From: a virus
Lineage: Duplodnaviria; Caudoviricetes
Direction: 5' to 3' (one strand)
Length of the DNA stretch: 64,000 bases
IMG/VR virus record: IMGVR_UViG_3300027805_000006
Each line of letters starts with the position of its first letter. Position 1 is the first letter of the stretch. A program made the translations under genes and the position numbers. This document shows positions 1-64,000 of this stretch, piece by piece. The notes under the pieces were generated by a model. The model was not told where the DNA came from and searched no databases. It worked only from the letters and a program-made list of their open reading frames with translations.

Positions 1-806
1 CTGTAGCCAATATCAACATCCAACATACAGCGTACGCGACTGTTTTCCGGAAAATATGCTTCACCATCTAACACGCGGCTCAACTTCGTCTTGAAGAAAA
101 GTGGTGCTTTTTCCCAGTTATGAAACCAAATATCTTCATTTTCAACGTCAAACACCGCGCATCCTCTTTCACTGTCACCAGCATCCCCAAAATTAGTTGG
201 AAATGTATTGCCAATGTAGATTATGTTTTTGAATGTTTGTCTCTTATGAAAGTGCCCACTGAAGATAAACTGCGGTCCAGAAAAATCCTCAGGATCGGGT
301 CCGTGCTCCATCCGCCTATCAGCACCAGTGACAATAAAGTTTCTAAATTCAAAGTGACCAATCACATAACGACTTGAATTGATGTCAGGCACCTGTATTG
401 GATATTCTTCCCTAAAGAGATAGGGAGCCGCATAGAATTTTTTAGTAAGTTTCTTTGGCTCACTTACAAGGTGAAAGTTGTTTAGGTCATTGAAGATATC
501 AGTCGAAAATATCTCTCTGTTTGAGCGATGGTAGAGGTCGTGATTGCCGATAATAAAAATCACAGGTAAGCCGATAGCATTTAACCGCCTTGCACCCTCT
601 TGAGAAAATTTCAGGGTCTTGACATTTATCTGATTTCTATTTTCAAACCAATCACCTAAAAATGCAATATGTGAAGGTTTTTCCTGCTTTGCTACTTCGA
701 TAAGCCAATCGATATACTGCAGATTATCAAGATTGTGCTGCTCAGAGTTATTGCGACACCCCCAGTGGATGTCAGTAAACATTAGAAGTTTTTTGATTTC
801 CTGCAT
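1..806 (-). CDS. gp47: Recombination endonuclease subunit, Mre11/SbcD-like (T4 gp47); 3' end runs off the window
   Basis: Not in ORF track. Manual translation from ATG at 806 gives MQEIKKLLMFTDIHWG..FLGDWFENR..IIGNHDLYHR, i.e. metallophosphoesterase DxH, GD and GNHD motifs. Lies near gp55 as in T4-like phages. Confidence 0.92.
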   Translation of the reverse strand, partial: MQEIKKLLMFTDIHWGCRNNSEQHNLDNLQYIDWLIEVAKQEKPSHIAFLGDWFENRNQINVKTLKFSQEGARRLNAIGLPVIFIIGNHDLYHRSNREIFSTDIFNDLNNFHLVSEPKKLTKKFYAAPYLFREEYPIQVPDINSSRYVIGHFEFRNFIVTGADRRMEHGPDPEDFSGPQFIFSGHFHKRQTFKNIIYIGNTFPTNFGDAGDSERGCAVFDVENEDIWFHNWEKAPLFFKTKLSRVLDGEAYFPENSRVRCMLDVDIGY

Positions 807-1967
807 TTATTTTTCCACGTAAAAAATTTCACCACAATCCCATACAGGGCTTTTCAACCCGTGCTTAAATTGTGGATGAATTTTATATTCCTTTGGTTCA
901 TCAAACCCAATTATGTTTAGATTAAACTGCTGTGGAAGTGGCCAAGCACCACTAACCTTTAAACACTTACCGTCAAGTAAAAGTTGTTCATCTTTTGAAA
1001 TATTAATGTAGTTTTCAAACAGCCTATCCTTTACTTCATTTGGCATTATATCAATTTCATCTTCAAACAGCGATATAAGCGTAATTGACTTTCTTAGGCA
1101 GGATATTAATTTTTCTTGGTGATAGCCATTATAGGCACCTGCTGCTTCACTATGCCAGTATAAGCCGTTAATTTCAATTGCAAGGTTATGTTCAGGCAGA
1201 TAGAAATCCAGTTCCCTCGGCTTTATAATTTTTCTATCATTTTCAACAAAATTGATGTTATTTTCTAACAACCACGTTTTAACGCGTATGTGTTGAGTGC
1301 TAATCTGGTGTGGAAAACATTTCTTGCACCTTGGTATTTGAGAGCACCAAACACGTCGTGAAAAAATATGACCACAAATATGCTGTAGTTTTACTTCTTG
1401 AGAACTAGTAGGATTTTCAACAAGTGATAGATTTTCTTTTTCAAGCAAGAAAGACAATCTTCTGGTGAATGCCTGAGACTTAATTTCCTGGGATTGATCA
1501 CGCAATTTGCCTAGATTAAAGGCGTTCTCTACACCATATTTTTTAAGCATTACTTTTTTAAAATAGGAACCTCCAAAATAGTGCTCTGGTGTGGAGCCAT
1601 ATTTCTGAAGAACCGTTGCTGCTGCTTTATGTTTTGTTACTTCTAATTTTTGAGGATAGTCTATTCCATATTTTTTAATGTTAGATTGCTTTCTAGCATA
1701 CTGAGTTGTCTCAGCGTTAGCGCTGCATCTTGCAGAACAAAACTTTCTAAAAGTGCCTCTTGCGAATATTGTAGATTGACCACAAATAGCACACCCCTCA
1801 GGTTGCCCGTTTTGATCTATCCAAGCAACCTCAGCAGGTGTTCTTCCATTTAGTAACTTTTTGATTTGCGGAGTTACTAACTTTTTCCAATTGGAATTTA
1901 TTGAACCATCCTCTTTTATAATTGCTGATTTTTTAAGAATATCAGTTATCACTGCTGTTGCCACCAC
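807..1967 (-). mobile_element. Free-standing homing endonuclease (PD-(D/E)XK/Vsr-like, Hef-type)
   Basis: ELDFYLPEHNLAIEINGLYWHSE catalytic-type motif, CxxC zinc motifs and KKYG repeats. Wedged between gp55 and gp47, overlapping gp55 and abutting gp47 (TAAATG). Confidence 0.8.
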
Positions 1968-2400
1968 TCATAAAAGCTGTTTCATCAGAAGTTTTTCCAG
2001 ATGAACGCTCTTGAAATGAGAAGGAAGGATTAACGCCAGCATCCACAAGAAGTTCATCGCGTATGTCACGTTGCTTCTTTTCATCTGCAAGGTATTGAAG
2101 AAAACTTCGATAAACAGCAGTAGTGTAGAAAGCGAATGGATTGTCTGACTTCTCAGGATCAAACTTGTGCCAGTTTGCACACAGATTAACAACGGCAAAT
2201 GACACCATATCTTCTCTAAATGAATATCCGCCAAAGCTTGCGGAATAGGAATACCGCTCGGCAATCATGTGGAGATATTTTGCGAGAATAGGTGACAACT
2301 TGCCCTTTTCTTTTGCCTCTTTAATGGATTCAAGCAATTGAGCATTAGTGACATAATGTCCCTTCGTAGTAGTAGATCTTGGTTTCTTGTAGGTAGGCAT
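1942..2400 (-). CDS. gp55: Late-transcription sigma factor (T4 gp55 family)
   Basis: HYVTNAQLL..IAERYS..FREDMVS..FDPEKSDNPFAFYT..EKKQRDIRD matches the gp55 family pattern; AAGGA RBS. Confidence 0.88.
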   Translation of the reverse strand: MPTYKKPRSTTTKGHYVTNAQLLESIKEAKEKGKLSPILAKYLHMIAERYSYSASFGGYSFREDMVSFAVVNLCANWHKFDPEKSDNPFAFYTTAVYRSFLQYLADEKKQRDIRDELLVDAGVNPSFSFQERSSGKTSDETAFMSGGNSSDN

Positions 2401-2441
2401 TATTTTCCTTTACGGTCACGCATCTAAACGCAATATTTGTA

Positions 2442-2450
2442 ATTGTAACA
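2442..2450 (-). promoter_or_regulatory. Extended -10 sigma70-type promoter (TGT-TACAAT) for gp55
   Basis: Minus strand TGTTACAAT about 40 nt upstream of the gp55 ATG; same form upstream of primase and clamp. Confidence 0.55.
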
Positions 2451-2506
2451 TTTTCTTTACACGCCGTTTATCAAAATTTAGGTCCAGGACGATTAGACAA
2501 ACGAGC

Positions 2507-2513
2507 ATAAATA
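2507..2513 (+). promoter_or_regulatory. T4-type late promoter ATAAATA
   Basis: ATAAATA just upstream of the first late gene; the same motif recurs before many late genes. Confidence 0.7.
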
Positions 2514-2524
2514 CCTAAAGTCCC

Positions 2525-3220
2525 ATGGAGATAAGTATGGAATTCTTGTCAGAAGAAGAAAAGGCAGAGAAAATTGGTTATCAAGACAAGCGAGTTGTTG
2601 TCATGGTTGGTCGTTTTCAGCCTCCAACGCGTGGGCACTACAAGGTTATTGACGCGATGAAGTCATTCATCAGGTCAAACCCAGACCTTGACCTTGATAG
2701 GATGCCAGTAGTTGTCATTGTAGCAGGAAGCAAGTCTGATTCAGATAAGAAAAGAAATCCACTCAGTGGCGATGACCGTAAGAAATTCATGGAAAGTTCT
2801 GGAAAAGCAAATGGGGTAACTTTTCTGATTGCACCCAATGCATTTGCTGCCTTCACAAAGGTAAGAGAAGAAGGAATGGAGCCCATCGCAGTTGCTTGTG
2901 GTGAGGACCGTGAAAAGGACTATCTAAAGATTCTAGATAAGCACTTCAGGGATGAGGATGATGAGCCAATTGAACATCATGTAATCTCGCTGGACCGCGA
3001 CTTTGATACTGAAAAAGATGATGGTGAAGACTATTTTAATATGGTCATTGACATGATAAACAATGGCGATGAAATAGATGATAACCAAATAAGCGGATCA
3101 TTAGCACGTCATGCAGTAAAGAATGATCAGTTAGATGCTTTTGCATACATTGTTGGGCTAGACGCAAAGAAGAAGTTGGCAGAAAAACTATTTGACAAAG
3201 TGAAGGAGGCTATTGAATGA
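2525..3220 (+). CDS. Cytidyltransferase-like (HIGH superfamily) nucleotidyltransferase
   Basis: VVVMVGRFQPPTRGH (HIGH-like), VACGEDR and ISGSLAR, as in the cytidyltransferases of T4-like phages. Confidence 0.82.
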   Translation: MEISMEFLSEEEKAEKIGYQDKRVVVMVGRFQPPTRGHYKVIDAMKSFIRSNPDLDLDRMPVVVIVAGSKSDSDKKRNPLSGDDRKKFMESSGKANGVTFLIAPNAFAAFTKVREEGMEPIAVACGEDREKDYLKILDKHFRDEDDEPIEHHVISLDRDFDTEKDDGEDYFNMVIDMINNGDEIDDNQISGSLARHAVKNDQLDAFAYIVGLDAKKKLAEKLFDKVKEAIE

Positions 3221-4425
3221 TAAAGAGCCTCATTACGAGCGCAGTTTCTTCTGCTTTACCACTTGCCGTGAATAACACTGTTGGCGATGTAAAAACAAAA
3301 ATTGCTGAACTAGGTAGCAAAGTCAAAAATGTTTTCAATAATTCTGGACCATTTACAAAACTTGGTGCCAATGCACCATCTCTTACAAGCACGGCGAAGG
3401 AGCAACTTTTAGCCAGAACAGACTTGAAGGCAATTGCGCCAAATATGACAACTCAGGATATAGATGAGAAGATTAGAGATATGGCAGGTAACCCGTGGCA
3501 GGGGACTGAACTTGACTCTGATGCTGCTACAAAATTGGTGCAAGATGCTGTTGACCAAGATGTCACCGCTGCACAGATGAAACAGGCTAAGAATGAGAAT
3601 GCTCCAGTAGAACAGGATTTATCGCACATAATAAAACTTACTGAGGTATGGTCAAGTTTAGAGGTGCCATTTAGAATTATGCCTGAAATTACTGAAAGTC
3701 GTTCAGTTGAATATGAAGCGGTGCAACCTCCCCAATCACCATCTGCATTTCAGAAATACAAAGGAACAACAAATACCCAGTGGACAGTAAATGCCACGTT
3801 TATCTGTAGAACGTCTGCTGAAGCAACAAACAATTTGATTTTCTTGAACCGGCTTAGAGGGTGGACAATGCCATTCTTCGGTTCTAAACTTTCAAGATAT
3901 GGACAAGAGTGGGCTTCACGGCTTGGAGCACCTCCTCCAGTTCTAATTCTAGAAGGCTGGCGACAGAATATGCTTGGGCCTACTTATGTTGTAATTACTT
4001 CCCTAAACTGGAACTTTCCGCGCGATGTTGACTATATTCCTGCATATGAAATTGATTCTGCTGATACTGGGGAAATAATGTACCGTGATGACACAACACC
4101 AAACATACCATTTCCAACGGTGATGCAACTGCAAATTCAACTTGTTGAAGCCTTCTCTACTGACCAAGTTAATGGATTTGACTTACCTAAGTTTAGGGCA
4201 GGAAAGTATAAAGAAGCATTTGAGCGACTTCCACGTGGACAAGCAGGCACTATTACTGAGTGGGCAGAAGATGTACAGCAAGAAGCACAGCAAGTTGGCA
4301 GCGGCCAAACAAACGTCACATCTGAGAGTACTTCTCCTCCATCTGAGCCTGAAGCAGTTCAGTACACAAGCCCAGAAGAACCTCTAACGAACCGTACTGG
4401 TGGCTATTATGGTGGAGGTGAATAA
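3217..4425 (+). CDS. Baseplate/tail-tube initiator-like protein (gp48/gp54/GpU-like)
   Basis: PEITESRSVEY..GAPPPVLIL..VVITSL.W.FPRDVDYI pattern; position directly before gp53/hub/gp5. Confidence 0.6.
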   Translation: MIKSLITSAVSSALPLAVNNTVGDVKTKIAELGSKVKNVFNNSGPFTKLGANAPSLTSTAKEQLLARTDLKAIAPNMTTQDIDEKIRDMAGNPWQGTELDSDAATKLVQDAVDQDVTAAQMKQAKNENAPVEQDLSHIIKLTEVWSSLEVPFRIMPEITESRSVEYEAVQPPQSPSAFQKYKGTTNTQWTVNATFICRTSAEATNNLIFLNRLRGWTMPFFGSKLSRYGQEWASRLGAPPPVLILEGWRQNMLGPTYVVITSLNWNFPRDVDYIPAYEIDSADTGEIMYRDDTTPNIPFPTVMQLQIQLVEAFSTDQVNGFDLPKFRAGKYKEAFERLPRGQAGTITEWAEDVQQEAQQVGSGQTNVTSESTSPPSEPEAVQYTSPEEPLTNRTGGYYGGGE

Positions 4426-4802
4426 TGGCTGAAAAAAATAGCACACTTGTAAAAACTTCAAGATACGTTGCTGGAGGCACCTCCGAAGTAAACAGGAATG
4501 CAATTGAATGGTGGGAAAAAAATACCATTAATCGTGATCCTTCAGACACATCCTATGTTGTAGAAAAGCGCTTTGAGGGGCGTTTAGATATGATAATTGC
4601 AGTCAATATAGGTGAACAATTTTCTAGATATTGGTGGGTTGTTGCTATGATGAATAGTGTTCTTGACCCATTCAATGAAGTGAAAGAAGGAAGAGTTCTA
4701 TATCTTCCAACAAAAGAACGGCTGCAAAGTATGCTTACTGGAAAAATGGGTGGCATACCTTCAACTCGACAAGTTCCAATATCAATATTACCAATAGTAT
4801 AA
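4425..4802 (+). CDS. gp53: Baseplate wedge protein, gp53/LysM-like
   Basis: YVV..RFEGRLDMI...YWWVVAMMNSVLDPF.EVKEGRVLYLP, typical of gp53-like LysM fold; synteny. Confidence 0.72.
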   Translation: MAEKNSTLVKTSRYVAGGTSEVNRNAIEWWEKNTINRDPSDTSYVVEKRFEGRLDMIIAVNIGEQFSRYWWVVAMMNSVLDPFNEVKEGRVLYLPTKERLQSMLTGKMGGIPSTRQVPISILPIV

Positions 4803-7013
4803 ATGACAGATCCAAAAACCACCACGTCGTACGAGTTGTTTAATCCACTCGACGCATTTTCAACATATTCAACTCACTTCGTTATACTTGCGGCTCGTAC
4901 CACAGAGAATGCAAGGCTGTTTACAGAAGTTGAAAGAAACGTTGAAACACTTGCTGCTATAGATGCGACGCCTGCACTGGGGGACAAAGTAAACTACCCA
5001 GGAGCAAAGGGTGATGTATTTCTTGTGATTGATACCCGCAGATTCTCGCAGTATACTGTTGAGAATATGAAATATGAGGTTTTGATAAATGGGCTGTCAA
5101 AGGGGCAATCACACGCAAACTTAGCGACTTTGGTCGAAATGACTGTGCTAGATAGCGTTGGAATTTCTTTCATCAACTACATGCAATGGCTGATGGATTC
5201 AAAAATGCAGACCAATTTTGACGGTATGATTTTCTTGATTCGCGTCATATTCGTCGGTCACCTAGAAGATGGCACATCTCAAACTGTGCAGGATATTACT
5301 ATTCCCGCCCACCTCTTTAAGATGGAGGTCAATCTTGATTATGCGAAGGGCATTTATAATTTAGAGTTTATGCCAAATACGAATTTCTCAATTAGCGAAC
5401 ATCGTAGGTGGCTAAACATTGGTACTGCATCGAGTTATTTTACTGGTGATGGAAACAAGACGCTTGGTGGACTTATTGATTCTTTTGAAGTTAGACTAAA
5501 TGAAGAATCTTCAAAAAATTACAATGCACTACAACCACTGCTGAAGCAGGCTGGTAGGCCGCCGGCCCAGACAACGGGTAAATTTGGAAGACTTGTAAAG
5601 TATCAAATTACTGTTCCAGAAGATTGGAGAAAATTCACATTTACTGGAGCAAGTGTGAATGCGGCAGAGGAAAGAAACTTTGTTGATGAATTGAAAAAGC
5701 AAGAGTCTGCAAAGACAGAACAACAGAAAAAACAGTCTTCACCTAGCGATGGTACGTCTGCGCCCACAAAAGATGCTCATATGTCTGTAAATGCTGGCAT
5801 ACTAATTACCGATGTGCTAGATTTAATATTCAAACAAGTGAAGGAAATTGCACAATTTGCAAATTCTGAAAAAGTATCAGATACTGACAAGTATCTAACA
5901 TTCTATAAGCACGTGATCGGTATTACCAGCGACGAAGAAACTGTTACGCTACACGTAGATGTAGTGCCTTTTGAAGTACCAAATATTAAGCCTCCATCGC
6001 AGAAAGATACAGCGTCTTCTGTTTCACAACATCAAGATAAATTCTATGTTGAAGTTACTGATGCAGCCACTAAAACAAAAAAGAGAATACCAAAGAACTA
6101 TTTTGAACTCGATTATATTTTTACTGGAAAAAATACGCATATACTAAACTTTGATATGAAGATCCAGGATCTTCAATTTATGCTAGCATCAAATACCAAG
6201 GTTAGTGAAGGCGAATTAGTCTCACAGGTACTTGAGGGACAGGGAGATAAACAAAAGGCAGAAGCACAGGCAAAACTTTCGCCAAGAATAAAAGAAGTTT
6301 TATCTGCACGACAATATGACCCGCTTCTAATTCCCACCCTAACAAAGGAGGAACTTGCATCTTTTTCTGCGTTTACAAACTTTAGAAATAAAGAAGAACA
6401 ACGAGAAACAACTGCATATGTACAGCAGTATTCAAGGAACCTTTCAGCATTTTATGCAATAAGCCCAGTTCAAATTTCTATGACCATAAAAGGCAATCCA
6501 CTTATTATGGGAAAGTTTAATTTGCCTGAATTTCCACCAAATATTTCAACTACTACAAATACTGGCGCTGAAGGTGGCCAAACAACGGCTACGAGTCAAA
6601 CAGCAAAGCAAGAGTATAGACAAAAATTTGAAGAGCGAGTGCTGAAGAAGAAAAACGGTGTTGTGAGAGGAAATACGCCTGGCACTTTCAGTGTTAATCC
6701 ACCAATTGGCAATGACAGTTATGTTTCTACCCCAGTGTTTGTTAAGGTAAACATTAAGGGACCAAATGTTGATTTCTTAGACAATGGACAGATTGTAACT
6801 TTAGATGACGCAGGCAAAAATCTTGCACCATTTGCAACTGAGGTACTGTATGATAACTACTATGTAGTGTTTAAAGTAGTAAACAAAATAGAGCGTGGTA
6901 TCTTTACGCAGGAACTAGAACTGTGGTCTCATAACGTATATGGTCAAGGAAAGTTAACTTCTGAGCAGATTCAGACGAAACAGCCCAATAAGGCACCAGC
7001 AACTACTGGATAA
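4803..7013 (+). CDS. Baseplate hub protein (gp27-like), 736 aa
   Basis: Lies between gp53 and gp5; C-terminal MTIKGNP..YYVVFKVVNKIERGIFTQELEL resembles hub C-termini. Confidence 0.55.
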   Translation: MTDPKTTTSYELFNPLDAFSTYSTHFVILAARTTENARLFTEVERNVETLAAIDATPALGDKVNYPGAKGDVFLVIDTRRFSQYTVENMKYEVLINGLSKGQSHANLATLVEMTVLDSVGISFINYMQWLMDSKMQTNFDGMIFLIRVIFVGHLEDGTSQTVQDITIPAHLFKMEVNLDYAKGIYNLEFMPNTNFSISEHRRWLNIGTASSYFTGDGNKTLGGLIDSFEVRLNEESSKNYNALQPLLKQAGRPPAQTTGKFGRLVKYQITVPEDWRKFTFTGASVNAAEERNFVDELKKQESAKTEQQKKQSSPSDGTSAPTKDAHMSVNAGILITDVLDLIFKQVKEIAQFANSEKVSDTDKYLTFYKHVIGITSDEETVTLHVDVVPFEVPNIKPPSQKDTASSVSQHQDKFYVEVTDAATKTKKRIPKNYFELDYIFTGKNTHILNFDMKIQDLQFMLASNTKVSEGELVSQVLEGQGDKQKAEAQAKLSPRIKEVLSARQYDPLLIPTLTKEELASFSAFTNFRNKEEQRETTAYVQQYSRNLSAFYAISPVQISMTIKGNPLIMGKFNLPEFPPNISTTTNTGAEGGQTTATSQTAKQEYRQKFEERVLKKKNGVVRGNTPGTFSVNPPIGNDSYVSTPVFVKVNIKGPNVDFLDNGQIVTLDDAGKNLAPFATEVLYDNYYVVFKVVNKIERGIFTQELELWSHNVYGQGKLTSEQIQTKQPNKAPATTG

Positions 7014-7017
7014 CAGC

Positions 7018-8115
7018 ATGAACTTGATACCATTTGTAGAAGGAATTGTAATTGACACATCTGACCCACAACAGATGGGCAGAATAAAGGTGCACTGTCC
7101 ATCTATTGACGGTGACAAAATTGATCCTGCAAGTATTCCATGGGTTTCATATGTTAGTCCATTAGCAGGGCAAACAGTAAATTATCCTGCAGGCAGTTCA
7201 GCAGCAGTGGCGCGAGGACCACATTCATATGGGTTTTGGGCTATCCCCAAGATAGGAACTCTAGTAATTGTTGGCTTCTTATATGGTGACCATAACCTGC
7301 GCTTCTATATTGGCTCATACTTTGGCGATCATGGTAATCGTTCTCTTCCTGCAGGAAGAAATACATCATCTGCTGGGCCAATTACAGACATTCTCGAGCC
7401 TGTTGAACCATCTGCTACCAATCTTAAGCAGCAGTTTCAGGGAAAACTAGATACTTCAGAGGCACGTACGCGCGGGGGCTATGAACGTCAGGTGGCTCAG
7501 CCACGGACAGATAAAGATGGTACTGAAGGCTACCATAAAGGCACAGTTGAAAGTGGCTTAGACCCACAAACATACTGCATAACAACGCCTGGTAGAAACA
7601 GCATCATTATTCAGGACAACCCTGAAAATGCAAGAATTAGAATTAAAACTGCTGAGGGGGCACAGATAATTCTGGATGATGCAAATGAGCGCATCTATGT
7701 AAGCACGGCAAAAGGTAAGAGTTGGGTAGAACTTGACCAAGATGGTAGAATTCATGTATATGCTGCAGATAGCATAAGCGTAACTTCAGGTGCAGACATC
7801 AACTTTAGCGCCAAGGGCGACTTTAATGTGCATGCAGGCGGAAATATAAATTTACTTGCGGTGGGGCATGGACGCCTGACTGCATGTAAGGACATTTCAC
7901 TGAGCGCTGATACTACCGTAAATATTGAAAGTAAAGACCAGATGAACTTGTTATCAGCCGCAAGTATTATTCAGACGGGTAAGAAAGACATTCACCTCAA
8001 TGGTCCAGATGCAAGTTCAGCGCTATGTGCAGAAGAACCAAAAACTGTCCCACAGCACGAGCCTTGGACAAGAAGTGCAACTAAGGGCAAACGTGGTAAA
8101 AATTGGAAAGCATAA
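7018..8115 (+). CDS. gp5: Baseplate spike (gp5/VgrG-like OB-fold plus beta-helix, no lysozyme domain)
   Basis: GIVIDTSDPQQMGRIKVHCP..PKIGTLVIVGF..GD OB-fold, followed by beta-helix-like repeats. Confidence 0.85.
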   Translation: MNLIPFVEGIVIDTSDPQQMGRIKVHCPSIDGDKIDPASIPWVSYVSPLAGQTVNYPAGSSAAVARGPHSYGFWAIPKIGTLVIVGFLYGDHNLRFYIGSYFGDHGNRSLPAGRNTSSAGPITDILEPVEPSATNLKQQFQGKLDTSEARTRGGYERQVAQPRTDKDGTEGYHKGTVESGLDPQTYCITTPGRNSIIIQDNPENARIRIKTAEGAQIILDDANERIYVSTAKGKSWVELDQDGRIHVYAADSISVTSGADINFSAKGDFNVHAGGNINLLAVGHGRLTACKDISLSADTTVNIESKDQMNLLSAASIIQTGKKDIHLNGPDASSALCAEEPKTVPQHEPWTRSATKGKRGKNWKA

Positions 8116-8118
8116 GAA

Positions 8119-8505
8119 ATGATAACTAGGAAGGCAATTTATAGAGGTTTTTCTACTGCTTATCATAAAGATAACAGGACTGCGGGCTTTACAACGGCAA
8201 ATGTTGAAGCAGTCAAGAGAGACCTTTTGAATCACATCCACACCGTCAAAGGTGAGCGAGTGATGATGCCTAATTTTGGGACTAGAATTCCGCTGCTAGC
8301 ATTTGAGCCGCTGGACCAAAAAACACTTGCAATTGTCGAATATGACTTGAGAGAAGTCTTCAACTATGACCCGCGTGTTGAACTGGTAGAGTTGGCAGTA
8401 ATGGCACTGCCAAACGAAAATGCCATAGTTGCGTATGCAGATTTACGCTACCTAGAGATTAATGCAACCGAGACGCTTAAACTCGAGTTTCCTGTGGGTG
8501 GTTGA
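8119..8505 (+). CDS. gp25: Baseplate wedge subunit gp25-like
   Basis: VKRDLLNHI.T.KGERVMMPNFGTRI..L.FEP..DPRVEL signature. Confidence 0.92.
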   Translation: MITRKAIYRGFSTAYHKDNRTAGFTTANVEAVKRDLLNHIHTVKGERVMMPNFGTRIPLLAFEPLDQKTLAIVEYDLREVFNYDPRVELVELAVMALPNENAIVAYADLRYLEINATETLKLEFPVGG

Positions 8506-8562
8506 TAAAAACCGAGATGGAATAATCACTAAATAACTCTATTATTTGAATGGTGTGGTAAT

Positions 8563-11500
8563 ATGGCGTTGAGGACAACATACTCTGCTGAGCAATGGGA
8601 AAAGGTTTATCAGGCATTTTCTGCTGTAAATTTTACATCCTTTGACTTTGATACCATCAAGCAGTCACTTATTGACTATACTAAGACGTACTACCCTGAA
8701 CAGTTCAATAGTTACATTGAAAGTTCAGAGTTTATCGCTTTGCTAGAGATATTTGCCTATATCTGCGAGCAACTTGCCTATCGAATTGATATGGTAAGTC
8801 ACGAAAATTTCATCACGACTGCTCAGCGCAAGCAGTCTATTCTTCGCCTTGCGAAACTTATTTCATACAAGGCAACAAGAAATATCGCCGTTCGTGGTCT
8901 TGTAAAAATCACTACGGTGGTAACCACTGAGCAGGTATTTGACAGCCGAGGCGTAAATCTATCAGGATTAACCATCGTCTGGAATGACCCAAATAATTCT
9001 AACTGGAAAGAGCAGTTCTTCCTGGTGATCAACCGAATTTTGAATTCCAGGTTTGGCGAACCGCAGAAGACCTTCCAAATCGGTGATGTGGTAATGGACC
9101 TTTATTCTCTAAAGAATAATGCTGATTCATTCCCTGTTGGTGTTTTCCCATTTACCGTAAACACTGGTACTGAAACACACCCAATGGAATTTGTTCCCGC
9201 TGACCTAGATGAAAATGGTCCTTTCGAGCGAGAGCCTGACCCAATTGCTGCAATGTCAATCATCTATGCAAATGACGGTATAGGCGATGGTTCAGACTAC
9301 ACTGGCTTCCTTGGCTTCGTAAAGCAGGGCGTTCTGTCACGTGTTGATTATGAAATTGCGGATGTGCTGCCAAACCGCCAGTTAGATTTTGAAACAGGAA
9401 ATATCAACCATACTGATGTGTGGGTTCAGCGAATTGATACCTTCGATAGAATTATTGAGCGCTGGAAACAAGTCGATAGCATCTCTGAGCAAAACCTTAC
9501 GTTCAATGAGATTAGAGACACACGTAAGAAGTTCGAGGTTGATACTCTAGAAAATGACAGAATAAAAGTAATATTTGGTGATGGTGACTTCAGCGATATT
9601 CCTCAAGGAACGTTTAGGTTCTGGGTAAGACAGTCTGCTGGCAGAAGTCTAGTAATTCAGAAGAATAGACTTGTAAATCAGGGAATGAACTTCTCATACA
9701 CAGGGTCTTCTGGAAATGCTGAGACGTGTGGTATTACGTTCAGCCTCACTAGTACTCTTCAGAATGGTTCTGCAACTGAAAGTATTGAGCATATTCGTCG
9801 GTCTTCTCCAGCCACATACTACGCACAAAATAGAATGGTAAATGGTCAGGACTACAACACATATATGTTGAAGGATCCAACCATTCTTAGACTGAAGGCT
9901 ATCAATCGAACTTTTGCAGGTCAACCAAAATACATTGACTGGAATGATGCTTCTGGTTCATATGAAAATGTAAAACTGTTTGGCGATGACCTAACGATGC
10001 GTTATTCCATTGGGGTAAATTCGCAAACAACATCAATAAGTGGAAGAGCACTTATTGACAGCATTATTGAGCCACTAATGAATACCAGTGGCGTAATTAA
10101 TATGATGCTGCACATTTCAGCAAGTGACCCAATTATGAAGGGTGTTGTATCTTCTCCAAGAAGGAAGTTTATTGAAGATAATAGAGGTGGTATCTATTTT
10201 GATAAAAACAACTCATTCGTTAGTCTAATTTCTGCAGTTACTGCAGATGGTTCTTTAAAGGAAAAAACTGCAATTCAGGCGCTGATTGACCGTCACTACT
10301 ATGGCGAACCTCTTGAAACTGTAGTTCTCGGCGATGGCACCATTCTTGGTAGAATTCCAGATCCAGATTTATTCCCAAAAGATGACAGCAAAATCTATCA
10401 GCAAAATCTGCCAAGAACAATAGATGGTGTGAATAAGTTTCCACCAGGAGATATCGGTTCAGGGCTTCAGCCTATTGCAGATCAAGATTATTTTGGTCTT
10501 CGCTATAATCGCTATACGAATGGTATTGGAAATGGTAGTATTGATGTCACAACATATAACACCGATTGGGTTGCTTCAAACTATTGGATGAATGGAGAAG
10601 TATTCACGTTAGAAGTTCAAACAGACGGTGAAACTATTTCTGTACGAAGCAACTTAAGAGGTACATTCCCATCAGCAACAGTTGGCGAGGTTTATTACTT
10701 CTTGCCTGAGGGGCAGATTACCCCAGTTGAAATGTTTTTGGTGACTGTCGGCACAATTCCATTTGAGCAGGGAGATGCATTTATTCTTGATACCTCTTCA
10801 GCGGGTAGTCTGTCTGCTCGCACCTACCCATCTGATGCCACACAAGTATTCAATTTGAATGGATGGTGGCAGATTTTAGGCTTCTCTGAAATGCCAGCAT
10901 ATTCATCAGGAATTGTTGATAGTGAGTATTTTGACCAGAAATTTACAACTGAAGAAACTGACCCAACCCTTAGACAACATTCATGGCTAATTTTTGTGCG
11001 TAAGATTCGTCAGCAGCCAACCAATAATGTAATTGGATATGAAGTTCATAGTCGTGAACTAAAGTTGGTGATTGAAAGTCTGACAACTAAGTTTTGGTTT
11101 AATGCGGTGGATCAACTTATTGACAATGAAACAAAGAAAGTTGTCTTTGATAATGTTAAAATTCTACGATCAAATCTAAATTGGAATGGTGAACTCCTTG
11201 GCAAAAATCAAGTATATGACGTTGTTGGCGCTGTAGTTGACAGCGATGGCATTACTAATTTCAATAGACTGGAAATTGTTCCAACAGACTTGCTAAATGA
11301 GGATGAAAGTGGAAATCTCATTCCTGACCGACTGCTTCAGTTTGAAAACTTTGCAGGAACAGGAACTGGTTCCCCTTCATATGAGTACTTTATAGTAGGG
11401 GCACCAGAAGTTCTGCTTGAGGGTGCTCAACTAGCAGATGCAATTGCTGCATTTGGCGTTGCTCCACCAGGTGCGCTCGCAGTGTATGATAGTGGTGATA

Positions 11501-12165
11501 CTGTATGGTATGGAAGAAGACTGAGAATGCCAACTCTCGGTGGAGATACTGGGCTCGACTTTATGTGGTCACATTTCTCTCCATTTACTAACATCATTGA
11601 TCCATCTGTGACAAATATTCATGATGTGTATCTGATGACGCGCGGCTACTATGATAATGTCATCAGTTACATTCGTGGTGTAAGTACTACCCCAGCAGTT
11701 GCTCCAACTCCACTTGAACTTCGTTCTTCATATGGTTATCTGTTGAAGAATAAGATGCTGTCAGATACCGTCGTTCTACACCCAGGAAAGATTAGGTTGC
11801 TCTTTGGTAATATGGCAGAGCCACAACTCAGAGCAAAATTCAAAGTTGTTAGAAGTGCAGGTGCTTCTCTGACTAATGAGCGCATCAAGGAAGAAATTCT
11901 AAATGTCATCAATATCTTCTTTGATATTGACAACTGGGATTTTGGAGACACATTCTATGCAACCGAACTTATAACGCTTATCCACCAGAGGCTGCCTGCA
12001 GATATCTCCTCTGTAGTACTTGTACCTGTCTATAGTAGCAATTCTTTCGGCTCGCTCTTCACTGTTCAGAGCGGTCATGATGAAATTCTACAATCTGCTG
12101 CAGAACTTTCTGATATTGAAGTAGTTGAGGCGCTTACACCAACAGTAATTAGACAGTCAAGGTGA
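8563..12165 (+). CDS. gp6: Baseplate wedge protein gp6-like, 1200 aa
   Basis: FTSFDFDTIKQSL..YIESSEFIALLE..ENFITTAQRKQSILRLAKLISY; VIFGDG; QNRMVNGQDY. Confidence 0.85.
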   Translation: MALRTTYSAEQWEKVYQAFSAVNFTSFDFDTIKQSLIDYTKTYYPEQFNSYIESSEFIALLEIFAYICEQLAYRIDMVSHENFITTAQRKQSILRLAKLISYKATRNIAVRGLVKITTVVTTEQVFDSRGVNLSGLTIVWNDPNNSNWKEQFFLVINRILNSRFGEPQKTFQIGDVVMDLYSLKNNADSFPVGVFPFTVNTGTETHPMEFVPADLDENGPFEREPDPIAAMSIIYANDGIGDGSDYTGFLGFVKQGVLSRVDYEIADVLPNRQLDFETGNINHTDVWVQRIDTFDRIIERWKQVDSISEQNLTFNEIRDTRKKFEVDTLENDRIKVIFGDGDFSDIPQGTFRFWVRQSAGRSLVIQKNRLVNQGMNFSYTGSSGNAETCGITFSLTSTLQNGSATESIEHIRRSSPATYYAQNRMVNGQDYNTYMLKDPTILRLKAINRTFAGQPKYIDWNDASGSYENVKLFGDDLTMRYSIGVNSQTTSISGRALIDSIIEPLMNTSGVINMMLHISASDPIMKGVVSSPRRKFIEDNRGGIYFDKNNSFVSLISAVTADGSLKEKTAIQALIDRHYYGEPLETVVLGDGTILGRIPDPDLFPKDDSKIYQQNLPRTIDGVNKFPPGDIGSGLQPIADQDYFGLRYNRYTNGIGNGSIDVTTYNTDWVASNYWMNGEVFTLEVQTDGETISVRSNLRGTFPSATVGEVYYFLPEGQITPVEMFLVTVGTIPFEQGDAFILDTSSAGSLSARTYPSDATQVFNLNGWWQILGFSEMPAYSSGIVDSEYFDQKFTTEETDPTLRQHSWLIFVRKIRQQPTNNVIGYEVHSRELKLVIESLTTKFWFNAVDQLIDNETKKVVFDNVKILRSNLNWNGELLGKNQVYDVVGAVVDSDGITNFNRLEIVPTDLLNEDESGNLIPDRLLQFENFAGTGTGSPSYEYFIVGAPEVLLEGAQLADAIAAFGVAPPGALAVYDSGDTVWYGRRLRMPTLGGDTGLDFMWSHFSPFTNIIDPSVTNIHDVYLMTRGYYDNVISYIRGVSTTPAVAPTPLELRSSYGYLLKNKMLSDTVVLHPGKIRLLFGNMAEPQLRAKFKVVRSAGASLTNERIKEEILNVINIFFDIDNWDFGDTFYATELITLIHQRLPADISSVVLVPVYSSNSFGSLFTVQSGHDEILQSAAELSDIEVVEALTPTVIRQSR

Positions 12166-12172
12166 ATGAATT

Positions 12173-12571
12173 ATGAAACTAACTGAAATTCTTGATGAAA
12201 ATGAATCGGTGTTGGCAGGTATACTTGAGCGTAAATTTGGAAAGGAACCAATTTACGTAGTAGCGCGCTTTCGACGTCCATTTACACTTGGCAGAAAACT
12301 TTATGTTGGTAAATTACGATTCAATGCTGGTGAAAAAATACAAAAGGAAGACATGCGAAAAGATGGAAACTGGCGCTTTATTTTAAAACTAGACAGCCCT
12401 AAAGATGTAGTTTACCCACTTGCAGATTATTTTGACAAACAGTTTATGCTAAAGAAAATGGGTAAAGACAATAAGTTGGTACTAGTTAATAGACAGCAAG
12501 AAGATTATTATCCATATCCAGAAGAACTTGAAGCAGGCTTTGCAAAACTTGAGGCCGCAGAAAAAACATAA
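12173..12571 (+). CDS. Hypothetical protein, 132 aa, possibly head-internal
   Basis: Fills the gap between gp6 and the giant gene; MKLTEILDE-type leader. Confidence 0.6.
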   Translation: MKLTEILDENESVLAGILERKFGKEPIYVVARFRRPFTLGRKLYVGKLRFNAGEKIQKEDMRKDGNWRFILKLDSPKDVVYPLADYFDKQFMLKKMGKDNKLVLVNRQQEDYYPYPEELEAGFAKLEAAEKT

Positions 12572-12613
12572 AGTCTATCCAAAAGTCGCCGCCGAGAAGC
12601 ATCAGTCTTCTGC

Positions 12614-12620
12614 ATAAATA
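12614..12620 (+). promoter_or_regulatory. Late promoter ATAAATA
   Basis: 30 nt upstream of the 2973-aa gene ATG. Confidence 0.7.
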
Positions 12621-12650
12621 TGCTATCAGATAATATTTTCGTGATAGCAA

Positions 12651-15600
12651 ATGGCACAACAACCTGATTACGTTCTACCTTTCAACAATCTGATTCAGTA
12701 TGTTCCCAAGAACCTGAGGAACAGCGTCGTAACGGGATTGTTGGATAATCTGTTCAACCGGTTCATGACTAGAGATGAATCTGTTCCACTATACGGGTAT
12801 ATTGGAAAGAAGCCCAGTGCTGAGGAAGATAAATCTCCAAAAATTACCCAACTTACAGTAGAGCGTGATATCAATGCTATTACGCCAGTTCTCAACTTTA
12901 AGGTTGGCAGTGAGCATATTCCATTTACATTCCAAGACATTCTGAAAAAAGCAGAGCGACTTGGAATTGATGCAAATTCACAAAACTGGCTGTACAGCCA
13001 GGGCAATAACTTTAAGCCACCTGTAGACTTTGACAAGTTTGTAAATTTCTACAAGTACTACTGGATAGGAAAGGCAATTGATGCTATTCCAGAAATGGAA
13101 TGGAATCCTGAACTACTTCCAGAATACTATGTCATTAAAAAGCCAGCACTTACAGATTTAGTAAAACTAAATGTGCGTGTATCGTCTGGACCACTTGATT
13201 CATATGTACTAACTGGCTCAGGATTCTTAGACCAGTCATTTACCGTACAGTTTCTTGACGCATATAACTTTACAATTACTCCTTCTGCAGCGCTACAGGG
13301 ACCAGGAGGTTTATATTCTCCCATTCCTGCTTCCTACAATCTGCCTATACTGCCAACCGGTATTGTTAATCCTGCTGATGATGAGAGACCATTTTCCTAT
13401 CAGGTCACTGGTCCTCAAGGCACCTTTACCCTACTTGAATTTAAAATTACACGTGAGCCAACTTTTGATAGTTTTGGCACACATGATGGCTGGACAAGTT
13501 ATGTTGCAGCAGACACCATAGCAATCGATACTACATTTCTCACTGATGCCTATTCACTAAATTTTTCAGGCTCACTTGGAATAAAGCCAAAAATAAGTGG
13601 AGTTCAAGCACTAGATGTCTTTCAAACAATAGACGGAGTTCAACTTCGTGAAGGTGATAGAGTTTTAATTCAGGCACCAGCGCCCATAAGCGGAATTTAT
13701 ATTGTTTCAAAGCAAGTGTGGACGCGTGCCCCTGACTTTGATACTGATACCTGGTCAATTGGCGCAAGAACATTTACTGAACTAGGTACTCTATATGGCG
13801 GAAAAGTTTGGGAATCATTGGGTGCGCCGAGTGCGTGGGGTTGGATTGACACTGGGCTAACTGAAAGTTTGACCAATGATTGGCAGGAAGGCAACCTTTG
13901 GCTAAAGGGAAGTGAAGTTGATGCCCTTGGAATTCCAAGATCAAATATAATTCAAGCAACACGCCCAATTATTGAATATTACGCAGATGTCCAATTAAAT
14001 TCTCGCGTTGTTGATGGTGTTGCACAAGACAGTGAATTACTAGGAAGCAACTACAAGCAAGAAAAAAGTGAGTTTAATCAACTTCCACTGTTTGACCTTT
14101 TCACATATGATAATCACCATTCAGGTTTAGTCAGTTCAATTTTCTATTATGAAGAAGACCCAACAGCAGAAGTAGATGTGGCACTACAGAGAAGAATAAG
14201 ACGAAGCACCAACGAAAGTGCTGACTTTATATTCAATCATGGCTGTGTAGATAATGACCAACGAATTTTATTTTTCAAACAAGATAACCTTCTAAAAACT
14301 ATTTGGTTAGCAGGTTATAACTCCCCAAGCACAGTTGATGTCACATTTAATGGCAGTGGTGATGGTGCCATCACCACTGTTACACCAAGTGAATTTACAC
14401 AGCAGCAAATTTGGACTTTGACAGCGACTGGACCAACAACGTTTGATATATCTGGCTCAAAGATGGTTGAACTACCAGTGCCATTCAATCAGGTGGTGGT
14501 TGGAATTGCATATGATAATGGAGAAATTTCATTTACCATAAATGCTGGAATTACACCATTTTCGGCTGGTGATACTTTCATTATTAGAATTGCAAATCTT
14601 GAGCGTCCTCGCTATGTTTTCAGAAATGAAGATAGCGTAGTAAATGACTTATTTGGTGGATACGCTGGTGATATTAATGGGATTGGTGCCTGGCAGTCAT
14701 CAAGAACATTTATTAACAACCCATACAATGAATCTCGCGCTGAAATTGCTGAAGGATCAATTTACTCTCACTTCCGAAGTATCCTTGGAAATCAAGTTGA
14801 GGGGCGACCAACAGATTATGCTTTTGGTGGAAATATAAAACTATGGAGTGAGCAGCACACTCTTCTAGCATCTCTATTAATGCAGAAGGACCTTACACCT
14901 GTTTCTGTGATTGACCTTGCCCAGCGCCTATATGATAATGCACTGAATGCTGTCAGAGATATCTACATGCAAAAGATTGTTGAATATTTTTCAACAAATG
15001 AAACTGTTACTAGTGATGGTACGCCTGCAGGAACAGCAAAAGTAGAATCGCTTCTTGAGTATGTCTTACAACTTCGTTCGCTTGATCATCAAGTAAGAAC
15101 AGTAATGTTTGACACAACGGCTGGTGTTTTAGGATTTCCAATTACGCTGCCTTCACTAGGAATTCTAGAGCCAGTTGTTCCAACATACATGTTTGATCCT
15201 GTTCTTGGAAGCACGCTGTTTATTCATCATGATGGACACGCCACGGTACCATTTGTGAATGATGAAACATTTAAACAGCAGATTTTTGGTGCATATGCTG
15301 GTAAAAATATTCTTAGGAGTGATGGTACAGAAACACCTGCCGTAGGTTCATTCTCTGCAACCCCACCTCCCGTTCCTTACAAAGGTGAATTTTGGCTACC
15401 ACCCACAGGTGAAGTTTATTCATTTGCCGTAGATTTTGATACTGAAGCCACACCTGATGCTTCCGTTGCAGGAACAGTTTGGTTTAAGAGAAGCAGTAGC
15501 CAATTGTATATTAGCAATGGCATTACATGGGATTTACAGCCAACGCACATAACATATTGGACCCAAGTTGATCTTGCAGCAACATTAAATGAGATGCTGT

Positions 15601-18600
15601 TGTTAGTAGAACAGCGTCTCTATGGTGATATAAACCAAAATCAACGAAGATACGATTTTTCTGCAATTGTGACAAATCAATCATTTCAAGAACAACTACG
15701 TCGCGAGTTATTCACATTTGCTGCTGTAAATGGTTTAGATCCACTTGGTACAAACTATGATGCTACTGACCCATTTACTTGGAATTATTCTCAATCAATT
15801 GCATTTGCGCCCGTAACAACTCCTACAGTTCCAGCACGTTGGTACAATGCCATGATGGCTCACCAACAGACATTTGTAGGGATTATTCCAACTGAGCGCC
15901 CAAATCTAGAACCTTGGAAACTTTTTGGTTTTTCTACTTTTAGCGCATGGTGGTCATCACTGACACCGCTACAGCAAGTAGCATACACACCTTTTGCCAC
16001 ACCTGATGATTTACTAGATGGTACATTTATAAATGGTGGCTCTGTTCGTGCTGTTGAAACTAATACATCTGCATCTACCACATTATTTGGTCTGACAACT
16101 ATCGATGATGTGGCATTGTCAAGTGGTGATGTTGTTCTACTAACTTCTGAGGTGCTACCACAAAATAATGGTGCCTGGATTGTTTCACCCGGACCTTGGG
16201 CTAGGACTGCCGCCCCATTGGCGTTTAAGACGTTCTTTAATGTTGAGCAGGGCAACTCACAAGCAGGTACAGTTTGGGCGCTGACAGGTACCGTTGCAGC
16301 CGTTGGTACAGATCCAGTCAATATTGCTCAGGTACGGGCATGGAGTACCGAAATGTGGGTAGATATTTTGGCTATTTACCCAACTCTAAGGCTAAGCGTA
16401 AATCCATGGACAGATGCCTTGCTACCACCATATATTAAGCAATGGTTTATTGAGCCAACAATTGCACCAGCAACTCCTGGTGTAACAAATCAAATTGCAT
16501 CTTTTGCACTAACAAATTCTATTCCTCCTGGAGTTGCTGCTCCTTATCAGTTTGGTGAAGGAAGCCCAGTGGAAGAAGTATGGTCACGTTCAATTGACTA
16601 TGGTTATTCTAAAGCAAAAGCGCTATTTAGATTTGACCCACTCGCGTTCCTGGGTTTCTGCTGGGGCTTTAATTGGGTAGAAGTTGATGGCATCCTCTAC
16701 GATGGATATGACCTAAACATGCCACGCCACCAGTACTTCAAGTTGCACGGTGAGCCTCTGAAGAGTATTGATAGGACAACGGCATTTAACTTTACTTCGG
16801 TAACAGGAACTTCTGCAGTTGATCTTACCATTCAATATGATGCATATGACATAAACAGGCGTCAGAACTTCAGCGTGAGAACAGCAGATGGCACAATTAT
16901 TGGATACGTACAAGAAGGGCTTTCTAACATCTTCTCTGCTTCTGGCATAACTATGCTTTCATCCAGTTTCTTTATTGAAGATAAAGGCTATCCATTTAAG
17001 ATGGGTGATAAGGTAAGAGTAACTGCAAATGCCGACGGAACAAATCTTCAGGTGGTATTTACTCCTGCAATCTATCATCAAATTTACGGTTTTGGTCAAA
17101 TTTTTACAAACTCTCTAAGAGAAATTTCCACTGACACAACCACCAGTTATGCAATAAATGCATTTAGAGAATGGGATGTAAACATGGGTCACCGGGCTGG
17201 TGGCTTAATAGCAACTGATGACCTAAAGATTTTTACTGAAACAAGTACTCTTAGCCCAGCGTCTTATTCTTTGTTGTTTAAAAAGAATGACGGCATGAAA
17301 AGCATATGGTTACAGGGCTTAAGAATTACGGTACAGCAATATGGAACCGTTGCAATTCAAAATGGTTTCCAGATGAACTACCCAGCAGGTGATGGTAGTG
17401 ATTGGTCATTTAGAATAGAAGGGTATAATCCAAGATTTTTAGACATCACATACTATACATTCTCACCTACATCTGCTAGACAGACATTCTATGCTCTTGA
17501 CCAGTCTGCAACGAATTTGGCTTGGACGCAACCTCTTGAGAAGAATGCTACTGTTACGACACAACTACCACAGACAATAACTGGCATACAGAATGTTCTT
17601 GACTTCCTATTTGGGTATGCACAATATACTGAAGACCAAGGCTGGGAATTTACGTATATTGATGGAACAAATATAGATGCTGAAACTGGAAGAAATAGAG
17701 ACTGGCAACTTGAATTCGAAAAATTTGTTGATAGAGTGTATAGAGGAATAGACCCAGGACAGGGTGTTATTGTCAATCCATTTATTGATCAAGTACAAGT
17801 TAAACAGTCTTCTGGGCTGCTTGGAACATTTGGGAATGAGGTGTTGTTTGATATCTACAGCCATGCTGCCGTATTTGATATTAACGGAAGTAAGTTAAGT
17901 AAGAATGACGTATTTGTTTCTAGAACAAATCAAAAATCACACATCGATGCAGTATCCCCAATGTTTTCAATACATGCGTTGATTGATGAATTTGAGCATC
18001 TGTTTGTTTTTGAAAACTATGTTGATCCCTCAGAAAGCAATGGGGTGCTATATGACCCATTTTCTGGTGCTCGTACAGTAACATATAAGTTTAATGGTAG
18101 AAAACAAATCGGCGGCACCCTCAGACCTGAGTTTGGTGGTTACTATCTAGTTGGAAATGAAGTTAAGCAGAACCTTCAGGCAAGTACAGATAACCTTGCT
18201 GCGCTATATGATGCAAATGAAGTTTTTGAAAACACAAAAACAACTAAGAATGCGCTTGCTCTTTTAGGCTTCAACACAAAAGACTACTTTACCAGTCTTG
18301 ATATTACTGACCGTTCACAGTTTAATTTCTGGAGAGGGCTGATACAGTCGAAGGGAACCAATATGTCCATCGACGCGTATCTGAACAACAACCGCTTCAA
18401 AGATGCAAAACTTGACGAATATTGGGCTTATAAGATTGCTGAATACGGTGATGCGCGTCAGAAGACCTTCCCTGAACTTCGTGTTCAGGTGCAGGACTGC
18501 CTGCAGCAGTTCACTCAACTCCAGTTTGATGCCGCGGTTGAACTTCCCAACTTTACCCAGATTACACGCTTTGACGAACACCGCTGGTTCACAATTGATG

Positions 18601-21572
18601 ACCTAAATCAAGACACCTTCTTTAAGGCAGAACCAGTTGGTAGTTTCTCCAAAACGGTTACTATGAATGAGATAGTTCAACTACCATTCATTGCAGATGC
18701 CCTAATCATTTCTGGCTCTGTCACACAGCTAAATGCAGCTTCTTTACTTGCGACTGCTAATGGAACGATAACAATTACCGGTTATGGAGCAGCAACACCA
18801 CGCTATAATCCAATAAAATTGTTTAACTATGAAGACGATGAACTAGTTGAAGAAATTCCACTATGGCACCCTGCTACTGGAAAGCACTCACCTGTTGCAC
18901 TAGAATCAGTTAATATTATTAGTTCTGAAAATCCTGCAAAGTACAACTATTCAACACTGCTAATTAATAATCCTGCATACGATGCACTTCGTGCTTGGGG
19001 AGATAAAGAGGTAGGAAGAATTTGGTTTAACACAAAAAATTTGTTCTATGTCCCTTATTATGATTCATTTGTTTTCCCAAATAGAGCAGAAAGACTAAGC
19101 CGCTGGGGAGCACTTGCCGATTATGCAACTATTGATGTTTATGAGTGGGTAAAATCTGCCGTGCCACCATCTGAGTACGATGCTCTTGCACGAATTGACG
19201 CCGGCAATGCAGATATTGATGACACTGTAAAAGCATCTGGGCAAGTTGCGCTTGAGGAACTTTATGCCCGTGATAGAATTTATAAGATTGCACCTGTCGC
19301 TTGGTCATTTTCACCTGTTGCAACTGATGTTGATTGGGGTGATAGACCACCTATGAAGTACAGCGGTGACATTACAAACTCTGTTGGATTAGTTGTAAAC
19401 GGTGAATTCATATTCTTAGACACCGGCTCATTTGCGCAACTGGGTATCATTTCTGGAGATAGAGTTGGCACTTGGCAACATGGAGTTTCTCCTGGACCAT
19501 TATCAGAGGGTGTTATAAATGATACCTTCCAGCAACTACTTCTGGACAGTTCATCTGGAACATCACTTGCACCAATACCAACTACTGTTATTTCAAGCGT
19601 GGGTCCTGATGATTTTACTTGTTCAGTTTCAGTTGAGGCTGTTTCTTACCCAGATACCCGCTTTATTGGAGAGATAGCAGTTACCCAAGAACAAGATGTA
19701 AATCAGTTAACTGATATTGATGGCAATCTAATTGCGCTTTGGGACCACAACTTCTATATTCGCGTGACAGAGGTATCAACTGGCGAATATTCTCGTTTTC
19801 TTGCGTATACAATTAGAATTGCTGGTTCAGGGTCTGGTACCGCTCTTGACCCATTCGTACAGGACCCATTAGTAACTTCAGTGACCAATGGTTCAATTTA
19901 TGACTATACTATAACTGAACTTGGTTTAAGATTTAGGGTGGTGTCATCTACAACTGGTATAGTTGATGGTGATTTTGCGGTAAGAGCAATAGGGCAGGCA
20001 TATGGAACAAACACCCTACTTATTAAAGACGCTGTCACTGTAAATTGGATTATTGCAGCAGAAGATGGTCAATATACAAATGATACCACAGATACACTGT
20101 ACGCATATAACAATGAGATTGGCTGGCGTGTATGGAATGTTCCAACACAGGCTGAATTGAACAGTGATGGTAAACAACCAAGCAGCAGTTGGAAACCATA
20201 TGTTGGAGAGGCAAAGGAGTTCTATCCTACTTTTGATGACCTGCAGGAAGCAGTTGAGTACACAGAAAATCCGCTCACATTAAACGATGGGACAGTAGTA
20301 CCAAGATACCTAAGTGATTGGACAGAGTGGGAAAAACTACAGGATATAAAGGTCTCAAGAATTTCAGCAACAACTGCTGATATGCTATTCAATATTTCTG
20401 AGTTTGATTTTTCACTCACCAAGTTTGATGTTAGCCGCACCGCAGTCTATGTAAATGGAATTGCTCAGTTGAAAGCAGCATATGAAATATCTGGTGGAGA
20501 ACTTACCGTTCTGAATGTGCAGCAAGGGTTCACTGTAGATATAATTATGCGCAAGTATAATCCACCTGCATCTGAACTGGGATTCAATCCAGATGTCGAA
20601 GATGACCTGTCATTCAGGAGACAATACAAGAAGGACTATGAATATGTTGCACAGGAAGTGAGAGATAAGGATGGAAACCTAAACACCATCTACTATTACT
20701 TCTGGGTAAAAAATAAGTCAACAGTTGCAACTGGAAAGAAAATGTCTGTACAGGCCATAACAGACAATTTAAGAACCGGTCCTGTAAACTTCCTTACGTT
20801 CCAGAATATTCTTCCAGCACAGACGGTTCCAACAATTCTGCCTTGGAGATATGATGCTATCACAATTTCTGGTCTGTCTTATGTTGTTACTAAGGATGAT
20901 ACCTTCAAACTCAGATTTACCAGAAACTTTACTCTTAGAGACGACCCAAATGAACTTGACTTGAAGAATACTCACACAGAATGGGGGCTAATTAGACCTG
21001 CCCAGAAGTCAAAGATCCCTGAGAAATTATGGTTGAAGTTAGTTGATAGCATGGCAGGACTAGATGCTGCTTTAAATCCAGTTCCTTCTTTGCGTCGAGT
21101 TCTTTATGATGAAAGAAATGGAACAACTACAAGGTATGGCTTTGGTAATGAGCAAACTCTTGCTCCTTCTAATTTGCTCAGGTCATCAGTTTCTTACACT
21201 ATAGTAAATACTAAACAAACTGAAGAAACAATGACAGAAATAGTGCCTGACTATATTGAATTTATTGATGCGGTGGTTGATATTGCATCAACAGATGAAT
21301 ATGATAACCCGATTGAAAAGCAGGAAGCAAAGAAAACAAAGGCACTTCAGGTTGAGCAAGTATTCTTCTCAACATCTGCCCAGATAAGATCAACAATGAC
21401 TGATATTTGGACATCAGCATCTGTTGCCCAAATTAATGAAATTTTCTTTGCCGCGCTTGAGGACATACTGGCAAGTAACTTTGAACTTACCGATATTTTC
21501 AAGACATCAAGGCTTTCCATTTATTCAATTCAAGAAAAACGCGCCGGAAACGTAGTACCAACATATGAATAA
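12651..21572 (+). CDS. Giant virion structural protein (baseplate/tail-associated), 2973 aa
   Basis: Uninterrupted 8.9-kb ORF after gp6, under a late promoter; shares beta modules with neighbouring structural proteins. Confidence 0.8.
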   Translation: MAQQPDYVLPFNNLIQYVPKNLRNSVVTGLLDNLFNRFMTRDESVPLYGYIGKKPSAEEDKSPKITQLTVERDINAITPVLNFKVGSEHIPFTFQDILKKAERLGIDANSQNWLYSQGNNFKPPVDFDKFVNFYKYYWIGKAIDAIPEMEWNPELLPEYYVIKKPALTDLVKLNVRVSSGPLDSYVLTGSGFLDQSFTVQFLDAYNFTITPSAALQGPGGLYSPIPASYNLPILPTGIVNPADDERPFSYQVTGPQGTFTLLEFKITREPTFDSFGTHDGWTSYVAADTIAIDTTFLTDAYSLNFSGSLGIKPKISGVQALDVFQTIDGVQLREGDRVLIQAPAPISGIYIVSKQVWTRAPDFDTDTWSIGARTFTELGTLYGGKVWESLGAPSAWGWIDTGLTESLTNDWQEGNLWLKGSEVDALGIPRSNIIQATRPIIEYYADVQLNSRVVDGVAQDSELLGSNYKQEKSEFNQLPLFDLFTYDNHHSGLVSSIFYYEEDPTAEVDVALQRRIRRSTNESADFIFNHGCVDNDQRILFFKQDNLLKTIWLAGYNSPSTVDVTFNGSGDGAITTVTPSEFTQQQIWTLTATGPTTFDISGSKMVELPVPFNQVVVGIAYDNGEISFTINAGITPFSAGDTFIIRIANLERPRYVFRNEDSVVNDLFGGYAGDINGIGAWQSSRTFINNPYNESRAEIAEGSIYSHFRSILGNQVEGRPTDYAFGGNIKLWSEQHTLLASLLMQKDLTPVSVIDLAQRLYDNALNAVRDIYMQKIVEYFSTNETVTSDGTPAGTAKVESLLEYVLQLRSLDHQVRTVMFDTTAGVLGFPITLPSLGILEPVVPTYMFDPVLGSTLFIHHDGHATVPFVNDETFKQQIFGAYAGKNILRSDGTETPAVGSFSATPPPVPYKGEFWLPPTGEVYSFAVDFDTEATPDASVAGTVWFKRSSSQLYISNGITWDLQPTHITYWTQVDLAATLNEMLLLVEQRLYGDINQNQRRYDFSAIVTNQSFQEQLRRELFTFAAVNGLDPLGTNYDATDPFTWNYSQSIAFAPVTTPTVPARWYNAMMAHQQTFVGIIPTERPNLEPWKLFGFSTFSAWWSSLTPLQQVAYTPFATPDDLLDGTFINGGSVRAVETNTSASTTLFGLTTIDDVALSSGDVVLLTSEVLPQNNGAWIVSPGPWARTAAPLAFKTFFNVEQGNSQAGTVWALTGTVAAVGTDPVNIAQVRAWSTEMWVDILAIYPTLRLSVNPWTDALLPPYIKQWFIEPTIAPATPGVTNQIASFALTNSIPPGVAAPYQFGEGSPVEEVWSRSIDYGYSKAKALFRFDPLAFLGFCWGFNWVEVDGILYDGYDLNMPRHQYFKLHGEPLKSIDRTTAFNFTSVTGTSAVDLTIQYDAYDINRRQNFSVRTADGTIIGYVQEGLSNIFSASGITMLSSSFFIEDKGYPFKMGDKVRVTANADGTNLQVVFTPAIYHQIYGFGQIFTNSLREISTDTTTSYAINAFREWDVNMGHRAGGLIATDDLKIFTETSTLSPASYSLLFKKNDGMKSIWLQGLRITVQQYGTVAIQNGFQMNYPAGDGSDWSFRIEGYNPRFLDITYYTFSPTSARQTFYALDQSATNLAWTQPLEKNATVTTQLPQTITGIQNVLDFLFGYAQYTEDQGWEFTYIDGTNIDAETGRNRDWQLEFEKFVDRVYRGIDPGQGVIVNPFIDQVQVKQSSGLLGTFGNEVLFDIYSHAAVFDINGSKLSKNDVFVSRTNQKSHIDAVSPMFSIHALIDEFEHLFVFENYVDPSESNGVLYDPFSGARTVTYKFNGRKQIGGTLRPEFGGYYLVGNEVKQNLQASTDNLAALYDANEVFENTKTTKNALALLGFNTKDYFTSLDITDRSQFNFWRGLIQSKGTNMSIDAYLNNNRFKDAKLDEYWAYKIAEYGDARQKTFPELRVQVQDCLQQFTQLQFDAAVELPNFTQITRFDEHRWFTIDDLNQDTFFKAEPVGSFSKTVTMNEIVQLPFIADALIISGSVTQLNAASLLATANGTITITGYGAATPRYNPIKLFNYEDDELVEEIPLWHPATGKHSPVALESVNIISSENPAKYNYSTLLINNPAYDALRAWGDKEVGRIWFNTKNLFYVPYYDSFVFPNRAERLSRWGALADYATIDVYEWVKSAVPPSEYDALARIDAGNADIDDTVKASGQVALEELYARDRIYKIAPVAWSFSPVATDVDWGDRPPMKYSGDITNSVGLVVNGEFIFLDTGSFAQLGIISGDRVGTWQHGVSPGPLSEGVINDTFQQLLLDSSSGTSLAPIPTTVISSVGPDDFTCSVSVEAVSYPDTRFIGEIAVTQEQDVNQLTDIDGNLIALWDHNFYIRVTEVSTGEYSRFLAYTIRIAGSGSGTALDPFVQDPLVTSVTNGSIYDYTITELGLRFRVVSSTTGIVDGDFAVRAIGQAYGTNTLLIKDAVTVNWIIAAEDGQYTNDTTDTLYAYNNEIGWRVWNVPTQAELNSDGKQPSSSWKPYVGEAKEFYPTFDDLQEAVEYTENPLTLNDGTVVPRYLSDWTEWEKLQDIKVSRISATTADMLFNISEFDFSLTKFDVSRTAVYVNGIAQLKAAYEISGGELTVLNVQQGFTVDIIMRKYNPPASELGFNPDVEDDLSFRRQYKKDYEYVAQEVRDKDGNLNTIYYYFWVKNKSTVATGKKMSVQAITDNLRTGPVNFLTFQNILPAQTVPTILPWRYDAITISGLSYVVTKDDTFKLRFTRNFTLRDDPNELDLKNTHTEWGLIRPAQKSKIPEKLWLKLVDSMAGLDAALNPVPSLRRVLYDERNGTTTRYGFGNEQTLAPSNLLRSSVSYTIVNTKQTEETMTEIVPDYIEFIDAVVDIASTDEYDNPIEKQEAKKTKALQVEQVFFSTSAQIRSTMTDIWTSASVAQINEIFFAALEDILASNFELTDIFKTSRLSIYSIQEKRAGNVVPTYE

Positions 21573-24500
21573 ACTGCTAAACAAAAGTTCAACGTATGTT
21601 CAAAGTCTAGTTGACTTTGCGCTTGACACTAAGCCATACCACTCAAAGATAACTGAAATTGCAGTTGAATATCAGTTTGAGGATACTATCAACGTAAAGA
21701 TGGAGGATTCAATCTTCAGCAGGTTGATGACGAAGGCAGCATGGGGATATAACTTCTTTTCAGATGCAAATCCGGCAAATAGGGCTTTTCCGCTCCAACG
21801 AGTTGTGTCTCCATTTATTTTCAGCAACTATAAAAATGATGATCCTCTAAATTCTCTTGGTGGCTTCAAGGTAGGAAGAGATGAAAACACTGATATGGCT
21901 TTAGTGCCAACTGTTTTCAACAAGAGAACTAGCGCCGGAATTTTTGACGCAAATATACAGAAAAGTGCTGGTAGTACTTTATCGCTTATTGAGGGACTTG
22001 ATTATTTCCATAACTATGGGTCAAACGAATTTAGAGTTTCTACACCAAGTCCAACCGAATTAGACCAAAATCGTAGGTGGCAGGAAACACGAGCAGAGAG
22101 TGTGGTGCTTACAACTACTCTTGCTCTTCAAAGTGTTGCTCTTGACGTACTAAACCCAAACAGCATAAACAGGCAAGTTAGGTCTTTACTTGGACAAATT
22201 GAAGTACATCTTGTTTCCTATCCAAATGCTGCTGCATCTGCTGAACTTGCAACACTAATATCTGCTGTTGATTTACCAAGTATGCCGACTTCGTATGAAG
22301 CACTGCTTAATTCGCTATGTACTACTTTCTATTTTAGCCAATCTATAGCATCAACGGTATGGAATATAACACATAATCTTGGCGGTGCACCAGATAATGT
22401 AATGATAAAGAATGAATTTGGTGCTGTAATTACACCTGCGTTTATCAGTAATACATCAGCAAATACTACAGTAGTCACATTTTCAGCCGCTACATCTGGT
22501 GATGCAATTCTTATAAAGAATATTACACCAGCGTTATCTGGATACTCAGGGTGGATTGGTCAAGATTCATATCCAACTCCGACGAGCAAGTATGTAAATG
22601 AAAAATTAAGTCAACTATCTCCCTCTCTATATTTCAATCATTTTTCTGATTTAAGATTAAGAGAAAATGGTGGTGCATTCTATGATGGAATAGTTGCTGC
22701 AGGCTTTACTATTTCAAATGTAGTGGCTGTATTTGGAACAGATTCAGATGAATGGACGCTAAAGGTCATTGACACCGTTCCTCAGGTTGTTTCAGTGACT
22801 GGAAAAAATTATGGGTTAATAGGGGCATTTGTTGTAGGTAGTTCATTTACAAGTCCCTATCTTACATTTGATAGCAGCACTTCTGCAGGTACACTAACGC
22901 TAGGTGATGAGTATATTCTAACTCCAGACGGCAAGATAGTTATTGACAATACTGCTCCGCTAGAAGTTTGGAATATTATCAAGACAAATCCACAATCATA
23001 TAGCAGACCTTCTTTTGTTTCTACTCGTTTTGGGTATATCCAAAGTGCAACTACAGTTATAGGTCAAGTAACTATTATTGATGGAACTATTCCAACTGGG
23101 ACAATAATTCTGACTGCTACATCTGGAACAACATTTAGTCTGTCAAGCACTATCGAGCCTTCATATACTGGATCTGTTACTGTTGGGGTTCCATTCAATG
23201 ATGGGCGTCTTCAGTTTACTATTATGGCAGGGTCAGCCCAGCCGTTTGCAGCTGGTGACCAGTTCCTAATAAACATCATAAATGAACCGCCACAGCATTT
23301 TGATCTAGGTCTTTACTATGGCTATGATCTTGACAGTTATGATAATCAGACTGTAGTTTATGAAAACCAGAATTCATCTGACCCGCTGTACAATGTGCCT
23401 TTAGATTTTAGATATGACAGCAGGTTCTTTGACTTTGATATCAATTCACTTGGTCTTGCCCTGACACAAGCAGTGGTAGATGGAAGACAATTCAAACTTA
23501 CCGCTGCGCCAGACGGAGCACCAATTGCAGTTCTGCAAAAGGATGGAAGTGGTCCTACTAATGTGATTGACCTTGCTGGACCAACTTCTGGAATTGCGCC
23601 TGACCCTTCGCTGACAAGTGTGCCAGTTGTTTCAATGCCTGGAGATCCAAATCCTTCTCCAGACCTTCAAGTATTCTATGCACAAACATTTGGCCTACAG
23701 TATTCTGATGATGGTGGAACCACTTGGTCAAGCGCAATATCTGTTCCAGTAAATGTTCCATACTCAAATGCTTCTCTTGGCATAAGTTTAACAATCCCAT
23801 TTACATCAAAGCCATTTATCGCAGTTACCAGCGATACTGGAATTAGTGGCGGTGATGTATTCTTCTTTAGAGTGACAAATCCTGGTCCAATACAAGACCC
23901 AATTCCAGCAATCTTTTCATCACCAAATGTGCCAAGAATTGCTATGTATGGTGAAGGGTTTTTCAACAGTCCTGCTGCCGATTGGACAATTACCTTTAAT
24001 TCGTCTGACCAGTACACGCTAACAGGCATATACACCACCGGCACTTTAGCAGGTTCAACTGTTACTGGATATCCAGTAACAGGAAATTTGAGTGTGCCTG
24101 GAGCATGGGTAAATCGAAATCTTACATATAAAGATGATTACCTATATTTTACCATTATTCCATCTATATTAGGTTTTGCTTCTGGTGATGAGTTCTATTT
24201 CAGCACATATGATGAAAAGCCGGCGGTGCTTGTGCATGGTTCTGTAAGTGGTTGGCAGCCAATGGCTGAATATGGTAAGTGGTACTGGAATGGAAAAATT
24301 GGATTTAAGATTGATGAGACATTGGCTATTGTCTTTAAGAATAATCAACCCATAGCATCTAGCGATGGTGATTATACACGAATTAGTGTAAGTCAAGTAC
24401 GTCCAGATACACCTTCACTTGTTTATACATTTAATAGGGTTGTTGATGGTAGTACCATAACCTTTATGGTTAACCGTTCTGATGTGGGTATTGTTGATTT

Positions 24501-26067
24501 CTGTCCATCAACTGGTGTATTCATTGACAAGTATATAAAAGTTATCCTTTCAGATCCATCTACAACATTTCAAGTATGTACATACCCTGATGAATTAGAT
24601 TTTTGGAACGCGCAGGACACTGTTATTTTTAAATCTGACGTTGGTGCACTGCAACCTAAAACAGATGACTTTGTAAATGTAAAGAAAGCAGAAGTAGGAA
24701 GGCTTGCAATAAATCTAGATTACTCAATTTTACCAACGCCCCCGACGCTTTTGCCATTGTCGCCCTTTTCGATTGACCCAGATTTTATTGACCTATCTAC
24801 TGGCACGTATTTCGGTGCGCCGCCAGTTGAGACATATTCGCCTGAAGCAATTTTACTGAACAATTGGTTACCGCTAAAGGTTGATGGATATGATGCTGTT
24901 TCTTCTTTTGCCCACCTCCCAGATACTGCAACTGAAATGCGTGTTAAAAGCGCATCATCGGGAGAAAGTGTAGGAACGATTTACACACTAGGTACATTAA
25001 ATGAGCCTATAAGATTTCAATGGGATGAAGCATTCTTTAACAAGTACCTTCCACTTAATTCACAGGCAAATGTCATCACCTATGGCTCTCACCTAAATGA
25101 AAATGTAAGAGTTCTTATTTCTGAGAAGGTAAACTTTCTAACCAGCGGTGGCGCTCTTTTTGAAAATGCGTTATTCTCAGATGTAATGACCATCTCAGCA
25201 ATCGATAATCACACCATAAACATTGATCTAAATCAGTTTGAGAATGTAAATGCAAACGTCGCTGATGGTCCATTTGATGGCTTCCTACCAGGATATAGCA
25301 ATTTACCCTATGATGCAGAAGATGCGCTCGGAATTGATTTTATAAGTTTGGCTGCTGCTAGCGGTCAGTATGATACTGGCACGCCGCTTGTTGATAACTT
25401 CCTTAGGGCGGTATATTTAAACTCTCTGCCAATTCTTACTGCTGAGCAGTTGGCAGAGTTAACTAGTATTTCTTATTTGATAGATGATTACCTTCAGCCC
25501 GGTGGGATTGGTGCAACTTCGCTGATGCAGTTCCTAACAGCGCTTGATGCTGATGCATATGCTGCAGGCGGCGTTGAGCCAACTCTTGGAATTCCAAAGC
25601 GCGGGATGGCCGCTGATATTAATAAGACAGATTCTTCTACTGCGACTTCAAATATATCTGAGGCATTTTCTGCTGTTGCAAACGTTTTACCTTTATCCTA
25701 CGATGAAAGTGGATATGGCTCTGGTGGCTTTGATGCTGATGGAGATGTGATTGTTTATTTTACAGCGGGTGCATCAATGAACCCTGCAAATAACTATACC
25801 TTCCCCTATCCTGTTCCACCCAGCGCATCATATTCTACTTTAGATACGCCATTTACTACATCTATTGCTGCAAGGGTGTTTGAAATAACGTTCCCTGCAC
25901 CACCAATCAACTATGCGGCGCCGACCATTCCAGTTTTCCCAGTTTTTAGAATTTTGACGCCTACCATCACAACTCCGCTAACTATTTCATATGTAGAGCA
26001 GATAAATGCTCGAAAATTTAGGTTTAGTATGGCTTCTACAGAAGAAGCGAAGGTTATAACTACGTGA
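21565..26067 (+). CDS. Giant virion structural protein, 1500 aa
   Basis: Overlaps the previous gene by 8 nt; YVQSLVDFALDTKPYHSKI N-terminus; repeated beta modules. Confidence 0.8.
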   Translation: MNKLLNKSSTYVQSLVDFALDTKPYHSKITEIAVEYQFEDTINVKMEDSIFSRLMTKAAWGYNFFSDANPANRAFPLQRVVSPFIFSNYKNDDPLNSLGGFKVGRDENTDMALVPTVFNKRTSAGIFDANIQKSAGSTLSLIEGLDYFHNYGSNEFRVSTPSPTELDQNRRWQETRAESVVLTTTLALQSVALDVLNPNSINRQVRSLLGQIEVHLVSYPNAAASAELATLISAVDLPSMPTSYEALLNSLCTTFYFSQSIASTVWNITHNLGGAPDNVMIKNEFGAVITPAFISNTSANTTVVTFSAATSGDAILIKNITPALSGYSGWIGQDSYPTPTSKYVNEKLSQLSPSLYFNHFSDLRLRENGGAFYDGIVAAGFTISNVVAVFGTDSDEWTLKVIDTVPQVVSVTGKNYGLIGAFVVGSSFTSPYLTFDSSTSAGTLTLGDEYILTPDGKIVIDNTAPLEVWNIIKTNPQSYSRPSFVSTRFGYIQSATTVIGQVTIIDGTIPTGTIILTATSGTTFSLSSTIEPSYTGSVTVGVPFNDGRLQFTIMAGSAQPFAAGDQFLINIINEPPQHFDLGLYYGYDLDSYDNQTVVYENQNSSDPLYNVPLDFRYDSRFFDFDINSLGLALTQAVVDGRQFKLTAAPDGAPIAVLQKDGSGPTNVIDLAGPTSGIAPDPSLTSVPVVSMPGDPNPSPDLQVFYAQTFGLQYSDDGGTTWSSAISVPVNVPYSNASLGISLTIPFTSKPFIAVTSDTGISGGDVFFFRVTNPGPIQDPIPAIFSSPNVPRIAMYGEGFFNSPAADWTITFNSSDQYTLTGIYTTGTLAGSTVTGYPVTGNLSVPGAWVNRNLTYKDDYLYFTIIPSILGFASGDEFYFSTYDEKPAVLVHGSVSGWQPMAEYGKWYWNGKIGFKIDETLAIVFKNNQPIASSDGDYTRISVSQVRPDTPSLVYTFNRVVDGSTITFMVNRSDVGIVDFCPSTGVFIDKYIKVILSDPSTTFQVCTYPDELDFWNAQDTVIFKSDVGALQPKTDDFVNVKKAEVGRLAINLDYSILPTPPTLLPLSPFSIDPDFIDLSTGTYFGAPPVETYSPEAILLNNWLPLKVDGYDAVSSFAHLPDTATEMRVKSASSGESVGTIYTLGTLNEPIRFQWDEAFFNKYLPLNSQANVITYGSHLNENVRVLISEKVNFLTSGGALFENALFSDVMTISAIDNHTINIDLNQFENVNANVADGPFDGFLPGYSNLPYDAEDALGIDFISLAAASGQYDTGTPLVDNFLRAVYLNSLPILTAEQLAELTSISYLIDDYLQPGGIGATSLMQFLTALDADAYAAGGVEPTLGIPKRGMAADINKTDSSTATSNISEAFSAVANVLPLSYDESGYGSGGFDADGDVIVYFTAGASMNPANNYTFPYPVPPSASYSTLDTPFTTSIAARVFEITFPAPPINYAAPTIPVFPVFRILTPTITTPLTISYVEQINARKFRFSMASTEEAKVITT

Positions 26068-26075
26068 CCTGCCGA

Positions 26076-26082
26076 ATAAATA
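26076..26082 (+). promoter_or_regulatory. Late promoter ATAAATA
   Basis: Intergenic, upstream of 26107. Confidence 0.7.
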
Positions 26083-26106
26083 CATCCAAATCAATGTGAG
26101 GAAGAT

Positions 26107-26721
26107 ATGCAAGAGACATTCAAAACGTTAGTTTCCGGTCATGTTCTTATTAAGGACAATACCACAGGAGAAGTGCTGGTTGACAAGCAAAATGCTATTC
26201 ATCCTAAGAATATGGCTACAGCAATTGCTAGGGGACTAGCAAATTCTGTAAATCATCAAGTTTTTAAAATGAAACTTGGGAATGGTGGTACATACATCGA
26301 TGCTTCTATGCAGATAGTATTTCAGCCACCTATTACCACTGGTGACACTGCAGATCTTTACAATGCAACATATGCAGAGGTTGTTGATGATGAAGATGCA
26401 AGCATCTCTGCATATCCAGGAAATTCTGTTGTTTATACAAATATTCCTGCTTCAACAAACACCCGAGTAATTGTTACTTGCGTTGTTTCTTCAAATGAGG
26501 CTATCAATAATCCAACAGACGGGGGCGATGGTGACCCAAGTCTAAATCCAGAAGGTACATTCTTCTTTGATGAACTTGGTCTTTTCACCAAGCAAACAGA
26601 CTCTAACCTACTGAATGGTGCAGATGAACTAATGCTGTCACATTTAATCTTTAGCCCAATTGAACACACTGGAAATCGTGAACTGACAATTGTTTATACG
26701 TTGACCGTGTCAGTGTCGTAA
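26107..26721 (+). CDS. Virion structural protein (tail/baseplate-associated), 204 aa
   Basis: GHVLIKD..LVDKQNAIH..FFFDELGL..HLIFSPIEH..RELTIVYTL; late promoter and GAGGA RBS. Confidence 0.6.
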   Translation: MQETFKTLVSGHVLIKDNTTGEVLVDKQNAIHPKNMATAIARGLANSVNHQVFKMKLGNGGTYIDASMQIVFQPPITTGDTADLYNATYAEVVDDEDASISAYPGNSVVYTNIPASTNTRVIVTCVVSSNEAINNPTDGGDGDPSLNPEGTFFFDELGLFTKQTDSNLLNGADELMLSHLIFSPIEHTGNRELTIVYTLTVSVS

Positions 26722-26874
26722 TTACCGCAATAATACTGTATAAGTACAGTAAATATTGTTTGAATATAACAACTATATCCATAACCATAACCATATCAAT
26801 ACGCAGCAAAGGTGAAATATCTTGTTATATGCATATAAAAATAAATCACTGCATGCTGCGAAAAGGAGTAATTT

Positions 26875-28545
26875 GTGCGCGTAACTTTTAGACAAGGTAT
26901 TGCTAGATATCAGACAGATGTCAATGCCACTCCTACCTTTCTGCAGAAATCGCCGCTAAATGTACAGTTTGTTGACTTAGTAGTATCACCAGATCCTACA
27001 GTCATTATATTTGCACATAAAAATGCGACGTACGTATTTGAAGAAACTAAAACAGTAAGAAATGCTTGGGGTCCATTTACTGGCACTACAACGTATTATC
27101 TCTACTGGGACATTGATCTTCTTACGGCCCAAATAACACGCGGTATTACAATTCACCCGCCAATCATTTCAGGTGTTGCGCCTGTAAGCCCTCCAATCGA
27201 CCAGCATTGGTTTGACAGTCTAAACACCGTAATGAAGGTGTGGAATGGAGTCAAATGGATTGAGAAGATTAGGGTATTTGCTGCAACATACAGTTCATCT
27301 GCTATCATCAAGCCATATGCCCTTGGAACACAGGTAGGCATAACTGGAGACTTTGAGACTGGCAGTATTATTCTTGACTCATTTCTTAATCCATTAAGAC
27401 AGTCAGACGGATCATTTGTTACATCAACAACTGATATGTCAGTTGTCGGCGTTGGTACACGCCGTGTCAGATTCGAATCTGACCTTGTGACATTGATGGC
27501 AAATGAGTATATTCCAAAGAACAGCCTTATTCACCTTCAGGCAGGAAGAAAAGCGATCTTAGCACGAAATACGGATTTAATGACTCGTGTAGATGGTATT
27601 GCACTAGAAGATATGCATGCCGGCGAAACATCAATTATTGTTACTGGTGGACTTGTAAAAGACAACACTTGGTCTTGGCCAATAAATTCTGTAAACAGAC
27701 CTCTTTTCTGTGGTCCTACTGGAGAACTTACGCTAATTCCTCCTGTGCAAGGGGTGCTACAAAGAGTTGGTTATGTGTTTGACACAGATGCAATTTACAT
27801 TGATATACACCCAGTGGTAATGCTTGATACTATTAACGTTCCAGCACCACCGCCACCTCCACCGCCACTTTCTCCAGTTCCAGACTTTACGGTGCTACCA
27901 TTTACTACTACTGGAATTGCACCATTTACAGTGCAATTCCAAGATCTTTCTATCAATTCACCAACTTCTTGGGAATGGGACTTTACAAATGATGGTTCAG
28001 TAGACTCAACTCTGCAGAATCCGACATATTCATACACCACCTCAGGGGTTTATAACGTAAGGCTGAAAGTTGCAAATGCCTATGGGACTAATCAGGTAGT
28101 AAAAACATCATTCATAACGGCAACAACTCCACCACCTTCTGGAACGTTTACTAACCTAGAGATCAACATTGGTGGTCCAATGCAAGTTGATAGAAACCAA
28201 TTATTTACTATTGTCATAACAACTAGAAATACTGGTTTCTTAACTGCAACTAACGTCGTGCGGCGTATTGAAGTTCTTGATCTAAGTGGAAACCAAATTG
28301 CTGTCAGCGGTTTACCTGTTGGCTCTACATTGAATAGAGTTACAACTGCACCGCCAAGGAATATTGTGGTATTACCATCAGTAGTGTCAATGGCAAGTGG
28401 ATCTACGCTCACCAACACATTTACGCTACAAGCCCCGCCGACAGGTGGAAACCAATCAATTCGTGTTATCGCATACGTAAGTAGTCCAGAGGCTGACGTA
28501 GAAGAAGGTGATAACAGCGTTTCACTATATGTGATGGTGGTGTAA
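26875..28545 (+). CDS. Virion surface protein with PKD and DUF11-like Ig domains
   Basis: GTG start with AAGGAG RBS; PKD motif APFTVQFQDLS..SWEWDF..NPTYSYTTSGVYNVRLKV; poly-Pro linker; C-terminal Ig-like domain. Confidence 0.75.
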   Translation: MRVTFRQGIARYQTDVNATPTFLQKSPLNVQFVDLVVSPDPTVIIFAHKNATYVFEETKTVRNAWGPFTGTTTYYLYWDIDLLTAQITRGITIHPPIISGVAPVSPPIDQHWFDSLNTVMKVWNGVKWIEKIRVFAATYSSSAIIKPYALGTQVGITGDFETGSIILDSFLNPLRQSDGSFVTSTTDMSVVGVGTRRVRFESDLVTLMANEYIPKNSLIHLQAGRKAILARNTDLMTRVDGIALEDMHAGETSIIVTGGLVKDNTWSWPINSVNRPLFCGPTGELTLIPPVQGVLQRVGYVFDTDAIYIDIHPVVMLDTINVPAPPPPPPPLSPVPDFTVLPFTTTGIAPFTVQFQDLSINSPTSWEWDFTNDGSVDSTLQNPTYSYTTSGVYNVRLKVANAYGTNQVVKTSFITATTPPPSGTFTNLEINIGGPMQVDRNQLFTIVITTRNTGFLTATNVVRRIEVLDLSGNQIAVSGLPVGSTLNRVTTAPPRNIVVLPSVVSMASGSTLTNTFTLQAPPTGGNQSIRVIAYVSSPEADVEEGDNSVSLYVMVV

Positions 28546-28546
28546 T

Positions 28547-29482
28547 ATGACAACTATCTTAAAACCAGTATATGTTGTTGAAGACCTTGGCGAATTCTCA
28601 CGGCTTCCTGATGGCGCTATTATCAATATTGGCGGTGTTGCTGGACCAACATTCACTGTCGGTGGTAGAGGACTTCTTTTTGATGATGGTTCATCCACAT
28701 CTGCAACGCCAGGCACTGGTACTACACTACAGGTAGCCTATGGCAATTCACTAACGCCGGCGCAGATAAACACAACAATTGGCAAGGACATTGTATTCAA
28801 TGCCTTAAACAATAATAAGTTTATCTTTGATGCAAGCACTGGTACTGTTATTATTCAGGGAAATCTGAATGTTCTAGGTACAAGTAACGTAGTAGAAGGA
28901 ACAGTTTCTAATCTAGATCAGGTTAATATTCAAACACCTGATCCATCAACTATTGGATTTACTATCCAGCCAATGGTTGGGATAACACCGGTTGTAAATC
29001 TAGTCGATATTAAGGCTATAAATGGTGGTCCTACAGTATTCAGTATTGGTCCTACAGGCACCACCTCAGTTACTGATATACTAATTAGCGGTACTGTAAA
29101 TGGTACCCCTATTTCTGAAATTCTTGACCACCTCAATGCAGTAGTTTTTCCTGCAAAGCACACGGCTGCACAGATTTCTGCAAACACTACTGGTCTGACA
29201 AATGTATCTGGTAATACTGTTCAGGAAGTAATTGAAAGTATTGATTCACAGATCAGTGCATTCACAGCAAATGATGTTCAGGGCTATGAACACGTACAAC
29301 TATTATCATCAGCAATTTGGGTAGTAGCACACGGTGCAAATAGCAAGAGAGTTCAGGTGTCTGTATGGGATAATGCTGATAGCATACTTATTCCAGATGC
29401 AGTCGTAATAACTGATATGAACACGGTAACTATTGCATTTGCTAGCCCATTGACTGGTAGAGCAATATTGCTGATTTTCTGA
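28547..29482 (+). CDS. Fibre-associated structural protein, 311 aa
   Basis: Gly/Thr/Val-rich, with the C-terminal ~65-aa W..H module shared with neighbours. Confidence 0.6.
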   Translation: MTTILKPVYVVEDLGEFSRLPDGAIINIGGVAGPTFTVGGRGLLFDDGSSTSATPGTGTTLQVAYGNSLTPAQINTTIGKDIVFNALNNNKFIFDASTGTVIIQGNLNVLGTSNVVEGTVSNLDQVNIQTPDPSTIGFTIQPMVGITPVVNLVDIKAINGGPTVFSIGPTGTTSVTDILISGTVNGTPISEILDHLNAVVFPAKHTAAQISANTTGLTNVSGNTVQEVIESIDSQISAFTANDVQGYEHVQLLSSAIWVVAHGANSKRVQVSVWDNADSILIPDAVVITDMNTVTIAFASPLTGRAILLIF

Positions 29483-29491
29483 TGAACATCA

Positions 29492-29498
29492 ATAAATA
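29492..29498 (+). promoter_or_regulatory. Late promoter ATAAATA
   Basis: Intergenic, upstream of 29527. Confidence 0.7.
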
Positions 29499-29526
29499 TA
29501 CTTGAACTGCAAAATATCAAAACACA

Positions 29527-29754
29527 ATGAAAAAACATATTGAAACAAGCGACATTGTACTTGCAGCAACACTGAAAGTCAATGGTCAAAAACTAGATCG
29601 TATCGAGAAGCAGGGGAACCGTGGTATATTCTGCTTCTTAGATGTTGATGAGACATTACTAAATGAGTTTGATTTAGGAAAAAGTCTCGTAGAACCAGTT
29701 TCTTTCAACAACGCTATAAAGGCGCTGACGACAGCCACAAGGCGAATCAATTAA
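29527..29754 (+). CDS. Small DUF5659-like protein
   Basis: TSDIVLAATL..G..L..I..F.F..VEP..F..IK.L pattern, recognised from memory. Confidence 0.55.
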   Translation: MKKHIETSDIVLAATLKVNGQKLDRIEKQGNRGIFCFLDVDETLLNEFDLGKSLVEPVSFNNAIKALTTATRRIN

Positions 29755-29783
29755 CCACAACCCTTTTTTAGGAGAAAATTACT

Positions 29784-32603
29784 ATGAAGATTAATGGCTC
29801 ACTGGTATTTGATGCCTCATCAGCGTCAGAAATCCAGAATCTACGTGTCGAAAAGGTAGCATCAAACCCAACTTGGGTTGCTGCCGATTCCGGCCGTGTT
29901 ATTTTCAACACAACAGCAGGTATTCTGTACATTGGTGTTGGTGCACCAACCAGCAACTGGGTTGCCCTAGCAACTGGTGGTGATGCTACTGCACTGCAGA
30001 CAGAAGTCAACAACCTCGAGGCTGCTCTAGGCACTGGTATCAATCCTGCCGATGGCACATTCGTTGCTGCTGCTTTCTCAGCATTCAACAATGTAACAGC
30101 ACCAACAACATATACTGACGTTCTGTATCAACTAGACCAAGCCATCGAAGGCAAGGACGCCCTAGCTGAACTAAACGACGTTGATGTTACTGGCGTAGTA
30201 GGTGGTCAGTTCCTACAGTACAATGGTTCCACAAGCAAGTGGGAAGATCGTACTCTAGTTCTAGACGACGCTTCTGACGTAACACTAACCGCTCCAACAG
30301 CCGGACACGTTCTATACGTCAACGGTTCTGGTCAGTGGGTAAATGCTGCTCCAGGCGCAACATCTGGTGTACAAGGCTATGATGCTGAACTTGCTGCTCT
30401 AGCAACAGTTGTTTCAGGTGCTGACGTACTACCATACTTCACCGGTTCAGGTTCTGCAACTGGCACAACTCTGACATCATTTGCACGCACACTGCTTGAT
30501 GATCCAGATCTAGCCACTGCACAAGCAACTCTAGGCATTCAGCCAGTTGACTCAACACTAACAGCAATCGCTAGCCTAACTGGTGGCATCGTTGTTGTAA
30601 GTGCTGATGGCACTGCTGCTTATGCACGTACCCTGATTGCTCCATCAGAAGGTATCACCATCACCAACCCAGACGGTGTTGCTGGTAACCCAACATTTGC
30701 TCTAGCAAATGACCTGAATGCATACGAAGGTCTAGCAACAACTGGATACGTTGTACGTACAGGCGACGGCACAGCAACAACCCGTGCAATCACTGGTACT
30801 GCTGGAAACGTTGTTGTAACAAACGGTGACGGCGTTGCTTCTAACACTAACGTTGACCTTGCTGCAGTAGTACAAGCAACTGGCGGTTCATTCCTAAAGG
30901 TAACACTAGATGGTTATGGTCGCGTAACTGCAAATACCGCTGTAACAACAGCCGATATCACTGCTCTAGTTGATGCTACATATGTAAACGTCGCTGGCGA
31001 TACAATGACTGGCACGCTAAACATGGGTGGTAATACCATTACTGGTCTAGCTACACCAACTGCAGATACAGAAGCCGCCACAAAGGCATATGTAGATGCT
31101 CTAGCAAATGGTCTATCATGGAAAGATGCAGTTCGCGTCGCTTCAACAGGACCAGCAACATTGGCAACAGCTTTTGCTGCAGGTCAAACAGTTGACGGCG
31201 TAACACTAGTTGCTGGCGATCGTATCCTTATTAAGGACCAGGCAACTGCTTCTGAGAATGGCATCTATATTGTTCAGGCTTCTGGTGCTCCAGTACGCGC
31301 TGCTGATATGAATGATGCTGCTGAGTTTGATGGTGCTGCTCTGTTCGTACAAGAAGGTACTGTTAACCAAAGCTCAGGCTGGACACAAACAGCAACCGTT
31401 GCTACAGTTGGTACAGATTCTGTCACATTCTCACAGTTCACAGGCGGTGCTCTATACACATGGGGTACAGGTCTTGGAAATTCTGGCAACACGATTTTCG
31501 TAAATCTTGGTGCTGGTATCTCCGAACTACCATCTGACGAAATCGGTATTGACCTATATGCCCCAACCGGCGGCGGTCTAATCCTAACACAAGATGGTTC
31601 TGCATATTCAACTAACGCAGCTGCTAAGCTTCACCTAAAGCTTGCTGCAGCAGGTGGTCTAACGCAAGACGCAACTGGTCTGTACATTCCTGCTGATGGC
31701 GTAACAAACGCTATGCTGTTGAATGACTTCATCAATACTGATGGTGATTCAGGCACTGGTTCTATCGCTCTAGGCGGTACCCTTGAAATCCAAGGTAATT
31801 CCGTACAGGGTATCGTAACTTCAGTATCAGGCGGTGTATTCGTAGTAACTGCATCTGATGCAAGCACCTCACAAAAGGGCACAGCATCTTTCGATTCAGG
31901 TGACTTCGCGGTAGCAAGCGGTGCAGTAAGCATCAAGGCAGGCGGTGTTGATAACAACCAACTAGCCTTCAGCACAGTAACATTTGCTGGTAATACCGGC
32001 ACTGATGCAGTTGCTCTAGGCGAGACAATGACCATCTCTGGTTCTGGTGCAATCACAACAGCCGTTGGAACAGCCAATGATATGACAGTAAGCGTTGCTA
32101 CAGCAACAACATCTACACTAGGTGTTGCAAGCTTCAGCAGCGACTTCTTCTCAGTATCAGGTGGTGCAGTCAGCCTAGCCGCAACGCTAGATGACCTAAC
32201 CAATGTTTCACTAGCCGATGCTGCTACGACAGATGACATTCTAACCAAGACAGCAAGTGACTGGCAGCCAGTATCACGTGCAGCACTGGTCGGTTCTACA
32301 TCAATCGATGCACATAATGATGTCACAATCACATCAGCAACTGGTGGTCAGGCTCTGATTTACAATGGCTCACAGTGGGTAAATCGCAAGATCTATCACA
32401 CAGAGACATTTGCTTCAGCATCAACTTGGGTTGTTACACACAGCCTAGGTCAGAAGTTCTGCAACGTCACTGTAGCAGACAGTGCTGATGAAGTTGTAAT
32501 TCCACAGTCTATCACTTTCAATAGCACTACACAGCTAACCGTCACCTTCAACACAGCAATCGCTGGTCAGGTAATGGTAACTGGCGTAGCCGCTGGTGCA
32601 TAA
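29784..32603 (+). CDS. Major fibre protein (tail/head fibre), 939 aa
   Basis: Ala/Thr/Gly-rich with DA.TKAYVD, GDRILIKDQ..ENGIY and ATT.T.GVASF fibre motifs; AGGAGA RBS; strongly biased codons. Confidence 0.8.
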   Translation: MKINGSLVFDASSASEIQNLRVEKVASNPTWVAADSGRVIFNTTAGILYIGVGAPTSNWVALATGGDATALQTEVNNLEAALGTGINPADGTFVAAAFSAFNNVTAPTTYTDVLYQLDQAIEGKDALAELNDVDVTGVVGGQFLQYNGSTSKWEDRTLVLDDASDVTLTAPTAGHVLYVNGSGQWVNAAPGATSGVQGYDAELAALATVVSGADVLPYFTGSGSATGTTLTSFARTLLDDPDLATAQATLGIQPVDSTLTAIASLTGGIVVVSADGTAAYARTLIAPSEGITITNPDGVAGNPTFALANDLNAYEGLATTGYVVRTGDGTATTRAITGTAGNVVVTNGDGVASNTNVDLAAVVQATGGSFLKVTLDGYGRVTANTAVTTADITALVDATYVNVAGDTMTGTLNMGGNTITGLATPTADTEAATKAYVDALANGLSWKDAVRVASTGPATLATAFAAGQTVDGVTLVAGDRILIKDQATASENGIYIVQASGAPVRAADMNDAAEFDGAALFVQEGTVNQSSGWTQTATVATVGTDSVTFSQFTGGALYTWGTGLGNSGNTIFVNLGAGISELPSDEIGIDLYAPTGGGLILTQDGSAYSTNAAAKLHLKLAAAGGLTQDATGLYIPADGVTNAMLLNDFINTDGDSGTGSIALGGTLEIQGNSVQGIVTSVSGGVFVVTASDASTSQKGTASFDSGDFAVASGAVSIKAGGVDNNQLAFSTVTFAGNTGTDAVALGETMTISGSGAITTAVGTANDMTVSVATATTSTLGVASFSSDFFSVSGGAVSLAATLDDLTNVSLADAATTDDILTKTASDWQPVSRAALVGSTSIDAHNDVTITSATGGQALIYNGSQWVNRKIYHTETFASASTWVVTHSLGQKFCNVTVADSADEVVIPQSITFNSTTQLTVTFNTAIAGQVMVTGVAAGA

Positions 32604-32627
32604 ATCTTAGAACTTAAATTCTAAGTC

Positions 32628-32657
32628 AAAAGGGTGGCATTTGCCACCCTTTTTTTA
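32628..32657 (+). terminator. Rho-independent terminator after the major fibre gene
   Basis: GGGTGGC-attt-GCCACCC followed by a T-run; preceded by a second hairpin CTTAGAA..TTCTAAG (32606-32625). Confidence 0.88.
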
Positions 32658-32665
32658 TTTCTTCA

Positions 32666-32672
32666 ATAAATA
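32666..32672 (+). promoter_or_regulatory. Late promoter ATAAATA
   Basis: Directly after the terminator, upstream of 32705. Confidence 0.7.
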
Positions 32673-32704
32673 TTATGTACTCCTCTACTTAAGGAAGTTC
32701 TGCT

Positions 32705-33307
32705 ATGAAATTCTATGGACATGCAAATCTTCAGACAAATGAACTGCAAAATGCTGTTCTATCAACTCTGACAACATTCCCAATTGACCCAAAAGTTGGT
32801 CAAGTTGCATTCGTAAACAGTATTGTTTACATCTGCACCGCAGTTGACCCTCTGCCTGCAATTTGGGTTCCCCTAACAAGAGAAATTTCTTCTTATACAC
32901 ATACTCAAGAATCAGCAGCAACTACTTGGAACATCACACATAGTCTCAACACTACAAGTGTTAACATTCAAGTTTATGACAACACAAATAAGGTTGTCAT
33001 TCCAGATTCTATCGAAACAACTGGTCCAAATACAGCAACAGTTACTGTAGGCACTTTGATGACAGGACGTGCAGTTGTAGTTACAGGACATATCGATGGT
33101 CTTCAGCGTCCTACATATGCTTATACGCACTACCAAAATTCTTCATCAACAACTTGGACAATTACACATAACCTTGGCTATAATCCAATCGTTCGTGTAT
33201 TCATTGGCACAAGTGAAGTTCAGCCAGCATCAATCTCTCATCCAAACACAAATACAACAGTTATTACTTTCACAACAGCCCAAGTTGGCTATGCACAACT
33301 TATCTAA
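32705..33307 (+). CDS. Fibre-associated protein with two W..H modules
   Basis: N-terminus resembles that of the 939-aa fibre; two copies of the ~65-aa module. Confidence 0.7.
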   Translation: MKFYGHANLQTNELQNAVLSTLTTFPIDPKVGQVAFVNSIVYICTAVDPLPAIWVPLTREISSYTHTQESAATTWNITHSLNTTSVNIQVYDNTNKVVIPDSIETTGPNTATVTVGTLMTGRAVVVTGHIDGLQRPTYAYTHYQNSSSTTWTITHNLGYNPIVRVFIGTSEVQPASISHPNTNTTVITFTTAQVGYAQLI

Positions 33308-33319
33308 GAGGAGTCAAAA

Positions 33320-33547
33320 ATGCCTCTGACTAGAAGAGTCGCTACAAGTTACACGCATACGCAAGATTCTGCCGCCAGCACCTGGACAATTGTTCATGGT
33401 GTTGGAGGTTATCCAATTGTTGATGCATATACGACAAAGGACGGGGAACTTCTAAAGATTATTCCATCTGCAGTTACATATGTAGATGCAAATACCTGTA
33501 CCTTGACCTTTACTGTTCCATTTTCAGGCTTTGCTACGGTGACGTAA
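33320..33547 (+). CDS. Stand-alone W..H module protein, 75 aa
   Basis: YTHTQDSAASTWTIVHGVGGYP..; GAGGAG RBS. Confidence 0.7.
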   Translation: MPLTRRVATSYTHTQDSAASTWTIVHGVGGYPIVDAYTTKDGELLKIIPSAVTYVDANTCTLTFTVPFSGFATVT

Positions 33548-33760
33548 ATGAAAACTTTGTCTTACATTCAAACCACTCCTGCAACCACCTGGACAATCAC
33601 CCATAACTTTGGGATGAAGCCGGCGTGGGACCTGCTACTTGATACTAATGGTTCTCGCACTAAGGGGTACCCCCAAAAAGCAGAACACGTTGATGATAAT
33701 ACGCTTAGATTGACTTTTACAACTAACAAAACTGGAGCAGTAAGATTGATTGGTGTGTAA
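33548..33760 (+). CDS. Stand-alone W..H module protein, 70 aa
   Basis: YIQTTPATTWTITHNFGMKP..; translationally coupled (TAAATG). Confidence 0.7.
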   Translation: MKTLSYIQTTPATTWTITHNFGMKPAWDLLLDTNGSRTKGYPQKAEHVDDNTLRLTFTTNKTGAVRLIGV

Positions 33761-33789
33761 AAGTTATATGAATAACAAGGAATACCCAT

Positions 33790-34254
33790 ATGAATTTTCT
33801 AACACTAAAAATATACGCCATTATTGCGGCTATAGTTCTTTCTGCTCTAGGAGGTTGGGCATATTCAAAGCATTTGCAAATTGAAAAATTAAAAGACCAA
33901 GTTGTAGAAGAAAAAAATCTAAAGGATGCTGCAATTAATCAGCGAAATGAGGCTGCTGGACAACGCGATAAAGTTATTGAACTAAACAAGTTGAGTGAGA
34001 GAACTATCGCGTTGATGCTGCAGGAAAAGGAAGATATTGAGAGAGCCTTATCATTGCTTGAAGATGATAAGAAGAAAAATCAACAAACAATTTCTTCACT
34101 TAGTGCCAAGATAAGAAATCAATCAAACAATCCTGCAAACAAAGTTGAATTGAGCCCAGTGCTTAAAATGACTGTAGATGAAATTCAGAAGCAACGGCTT
34201 ATACGCTCAGGCGTAATGCCTGCTGCTTCCGCACCAGCAGGAGGTAAAAAATGA
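33790..34254 (+). CDS. Inner-membrane spanin (Rz-like)
   Basis: N-terminal TM segment plus long coiled coil, overlapping a lipoprotein gene. Confidence 0.72.
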   Translation: MNFLTLKIYAIIAAIVLSALGGWAYSKHLQIEKLKDQVVEEKNLKDAAINQRNEAAGQRDKVIELNKLSERTIALMLQEKEDIERALSLLEDDKKKNQQTISSLSAKIRNQSNNPANKVELSPVLKMTVDEIQKQRLIRSGVMPAASAPAGGKK

Positions 34255-34610
34255 AGAACATACTTATTGCATTTTTACTTATATTTTTAGGTGGCTGTGC
34301 CACTACAAAACCGGGAGATGGTTTTGTTCAGAAAGAGATAGTAGTTGAAACACAGTATGTTGTTAGAAAGGCATCTTTAGCCCAAAAGAAAATTCCTGAC
34401 TATCCTGCACCAATAAATGTTGCTGCTGCAACTCAACTTGACCTAGCAGACTGGATTGCACGGTCTGAAGAGAGAATGCTGAACCTAGAGTCAATTATTA
34501 AGAGGCTGATTGAGTTTTATGAGAAGCCAATAACAGATGAAGAGAAGAAAGATGCTGCATCTAAGAAGACAGTCAGCACAACGACCACTCCTATTCCATC
34601 TGGTAAATGA
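34251..34610 (+). CDS. Outer-membrane spanin lipoprotein (Rz1-like)
   Basis: Signal peptide with lipobox FLGGC; Pro-containing body; GGAGG RBS. Confidence 0.75.
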   Translation: MKNILIAFLLIFLGGCATTKPGDGFVQKEIVVETQYVVRKASLAQKKIPDYPAPINVAAATQLDLADWIARSEERMLNLESIIKRLIEFYEKPITDEEKKDAASKKTVSTTTTPIPSGK

Positions 34611-34620
34611 GGTATGTTGA

Positions 34621-36267
34621 ATGACATGTTCATGCGCGCAACCAAAGATTTTAGAGGCAAATAGTACTGAGAATTCTGCACTTGGCAAAGAAAATCAAGG
34701 CATGCTGCCTGGTGAAAATATTGACTGCTACATGAAGAGGGCAGAGAGCCCTACAGGCTTAAAGGATGATGCTACAGAGTGGCAGAAAAACAAGATTAAA
34801 AATACTGGCATTCCAGTGAATGCCGATGGAAGCATAAACGTTACCTTCACTCTTACTCCCGACAGTGACCGAACACCAACAAATTGGGTGTATACAGGAC
34901 TACCGTCATGGCTGACTGCTGGTGGTACAAACAACGCAACTATTTCAGGAACGTGTCCACCTGCTGAGCGTGGAAAAGTAATTCAGATATTGGTTAAGGC
35001 AGTCGATGGTACAGGCGATATTGATAGTATCTCATATAAAGTTGCACCTGATGAAGCGAACAATGACAACTCCATTCAACTCATTAATCCTCTTCCGGGT
35101 GGTACGGTAACCTCTCCATTTTCGCATGCACGTGTTGGACCGGTTGATGGTGTTGTAAGACCACATAAGGGAATTGACCTCTCAACTCCCGGTCCTCGTC
35201 ACCTGGTGACTGATATTGTTGCTGCAGCGGATGGGGTAGTAGTTGGTATTTCAACAGCAGGTCCTGGTGGTAATGGTGTAACTATAAATCATTTTACTGC
35301 TTCAGGAAAGTTGCTGTGTCAAACCTTTTACTGTCACCTTCAAAAGATTTATGTTGAGAAAAATCAGAGGGTTGCGGCAAGTCAAAAGATAGGTTTAGAA
35401 GGATCTACCGGTCGCTCGACAGGAAATCACCTCCACTTTGAGTGTAGGCTGCTGAATGAAAACGGTTCTATAAAGACATGGATTGACCCTCTACCGCTAA
35501 TAAGGGGTCAGACAAATGTTGCTGGAAAAACAAACCCAGACAACACACCAGTTGAAGGAACAGTTCAGCCTCAAACTTCTGATGCACGTCTAACTACCTC
35601 TAATGCTGACTCAAGAGGTGGGTGCCCACCATTTGGTCCCAACTATCCTTCAGGAAGTGGGTCAGTTGCTCCTGCTCCCGCGCCTGGTACTCCTCCAGTA
35701 CCACCTCCTTCGGCTGGTCCATTTGAGCAGGCTTGGTTTTTTACCTTGAAGCATGAAGTGGGTCCTCACTGGATGTCAACACCACAAAATAGCCCAGGCG
35801 ACCCTGAAGTAGATGCCGGCGCAAAGGATACAAAGCAGCAAAAATTTAAAGTTGGATATGTTAAACTGCAAGGTGACACCGGCGGTCTAACAAAATTCGG
35901 TGTGGCACAGAATCCAAACCCAAGAGTAGATGTTGAAAATTTAGATTATGCGGGGGCAAAACAATTTGGCTACAATGTGTTTTGGCTGGGTGGGGCGGCG
36001 GCGCTATTTGAGTCGTCAAAGCCAAAACTTGCAGTGATGCTGTTCGACATGAGTTACCTGCATGGACCCGTAAGTGTTAAGAAATACATCCTTGAGCCAG
36101 CAAATATTGGTTCTCTAAGTGATGCAGATGCGTGTAAGGCGCTGCATGATGCGCAAAAACAATATCTAGAAAAAATTATAGCAAGAAGACCAACAAACGA
36201 AAGATTTAGAAATGGCTGGTTTAAGCGAAGCAAGGAACTTTTAGACTATGCCCTTTCACTTCCATAA
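34621..36267 (+). CDS. Multidomain peptidoglycan hydrolase: Ig-like + M23 peptidase + GH108 muramidase + PG-binding
   Basis: M23 motifs HKGID, YCHL and STGNHLHFE; GH108-like HE..GDTGGLTKFGVAQ; C-terminal RF.NGW..R. Confidence 0.85.
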   Translation: MTCSCAQPKILEANSTENSALGKENQGMLPGENIDCYMKRAESPTGLKDDATEWQKNKIKNTGIPVNADGSINVTFTLTPDSDRTPTNWVYTGLPSWLTAGGTNNATISGTCPPAERGKVIQILVKAVDGTGDIDSISYKVAPDEANNDNSIQLINPLPGGTVTSPFSHARVGPVDGVVRPHKGIDLSTPGPRHLVTDIVAAADGVVVGISTAGPGGNGVTINHFTASGKLLCQTFYCHLQKIYVEKNQRVAASQKIGLEGSTGRSTGNHLHFECRLLNENGSIKTWIDPLPLIRGQTNVAGKTNPDNTPVEGTVQPQTSDARLTTSNADSRGGCPPFGPNYPSGSGSVAPAPAPGTPPVPPPSAGPFEQAWFFTLKHEVGPHWMSTPQNSPGDPEVDAGAKDTKQQKFKVGYVKLQGDTGGLTKFGVAQNPNPRVDVENLDYAGAKQFGYNVFWLGGAAALFESSKPKLAVMLFDMSYLHGPVSVKKYILEPANIGSLSDADACKALHDAQKQYLEKIIARRPTNERFRNGWFKRSKELLDYALSLP

Positions 36268-36281
36268 TTTAGGAGATTAAA

Positions 36282-36830
36282 ATGGAAACCTTAACATATG
36301 ATGAAGCACGTCTTCAAATTAAAAACGGTGACATTATAAACATGTATAAGCACCGCGACACAATTAACTACGTGTTTCACGCCTTCGTGGAGTTTTTTAC
36401 TGGTTCTCCCATCTATCACACTGCTGTTGCAGTGTGGATGAAGTCACCTAACGGTGCAGAGCGTCTGATGGTTGTTGAAACAAATCTGCTAGGTGGCAAG
36501 AGAATCGTACCTCTCAGCATCTTCGTTAATGGCAAGCATAAACTAGAGGTCATTCACCTCCCTGAAGAGTATAAATTCTCTGATATGGAAGAAAAAATGA
36601 TGGAACGTGTAGGCACACAGAAGTACAGCCCAATTGATCTCCTAACAATTGGTATTAGAGAGTTCTTTGGTCTTCCAAAGAAAGATTTAAATGGCGATGT
36701 TTGCAGCGAGCTTGTTGCAAAGATGTGGGCTTTTGCGGGTGTTCCTATCAAAGATACTCACATAAGTCCTGGAAAGCTACGCTCTGTGCTATTAAATATG
36801 GGTATTAAATCAGGATTTTATTTTAAGTAA
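36282..36830 (+). CDS. Permuted papain-like NlpC/P60 (YiiX-like) amidase
   Basis: His (IYHTAV) precedes Cys (VCSELVA); ends ISPGKL. Confidence 0.78.
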   Translation: METLTYDEARLQIKNGDIINMYKHRDTINYVFHAFVEFFTGSPIYHTAVAVWMKSPNGAERLMVVETNLLGGKRIVPLSIFVNGKHKLEVIHLPEEYKFSDMEEKMMERVGTQKYSPIDLLTIGIREFFGLPKKDLNGDVCSELVAKMWAFAGVPIKDTHISPGKLRSVLLNMGIKSGFYFK

Positions 36831-37129
36831 TGTCTGGCAACGTTGTACGAATTGGTGATAAGGTATCTTGTGGCGACAACTCGGCCTCAGGGTCAGGTAA
36901 TGTGTTTGCCAATGGGATGCCTATTACCCATAATGCGCTAAAGAAAACAACTGGTCATGGATGCTTCCATCCAACAGTTTTTATTGGACCTTGGACACGT
37001 ACAGTTTTTGTGAATAATGAGCCAGTTGCACTAAAGGGCAAGACGCGTATTCAACCACATAAGTGTAGAAAATCAGTACATGATGGCATTGCTTCAACAG
37101 GTGCTCCAACAGTTTATTTTGAAGAGTAA
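36830..37129 (+). CDS. PAAR-type spike tip protein (gp5.4-like)
   Basis: VRIGD..CG..SGSGNVFANG..GHGC..H..C..H..TGAPTVY. Confidence 0.85.
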   Translation: MSGNVVRIGDKVSCGDNSASGSGNVFANGMPITHNALKKTTGHGCFHPTVFIGPWTRTVFVNNEPVALKGKTRIQPHKCRKSVHDGIASTGAPTVYFEE

Positions 37130-37672
37130 GTGCGTATGAAAACACGGGAACTATTTGAGGTAAAAGAAAAAGTAGAGTGGGTCGCTGATGAAGATGCTGC
37201 TTTTCATTTACTTCTAAAGCGCTTAAGTTTAAGATATCGAAAGAAGCCATTTATGTACAAGGATAGATGGTCATTTGGCGGAGAAATTTTTGATACTGAA
37301 AAACAAGAAATCACGCTGCCTCTAGAAAAGAGACTTGTAGGCGCTCAGAAGGCAGTAGCAAAGCATCTCTTTGACCTGCACAAATCTGGAAGAGAGGTTG
37401 TAGTTTATCAACCTGCGCGTTATGACTACATGCGTGGAAAGGCAGGTGTTTGGGCACTGTCACCATCTGAATTTACAAGCCGCTTAATTTATGCTGATGA
37501 CACGCTGCCAGCAGTTGAATCACTTGTAAAGGACAGGATGCAGAAGAATACGACAGTAGATGGCAAATATTCAATTGTGTTCCAATACGGTGTGTCAGAC
37601 CCAAAGCCCCTTGAAGATAAAAAAGAGTCAGCGAAGAAAGCGTATCGAGTCGTAAAAGGCCCGGCTAAATAA
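37130..37672 (+). CDS. Hypothetical late protein (likely ATG start at 37136)
   Basis: Contiguous ORF; MKTRELFE leader. Confidence 0.6.
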   Translation: MRMKTRELFEVKEKVEWVADEDAAFHLLLKRLSLRYRKKPFMYKDRWSFGGEIFDTEKQEITLPLEKRLVGAQKAVAKHLFDLHKSGREVVVYQPARYDYMRGKAGVWALSPSEFTSRLIYADDTLPAVESLVKDRMQKNTTVDGKYSIVFQYGVSDPKPLEDKKESAKKAYRVVKGPAK

Positions 37673-37680
37673 AGAGCATA

Positions 37681-38538
37681 ATGACATATGTGCCACCATT
37701 CAAACCTGGTACAGAGGCTCAGTTAAGGTCAGTCTCTGCGCGCCGAGGCCGCCTTTTTTCTGGAGGGACGTACTTTAGATCAAAAGATATTGGTCAAGCA
37801 GCAAATAAAATTTCAGTACAAGTGGTAGAATTTTCAGGATCAGATGCAGTCTTCGTGGTACAGAATAACAACTTAATTTCTTCCGAAATAATTTCTGGTC
37901 CAGTACAAATAAATGTTCTATCTCTATCTCTCGACTACAATGAGACAATTGAGGTAACATCTCTCTCCTCACCCCTCGCAGCGGCGGCGAAATATAGCAT
38001 TAGCGCACAAATAGCGCCGCCACCCCCAACAGTCACCCCACTTGGAAATTTCAAACTTTCTAACTTTTTCAATATACCCAGTCACTTTTCAGGAATTATC
38101 ACCCCGGGCTCATCAGTTTTCACACCAACTGATAAGATAGTCATCACTCCGCGCACTCGGGTGTATCGTTTGGAGCCACTTTCTGCGACCGACCCGGAGA
38201 CTGGTAGCGCAGTGAATGGTTGGGATATATCTAACCTGCGAGCACAGGTAAATGCAAATGACCCATGGATTGAGATGCCTGAGAGAGGGACAGACGCGCA
38301 AGATCTGCCACCTGCGGCTGATAGTATGGTCTTATCTGCATTTGTAAAAACTAACCTATCTGGCGGTGATGGCCCGCCAGCCACCCCAAGCAACGAAAAC
38401 ACAGGTCCAACAAAAGCACTTATATTTGTTGCTTATGCTGAAGGACCAGATGGTGCAATGAGAGATATTGCAGAAGTTCGTGAATGGGTAGGAGAAAGTG
38501 CCTCTTCAGGAGAGTGGAGATCCTATCAAGCAGCGTAA
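37681..38538 (+). CDS. Hypothetical structural protein, 285 aa
   Basis: Last gene of the plus-strand block; CTAAATA at 37665-37671 upstream. Confidence 0.6.
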   Translation: MTYVPPFKPGTEAQLRSVSARRGRLFSGGTYFRSKDIGQAANKISVQVVEFSGSDAVFVVQNNNLISSEIISGPVQINVLSLSLDYNETIEVTSLSSPLAAAAKYSISAQIAPPPPTVTPLGNFKLSNFFNIPSHFSGIITPGSSVFTPTDKIVITPRTRVYRLEPLSATDPETGSAVNGWDISNLRAQVNANDPWIEMPERGTDAQDLPPAADSMVLSAFVKTNLSGGDGPPATPSNENTGPTKALIFVAYAEGPDGAMRDIAEVREWVGESASSGEWRSYQAA

Positions 38539-38541
38539 GGA

Positions 38542-39180
38542 TTAGTTAATAAACCAATCTGTATAGGATCCTGGGAAATTCTCGGGATTATACAACCAAG
38601 GACTATCATCACTAGTATGAAGTTTAATGGTAATTTTAATCTGCTCTAAACTACCAACAAGAATAGGCGAGCAAGCAGTAATAAAGTGAGGACCGCCCGG
38701 AAAAAATACGATTGTTCCGCGCGTTGGTACAAGACTGAAGTTGTATGCTGGGAATTCTAATTTTCCGCCATATACTTCAAACCTTGGGTCAAGTGGTACT
38801 CCACTGTTAAAGTCTTTTAGCCATAGATAACCAACAAGGTCTGTGTCTTTTGTCTTTATCCATTTCTTTCTAAGAAACTTTGAGTTATCACACCCATGTG
38901 TTTCACAAGGTACCTCTGGATTTTCAAAATACTGCTGAAAAAGCGGTGTTTCAAAGTTTTTAATTCCGCCATTATAACGCTCTTCCATTTCAGACACATT
39001 AGGCTGAACGGCTTCTTGCAGATAATTTACTAATTCAGCGTCAATTACAAAGCGCTCATGCTTTAATGGCTTCCCCTTCTCGTTTAAGGAGGGAGTACTA
39101 ATACCTAATTGGCTAATAATTAAGTCACACTTAGCAGGTGAGACTGCGTCTTCTATTACGAAGAAAGGACTTCTAATCAT
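38542..39180 (-). CDS. 2OG-Fe(II) oxygenase-fold protein with atypical metal ligands
   Basis: YGGKLEFP..PTRGTIVFFP DSBH core; HGCD in place of HxD; distal His and Arg appear absent. Confidence 0.65.
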   Translation of the reverse strand: MIRSPFFVIEDAVSPAKCDLIISQLGISTPSLNEKGKPLKHERFVIDAELVNYLQEAVQPNVSEMEERYNGGIKNFETPLFQQYFENPEVPCETHGCDNSKFLRKKWIKTKDTDLVGYLWLKDFNSGVPLDPRFEVYGGKLEFPAYNFSLVPTRGTIVFFPGGPHFITACSPILVGSLEQIKITIKLHTSDDSPWLYNPENFPGSYTDWFIN

Positions 39181-39189
39181 ATGATATGG

Positions 39190-39738
39190 TTATAAAAAAT
39201 ACTGATGCAGTTCTGGTCCAGCCACTAGATAGGTTTCTCCAAATTTAGACTTTTGAACCTTAGCAGTTGCACCAGCAACTTTGCCAGTTGATGTTGAAAG
39301 CATAAAACGGTGTGTATCTTCCCAGAGTGAAATGGTACTTTCAGTAAGGGCAAATGTAATTTTATCGCCTCTCTGAATTTCCTTCACATACAAAACTGTG
39401 TGCTTGCCCCTGCGCACAACAACCTTATCGCCGTCAATTGCACATACACCCAGACTTTCCAACTTAGCAGGCTCTTCTTCATCCATTCCTGCCAGTTCGT
39501 CTTCAGGTGCTACAGTTTCTTCTGGTGCAGTACCAGCCATTTCATCAGCATCACCTTCTCCAGTTGTTGTCTCATCAGTAGTCTCTTCTTCACTGGTATC
39601 CAGCATGCCAATTGCAATGTGTAGAAGATTTTCTGGTTTTGCTTCTACAACTTCAACGTCGTGACCAGCACCTTTTAGTGCTTCTTCGCCGGCAGAAGCA
39701 TCTACTCCAGGAGGTGCAAAAATTACGATCTGTGCCAT
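39190..39738 (-). CDS. Hypothetical acidic protein, 182 aa
   Basis: Contiguous ORF with GGAG RBS. Confidence 0.65.
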   Translation of the reverse strand: MAQIVIFAPPGVDASAGEEALKGAGHDVEVVEAKPENLLHIAIGMLDTSEEETTDETTTGEGDADEMAGTAPEETVAPEDELAGMDEEEPAKLESLGVCAIDGDKVVVRRGKHTVLYVKEIQRGDKITFALTESTISLWEDTHRFMLSTSTGKVAGATAKVQKSKFGETYLVAGPELHQYFL

Positions 39739-39743
39739 TTCAT

Positions 39744-40172
39744 TTACTCCAAGCCAGCCAGAATCCTAAAGCGCTTTGCCACCGAAGCCGCCTCAGCCTT
39801 CTTTTCTTCTGCCTTTGTTTCTACCACAGTTATGGGTGAAGAGCACTCAGCCTCACAGGCAATCTTGCACTTATCAATACCAATTCGCTTGACAACGCGG
39901 TAGGTCTTGGAGGTGTTGCCTTCAAGAATACCGACGCTGAATACAACGTCAAATGAAACAACATCGCACGCTGGGTCAAATGCACCTGATGAAGAAATAG
40001 ATTCAGCATAAACTGAAACACAGGCAGGGTCGTGCTGATGATGTGGAGAGCCAATCACAACTGAATCTACAGCATCTGACGCATAGGAAGACTGGGTTCC
40101 AATTGTGGGAACAGAAATAACTGGTAGATTCATTTCATTGATTTGTTCTGACATAGCAAACTCCATTATCAT
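39744..40172 (-). CDS. Hypothetical late protein, 142 aa
   Basis: ATAAATA at 40180-40186 upstream; C-terminal RFRILAGLE. Confidence 0.65.
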   Translation of the reverse strand: MIMEFAMSEQINEMNLPVISVPTIGTQSSYASDAVDSVVIGSPHHQHDPACVSVYAESISSSGAFDPACDVVSFDVVFSVGILEGNTSKTYRVVKRIGIDKCKIACEAECSSPITVVETKAEEKKAEAASVAKRFRILAGLE

Positions 40173-40849
40173 TCAAGTCTATTTATCGCGGTCTGCCAGA
40201 ATAAAGCCGCTCTTTCTTTCAATTCTTGCTTTAATTCTTGATTAAACTCAACTAAAAACTCCATTGGGAAGCCTGTTTCTGCTACCATTAAAATTACACC
40301 GCTGTTTATTTGTGTATCAAACATCTCATTGTGTGCTTCGGCATAGAAGCAAATTTGGAGTTTATAATCGTGAATGTCTGTATTATTTTTAACTCTATTT
40401 GATGTCTTAAAGTCAATAATTGCGGGTCTTCCCTTATACACACCAACAAGGTCACATCGCCCACCGATTTCATATGTTGAGCAGTAAAGGGGAACTTCTT
40501 GACCCCAGACTTCATCAATTTTAGAAAGTTTTAACTTAAGAGAATTGAATGACTGCATATCAGCATATGGCACTGACTTACCGTCAATAGGCTGATTTAC
40601 GTCTTCACCTTTAAGATAGCGCTCTATTAGCAAATGAACATTAGTACCGCGCGTCGTAGCAGCATGACTTACAGCCGCTGCCTTAGCAGCGCCAAGACTT
40701 TCCTGCCACTTCTTCAGTGAAGCCTTCTTTTCTTCAGCCTCAGTCTTTCCTAAAACAGTGGTAATGGAAGGATAATAACCAAAGGGAGTGTCATACCACC
40801 TTTGGTTATTATGAGGAACAGTTGAAAGTTCGGTGTAGTTAAATTTCAC
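40169..40849 (-). CDS. PD-(D/E)XK exonuclease (Cas4/RecB-like phage exonuclease)
   Basis: YPSITTVL..RGT.VH..E..GRCDLVG..IIDFKTS..YKLQ..FY. Confidence 0.85.
   Translation of the reverse strand: MKFNYTELSTVPHNNQRWYDTPFGYYPSITTVLGKTEAEEKKASLKKWQESLGAAKAAAVSHAATTRGTNVHLLIERYLKGEDVNQPIDGKSVPYADMQSFNSLKLKLSKIDEVWGQEVPLYCSTYEIGGRCDLVGVYKGRPAIIDFKTSNRVKNNTDIHDYKLQICFYAEAHNEMFDTQINSGVILMVAETGFPMEFLVEFNQELKQELKERAALFWQTAINRLE
40180..40186 (-). promoter_or_regulatory. Late promoter ATAAATA
   Basis: tatttat on the plus strand, upstream of 40172. Confidence 0.6.
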
Positions 40850-41517
40850 TTTAGTCGTCTATTCATACGAACGAGACGTCTAGAAGTAGGTTTCCTGCGA
40901 GTGCGTTTAGATTTCAAAATTCTGATAATCTTCTTTTTTCTGGATGCTAATTTGAGTTTCATTCTAGTTCGCGCTTTAGCGCGAGGTTTAAATGCAGCAC
41001 GTGCACTTGACACAACTCTACCTTTTCTAAACCCCGATGTTACTCTAAAACCGCGCTTTATCTTCTTTCCTTGACGTCTAAAAGCACGCTTGATTCCTTC
41101 TTCTAACTCCTCTTCATTGGAAGATTTGATTATATCATCATCTTCATCCTCAGCATCTTCTTCAGAAGGTTGCTCTTCTTCATATGTTTCAATGCCAAGT
41201 TCTTTTAGAGTTTTTTCATCAAGCACTATACCCTGTGGATAAATTTTGTCATTATCTCTAGACAGAACTATACTGTCATCTAAAACTTCTACATACACCG
41301 ACTTGCCAGAATGGTCCTCAATCTCACCACTCTCACCGTCTTCAGCAAGGTCAAACAGATCATTCAGTTGATTAATATCTAACTTTATGATAAATCCTTC
41401 TGCTGATAAGATGACGCCGTGATTTGCTAAGTGCCCAACGTTCCATCCTCCTTTAGGGAGGATAGGCTCATCAGATACCGTCTCCTTAGACGTAAGTTCC
41501 TGTAGAAGTTTCAACAT
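40846..41517 (-). CDS. Probable prohead core-like protein (acidic middle, very basic C-terminus)
   Basis: LEE/G site followed by an Arg/Lys-rich tail, reminiscent of T4-like prohead core proteins. Confidence 0.5.
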   Translation of the reverse strand: MLKLLQELTSKETVSDEPILPKGGWNVGHLANHGVILSAEGFIIKLDINQLNDLFDLAEDGESGEIEDHSGKSVYVEVLDDSIVLSRDNDKIYPQGIVLDEKTLKELGIETYEEEQPSEEDAEDEDDDIIKSSNEEELEEGIKRAFRRQGKKIKRGFRVTSGFRKGRVVSSARAAFKPRAKARTRMKLKLASRKKKIIRILKSKRTRRKPTSRRLVRMNRRLK

Positions 41518-41521
41518 TGGA

Positions 41522-42373
41522 TTACAGGGCTCTACCTTGCTTGCTTAGTTTAGCAACCAACGTATTCATTAAACGAAGCATTGATGATTGGCTTCCAATA
41601 GCCTTATCACCCATTTCAATCTGTTTCATCTTCATCTTAACTGTTGATGGAAGCTTTGCAACATCTACACCGAGAGCAGCAAGTAGCTGCTGAGCAGCCA
41701 TTTCAAACTCAGATAGTTTTTGTCCTTGAGCAGGAGCTTCATTCATTTCTTCTTCTTTAACGGTAACTTCAGAGCCAACATTTGCAAGATCTACTCCAAG
41801 TTGGTCAGCCAGCATCATAAACTTAGAGCGAACTACGCCACGTTGAACTAGTGATGCAGTGTCCATTAGTGATGCAGCATCGCGTCTCATTGCACGTGTG
41901 AGGAGACCAGATGGGAAGTTTAGGGCTGCTAAAACTTCCTCAATCTGCCTGACTATTTTTGAACCAATTAGGTCAATTTCCTTATCGCTTGCCATTGGCT
42001 TCTTAGTAATCTTATCAACAACTGGTGCTTCTTCTGCTTCTTTAACCTCTTGACGAGCAAAGCCCTTTGCAGTTGCAAGCGCAGCAAATAAACGTTGCGC
42101 AGCAATGCGTAGAGGTCTGTTGGTTCTCATTTCATCTGCAACTTCAAGAGCAGCGCTTTTTACTGCCTTTGGGCGGCTTTCAAGCGTCTCAAGCGAAATG
42201 CCTAGCAGGTGATATAGTTGGACGATTTGACGTGCCATAGGCATGGTCAAATTTGCAACTGCTGGGCTTGTTGATGGAATGCTTGTGATGTCAAAGTTAT
42301 CCTTAAAGCCATCAACGTCTTTTTCTTTTGCCTCGTTTAGAACGCGGCTTAGGAATTTTTTACCGATAGACAT
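41522..42373 (-). CDS. Hypothetical protein, probably head-internal, 283 aa
   Basis: Three helical segments separated by LNE/A, VKE/A and VKE/E sites. Confidence 0.55.
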   Translation of the reverse strand: MSIGKKFLSRVLNEAKEKDVDGFKDNFDITSIPSTSPAVANLTMPMARQIVQLYHLLGISLETLESRPKAVKSAALEVADEMRTNRPLRIAAQRLFAALATAKGFARQEVKEAEEAPVVDKITKKPMASDKEIDLIGSKIVRQIEEVLAALNFPSGLLTRAMRRDAASLMDTASLVQRGVVRSKFMMLADQLGVDLANVGSEVTVKEEEMNEAPAQGQKLSEFEMAAQQLLAALGVDVAKLPSTVKMKMKQIEMGDKAIGSQSSMLRLMNTLVAKLSKQGRAL

Positions 42374-44859
42374 AAAATCTCCTTTAGTGTATGAAAGTTA
42401 TTCTCAGCCGCTTTGTTAGCGAGAATTTGTGTTTCTTCAACAGGGGACTTTCCCGTAAGTCCTCTGCCTAATTTCTTTAGAGCAGACTTTTTCTTTTCTG
42501 CTGGTTTTTCTTCTTCAGACTCTTCTTCAGACTCTTCTTCAGACTCTTCTTCAGACTCTTCTGATTTTTCTTCCTCAGGTTCAGCCTCTTCAGATGGCTC
42601 TTCTTCAGATGGCTCTTCTTCAGATGGCTCTTCTTCAGATGGCTCTTCTTCAGATGGCTCTTCAGGAGGAGGTGGTAGGTCATCCTCAGTCTCTTCGTCT
42701 TCCTCAGAATTATCTACTGAAGCAACTACCTCTACATCATCCTCTGATCCTAAGTCAGCAGCATCATCAATAGAGATTTCATCTTCACCCTTTTCCTGAC
42801 CCTCTGCCCTTGGCCAAATTACATCTAGAATATCAAACTTAGGTGCAAGAGCATTAATCGCATCTTCAATATCATCTTCCATGCCAAGCATCTTCTTCAT
42901 TTCTGTTTCAAATGCTTCAGCCTGTGTGGCATTTACATAAACCTTTACAATTTGCCCATCACTTGTCTCTAACCCATAGAGTACAGCATCGACTTCATCA
43001 TTTAAATCTGAAGCACGCTCTAGGTAATTTGCAACATCTGCTGACTTTACTTTTCCATCGGAGTTGATTGTGTTTCGCATTAAATTAAAGCCAATATCAT
43101 TCTGTGTCTTATTGTTAATATCACCCTCGCCAGCACTAGAACCATCAACTGTTTTTAATTTTGACTGATCAACTTCTTTTAGCAATGGCACATTTAGAGG
43201 TGCAACACTATCAGCTAACTTATACTTCGCAGGATTAAGTTGAACAGCAATATCAGCAATGTGTTTTGGTTTTACACCTTGTGCCATTAGTGCAGTATTC
43301 ACTCTTGTCCATGTCGTATGTTTCTCTTCACCGGGCTTAAGATGCATCATAAATGTAACTGCAGGCTTAACCCCTAGAACAAACTCAACAGCCTTAGAAA
43401 CTTTCTGCACTGGAATCTTTTTAGAATCGATGTCATTGTGTTTAGACTCTTCAATAGGACCAAATTGGCGCTCAACGAATTCTTCTGCTTCTTGTGCAGT
43501 GTAGAATGGACCTTCTATTTCAACACCGTGAGAGTAGTCCTTACGAATCCAAGTCATAACCTGCTCGGGCTCGAGATATCCCATATACGAAGTGCCCCAT
43601 CTATAATCTGGCTTACCTTTGTATGGTCGCTCTCTCCACTTTGTGCTATCTCTTGTTGATACTTCTCCAATCCAGGATGCATTCTCATCTTCATCATAGA
43701 AAGCAACATAGAAGGTATCTATCTCATCTTCATCTTCTTCATCTTCTTCATGCTCAAGGTCTGCTAAACTCAAATCTGAACTATGAAATGAATGTTTGCC
43801 ACCACTGTATAGATTTACTACAACAAACTTTTTGTCTTGACCAAATGAAGCAATTTCACCGGTTTTACCATGTTGCTGTACATTTCCTGTAACTTCAACA
43901 ACATCGCCTATTTCAAAATCTTGCATATCGCCATTCATCTGTGAGGGGCCGCCTTCCGCCACATCTTGCCCCTGAGCAATCATCATCATTTTCTCTTTGT
44001 TGCTGGTGATAACTTCTTTACCGTCTTGTCCTTTAACACGATATATAGGTTGTTCGTTTGGTCCCCAACCATGTATTTGTGCTTGTCCCGGTTTCAAATC
44101 TATAGGCATTTTGGTATAGTTATGAACAACAACATCTCCTACCAAGCCTTCCGCCACATCTTGTTTATAATGATTCTTGAATAGACTATTACATTTTAGG
44201 CAACGATCTTGTTCTGGAGTTTGTGCGAATGTTCTTAAGCCTACACCAGTATCTCTACCTGGATGATCAGCAAGTCCATGTTTTGGTGTTTTTAGATGAA
44301 CTTTGTCTCCAGAGCCTTCCGCCACATCTTGCTGCTTCACTAATCTAAATGCTTCTGCTGGAAGATTATCTGCCTGACCGCCATCCTCTAGATCGATGTA
44401 GAATTTTTTTGGCGCACCCTTGAATAGACCCATCTTTATTTCACGTATCCACCCCGTTTTACCAGCATGCGGCCCTTTGACAATCATAACCAGCTTCTTT
44501 AATGTTTTTGCTTCCGTGACGCCTAATGGTGTCATCCAAACCCTATAGACATCCTCGCGACCAGGCCTACGTACCACTGATTTTTCAATTGACTTTTTCA
44601 CATAAGCTGGATCATTGTATCTTGCTTCCATTGTATCTATTTCATCTTTGCTATACTCGGCTTTTTCAGCAGATTTTCTAAATTCGTCTGAATACTTAAA
44701 GGATTTTCCAGAAGCTTTACTTCCAATTTCACCTTCATGATTTAGTAACTTGAAGCCTTTATTGAATAATTCAGGACTAAATGTATTTTCGGCACGATCA
44801 CCACCATTTGCTGCTTCTGCAACATTATCTACACCAACAATAGTTTTCAGTAAATTCAT
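42349..44859 (-). CDS. Modular probable head-internal polyprotein, 836 aa
   Basis: KOW/SH3-like modules separated by VAE/G, VTE/A, IEE/S and LKE/V; acidic repeat tail. Confidence 0.7.
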   Translation of the reverse strand: MNLLKTIVGVDNVAEAANGGDRAENTFSPELFNKGFKLLNHEGEIGSKASGKSFKYSDEFRKSAEKAEYSKDEIDTMEARYNDPAYVKKSIEKSVVRRPGREDVYRVWMTPLGVTEAKTLKKLVMIVKGPHAGKTGWIREIKMGLFKGAPKKFYIDLEDGGQADNLPAEAFRLVKQQDVAEGSGDKVHLKTPKHGLADHPGRDTGVGLRTFAQTPEQDRCLKCNSLFKNHYKQDVAEGLVGDVVVHNYTKMPIDLKPGQAQIHGWGPNEQPIYRVKGQDGKEVITSNKEKMMMIAQGQDVAEGGPSQMNGDMQDFEIGDVVEVTGNVQQHGKTGEIASFGQDKKFVVVNLYSGGKHSFHSSDLSLADLEHEEDEEDEDEIDTFYVAFYDEDENASWIGEVSTRDSTKWRERPYKGKPDYRWGTSYMGYLEPEQVMTWIRKDYSHGVEIEGPFYTAQEAEEFVERQFGPIEESKHNDIDSKKIPVQKVSKAVEFVLGVKPAVTFMMHLKPGEEKHTTWTRVNTALMAQGVKPKHIADIAVQLNPAKYKLADSVAPLNVPLLKEVDQSKLKTVDGSSAGEGDINNKTQNDIGFNLMRNTINSDGKVKSADVANYLERASDLNDEVDAVLYGLETSDGQIVKVYVNATQAEAFETEMKKMLGMEDDIEDAINALAPKFDILDVIWPRAEGQEKGEDEISIDDAADLGSEDDVEVVASVDNSEEDEETEDDLPPPPEEPSEEEPSEEEPSEEEPSEEEPSEEAEPEEEKSEESEEESEEESEEESEEEKPAEKKKSALKKLGRGLTGKSPVEETQILANKAAENNFHTLKEILCLSVKNS
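42511..42660. repeat. Coding tandem repeats: 4 x 12 bp (EESE) and 5 x 15 bp (EEPSE)
   Basis: ttcttcagactc x4 at 42511-42558; ttcttcagatggctc x4 exact plus one near copy at 42586-42660. Confidence 0.95.
43951..44331. repeat. Three identical 18-bp direct repeats (coding strand CAAGATGTGGCGGAAGGC = QDVAEG)
   Basis: gccttccgccacatcttg at 43951-43968, 44146-44163 and 44314-44331; unique spacers of 177 and 150 bp, both in frame. Confidence 0.95.
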
Positions 44860-47174
44860 TTTTTGGCATCCTTGTTTGGATTTTGGAATTTAGGCGCTTG
44901 CCATGTTTTTCTTGCAACACGGCGAATAAGTTTTCCAGTCCCAATACGTGTTTCAATTGGAGCAATAGCAGAGGCAGTTGTTGCAGTTGTTGTCGCACTA
45001 CCAGATGTTGCCACTGCCCCCTCACCTTCTTCAGACAAAGCAATTACACTCTTAAGAAGTTTCATTTCTTGCACCATTTGATAGTTTTCACCACTCGCAT
45101 TAAAAAGAAGTTTATTCATTACTGCTCTTATTCTTGTCAGCAACGGGGTAGTTGGAATAAACTGATTGACGTAGTAATAAAGTTTATTCAAAAACTTTAT
45201 TTTTTCATCAAACGTAAGTTCCTCATACTTAAAAGTGCCATCAAGCAGTATATTTATTCTATCTACATTCATCGCTGGGAAATGCTGTAGAACCTTCAGT
45301 GTCTTTAGGTGGTCATTCCAATCAATTTTGGTATCCTTACCATAACTCAGGTCGATGTGCAGCCAGCGCCACCAATTTGCTGGTACTTTCCTTACATGCC
45401 TGAATAACTCTGCCGAAACCTTCTTCCCAATCAATTTCTTTACTGCTGGAGAACTAACTCTCCAGATTACATAGCCCCAGAAGTTCAGGGCAGACATCTC
45501 CTTTGACCATGAAGAAAGACGACTATGTGTCTTATCTTTCAGCATGCGTATTCCAATTTTATCATCTGCCTTATAGATTACAGATGACATCATTACAGTT
45601 GCAAAGTAGATATTAAGAAGCGTCCAACCGTCCTTATTCTGGTATTGTGCTTTATCTGTGAATAGGCGTGTTTCCTGCAGCATCGCCTCAGCAAGTTGCT
45701 CATCAGTATCTTGATGAACGGCTTTAGCCTGCTTTCCATAAAGAACTGCAGCAAGTTGTCCCTTTGACTTTGCTTTCTTTACTTTTTCTGCAAGTTCTAG
45801 TAGATCTCTACGGCTCTCAGCAAAAACAACAAGAGTTCTTCGGATTATTTCTGGGGAAAGCCCTATCTGTTTTCCTGACTTCAACTTCAACTTAAAGTTG
45901 TCCTTGCTGGTCTTAAAGTCCTTCAGACTTGCTGCTAGTTTGCTGAGCGTCTCTTCAATAAGCGCATTTATCTTCTTCTGAAGTGCTCTAAAATCATCAC
46001 CCCCGCCCAGTTCCTTTGCAAGATTTTTTACTGTTTCTTCTGGTGTGGCTCCCTTGACAGATGATAGAACTCTCTTTGCGCCCTGCGTACGAGCAAGGTC
46101 CTTGTTTCCAAGGAGATCGCCTATCATAATCTTCAATTGTCCAATTAGCCCTCCACGACTTTCGGGTGATGCATCACTGTCAGTGGTCTTTACCATTCCT
46201 GAAATACTGGCTCTTACAGCGTGGTTAAACTGATTAATTGTCGTAAAGGCGTCCTTATCTACAAGTTTGATTTGGTCACCAGTAGTTGGCTCTCTCAGCA
46301 CAACACCTTCAATACCAATATCTTCATCTGGAGATACATCACTTGCAGCAAGAGGTGACTTAATTTGATTTACAAACTTTGTGAGTAGTTCTTTCTTTAT
46401 AGGCAACTTGAATTCTGTCATCAACTTTGCCTGTAACTTTGCACGCAATTCTTTTACTTGTGGTCGAATATCCTTATCAAATGAAGTAACAGCACGAGAG
46501 ATAATATCAAAGTTTGTTGCACCTTCGATATCAGAAGCATCATTTAAAAAATTATCTAACTGCTTCAGTTCTTTTGAAAGATTAACTTCTTTCAACTTGC
46601 TGCTGTCAATCTTCTGTACGCCAACAAATTGAAATGATAAATCTGCTGGCTGTACTACCAAATTTTCACCATCTGCAGTATCGACAACCTTTACATGCAC
46701 ATTCACAACCTGATTTGCCAGTGCAGCAGAAAGTTTATCTACCACCACATCAGAGGTCTTACCAATACCGCGGATAAAAGCAATGTAGTTTTTTCCACCA
46801 GCGCCATAAGTAACGGCATTAGGTTGGCGCCCAAACAAAATTTCTATCTCTACAGCATCACCTGGTTCTAAGATGCTCTTAATGTCGGCTTCTTTTTCAG
46901 CCAATGCAGCATGCGCTGACCTAAACCCATTGTTGGCAGAAAGGTAGGGGTATGAAGCCTCTGAATACACGTTCTCAGCACTTTTTGTTTTGCCAGCGCG
47001 TGAGGTATACAGGCGTCCCTTGCCATCAAGTCCAAACTGCAAATTTGCTCCATCAAGTTTTTCGGACGCAATGAAATTTGCAATATTCTTGACCGCAGCG
47101 ATAAAAGCCTGGATGTCCAGATCTTCTAAATGTGTAATTGCCTCAGAAATAACCATATAACTAGCAGATTTCAT
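44856..47174 (-). CDS. KxDG nucleotidyltransferase (RNA/DNA ligase-fold, DUF6267-like) fused to unknown domains, 772 aa
   Basis: ITHLEDL; motif I SEKLDGAN; YTSR; EIEILFG; motif IV IEGVVLR; motif V IKLVDK. Confidence 0.7.
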   Translation of the reverse strand: MKSASYMVISEAITHLEDLDIQAFIAAVKNIANFIASEKLDGANLQFGLDGKGRLYTSRAGKTKSAENVYSEASYPYLSANNGFRSAHAALAEKEADIKSILEPGDAVEIEILFGRQPNAVTYGAGGKNYIAFIRGIGKTSDVVVDKLSAALANQVVNVHVKVVDTADGENLVVQPADLSFQFVGVQKIDSSKLKEVNLSKELKQLDNFLNDASDIEGATNFDIISRAVTSFDKDIRPQVKELRAKLQAKLMTEFKLPIKKELLTKFVNQIKSPLAASDVSPDEDIGIEGVVLREPTTGDQIKLVDKDAFTTINQFNHAVRASISGMVKTTDSDASPESRGGLIGQLKIMIGDLLGNKDLARTQGAKRVLSSVKGATPEETVKNLAKELGGGDDFRALQKKINALIEETLSKLAASLKDFKTSKDNFKLKLKSGKQIGLSPEIIRRTLVVFAESRRDLLELAEKVKKAKSKGQLAAVLYGKQAKAVHQDTDEQLAEAMLQETRLFTDKAQYQNKDGWTLLNIYFATVMMSSVIYKADDKIGIRMLKDKTHSRLSSWSKEMSALNFWGYVIWRVSSPAVKKLIGKKVSAELFRHVRKVPANWWRWLHIDLSYGKDTKIDWNDHLKTLKVLQHFPAMNVDRINILLDGTFKYEELTFDEKIKFLNKLYYYVNQFIPTTPLLTRIRAVMNKLLFNASGENYQMVQEMKLLKSVIALSEEGEGAVATSGSATTTATTASAIAPIETRIGTGKLIRRVARKTWQAPKFQNPNKDAKK

Positions 47175-47178
47175 TTAA

Positions 47179-47185
47179 TATTTAT
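47179..47185 (-). promoter_or_regulatory. Late promoter ATAAATA, 4 nt upstream of the 772-aa gene ATG
   Basis: Minus strand gtcATAAATAttaaATG. Confidence 0.6.
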
Positions 47186-47189
47186 GACA

Positions 47190-47211
47190 AAGGGGGCAAA
47201 TTTGCCCCCTT
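47190..47211 (-). terminator. GC-rich hairpin/terminator
   Basis: Perfect palindrome aagggggcaaatttgccccctt downstream of the 91-aa gene; U-tract is short. Confidence 0.65.
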
Positions 47212-47232
47212 ATTGTCTTTGTTTTAGCAGAA

Positions 47233-47508
47233 TTAGATGCCCTGCTTCACAACCTCATTTGCTGCCTCAGTCTCTGCTGAAGGAGCGGAAGCTGCTGCAG
47301 CCTTCTTTTCCTCTAGTTCTTTACGAACAGCAGCAGCAATCTGCGCCCCCAAACCTTGCATTGCAGATTGGGTCTTAACTACTGCTAGTTGTTCCTTTTG
47401 CAGATCAGCAGCAAATGCATTATAAACATCTACTGCCTGGCGTACTGCATCACTGAACTGAGCGACATCATAACTAATGCCATCAAGGGTAATAGTCTTT
47501 GGATCCAT
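47233..47508 (-). CDS. Small DUF6447-like protein, 91 aa
   Basis: TITLDGISYDV..S..VRQ..Y pattern; AGGAGA RBS; own late promoter and terminator. Confidence 0.7.
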   Translation of the reverse strand: MDPKTITLDGISYDVAQFSDAVRQAVDVYNAFAADLQKEQLAVVKTQSAMQGLGAQIAAAVRKELEEKKAAAASAPSAETEAANEVVKQGI

Positions 47509-47563
47509 TGTTAAATTCTCCTATCATGTATGGAATTTGAAGATTGATAGACAATCATATGTC

Positions 47564-47570
47564 TATTTAT
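47564..47570 (-). promoter_or_regulatory. Late promoter ATAAATA
   Basis: Abuts the helicase stop, upstream of 47508. Confidence 0.6.
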
Positions 47571-48941
47571 TCATTCTGGAACTGATAATTTTTCCATCAG
47601 GTCAGAAATTGATTTTGGCTTTGAAACGGTAGGAATAGGCATAAGCATTGTTTTCTTCTTGAACTCAAGTTCCTTCTCTTGAAGGTCAGAAATTCTTAGG
47701 CTTACCTTACTCCAATTCATCATAATCTTTTTACCGTTTGCATCTGAGTTTCTGGACTTCACAAACTCAAAGCGATATTCTCCGGCCTCGTGCATTGCTT
47801 CTGTCTTTACTGTAGCGATCATTAGGTCAGATGTATTAGTCTTTGATGAACCACCCTGCACATCTCCTTGGTGCATCTGACGCCCTTCATTGATTGCATC
47901 TGTTGCATGCTTTCCAAGTTGAGAAGCACTGATCATAATGCAGTCATAGTCAAAACCAATTGCACGAACTTCTTCTGAAACATACTTATCTTTCAGGAAC
48001 ATACTTTCACCAGCGCCACGCCTAACAGGCTCCATGAGGTCAAGGTAATCTACGATGATCCAATCTGGCTTAAAGGCGTGTCTGGCTTCTAGTTCGCGAA
48101 GGTACGCTAGAATGTGATTAGCATTGGTAGTACCTTCGCGCATTCGCTTAATGAAGAAGCGCGCGCCAGTCTTTTCATGAAACTTCTCAATCTCTGCTGC
48201 TACTACAGTTCTATTTGTTTGAATGAGATTGCTTGCAAAGCGTGCAATCATTTGGTCAGTACGACGAGCAACCTTTTTATCCCTCATTTCAAGTGAGATA
48301 TATACGCCATGAAGCCCTTGCGCCATCAGATTGAAGCCTAGATTAAGCATCGACACTGACTTACCACCACCAGAGGGAGCAAGAAAGGTAACAAGTTCCT
48401 GCCGCCCAATTCCACCGCCAATTAGTTCATCTACGGACTTCCACCCGGTAGAAATTACCGCATCCTCGGTTTCATCATCTTCAAGCCGTGTCATCGGGCT
48501 ATCAAAGTAGTCAATACCTAGGTCTGTAACAACGTCAATCTCAGTTGCTTCTTTGAGTTTAGCAACCATAGTTCCGATGTCACCATTTTCCAAGTAGCCA
48601 CCATTTCCAATGGACTTCTGCACTTCCTTGATGACTGCCTTGAAGCGACAGAACTTTGCGATTTCCTTTAGAAGATAGTCAATGTCACCACGCCCAAGTT
48701 GAACGCTGTCGCCATCAAACTTTGTGGCTGCCTTCACGACAGCAATCGCAGGCACAGAGCGGTGCTCTTGGAAATAGTCCTGCATGAATTCAACCGTCTT
48801 CGCGTAACCTGGGTCAAAGAACTCAGGCTTTAGAATGCCATTCAGCCGTGCAAAAAGGTCAGGCATAGAAAGCATTGAATTTACATATAGCCGCTGTGCA
48901 TCTTCATCCATCAGCGGTGGGTTTTCAATTTTCTTTGTCAT
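47571..48941 (-). CDS. gp41: Replicative DnaB-family helicase (T4 gp41)
   Basis: ISTGW..D..IGGG..FLAPSGGGKS (Walker A); YISLEM; IIVDYLDL; ISASQL; VKSR. Confidence 0.93.
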   Translation of the reverse strand: MTKKIENPPLMDEDAQRLYVNSMLSMPDLFARLNGILKPEFFDPGYAKTVEFMQDYFQEHRSVPAIAVVKAATKFDGDSVQLGRGDIDYLLKEIAKFCRFKAVIKEVQKSIGNGGYLENGDIGTMVAKLKEATEIDVVTDLGIDYFDSPMTRLEDDETEDAVISTGWKSVDELIGGGIGRQELVTFLAPSGGGKSVSMLNLGFNLMAQGLHGVYISLEMRDKKVARRTDQMIARFASNLIQTNRTVVAAEIEKFHEKTGARFFIKRMREGTTNANHILAYLRELEARHAFKPDWIIVDYLDLMEPVRRGAGESMFLKDKYVSEEVRAIGFDYDCIMISASQLGKHATDAINEGRQMHQGDVQGGSSKTNTSDLMIATVKTEAMHEAGEYRFEFVKSRNSDANGKKIMMNWSKVSLRISDLQEKELEFKKKTMLMPIPTVSKPKSISDLMEKLSVPE

Positions 48942-49954
48942 TTAGTTCTCCTCAATTTTCCAAGCAGCAGGCCAAGAGAAAGTTTAAGTTGGCTTTGGTC
49001 TGAAAACGCTGGCTTGGAAGTTGCGTTTTTCAAAAGGCAGTATATGGTATAAGGCAGTCCAAACTGCTGTACGCTGTCGTTTGCATCCTTCGCTCTTTCA
49101 TCAACAAAGGTTATTTCCCATCCGTTCTCAATTGCTACCTTACCCAATTCACCACCAGTTTTATCGCGGTCAATTATAAAAATTAGTCTCCTTCTACTCT
49201 TTTTTAGAACTTCGATTTTTGTCTCATTAAGGCTCGAGCCATTTAGACAGATACCATTTACAGAAATTGCGTCAAAAACACCCTCAGTCACAAACAGCGG
49301 TGTTTCTTTCCATGAGTACAGTTGGTCATATCCATAGATTACTGCATCTCTCGAGATTGAAGAATTCAAGTAGCGCGGCTTGACATCATCAATCGTTCTT
49401 GCCTGCCAGTAAATTATCCGCCCATCACGGTAAAATGGAATTATAACACGCCTTGCGTACCTTTTGTCAAGACTGAAGTGAGCCTTAATTTTTAGTGGGT
49501 CAATCTTTCGGCCAAGTAGGTATTCAATAAGCGGTGCCTGTAGTTCATCATTCCCATCAGAACCAAGTGGAAAACTGTTGTCAGGGAGAGCCACCTCAGG
49601 CGTGAATATCTTTACCTTTTTGATTGTAGTCAGACTTATTTCCGGCTCATCTTCTTTCTTGGTTACTGAGAAAACTCTCGACTGTATATTGACGAGGTCT
49701 TCGTTTGTAATACCAAATGCTGAAAGAATACTTCGGGCGTTCTTTGAAAGCCTTCCGCTTCCTTCTTCATATTTGAATTTAGAACTGCAGTTCCAACAGG
49801 AAAATCCCGTCGATGAAGCATCAAACTTAAACGCACCACGTTCCTGGTAGTCGTTGCATACTTGGCACTTGACCCCATGAAACCCTCTAGGGTTTAGAGG
49901 ACCAAGATGAACCTTCGATTGAATTATCTCCGCGAGGGAGTGCTGTCTAATCAT
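48938..49954 (-). CDS. gp61: DNA primase (T4 gp61-like)
   Basis: CQVC..CWNC zinc motif; RVIIPF..WQAR; TOPRIM VTEGVFDAIS; DRDKTG; KDAND. Confidence 0.92.
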   Translation of the reverse strand: MIRQHSLAEIIQSKVHLGPLNPRGFHGVKCQVCNDYQERGAFKFDASSTGFSCWNCSSKFKYEEGSGRLSKNARSILSAFGITNEDLVNIQSRVFSVTKKEDEPEISLTTIKKVKIFTPEVALPDNSFPLGSDGNDELQAPLIEYLLGRKIDPLKIKAHFSLDKRYARRVIIPFYRDGRIIYWQARTIDDVKPRYLNSSISRDAVIYGYDQLYSWKETPLFVTEGVFDAISVNGICLNGSSLNETKIEVLKKSRRRLIFIIDRDKTGGELGKVAIENGWEITFVDERAKDANDSVQQFGLPYTIYCLLKNATSKPAFSDQSQLKLSLGLLLGKLRRTK

Positions 49955-49989
49955 CTATGTATTTTAACACGCTGTTGATTAGACAGCAC
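49940..49989. promoter_or_regulatory. 14-bp perfect inverted repeat enclosing a TGT-TAAAAT promoter and covering the primase start
   Basis: gtgctgtctaatca (49940-49953) pairs with tgattagacagcac (49976-49989); 22-nt loop. Confidence 0.8.
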
Positions 49990-50001
49990 ACTTCGTTTTG
50001 G

Positions 50002-50634
50002 TTAATAGCGCTGCTTGAAGGCAGCGAGTTTTTGCTCTGCGCCAACTGCATAGTGGAAGTTGTTATCAACCTGCTTCACACCTGCTGGACCACGATTGTA
50101 TGCATTTAGCAGTTCTCTGCCAGAGTAGCCGTATGTCTGCATCAATATCAGAAGATACTTGGCACCAATTTCTAGATTGAAAAGTTCATTTAGAATTAGA
50201 TTTGCCTTTACCTCATCATCGCTCCTGGTATGAAACCCATACTTCGAGTAAAGCGATGGCCAGCGGCTCAAAACATCTCTTGCTGCAGAAAGTTTAATCT
50301 GCATTGGCCCGAAGTATGCCTCAGGACCTTCATTGGCCACGCGGTATCTCTGCACACCCCCGGCGAGGGTCTCCTGCAGAAGAACGGCTTGCACAACTTC
50401 AGGATTTTGAAAGTTATGGGTCTTGCCCATTTCATAGGCAAGATTCAGCAGCCTGTGCTGCTTCTCAGATAAGTTGTTTGGCAGGACATGAACAGCCTGC
50501 CCTCCTAGTGTTTTTACCGCCTTTTCTCCAATAACAGAATTTGAGATTGGCGTTGGAACATATTGGAACAAATTTGCCGCAACAAAGATAATCGCAACTA
50601 ACGCTCCAATCCAGATAGCAATTACGCTTCGCAT
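50002..50634 (-). CDS. Lytic transglycosylase (SLT) with N-terminal membrane anchor
   Basis: AVLLQET (catalytic Glu), GPMQIK, AYNRGP. Start set at MRSV (50634) by AAGGAGAG RBS; ORF track extends to 50688. Confidence 0.82.
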   Translation of the reverse strand: MRSVIAIWIGALVAIIFVAANLFQYVPTPISNSVIGEKAVKTLGGQAVHVLPNNLSEKQHRLLNLAYEMGKTHNFQNPEVVQAVLLQETLAGGVQRYRVANEGPEAYFGPMQIKLSAARDVLSRWPSLYSKYGFHTRSDDEVKANLILNELFNLEIGAKYLLILMQTYGYSGRELLNAYNRGPAGVKQVDNNFHYAVGAEQKLAAFKQRY

Positions 50635-50859
50635 TTTCTCTCCTTTATAGAGTGTTTGCGCCAAATAAATGGCTGGGTTAAAGTACATTATAGACTGTTA
50701 TTTTGCGCCGGCGCCTCCAAAAAATGATTAAACGTACCTAGATTTCATCTAGGAAAGAAGGTATAGTTATATAGCAGTTTCGGCGGTAAGAGAGAAATCT
50801 CTACTCGACACCGCCAGTCTTTAATTAATGGACACTATCTTAAGAACTTATTCTTTATA

Positions 50860-50887
50860 AGGCACGGCTGTTTTAAGAGCCGCGCCT
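50860..50887 (-). terminator. Hairpin downstream of the 141-aa gene (possible terminator)
   Basis: aggcgcggct-cttaaaac-agccgtgcct on the minus strand with one G:U pair; weak U-tract. Confidence 0.45.
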
Positions 50888-50919
50888 CTATGCTTGATAG
50901 TTCCATCAGCAGTTTTGCT

Positions 50920-51345
50920 TTAGAACTTAGGAACCTCTCCAGACACAGTTCCCTGATCCCCGCGTGTGAATTCTGAGCCGATTTGTGCATCTGAGCCATA
51001 TACCTCAACAGATGCCAGACCACCACCAAGTACAGCACCGCGAGGACGCTTAACCTTGACGTAATTCATGTGGAAGAAATCGAGAGCATTGGAACCGTTG
51101 TTCAGCGTTCCCTGTGATAGTAGTTCCCAAAGCGGGTACTTGTCAGCGTGAACACTTACCAGAAACTTCTTCATGCGGGCCTTATCGATTGGGTGAAGTT
51201 TGTCAACTTCAATTCCATAGATAGTGCCATCAGGTGTTTCAGATACAACGGCAATTTCCTTTAGAATACCATCATCATTCCAGTCTATGAGGAACACATG
51301 ACGAAGGTCAGTCTTGCGCTTTTCAATTGTGCTTACGGTAGCCAT
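50920..51345 (-). CDS. Hypothetical protein, 141 aa
   Basis: AAGGAGA RBS, own late promoter (51444-51450) and structured leader. Confidence 0.75.
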   Translation of the reverse strand: MATVSTIEKRKTDLRHVFLIDWNDDGILKEIAVVSETPDGTIYGIEVDKLHPIDKARMKKFLVSVHADKYPLWELLSQGTLNNGSNALDFFHMNYVKVKRPRGAVLGGGLASVEVYGSDAQIGSEFTRGDQGTVSGEVPKF

Positions 51346-51443
51346 ACATTTCTCCTTGTAGGTTGCAGGTCAACGTTATACGTTTTACTAGACATATTGT
51401 CTAAACCTATTGTATGTCTAGAAAAATACTTCTAGACACATTC

Positions 51444-51450
51444 TATTTAT
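51444..51450 (-). promoter_or_regulatory. Late promoter ATAAATA
   Basis: Overlaps the stop of the PQ-loop gene. Confidence 0.6.
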
Positions 51451-51722
51451 TGCAGAGAAATGTGTTTTCTTGGAAAATGGTAATACCAAGCAATAACTAT
51501 CCACACCATCAAAGTAACAGAATTGTTTATGACTGCTGGAATTTTGTCTTCTGCTATGAAATAAAAGAGCGAGAAAAACATGCCCAGCCCCCACAACCAA
51601 ATCATTCCCGCAGATAGTCCTTTAGAATGTCCATTTTTGAAACTCATATAGGCCTGTGGAATAGCACAGAAAAGCAACAGCGTTTGGCCTATCCAGCCGA
51701 AAGCATCAGACATAAATTTCAA
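51447..51722 (-). CDS. PQ-loop / SemiSWEET-like small membrane protein
   Basis: AIPQAYMSFK..SKGLS with three hydrophobic helices. Confidence 0.8.
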   Translation of the reverse strand: MKFMSDAFGWIGQTLLLFCAIPQAYMSFKNGHSKGLSAGMIWLWGLGMFFSLFYFIAEDKIPAVINNSVTLMVWIVIAWYYHFPRKHISLQ

Positions 51723-52741
51723 AAAACTAAAGTTGAACGCTTTGACTTATTTCTAAGAGCGGTAATTCCGTCTGAAGCAGTTTGAGTTGGTTGGGCAGAA
51801 GATGTTTTCCCGTTCAGTGAAAAGAGTTCAATGAAGTGTGTAATGTCTTCACTGATTTTCTTTAAACCAAATTTACCACAAAACTTCTGCATTTCAAATA
51901 GTGAAAAGTGGCCATGATTATTTGCAGCGTGTTCAATAGTCTGACTAATCAAATGCCTAATTTCTTCGGGCTGCTTTTCCAAATTCATTAGCAACATGTT
52001 CTCTTCAAACAGATCACCTACTCGGAAGGTACGTTGCTCTCCACTGCTTGGATCGCTGAAGACCCACGTTTCATTGAAGAGGTTTGTACGATCATATTCA
52101 TTATTGAATGCTTTCTCAATTCGCGTCGAACGAACTCTTGGGAATGCAGACATTACGTTATCGCCTGCATCGCCCCGAAGAGCCTTTTCGAACATAAAGA
52201 AGTGGGGATCAATCTTATTTCCGGTTTTCTTATCAATTCCTCGTAGTGCGCCATCATCGGGGTTCATTAGAGAAACACCAGGAAGCTTCAAGAGTTGAAT
52301 GAAGTCCTTATCACCAGAAAGAATAACAACCTCATCACCCTTTGATGAATGGTGCTGAGCAAAACCTGCGATTAAGTCATCGCCTTCAAGACGCGGGTGA
52401 GAAAGACACACTAGCGAGGTATGTTGCCTAACCAGTTGTTCAAATGATCGAATTAATTCAAAGAACGGGATCATGCTGTCATCACGCACTCGATTTGCCT
52501 TATAGATGCGCTTTGACTGACATGTTTGCGACTTTGTGTATTCCTTGCGCCAGTTATCTGCACCTTCAAATGCAACTGCAATTTGATCTGGCTTTACCTT
52601 TCTATAAAAAGATTTAATCGAGTTTAATGCAGAATGCATACAGAGCCCAGCCAAATCTTCTGGATTACCAGTGTTGTACTTGGTATTTGCCGCCGCCACC
52701 CTGAAAAGGAGATTTGACGTATCAATAACTAGTCGTTTCAT
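51719..52741 (-). CDS. rnh: RNase H / 5'-3' flap exonuclease
   Basis: LVIDTSN..YKANR..LEGDDLIA..ILSGDKDFIQL..GDAGDNV. Confidence 0.92.
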   Translation of the reverse strand: MKRLVIDTSNLLFRVAAANTKYNTGNPEDLAGLCMHSALNSIKSFYRKVKPDQIAVAFEGADNWRKEYTKSQTCQSKRIYKANRVRDDSMIPFFELIRSFEQLVRQHTSLVCLSHPRLEGDDLIAGFAQHHSSKGDEVVILSGDKDFIQLLKLPGVSLMNPDDGALRGIDKKTGNKIDPHFFMFEKALRGDAGDNVMSAFPRVRSTRIEKAFNNEYDRTNLFNETWVFSDPSSGEQRTFRVGDLFEENMLLMNLEKQPEEIRHLISQTIEHAANNHGHFSLFEMQKFCGKFGLKKISEDITHFIELFSLNGKTSSAQPTQTASDGITALRNKSKRSTLVF

Positions 52742-53046
52742 TATTTTGTGTTCCTAGAAGGTGCTTTTGCATTAGGCATTATACCATAAAATATGTGTTC
52801 AGCTATTTCTCCATGCTGTCTAGCAACAAATATTGCTTGATTTAGAAGGGGCTGCCAAGTAGGTAAGAGTGATGAATGCGCCCTGGTTACAGCGAGCACT
52901 TTTGCAAGTTCTTCTGGTTCATACCGAAAACATGCCGCAAGAAGTTCGCGAAGTTTAAGTTCTACCGCGCTGAAATCACTTTGAAGCAGAAGTTCGGTAA
53001 TTTCATCAACTGCCTGCTTAGTTTCAGATTTACACTGTTGCATCAC
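52741..53046 (-). CDS. Hypothetical protein, 101 aa
   Basis: Coupled ORF in the operon. Confidence 0.55.
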   Translation of the reverse strand: MMQQCKSETKQAVDEITELLLQSDFSAVELKLRELLAACFRYEPEELAKVLAVTRAHSSLLPTWQPLLNQAIFVARQHGEIAEHIFYGIMPNAKAPSRNTK

Positions 53047-53345
53047 TGCTTTAGCATATTTTGCGGTGCTGTCAAAGATGGGTGTGCATCTGATTGAACT
53101 GCTTCATCACCACCTAATGTCATCGGGCGAAGAGCAGAGGCGGTAAAGAACAGTTGAACCACATCCTCATCAGTTTCTGCTTGAAAACCCATCGCCTTGA
53201 TTTTGGTAATAAATGCTTCATTGTAATCAAACGCCATCTTAATTTTGCCATCAGCCTCAATAGCAGCAACTTCTAGCATTGCCCATGGCTCTTTTTGCTT
53301 TTGCTGGGACCTTGCAAAAAGCCGCCTTATTAGAGATTTTACCAC
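53043..53345 (-). CDS. Hypothetical protein, 100 aa
   Basis: Coupled ORF in the operon. Confidence 0.65.
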   Translation of the reverse strand: MVKSLIRRLFARSQQKQKEPWAMLEVAAIEADGKIKMAFDYNEAFITKIKAMGFQAETDEDVVQLFFTASALRPMTLGGDEAVQSDAHPSLTAPQNMLKQ

Positions 53346-53701
53346 TTACCAACTCCAGATAGACTTTGAACTCCTGCCTTTAGGCGCTGAATTTCTGGCT
53401 CAATGACTTCACGAATGCGATCAACTAGGAGACTTTCAGCGAGAGTATTTGACACGCTGAATGTGATATCATTGGGGCTGTTGTTCGCAAATGACTGTGT
53501 TGAAACTGTAGCGGTGGTTCTCTTTCCGCCAAAAGCCAGTGTAACACGCACCTGCGATCCATCGCTTGAGATTTCTCCATTAACTACAGGCTTCCACTTT
53601 TCCACAAGCGGCTTCAGTTCAGAAACTTGTGACTGAAGGTATTGAATCTTCTCTTCTAAACGAGAAACATACTCAACTCGATTCTTTTCCATATCATCCA
53701 T
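53339..53701 (-). CDS. Hypothetical protein, 120 aa
   Basis: Coupled ORF in the operon. Confidence 0.65.
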   Translation of the reverse strand: MDDMEKNRVEYVSRLEEKIQYLQSQVSELKPLVEKWKPVVNGEISSDGSQVRVTLAFGGKRTTATVSTQSFANNSPNDITFSVSNTLAESLLVDRIREVIEPEIQRLKAGVQSLSGVGKW

Positions 53702-53702
53702 T

Positions 53703-54422
53703 TTATTCTCCGGTTGCTTGTGGCATAATAATGAGCAGGTGACCCCTTACATCTGCAGTTAGAGATCCACCCTCACCAATAACTAAACTAATTTCTTCAT
53801 TATCTCTTGCAATTGCATCAATTACTGATGTAAATCGATCAGCACTGTAGATGAATACAACTGATTCTTCCTGCTCGACAAATGATGCTTCTTTTTCAAG
53901 CACCACAACAAACTGATCATTGTTGCTGTCAGAACATTCAATTCTTACTTCTTTGTTTTTACCGACCTTGACGATAACATTTTCAGCAGAAAGCCCCTTC
54001 GCAGCCTTCACGAGTTGGCTTACTTCCTGTTTAGAAAGTTCAACTACTACATGAGGTACATCTGCATTTGCCTGTGGATACTTTTTATCAAGCAGGCTCA
54101 TTGCGGTGCATCTGAACTGCATCTTACTTTTTCCAGAAGAAAGAGTAATTAGCGTTACCTCATTGTCAGCATTTACCTTTAGGTCTGCTTCCATGTTTTC
54201 TGGAAAAAGATTTAAGCGCTTTTCAAACTCCATCAGCCTCCCAATACCAATCTTCAGGTCTTGTGCTACTGATAACTTGAGGTCGCTGATGATTGCTGCG
54301 TCTTTTTTGTCATTAACCCCCATGATCTTCTGGTTGGTCATGACCGCAAGTTCAATCCCCACTACCTTACAGGCACTTAGAGCAGAACGAATGTTTTGGA
54401 TATCAAGAGATGTAAGTTTCAT
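53703..54422 (-). CDS. gp45: Probable DNA polymerase sliding clamp (gp45/PCNA fold)
   Basis: Clamp-like length and alternating alpha/beta two-domain pattern; lies directly after the polymerase. Confidence 0.55.
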   Translation of the reverse strand: MKLTSLDIQNIRSALSACKVVGIELAVMTNQKIMGVNDKKDAAIISDLKLSVAQDLKIGIGRLMEFEKRLNLFPENMEADLKVNADNEVTLITLSSGKSKMQFRCTAMSLLDKKYPQANADVPHVVVELSKQEVSQLVKAAKGLSAENVIVKVGKNKEVRIECSDSNNDQFVVVLEKEASFVEQEESVVFIYSADRFTSVIDAIARDNEEISLVIGEGGSLTADVRGHLLIIMPQATGE

Positions 54423-54428
54423 AATGTA

Positions 54429-54437
54429 ATTATAACA
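54429..54437 (-). promoter_or_regulatory. Extended -10 promoter TGT-TATAAT, 6 nt before the clamp ATG
   Basis: Minus strand actaTGTTATAATtacattATG; no SD sequence. Confidence 0.65.
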
Positions 54438-54481
54438 TAGTTGTTGATGTTTTGGATCATTGACCTGAGATTACACGGCGT

Positions 54482-55447
54482 TTAGAACTGTAAAAGCCGG
54501 TTAACGATTGCTTTCTGGGGTGTTGGAATTTCCCAGTTTAGCGCAGCAAAAATGCCTTCGAGTTTTGCATCGATCATTTTTTGTTCAGTCAGTTTTATAT
54601 CAACTGCAAAGTTTTCATTGAACCATTTAGGAAATTCGTACGTGTCGGCAGGAAATCCAAGTGCCTTTAAACCTTCTTGATTTGACTTTAGATAGAAGAT
54701 AATAACCTTATCTCCCGATTTAATAAGTTTAGCACCTTCTTCAAAGCGTTGTACCAAGTCATTGTAGTTCATTGCTGCACGAATATGACCGGGAACTGCT
54801 TGCGGATCTCCAGTGATTGCGATCTTTCCACCAATAGGTCGACCTGCTCTCCGCCAAGCAGCATAAAATGCATCGAGGTTGTTCGCTTGCTTAGCAATTC
54901 CCATGGAGAAAATGTCTCCATTCGGGTTAAGTAACTGCTTGCGCTTTTCGTTCACAAACTTTTCAACTTCTGCATACGTCTTACCATCAAGCAGCAGTCC
55001 CATTAGGTCCTTCAAAAATTGTTGAATGGCCTTGGGTGTATCTGCTTTCTTAATTTCGGATCCTTGGGTTTTTAGTTTATCGACTGACATTCCCTCTAGA
55101 TCAATGACGCGGAGTACGTACTTCTTCTTTGCTTGAAATATGCCACGAACTGCAACAACTTCCCGCCCCGCCTTGATCAGTTCATCAAAAGATGGCTGGC
55201 AATTAAAAGTTTTACGCATAAAATCTGGAAAACTTTCATTTGCAATCCGTGCAGTTTCATCTGCAACTGCAATGGCCTCTTCCTTATTAGATGCGTGTGT
55301 CTTGAAATAACAACTATTGTGAACGAGAATATCGTTTGCAAAAAAGTACGGTGTATTTGCATCCTCCATGATAACGTCATAGACGTATTCGTCATCGAAG
55401 TCATCAAGTTGCTCTACACTTTTTATTTTTTGTCTTTTAATTTCCAT
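54482..55447 (-). CDS. gp43: Family B DNA polymerase C-terminal half, fused to split-intein C fragment
   Basis: 44-aa IntC, then S-C-Y-F; KKKYVLR; KTQGSEIKKADTP. Confidence 0.92.
   Translation of the reverse strand: MEIKRQKIKSVEQLDDFDDEYVYDVIMEDANTPYFFANDILVHNSCYFKTHASNKEEAIAVADETARIANESFPDFMRKTFNCQPSFDELIKAGREVVAVRGIFQAKKKYVLRVIDLEGMSVDKLKTQGSEIKKADTPKAIQQFLKDLMGLLLDGKTYAEVEKFVNEKRKQLLNPNGDIFSMGIAKQANNLDAFYAAWRRAGRPIGGKIAITGDPQAVPGHIRAAMNYNDLVQRFEEGAKLIKSGDKVIIFYLKSNQEGLKALGFPADTYEFPKWFNENFAVDIKLTEQKMIDAKLEGIFAALNWEIPTPQKAIVNRLLQF
55316..55447 (-). mobile_element. Split intein C-fragment (44 aa)
   Basis: Block F YVYDV..YFFANDILV and block G HN, followed by Ser+1 (55313-55315). Confidence 0.93.
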
Positions 55448-56429
55448 TTAGCCACCTAATAGTATTTTTAATTACATTATTTTTATCACATTTCCATTCA
55501 TTTTCCCAAATAACCATAACATCATATCCAGCCTTTTTTGCGCTCAGATGTTTTTTACAATCGCTTTCCCAAATTTGTAATGCAGTTTTTTGTTTTACCG
55601 CATGAAAAAAATCAGGTTTATATTTTAAAGGATTACAATGCCAATAATCTCCATTAAATTCTATCACTTTTTTGTCTCTACCAAAATCAAAACACCCGGG
55701 TATTCCTGAAATATGAAATTGATAGGATAATTTATCAACGAGATGCAAGTTCAACTCTGTTAATACTTCTTTTTCTAAACCATTTTTGAATTCAAGACAA
55801 TTTCTACCTCTACAAAAATCAGAAAATCTTCTTAATCCATCGTCAATTCCATATTTTTCGATGAAGTATTCTTTGCTAGTAGTGTATTTTTGTCTTTCAC
55901 AATATTCTTTCCATTTGATCAATCCAGCAGTTTCGCCGTGTCTTAATACGAAATTTTCAAGTGTGCAGGCTCTACTTTCATTAAATTTATTAAAGTCATT
56001 TTTAGACCAACCATATTTTTCTACTTTATACTCGAATGTGTTTGTTTCTGCTTGCCTATTTTTATACTTTTGCCATCTCAATGCACCATCATCTTCTCCA
56101 TATTTGTCAATCATTTTTTCACGTGTTATGGCAGTATTCTTTGCGAGATTTGGCGCAACTGTTGGAAAACCTGGAAATTTTTCTACATATTCAGTAATGC
56201 TTTTGATAGTGCATTTATATCTAAAATGGGTGTGTTGCAGCCGTGTTGTGATAGCGCCACACTGCTGACACTTAATAGCATTACCATTAAGCACTTCATT
56301 TTCTAAATCACCTTGATTCAGAGTTACTCGTTTTCGTGTTGAAATATTTTGCCACTTTTTTAGTCCTATTTCTTCTCCATATCTTTGGATGTAATCAGCC
56401 TTCGATAATATCTGACCTTTGCGCGGCAT
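55437..56429 (-). mobile_element. Free-standing homing endonuclease (Vsr-like/EDxHD-type) between the polymerase halves
   Basis: FDFGRDKKVIEFNGDYWHCNP..GYDVMVIWENEW; CQQC; four YG.E.G..W repeats; AT-rich. Confidence 0.85.
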
Positions 56430-56450
56430 TTTTATTCCCCATAAAACTAT

Positions 56451-56458
56451 TATTTATA
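56451..56458 (-). promoter_or_regulatory. Perfect T4 late promoter TATAAATA for the intra-polymerase endonuclease
   Basis: tatttata on the plus strand, in the 45-nt gap after the polN stop. Confidence 0.75.
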
Positions 56459-56474
56459 GAGATATCAGCATAGA

Positions 56475-58721
56475 TTAGATTATAGATATAAAATCATCCG
56501 ATTTCAAAATTTCTGAAGGTTTAACCTCTACCAATTTGCCATCTCGCTCAACCATAATAGAGTGGTCATTTGTTACTTCCACAGTCTTTCCATCTTCAAG
56601 AGTAACTCGCCACCGTGCTTTAGACACTTTGTGTCTGTATACGGCTTTCACATTCATGTATTCGATATTATTTTTTGAGAACGACAGCGCTTTCAAGTTG
56701 GTTAATCCTTCACCAAATTGCTTACCATTTTCTCTTTCGGTTTTAATTGGACACGCATGGAAGAGCGCCTCGAGCGCCAGCGTACCATAATTAGTTTTGA
56801 CTTCTGATTGACCAATAAGAGAGTCAGTATCACCATAAATTACGGTGTTGCTGTCTGCAATATACGTATGCACGAATTTACCGTCAGCATCAACTTCAGA
56901 GTGCTTTTCCATTTTCATTGGAGCATCTGGTTCAAGCAGCGAGTGGATAGTTTCCATCATGTGGGTAGTAATCGCTCTACCGCAGGCAGTAACTGATGCG
57001 CCTAGTTCTTTTCTACCAAACCTGAAATGCGGAGATAGAAGAGCGCCGTATGTTGAGTTCAACTGAATTTTTTTCGTAAGTTGCAAAAGGTCGTAATGCT
57101 CCACCTGTCTCTCAGCGTGAGAGAGGGCGGCTGCATCGCTACCTTCTTCCTTCAACTTCTTTGCCTTCTTCGCCCACTTCTTTTTCTCAGCCTGAAGTCT
57201 CTTACGCTCGGCAAACCAGAAGGTGAGGGTATCCGGAACAATTCCTAGACCATTTCCTTGATCGAACACGCTGCCATACGCAGAGACTGCCCACTTCTTT
57301 TCTGCAAACAGTTTACGCCAATCATCTCCAGATGCTTCAAACACTTCACCGTCATCGAAGCGAAGAGAGTGTGGAAGACTATCTAGGTCAACCATAATTC
57401 CACGCCAATCAACTTCACCGTTCATAAACTGTCCCACAAACTTTTCAGGTGAGATGTTTATGGAGCGAATAACCGACGGGTACAGTGAAGTGATGTCAAC
57501 CGATCCAATCCACTCGTGCATTCCGATGTGTGGGTTTAGAACGAGAGCACCCTCAACTTTGTCTTCTTCAACAGCAGGTCGCTTGTCAGGAACAATCAGG
57601 TTATGGACGTTATGTGTGCGAACCGCAATTCCAGTTTCAACGTAGCGCACAGTGCCAAGTAGGTCTGCAAAAAGCACGCAGTTTTCGTGCGCCATCTGAT
57701 TTACTAGTTGAATAAATTTGAACTTCTGATCAAGGTCAACTAGTCCGCTGACGTCACGTATGTTATAGACGGTAAACCTTCTAAAATCATTTTTATAGAG
57801 TTGCTCTAGTGTGCCCTCATAGTGAATTTTAGATAGCCCTATTTCTTCTTGCAGAATATTTCCAAGTGAATATGACGTTCTTCCCTCGAAGGTAAACTTC
57901 TTGAATAGGTCAAGATAGTCAAGGTGGGTTCGCCCACTGAGCACGTAGATCTGTTCCTGTGCACCAAATCTTTCAACTTGCTTTGGCTTTGGAGGAGGGC
58001 ACCCCATGAAACACAACCTGTTAAGAAGATGTGGTGCCTGAAGTTCAATGCGCTTCACAATATAGGGTAAATCATAGAACTCGGAGTTCCATCCACTAAT
58101 AATATCAGCGTCTTGAATATCTGCAATTAGACACTCAAGCAGTTCAACTTCGTGCTTACAAATTTTGATTGTCAGATTTTCTACGGGTTTTAATTCGCCC
58201 TTCTTAGTTAACTCTTCAATTTCAGCATAGAGATCTTCCTCAGTTCCTGCCCAAACTGTTTTATCATCCTTAATGGGGCGCAGCACATATGTGTTGTAGC
58301 GCTTCGACCAGGATTGGAAGATAGTTACTGCATTGATGCGCGCATATGCATTAGCAGGACCAGCAAATCCTATCTTTGACGAATAATCAACCTCAATATC
58401 GATAAAGGCATAATTGACGACTGGAGTTGGAACGTCGTAGTATTCATTCATCAACACTTTGAAAAGTGGAGGAATGTCACTTTCATACTTCTTCGCATAT
58501 TGTCTTGATGCCTGCTTAAACTCATCTTCAGTATCAAAATCAAGACGCTCAAGTATCTGCCCATCGATACCTGCATACTTCCCCTTTTCACTCGGGGCAT
58601 AGAAGTAGTATGGGATATCAAAGAAACGACGCTGGCGCCCATGCTCGTTTCTTTCCCAGACAACAATCTTGTTGTTGTCCCAGTCGCGAACTGCGCCTAC
58701 ATATGACATTTTATTGGTCAC
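56475..58721 (-). CDS. gp43: Family B DNA polymerase N-terminal half, fused to split-intein N fragment
   Basis: Exonuclease motifs FIDIEVD, ISGWNSEFYDLPY, YNIRDV; motif A SVDITSLYPS; motif B KKIQLNSTYG; motif C YGDTD directly followed by intein. Confidence 0.95.
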   Translation of the reverse strand: MTNKMSYVGAVRDWDNNKIVVWERNEHGRQRRFFDIPYYFYAPSEKGKYAGIDGQILERLDFDTEDEFKQASRQYAKKYESDIPPLFKVLMNEYYDVPTPVVNYAFIDIEVDYSSKIGFAGPANAYARINAVTIFQSWSKRYNTYVLRPIKDDKTVWAGTEEDLYAEIEELTKKGELKPVENLTIKICKHEVELLECLIADIQDADIISGWNSEFYDLPYIVKRIELQAPHLLNRLCFMGCPPPKPKQVERFGAQEQIYVLSGRTHLDYLDLFKKFTFEGRTSYSLGNILQEEIGLSKIHYEGTLEQLYKNDFRRFTVYNIRDVSGLVDLDQKFKFIQLVNQMAHENCVLFADLLGTVRYVETGIAVRTHNVHNLIVPDKRPAVEEDKVEGALVLNPHIGMHEWIGSVDITSLYPSVIRSINISPEKFVGQFMNGEVDWRGIMVDLDSLPHSLRFDDGEVFEASGDDWRKLFAEKKWAVSAYGSVFDQGNGLGIVPDTLTFWFAERKRLQAEKKKWAKKAKKLKEEGSDAAALSHAERQVEHYDLLQLTKKIQLNSTYGALLSPHFRFGRKELGASVTACGRAITTHMMETIHSLLEPDAPMKMEKHSEVDADGKFVHTYIADSNTVIYGDTDSLIGQSEVKTNYGTLALEALFHACPIKTERENGKQFGEGLTNLKALSFSKNNIEYMNVKAVYRHKVSKARWRVTLEDGKTVEVTNDHSIMVERDGKLVEVKPSEILKSDDFISII
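56478..56822 (-). mobile_element. Split intein N-fragment (115 aa, Ser1)
   Basis: Block A SLIGQSEV; block B VEVTNDHSIMV; ends at a stop codon. Confidence 0.92.
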
Positions 58722-59043
58722 TGTTATATTCTAGTTGAGCATCGCCCATAATTAGTTCAACCATGGATAGTTGTTGCTCGAGCCCTTCACGACGCTGCTG
58801 ATAGTCATTATTGAAAACACAAGAAACATAACTATTGAACAGTTGTGGCTTGAGAGAAAGATCTTCAAGAGCTGCCTCGCGCAGCGCCTTAATTGTCTGC
58901 TGCTCACCTGCAATCTTTGCCTTGCACTGTACTGCCTCATCTACTAGATTTGACAACTTTGACTTCATTACGGGGTCTCGCATAATCTCTTCAATAGTAC
59001 GAAACTTCTTCTGCTTTACTTCTACCAATTGACGCTTTGTCAT
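58711..59043 (-). CDS. dsbA: DsbA-like double-stranded DNA-binding protein
   Basis: Start reassigned to 59043 (AGGAGA RBS; TGA-TATAAT at 59075-59083). L..LVDEA..KI..IK.L..KP.LFN pattern. Confidence 0.6.
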   Translation of the reverse strand: MTKRQLVEVKQKKFRTIEEIMRDPVMKSKLSNLVDEAVQCKAKIAGEQQTIKALREAALEDLSLKPQLFNSYVSCVFNNDYQQRREGLEQQLSMVELIMGDAQLEYNSDQ

Positions 59044-59116
59044 GATTTTCTCCTGTGAAAATGACAGTATAGGTATTATATCAAAATACCAGAAAAAGAA
59101 CACCTTGCGATAAAGG

Positions 59117-59572
59117 TTAGTTAAGTGATATCTCTTTTGCTTCTTCCGACGAAGCAAACAAGCGCGCCTGACCCACGGCACTTATGTGACCTGTTTTTTC
59201 CATATTTTTGCGGTATATCCAAAGCCTTGATATTTCTCCAAGCTCCCAATCCTTAGATAAAGTTGGAGTTCCAGAGTGCTGTGGGTTTACCTCTGATCCA
59301 ACTTTAAAATCTTCCTGCTGCAGATTGTATTTCTTTACTACTTCTTCCATAAGTGATCTGCAAGAAGAAGCGCATTCATCAAATGATGAAAATTTCCTTG
59401 AGCCGCAAGAAAAGGTATGGATGCCAGGATATTTCTCCTGGAAAATGTCAATACCTAATTCTTCCGATTTTAACTTAATAACGGCAGTATAGGTGAATGA
59501 CCTTGCAAATCGTTCAGTTTGGGAGAAATTGTTCATATGATGATATGATTTCGCTGTATGCTGGTAATTCAA
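59117..59572 (-). CDS. Hypothetical protein (likely start 59536)
   Basis: Contiguous ORF. Confidence 0.6.
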   Translation of the reverse strand: MNYQHTAKSYHHMNNFSQTERFARSFTYTAVIKLKSEELGIDIFQEKYPGIHTFSCGSRKFSSFDECASSCRSLMEEVVKKYNLQQEDFKVGSEVNPQHSGTPTLSKDWELGEISRLWIYRKNMEKTGHISAVGQARLFASSEEAKEISLN

Positions 59573-59972
59573 ATGGATGGAACTGTGCTAAAAACACACC
59601 AATTGGCTTATCATCCTTTTTCATCTCAATATGCTTGACTGTAAATGGATTTCCATTGAAACCAACAAATCTAAGATTATCAGACTTCATCTGTGCGTCA
59701 AGTACTGCATCAACTTCATCAAGGCTCTGTGGAATAAAAATAGGATTAAATTTTTCCGAAAATGAAATTTCTTCCGGCAGAACTGCTCTTACCTTCCCAG
59801 CAGTATCATCTAGGTTATTAAGGGCTTCTATGTCAGTGCTAAAATCGTTTGACATAATGGTCAATTCAACAACATCAGCAGCAATGGAAGGAAATAATTC
59901 CTGCATCACACTCTGTGCTGCTTCATCTCGAAAAAAGCCAGTAAAGAAGCAGGGTGTTGGCGCTTCAATCAT
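59514..59972 (-). CDS. Hypothetical protein, 152 aa
   Basis: Contiguous ORF. Confidence 0.6.
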   Translation of the reverse strand: MIEAPTPCFFTGFFRDEAAQSVMQELFPSIAADVVELTIMSNDFSTDIEALNNLDDTAGKVRAVLPEEISFSEKFNPIFIPQSLDEVDAVLDAQMKSDNLRFVGFNGNPFTVKHIEMKKDDKPIGVFLAQFHPFELPAYSEIISSYEQFLPN

Positions 59973-61141
59973 ACGTCAGGGCCTACTACTATTTTTCCTT
60001 CTACAAGAATCTGTTCATCGACGCCGGCTATACGTGTTTTTATGGTTGGCTCTAAATTAAATTTCATAATGCGTGCTGCTGGGAAGAATGTTTCTAGCGA
60101 GGTCTGCGTAACTTCAAGCCGCAACTGACCTTCAACATTATGGTATTTTAGATAGTCTTTATTTGAGTCAAGGGAAGAAAGTGGGATGAAGATATTTGAA
60201 TATCTATCAAGTTTTGTATATGGGCTTCGTGCGAGCAAAAAAGCCGTATCTGCATATGGAGCAGTAGGACCACTTCCAATCGTAATAACTGGTGTTGAAG
60301 CAGATGGGAAAAGAATAGTGTCTTTGTTCAACTGAACATTATTCTCAACATCAAAAGTAAATAAGTAGTAGTTTTCCCAGGCACTTGAAGTTGAAGAAAA
60401 TATCTGAATATGAGATACGTTTTCCCAAGCGCCAGTGTTTATGCGATTTGGGTCATCCTTGTTGCGGTTAAAGATAAGCGACTCAACAATTGATGGTTGC
60501 ATCTTTGAAACAATAACATCAACTTGATATGTTCCAACAGGAAGGACAGGAGTATTGAACTTAACGGTATTTGATGGAACAGAAGAGGTAGGAGTTCCAT
60601 CATCTAGTTGATAGTCCTGTGGCCCAAGCCCCTGTTCAAGTTTTACACCATTCAAATAGACTTCTACAACATCTGGGTCTGATCCCCAAGCAGTAAATTT
60701 TAGTGTCTTTTGCGTAACTGCGTCCTCAACCCCCGCAAGTGTTGAAAATTCACTTGCTCTTCGGAAGATATATTGCTTGTACTCCTTGGGAGTATCGTTC
60801 TTAGTCTCAAGCACCAGCATTGCTGTGTCAGTCACGAGAGGTGCTGTAGCAAGTTTTACTGCCAGCACCAATTGCTGCTTAGTTCCTGTTGATGTATCAA
60901 CAAGCACTTCTGCCTCTAATTCATACACCGTGTCTTTACTTTGCCCGCGCGGGTACCAATCAACAACTCCTACTTCAGGTGTAGAGGTAATTTCACGGTT
61001 ACTGCGGTATTCTACTGGAGAAAGTTTGCCTCGGCAATTTAGAGTAATTACGCACCTGTCTGGAGTAAATCTGGAGTTATCAACTAATCTGTCAATTGTT
61101 CTCCTGCAGGTATCACATTCAAGTCTAATGTATTTTTTCAT
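59969..61141 (-). CDS. Hypothetical beta-rich protein with N-terminal Cys4 motif, 390 aa
   Basis: LECDTC..CVITLNC; VEVYLNG Ig-like strand pattern. Confidence 0.65.
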   Translation of the reverse strand: MKKYIRLECDTCRRTIDRLVDNSRFTPDRCVITLNCRGKLSPVEYRSNREITSTPEVGVVDWYPRGQSKDTVYELEAEVLVDTSTGTKQQLVLAVKLATAPLVTDTAMLVLETKNDTPKEYKQYIFRRASEFSTLAGVEDAVTQKTLKFTAWGSDPDVVEVYLNGVKLEQGLGPQDYQLDDGTPTSSVPSNTVKFNTPVLPVGTYQVDVIVSKMQPSIVESLIFNRNKDDPNRINTGAWENVSHIQIFSSTSSAWENYYLFTFDVENNVQLNKDTILFPSASTPVITIGSGPTAPYADTAFLLARSPYTKLDRYSNIFIPLSSLDSNKDYLKYHNVEGQLRLEVTQTSLETFFPAARIMKFNLEPTIKTRIAGVDEQILVEGKIVVGPDV

Positions 61142-61377
61142 TTTAGCGTTACTGTTCTGTACCGCCTAAGAATTACATTGACGTCATTGCAGTTGAAGGC
61201 ATGTCCATTTTCAAAATTTACAACCTTCACACACTGCCCTGCATCGTCTTGATGAACTTCAGGCAATAGTCTAGTGTCAAGATACCAGGTATTTATGGAT
61301 ACTAGTACTGATGTAACGGCTGCCATCGCCAGTGTAAGAATCAACAACTGAAGTGTGTTTATTGTTACGAAGCGCAT
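61138..61377 (-). CDS. Small membrane-anchored protein
   Basis: N-terminal hydrophobic helix; AAGGAG RBS. Confidence 0.65.
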   Translation of the reverse strand: MRFVTINTLQLLILTLAMAAVTSVLVSINTWYLDTRLLPEVHQDDAGQCVKVVNFENGHAFNCNDVNVILRRYRTVTLK

Positions 61378-61396
61378 GTTTATCTCCTTCTTTTAT

Positions 61397-61630
61397 TTAC
61401 TTCAATGATAGGAGAGAATTGCTATTAGATGGACTTGCATTTTCCATAACCTTGAACAAAGAACTTAGAGGTACCCATCGCTTCCACGACCCGTCATCTA
61501 CACTTGCAGGTGTAATTTCTACAAGTTCCTGTTTTTTATTTCCCACCGCCCTTACTGCAATTCTTCCAGTAAGTTTAACTTCGCCGTCCTGATAAACATA
61601 ATGTTCTTCTAAATTAGGTGCTGAGTTCAT
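61397..61630 (-). CDS. Hypothetical protein, 77 aa
   Basis: Contiguous ORF. Confidence 0.6.
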   Translation of the reverse strand: MNSAPNLEEHYVYQDGEVKLTGRIAVRAVGNKKQELVEITPASVDDGSWKRWVPLSSLFKVMENASPSNSNSLLSLK

Positions 61631-62228
61631 TGAGCGCCATATTCATTAGTTGTCTAACAGATCGGGCGACTGTGAGTGTCATCCGGGCATCATCCAGCGC
61701 ATTGTGCTTCTCAGCACGACCACCAATAAACATCTCAAAAAGTTCAGTTGATTTGAACTTTCCAACAGTGATAAAGCCAAGCGCGGAAGTATCAAGAACA
61801 ACATGATGCAACTGAGGCATTACGTTAAAGGGCTTTAAAAGTTGCTCCATGGCAGCGATATCAAACCATGGGTTGTGACCAAGGAAGGCAACTTTCCCAG
61901 TGCCAAAGTGTTCTAGGATGAACTCGGCCAATTCGACAGCAGCATCTTCTGGGCTTAGTCCATTTTTCTCTAAATCGTCTTGAGTGATACCATGAATTTT
62001 TTCTGCTTCTTCTGTCCATGCATACTTTGAAGCATCAAACTTTACCTTGAAATAAAGTTCCTTAATTGGTTCAAACGTATCAGATGTCGCTATAATTGCG
62101 CCAAATGAAATTGCCTGGTACTTTGAAAAAGTATCTTCGTATGAACCAAAGGTTGAACCTGTTGTCTCTGTGTCTAAACATAGCACTAGAGAACCAATGC
62201 TGTTTTTACTATATGACGGCTTATTCAT
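61614..62228 (-). CDS. DEDDh 3'-5' exonuclease (DnaQ/RNase T-like)
   Basis: LCLDTETTG; FLGHNPWFD; VLDT; HNALDDA. Confidence 0.9.
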   Translation of the reverse strand: MNKPSYSKNSIGSLVLCLDTETTGSTFGSYEDTFSKYQAISFGAIIATSDTFEPIKELYFKVKFDASKYAWTEEAEKIHGITQDDLEKNGLSPEDAAVELAEFILEHFGTGKVAFLGHNPWFDIAAMEQLLKPFNVMPQLHHVVLDTSALGFITVGKFKSTELFEMFIGGRAEKHNALDDARMTLTVARSVRQLMNMALNELST

Positions 62229-62836
62229 ACCTTCTCCAGGAAAGAAATAATTTCATTCTTTCTACCTTCAACCGTTTGTTCGGTAAGCGTCATCTTTTTA
62301 AGAAGTAGAAGTTCTCGCTGTTCTCCAAACCGCTGAATATCCTCAAAGATACCTTCAACAGTTGACTTGCTTGCACGTGCCGGGTCATTTTGCCACTTCA
62401 TATGCGGCATAAAAGGGAGAAGAACAACACCAGAATACACCAATTTCTGTGCCTCGATGCATTTCTTGCAATACTGTGCTAACCAAACTATGGCATCTTC
62501 AACTTCCCAATTGTTTCTATCTACATGTTTCCATGCCCAATGGGTAGCATAAGCAGCAATATCCGCGAAGGTTCTTTCGGTAAAGATAAATTTATTATCT
62601 ACAACGAATCTTAAGTTACTGTCCTGCTTTAGTTTCTGAATCAGAACTTCTTCTTGAAATGCGCACATAGATGCAACGTCATCCATAACGCTGTCAAGGT
62701 TCTCCCAAGAGAGTTGCTTCTGCACCTCACGAGAGACTTTGAAGTCATCAACGAGGTACCCATCGCGCCTAAGAGCCTCAAGCACTGTGCTCTTGCCACC
62801 ACCATGCGCACCAGAAATACCAATTACCCTAGCCAT
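62225..62836 (-). CDS. P-loop nucleotide kinase-like protein (AAA_28/NMP kinase)
   Basis: VIGISGAHGGGKST; IFTERTFADIAAY. Confidence 0.8.
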   Translation of the reverse strand: MARVIGISGAHGGGKSTVLEALRRDGYLVDDFKVSREVQKQLSWENLDSVMDDVASMCAFQEEVLIQKLKQDSNLRFVVDNKFIFTERTFADIAAYATHWAWKHVDRNNWEVEDAIVWLAQYCKKCIEAQKLVYSGVVLLPFMPHMKWQNDPARASKSTVEGIFEDIQRFGEQRELLLLKKMTLTEQTVEGRKNEIISFLEKV

Positions 62837-62837
62837 T

Positions 62838-63197
62838 TCAGACCTTACTAATTAGTTTTTGCAGAGGCTTGAGATCACGTTCGAGTTCCTTAGACGTAAG
62901 GTCTTTTGCTTGAAAACCTAATTCGTCAAAGTTAAACTGTAGAAAATGAAACGTCAGGACCCGCTTTGGTTCTTGATTTAGAAACATCATAGGCGCAGTC
63001 GCCCATGAACCATCTCCACGTTCGTTGAGAGAATATGTGGTGATGTTTCTCTCGTATAGAAAATCTTTGACAAAATCTAGGAGGTTATGCCCTCGCTTTA
63101 GGAGAATAATACCACGTGATGTAATGGATTCCATTCGCCCACCATCCATTCCTGTGATACTTGTCCCTACAACTTTTATCAACTGACGTTGTTTCAT
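62838..63197 (-). CDS. Hypothetical protein, 119 aa
   Basis: First gene of the minus-strand block. Confidence 0.6.
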   Translation of the reverse strand: MKQRQLIKVVGTSITGMDGGRMESITSRGIILLKRGHNLLDFVKDFLYERNITTYSLNERGDGSWATAPMMFLNQEPKRVLTFHFLQFNFDELGFQAKDLTSKELERDLKPLQKLISKV

Positions 63198-63285
63198 AAT
63201 TATATGTGCATTTAAAAATAGACTAGTTAATTATATCTGTTTCTTAACCTGTGTGTGACAAAAACAAGGTTGTTTTATGCAATGT

Positions 63286-63293
63286 TATAAATA
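63286..63293 (+). promoter_or_regulatory. Late promoter TATAAATA
   Basis: Upstream of the 63300/63327 ORF. Confidence 0.7.
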
Positions 63294-63299
63294 AATGGT

Positions 63300-63740
63300 A
63301 TGCATTTATACTCAAGGCTACCTGAAATGTCACACATTACTTTCAAGGAATTTAATCAATTCCTTTCTGAATCAGAAAAATCAGATACAGAATTTGCAGA
63401 TTATCTGGAAGAAGGTTTCTTCTCTGATCTATTTGCGAGTAAAGAAAGCAAAGACCAGAAACGCGTTGAGAATTACAAGCACCTTTTAGCACACACGGAC
63501 CCAAAAGTACGTCGTGAGGCTGAAAGAGGTCTAAATCTGATGGTCCAAAAAGGCAACTTGCAAGCAAAGGCCCTCGCAGCCTCAGCTGAAAAAGCGCAAA
63601 GGGCAAAAAAGACACTAGATAAGGCTAAATGGGATCTTGCTAGAGCAGAGGTTGAAGCCGGAGAGCAAGGCGAATCTTCTGCATGGAGAAGAGAAGCAGG
63701 TTCCATTAAGAGAGCTCCCATTAACAGAGCCCGCGCGTAA
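63300..63740 (+). CDS. Probable capsid-internal protein (likely start 63327, MSHITFKEFNQFLSE)
   Basis: Leader resembles the T4 internal-protein capsid-targeting sequence; late promoter. Confidence 0.6.
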   Translation: MHLYSRLPEMSHITFKEFNQFLSESEKSDTEFADYLEEGFFSDLFASKESKDQKRVENYKHLLAHTDPKVRREAERGLNLMVQKGNLQAKALAASAEKAQRAKKTLDKAKWDLARAEVEAGEQGESSAWRREAGSIKRAPINRARA

Positions 63741-63741
63741 G

Positions 63742-63894
63742 TTACTTTCTGGTCAGCCAGAACAAGCGGATATCAACCATAATGAGTTGAAGTTCAGTCT
63801 TCAAAAGATTAAACTTGCTGGAAATCGCCGAGGCAGCATATTCAACATTGGTCTTCACGGTATCTACCAGCCAGGTTGCAAATGCTCTTTCCAT
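63742..63894 (-). CDS. Small 50-aa protein missed by the ORF track
   Basis: MERAFATWLVDTVKTNVEYAASAISSKFNLLKTELQLIMVDIRLFWLTRK; AGAGGA RBS; TGTACT-N17-TACAAT promoter upstream. Confidence 0.6.
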   Translation of the reverse strand: MERAFATWLVDTVKTNVEYAASAISSKFNLLKTELQLIMVDIRLFWLTRK

Positions 63895-64000
63895 TTTAGT
63901 TCCTCTTTGTTAGTTCTGTTTCGATGGTATTATTGTAGTCAATCTAGCCAAAAAAGTACACATCTTTTTGTGTAAAAGTGTTACTTTTTGTACACAACTA

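Follow-up and report, generated by a model that had tools for sequence, protein, structure and literature searches.

Why should a phage gene carry the same short run of DNA three times, unchanged even at synonymous sites, around segments that do not resemble one another? The question arises in a 64,000-nucleotide stretch from a virus of the Caudoviricetes (IMG/VR record IMGVR_UViG_3300027805_000006), hereafter the window. A sequence-only reading of this DNA had reported three exact repeats written in locally unusual codons, and both observations were borne out. Scanning the window located three minus-strand copies of the 18-mer CAAGATGTGGCGGAAGGC (43951-43968, 44146-44163, and 44314-44331), two of which are identical over 19 nt. 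The search for further copies that had been suggested returned no fourth one in the window, even at 3 mismatches, where 0.04 matches were expected by chance. All three repeats lie in frame, at residues 177, 233, and 298 of the ORF 42349-44859 (minus strand), and read QDVAEG. Within the linker-bearing ORFs of the window, GTG accounts for 10% of Val, GCG for 7% of Ala, and GGC for 21% of Gly codons; calculated from these codon frequencies, the chance of three QDVAEG peptides being written in one and the same codon set is ~2e-4. The repeat is real and beyond chance. Local duplication is likewise ruled out as its origin, as the same linker with the same codons occurs in hundreds of other phage contigs.

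The ORF that contains the repeats and its surroundings are laid out as follows, in the direction of transcription.

47178..47216, minus strand: intrinsic terminator (hairpin GGGGGCAAATTTGCCCCC and a run of T's), with CATAAATA 11 nt ahead of the ATG
44856..47174, minus strand: upstream gene of the same operon, encoding a 772-aa nucleotidyltransferase/ligase-like protein with a KxDG motif
42349..44859, minus strand: P0001, the 836-aa polyprotein ORF (93 kDa, pI 4.6), its ATG overlapping the upstream stop (ATGA)
44815..44859, minus strand: N-terminal leader MNLLKTIVGVDNVAE/A, ending in VAE with ordinary codons (GTT GCA GAA)
44509..44526, minus strand: degenerate linker LGVTE/A (GGC GTC ACG GAA GCA), preceding module A
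44332..44511, minus strand: module A (aa 117-176), KOW-like and basic; 7.2 kDa and pI 9.6 including the linker
44314..44331, minus strand: linker copy 1, QDVAEG, CAAGATGTGGCGGAAGGC (18-mer scan)
44164..44313, minus strand: module B (aa 183-232), with conserved His and C-x2-C residues
44146..44163, minus strand: linker copy 2, QDVAEG (18-mer scan)
43969..44145, minus strand: module C (aa 239-297), predicted small beta-sheet plus helix fold (confident model)
43951..43968, minus strand: linker copy 3, QDVAEG (18-mer scan)
43756..43950, minus strand: module D (aa 304-368), predicted KOW/SH3-type beta barrel (confident model)
43717-43755, minus strand: acidic spacer between modules D and E
43459..43716, minus strand: module E (aa 382-467), predicted three beta strands, helix, strand, helix (confident model)
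43444..43458, minus strand: PIEE/S, a T4-type (I/L)xE site kept at the end of module E in homologues
42811..43038, minus strand: 75-aa domain (aa 608-683) matching RsoM2USA ORF437
42352..42810, minus strand: acidic repeat region (PSEEE/SEEE units), then a basic C-terminal tail

This layout agrees with the earlier description in most respects. The repeat-flanked segments of 50 aa (with C-x2-C) and 59 aa have the sizes claimed, and all six [VIL]xE[GAS] sites of the polyprotein (residues 13, 114, 179, 235, 300, and 469) fall at segment boundaries, in line with the proposal that such sites subdivide the protein. The claim of KOW-like flanks held for module D, whose confident model matches the NusG KOW domain with Z 8.9 and an rmsd of 1.5 over 53 residues; for module A, the Pfam KOW match stayed below threshold (E 0.0077, 16.5 bits vs a cut-off of 22.3). 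Going by its model, the likeness of module D to NusG KOW would be one of fold only; P0001 has no NGN domain and falls outside the NusG/Spt5 KOW family, and no Pfam family exceeded its cut-off anywhere in the protein. Module B may bind zinc, judging from its His and Cys residues; its AF2 model is of low confidence. A search with the model of module C found no solved structure above Z 2.5 and no useful match in the ESM Atlas. The linkers were modelled as flexible, low-confidence stretches between confident domains. Separate per-module alignments were used for folding because a whole-region MAFFT alignment with fragments stacked unrelated modules on the VAEG anchor.

The suspicion that the modules are diverged copies of one tandem repeat was dispelled by profile comparisons of A, C, and D/E. 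With hhalign, C against A gave E 0.72, C against D/E gave E 0.083, and A against D gave E 0.016 over a 28-column KOW motif only. Module B forms a family of its own in all-against-all BLAST clustering, apart from A and C and without BLAST similarity to other modules. At the sequence level, by hhalign for A, C, and D/E and by BLAST for B, one phage polypeptide contains at least five distinct, unrelated modules.

QDVAEG proved to be the local form of a family-wide (K/E)Q-G-V-A-E-G linker. A census of 75 homologous metagenomic proteins counted the strict motif [GDS][VM][ATS]E[GA] 238 times, where 2.8 occurrences are expected, and 123 further cluster representatives contributed another 152 (3.5 expected), with up to 9 linker copies per protein. 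In the 75 homologues, the linkers always lie between small modules, the order of which varies. The median internal segment is 76 aa long, and the segments sort into at least 40 families without mutual BLAST similarity; across 657 cluster representatives, we surveyed dozens of module families of no known function, and most cassettes lack a match to any known family. All five modules of P0001, A to E, reappear elsewhere in differing orders and positions (50-98% identity), with alignment ends that coincide with the linker. Module A is present in more than 30 other proteins (50-86% identity), module C is 74-98% identical across many otherwise different proteins, and module E accompanies D in ~16 homologues. 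Module number, identity, and order thus change exactly at the linker among homologues, the behavior anticipated for a swappable array. A scan for module-C loci confirmed one locus. Modules A-E were found in none of 50,697 genomes of cultured phages. T4-like cyanophages have some other cassettes (DUF6321 and others) in the gene between g16 and g17, and the canonical GTG-GCG linker is absent from the 2 cyanophages examined. Our literature search found no published description of a GVAEG-linked polyprotein or of DUF6321 cassettes as such.

We favor, with a probability of roughly 0.6, a head-packaged polyprotein of swappable cassettes that would be cut after VAE, with a linker that doubles as a DNA exchange site. 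The ORF would encode a polyprotein that a freshwater jumbo myovirus, a distant relative of Ralstonia phage RsoM2USA, makes late and that is built from a short N-terminal leader, a string of independently folding 6-20 kDa cassettes, and an acidic and basic tail. At the protein level, the linker would present a flexible, exposed V-A-E/G site to a prohead protease of the T4 gp21 type. One leader would carry the entire chain into the prohead core, and maturation would cut it into small DNA-associated proteins, probably ejected into the host like T4 IPI*, IPII, IPIII, and Alt. At the DNA level, the linker (~19 nt, G-CAA-GGT/GAT-GTG-GCG-GAA-GGC, near-identical in many phages) would supply shared microhomology for in-frame cassette exchange within and between phages. 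We infer late expression, head targeting, cleavage after Glu, ejection, and any effector role of the modules; that last role is a guess, because most cassettes have no known-family match.

Several observations are consistent with proteolysis in the head. T4 gp21 cuts after Glu in L/I-x-E, and the T4 internal proteins measure 8-20 kDa (PMC9026906). V-A-E/G fits this rule except at P3, which is Val here and Leu or Ile in T4. Of 10 phage records that bear the linker or the modules, 8 (RsoM2USA and seven of nine large contigs) encode Peptidase_S77, the gp21-type family, and the other 2, both large, gave no match. The scanned ORFs of the window, which covers part of the phage genome only, include no Peptidase_S77 gene; P0001 and its homologues contain no protease family (Pfam, PHROGs), and 26 scanned members have no peptidase domain. 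The gp23-type capsid proteins of the linker- or module-bearing phages have N-terminal LAE/N and LLE/G sites. P0001 itself starts with MNLLKTIVGVDNVAE/A, a short stretch that ends hydrophobic-x-Glu and is followed by a small residue; by analogy with the capsid-targeting sequences of T4 (PMC3012670, PMC9026906), it is a candidate capsid-targeting propeptide. A leader pattern, M.[LIFVM].[DEQNS][LIFM][LIFVTM], is found in 37% of the polyproteins vs 6.5% of other ORFs (p = 2e-12), and the window leader fits it loosely. Short forms, in which the leader precedes one or two of the same modules, also occur among the cluster representatives. Depletion of cleavage sites inside cassettes was considered as a sign of protease avoidance; (V/I/L)xE[GAS] sites are instead enriched 1.6-fold there, which is uninformative because the excess probably comes from extra degenerate linkers.

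The genomic setting bears on packaging as well. The upstream gene is translationally coupled to the polyprotein gene through the ATGA overlap and has its orthologue in RsoM2USA ORF438 (510 aa aligned at 35% identity), whose product was detected in virions by LC-MS/MS among the ten most abundant virion bands (PMC8504454). In the syntenic RsoM2USA ORF437, the 75-aa domain is the only part shared with P0001 (45% identity). The terminator and CATAAATA mark the start of the transcription unit, and CATAAATA is a weak candidate for a late promoter. The motif NATAAATA also precedes several structural genes; as a late-promoter motif, it is not enriched overall. Contigs identical to the operon appear in a freshwater RNA library, in which DNA carry-over is possible. 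An apparent joint from 41160 to 43724 in contigs of that library was taken as spurious, since both stretches that it unites are acidic and of low complexity and one side extends over just 25 nt.

The polyprotein gene is set among replication genes (DnaB, primase, DNA polymerase, and a PD-(D/E)XK nuclease) and not in a head module, which could instead suggest an uncleaved string of beads, for example, a replication or transcription adaptor with KOW/SH3-like modules, in which GVAEG would be a hinge and the DNA conservation a trace of shuffling. The KOW/SH3-like character of modules A and D accords with such an adaptor, as does the placement of the modules, which almost without exception belong to ORFs of 300-1500 aa instead of standing as free genes. 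However, a plain hinge would not normally keep its sequence in hundreds of proteins and between modules from dozens of unrelated families, and this one obeys the rule of a protease family that occurs in the phages bearing it. N-terminal leaders that end in a similar site, proteins consisting of a leader and a single module, and the virion-protein orthologue of the coupled neighbor (PMC8504454) also argue against an adaptor, which we regard as unlikely. As for the sequence-only reading as a whole, its cassette and recombination half stood; its protease, packaging, and injection half is circumstantial, drawing on the fit to the gp21 rule, the proteases of relatives, the CTS-like leaders, and the upstream virion orthologue.

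The recombination half draws on conservation of the linker as DNA. A 356-kb contig found by protein similarity alone carries CAAGGTGTGGCGGAAGGC, one base from the window version, in two different genes. Across 112 linkers from 34 loci, which were picked by module-A peptide patterns and hence by protein rather than DNA, codon use departs from background: GTG 74% (background 14%), GCG 71% (7%), GGT 88% (43%), GGC 68% (31%), and CAA 95% (70%). Inside module A, synonymous sites vary freely and common codons are used. The exact 18-mer is present in more than 120 IMG/VR stretches, and each jumbo genome contains 1-5 copies of the 11-mer linker core, all on the coding strand, with 0 hits for the reversed control. 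Linkers within one gene differ by a mean of 3.53 positions vs 3.82 between phages (p = 0.03), a marginal difference that speaks against strong concerted evolution within a gene. An RNA element is ruled out, since the linker region has no Rfam match and the RNA around linkers folds worse than shuffled sequence.

The proposal that the repeat is also a site of recombination was supported by this synonymous conservation across phages and by the positions of mosaic junctions. Where different contigs share DNA at 88% identity or more, 121 of the 210 match ends inside polyprotein ORFs (58%) lie within 12 nt of a linker, compared with 4.4% for random positions. The linker, its spread through the family, its synonymous conservation, the coincidence of junctions with it, and the reshuffling of unrelated modules are direct observations.

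The same data invite the view that the linker acts chiefly at the DNA level, as a signal for recombination or gene conversion or as the footprint of a selfish device for in-frame cassette mobilization, with an incidental peptide and no protease site. The synonymous conservation, the recurrence of the same 18-mer in more than 120 viral contigs, and the clustering of breakpoints at linkers all agree with this, and the N-terminal VAE site is written in ordinary codons. We nonetheless consider it quite improbable. Where the DNA departs from consensus, the peptide still keeps x-[VM]-[ATS]-E-[GA] (GMAEG, GVTEG, GVSEA, and DVAEG), degenerate (I/L/V)xE[GAS] sites with unrelated codons also stand at module ends (e.g., PIEE/S), and no linker-associated recombinase or nuclease was found.

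Very improbable is retention of the codons for translation, through rare-codon pausing that aids co-translational folding or through GTG/ATG as an internal start for sub-chains: GTG, GCG, and GGC are rare in linker-bearing genomes, GTG fills the Val position in 74% of linkers, with ATG frequent in the others, RNA near linkers is less structured than shuffled sequence, and gene callers began 4 of 123 representatives at VAEG, but those three codons are not the rarest, the common codons CAA, GGT, and GAA are even more fixed (and therefore sequence identity, not codon rarity, is what is kept), the sole Shine-Dalgarno-like AAGG, 1 nt away from GTG, leaves too little spacing for initiation, and breakpoint clustering is left unexplained.

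Returning to the head-packaged polyprotein of swappable cassettes, the 15-19 nt over which linkers are identical make a short stretch for homologous recombination of the classical kind. We tentatively, and with some doubt, propose that the ~19-nt linker is a dedicated in-frame cassette junction at which large T4-like phages of freshwater and marine origin exchange a pool of small injected proteins, with the same sequence encoding the protease site that separates the cassettes. The junction would possibly be recognized by a dedicated nuclease or annealing protein. If this were so, it would amount to a phage counterpart of exon shuffling, or of an integron, inside a reading frame.

Among known systems, the T4 internal proteins (IPI, IPII, IPIII) and Alt, with their capsid-targeting sequence, gp21 processing, and the variable IP locus of T-even phages, offer a close parallel. 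Both there and here, small (8-20 kDa), highly diverse proteins are headed by a short conserved leader that ends hydrophobic-x-Glu, and linker-bearing phages have gp21- and gp23-type genes. In T4, however, each internal protein has a separate gene and its own leader, whereas here many cassettes share one leader and one frame with internal sites; the internal linker, not the leader alone, is conserved as DNA and marks the exchange points, and packaging and cleavage of the polyprotein are putative. No sequence homology between the polyprotein and the T4 internal proteins was found. Multi-core RiPP precursors such as the cyanobactin precursor PatE also place variable cassettes between short protease-recognition sequences conserved at the nucleotide level and allow exchange with processing kept. 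Those cassettes are peptides of 6-8 residues in bacterial biosynthesis, whereas the present ones are folded domains of 50-110 aa in a phage protein with putative virion association.

Polyvalent proteins, described by Iyer, Burroughs, Anand, de Souza, and Aravind in 2017 (PMC5512222), join 2-15 unrelated conflict-type domains in one polypeptide with proposed co-delivery with DNA and processing. A sister polyprotein with two of the same linkers, on the 356-kb contig, contains GNAT and ART-PolyVal domains, which are enzyme types of injected polyvalent proteins and T4 Alt (PMC5512222, PMC7824862). These two domains occur only in that other phage; P0001 has none of the hallmark conflict domains (ART-PolyVal, MuF, methylase, or helicase). 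Polyvalent proteins as described consist of large enzyme domains, usually with an MPTase or another peptidase among them, and the text of that paper contains neither a junction motif nor the word "linker" (PMC5512222). By comparison, the present proteins consist mostly of 50-110-aa modules of no known family, lack a peptidase domain, and use a single DNA-conserved junction motif that fits the prohead protease. The processed head, inner-body, and ejection proteins of phiKZ, 201phi2-1, and SPN3US resemble them in that many are expected to be cut after Glu, at a three-residue motif, by a gp21-related protease; in the phiKZ group, this motif is S/A-x-E, and the propeptides have redundant sites (PMC9026906). 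They differ in phage lineage, in the P3 residue, in comprising paralogue families of large proteins, and in having no reported junction conservation at the DNA level.

If the head-packaged reading is true, it would provide a rule for finding hidden small virion-delivered phage proteins in metagenomes: locate the linker and cut at VAE/G. The surveyed modules would then be prime candidates for anti-defense and host-takeover factors. The family would also supply a countable case of an old idea, the exchange of phage modules at short conserved linkers, here in frame and with proteolytic release. Combined, the linker and a leader might allow a single gene to supply a T4-type capsid with several small proteins.

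P0001, the 836-aa cassette polyprotein of the window (42349-44859, minus strand), is built of small modules A-E bounded by a QDVAEG linker, an acidic spacer and further hydrophobic-x-Glu sites.

Segments of P0001, from N- to C-terminus (slash, candidate cleavage site)
N-terminus: leader, MNLLKTIVGVDNVAE/A
101-aa N-terminal segment, ending in LGVTE/A
Residues 117-176: module A, linker after
Residues 183-232: module B, linker after
Residues 239-297: module C, linker after
Residues 304-368: module D, acidic spacer after
Residues 382-467: module E, ending in PIEE/S
C-terminal ~360 residues after module E: conserved domain of 75 aa (608-683); extended acidic repeats (PSEEE/SEEE); basic tail

The sequence-only reading had proposed that (V/I/L)xE sites subdivide this protein, and all six [VIL]xE[GAS] sites indeed fall at segment boundaries; cutting at them would yield predicted pieces of 11.5, 7.2, 6.2, 7.2, 20.1 and 39.5 kDa. 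Its description of three exact in-frame repeats in unusual codons was likewise correct. The 18-mer CAAGATGTGGCGGAAGGC occurs on the minus strand only (43951-43968, 44146-44163 and 44314-44331), each copy being in frame within P0001 and encoding QDVAEG at residues 177, 233 and 298, with identity extending to 19 nt between two of the three. In linker-bearing window ORFs, Val is written GTG in 10% of cases, Ala is written GCG in 7% and Gly is written GGC in 21%; from the window codon shares, the calculated probability of a single codon set common to the three peptides is ~2e-4. The wider hunt for copies found only these three in the 64-kb window, even with up to three mismatches allowed (chance expectation, 0.04 matches).

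A search of 5.8 billion proteins retrieved 74 homologues of P0001, all of them metagenomic, none collinear with it and many from contigs 100-356 kb long. Each carries one to three P0001 modules (50-98% identity), which are placed and ordered differently and whose alignments start and stop at the linker. Since the boundary in homologues reads (K/E)Q-G-V-A-E-G, the QDVAEG of the window is a one-base variant. In 75 family proteins there are 238 occurrences of the strict motif [GDS][VM][ATS]E[GA], where 2.8 would be expected, and a single protein has as many as nine. Cuts at this motif delimit 225 internal segments (median 76 aa), which form at least 40 families without BLAST similarity between families; the families of modules A, B and C are nearly constant in length, and the linker delimits their members at both ends. 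When 1.84 billion cluster representatives were searched exhaustively with P0001 residues 100-480 (HMMER), 657 passed E ≤ 0.001 and 363 passed E ≤ 1e-10, and the 123 new representatives among the matches listed hold 152 linkers (3.5 expected). Additional cassettes in family proteins include DUF6321, DnaJ, GNAT and cytidylyltransferase domains; for most polyprotein cassettes, no match to a known family was found. Short proteins consisting of the leader and one or two polyprotein modules also exist, which argues that modules can act as separate units. In four of the 123 representatives (P0136, P0138, P0169 and P0172), the gene caller had placed the start at the linker GTG (VAEG...).

Cultured T4-like cyanophages carry a multi-module basic gene between g16 and g17, seen in Synechococcus phage S-SM2 (SSM2_109; L195, 3204-5330) and in ACG-2014g (L194, 3017-4471). 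This gene has cassettes in common with the freshwater polyproteins (DUF6321 and a Cys-rich KDACY..VWPSAYASG module), and its sites are only degenerate xE[GAS] or (I/V)QTEG in ordinary codons. Its product may be a relative of the polyproteins in a testable cultured phage.

Mosaic junctions in the polyprotein loci coincide with the linker. When the fetched loci were compared by all-versus-all megablast (≥88% identity, ≥120 bp; match ends at locus ends left out), shared-DNA match ends accumulated at both linker edges. Across all loci, 33% of match ends lay within 12 nt of a linker, compared with 1% for random positions; within polyprotein ORFs the proportion was 121/210 (58%), and random positions in those ORFs gave 4.4%. 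The prediction that module content would vary exactly at the repeat is thus upheld.

Codon usage at the linker was followed beyond the window. On a 356-kb JGI contig reached via protein look-up, which takes no account of codons, the linkers of two different genes are written CAAGGTGTGGCGGAAGGC, against a background of 17% GTG for Val and 6% GCG for Ala. In a census of 112 linkers from 34 loci, fetched by degenerate module A peptide patterns, Val was GTG in 74% (14% in the background), Ala was GCG in 71% (7%), the first Gly was GGT in 88% (43%), the second was GGC in 68% (31%) and Gln was CAA in 95% (70%), with G favoured at the base preceding CAA. Within module A itself, these loci show free variation at synonymous sites and use the common codons. 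More than 120 IMG/VR stretches among the matches listed contain the 18-mer exactly (position 5 being G or A). In five jumbo-phage records, an 11-mer linker core had one to five copies per record, every one on the coding strand; the reversed 11-mer gave 0 occurrences there. The N-terminal VAE site of P0001 is spelled GTT GCA GAA, so the peptide alone does not demand rare codons. Linkers are only slightly more alike within a gene than between phages (3.53 versus 3.82 differences, p = 0.03); their consensus is common to the whole group rather than lineage-specific. Our preferred explanation is that recurrent exchange through a shared gene pool keeps the DNA consensus. We consider it less probable that the codons are kept for translation, since within the linker the common codons vary even less than the rare ones.

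Module A has a below-threshold Pfam KOW match (E 0.0077), and module D is an AlphaFold2-modeled five-stranded barrel (28 homologues) whose closest structural counterparts are the KOW domains of NusG and Spt5 (Z 8.9, rmsd 1.5 Å over 53 residues). Confident models depict module E as a mixed alpha/beta domain and module C as a small beta-sheet with a helix, the latter matching no solved structure above Z 2.5; module B has conserved His and C-x2-C residues and a model without confidence. Profile comparisons show no relationship between C and either A or D/E, and between A and D only a brief match over the KOW motif (E 0.016); in BLAST clustering of segments, B forms its own family. These comparisons rule out diverged tandem repeats and agree with the original view of mutually unrelated modules.

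The P0001 gene lies among replication genes and is translationally coupled by an ATGA overlap to a ligase-like gene (44856-47174, minus strand), which a clear terminator precedes. The 772-aa ligase-like protein retains an intact KxDG nucleotidyltransferase motif and has a weak RNA-ligase Pfam match. Its orthologue in Ralstonia phage RsoM2USA, ORF438 (35% identity over 510 aa), was among the ten most abundant virion bands by LC-MS/MS and was listed at 51.69 kDa, versus 62.4 kDa predicted (PMC8504454). If processed at LTE/G and MAE/S, ORF438 would be ~54 kDa. The next RsoM2USA gene, ORF437, matches P0001 residues 608-683 only, so the cassette array (570 aa) is additional to what the syntenic genes have in common. 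The same operon encodes a 223-aa ORF (40846-41517, minus strand) with an acidic N-terminal half, an extremely Arg/Lys-rich C-terminal tail and no family match; this composition would suit a DNA-condensing head-internal protein. A possible late promoter, NATAAATA, precedes several structural genes and the polyprotein operon by 11-40 nt; the motif is weak, and the 7-mer is not enriched overall.

NATAAATA sites in the window
Plus strand: 2507, 12614, 26076, 29492, 32666
Minus strand: 47185, 47570, 56457

Contigs in a 2017 freshwater metatranscriptome library match several operon parts (window 40500-47600) at 100% identity, which places the phage in fresh water; as DNA may occur in such libraries, these contigs are no proof of operon transcription.

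By analogy with T4, the linker is best read as a protease site in a packaged protein. T4 gp21 cleaves after the Glu of L/I-x-E, a rule that V-A-E/G fits with Val at P3; T4 internal proteins (8-20 kDa) have only a capsid-targeting leader in common, are trimmed by gp21 and are ejected, and one of them, IPI*, inhibits a restriction enzyme (PMC9026906, PMC3012670). Peptidase_S77, the gp21 family, was present in eight of ten large linker- or module-bearing records tested, including RsoM2USA, the closest cultured relative of the window phage (46% identity in the baseplate wedge protein). In the gp23-type capsid proteins adjoining the protease, N-terminal sites read LAE/N and LLE/G. Structure models render linkers as low-confidence stretches between confident domains. 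Recurrent family leaders (for example MNLFDIFES, MKIDQLFES, MRFNEITES and MFVDDLFD), frequently with a hydrophobic-x-E-G/A/S end, resemble the T4 CTS, MKTYQEFIAE, and their pattern marks 37% of polyproteins versus 6.5% of other ORFs (p = 2e-12). A polyprotein leader, MKIxDIhxE(G/A), also opens many neighbouring single-domain ORFs (loci L108, L133, L085, L024 and others), and in two example ORFs, MRINEILVEQGVAEG and MKTLRDYINLIESNEQGVAEA, the leader runs directly into a GVAEG linker.

The 356-kb contig also encodes a 902-aa polyprotein (L001, 14299-17007) with an N-terminal GNAT and an ART-PolyVal domain, which two canonical GVAEG linkers separate. Both enzyme types are known from injected polyvalent proteins and T4 Alt (PMC5512222, PMC7824862), which connects this linker system with the polyvalent proteins that Iyer et al. 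described. The word "linker" is absent from that paper, which defines no junction motif (PMC5512222), and full-text literature searches for the linker motif and related terms returned nothing relevant. New here is one in-frame junction whose DNA is conserved and whose position matches the points of exchange, and the polyprotein is best read, by analogy, as kin to head-packaged, protease-processed phage proteins and to polyvalent proteins.
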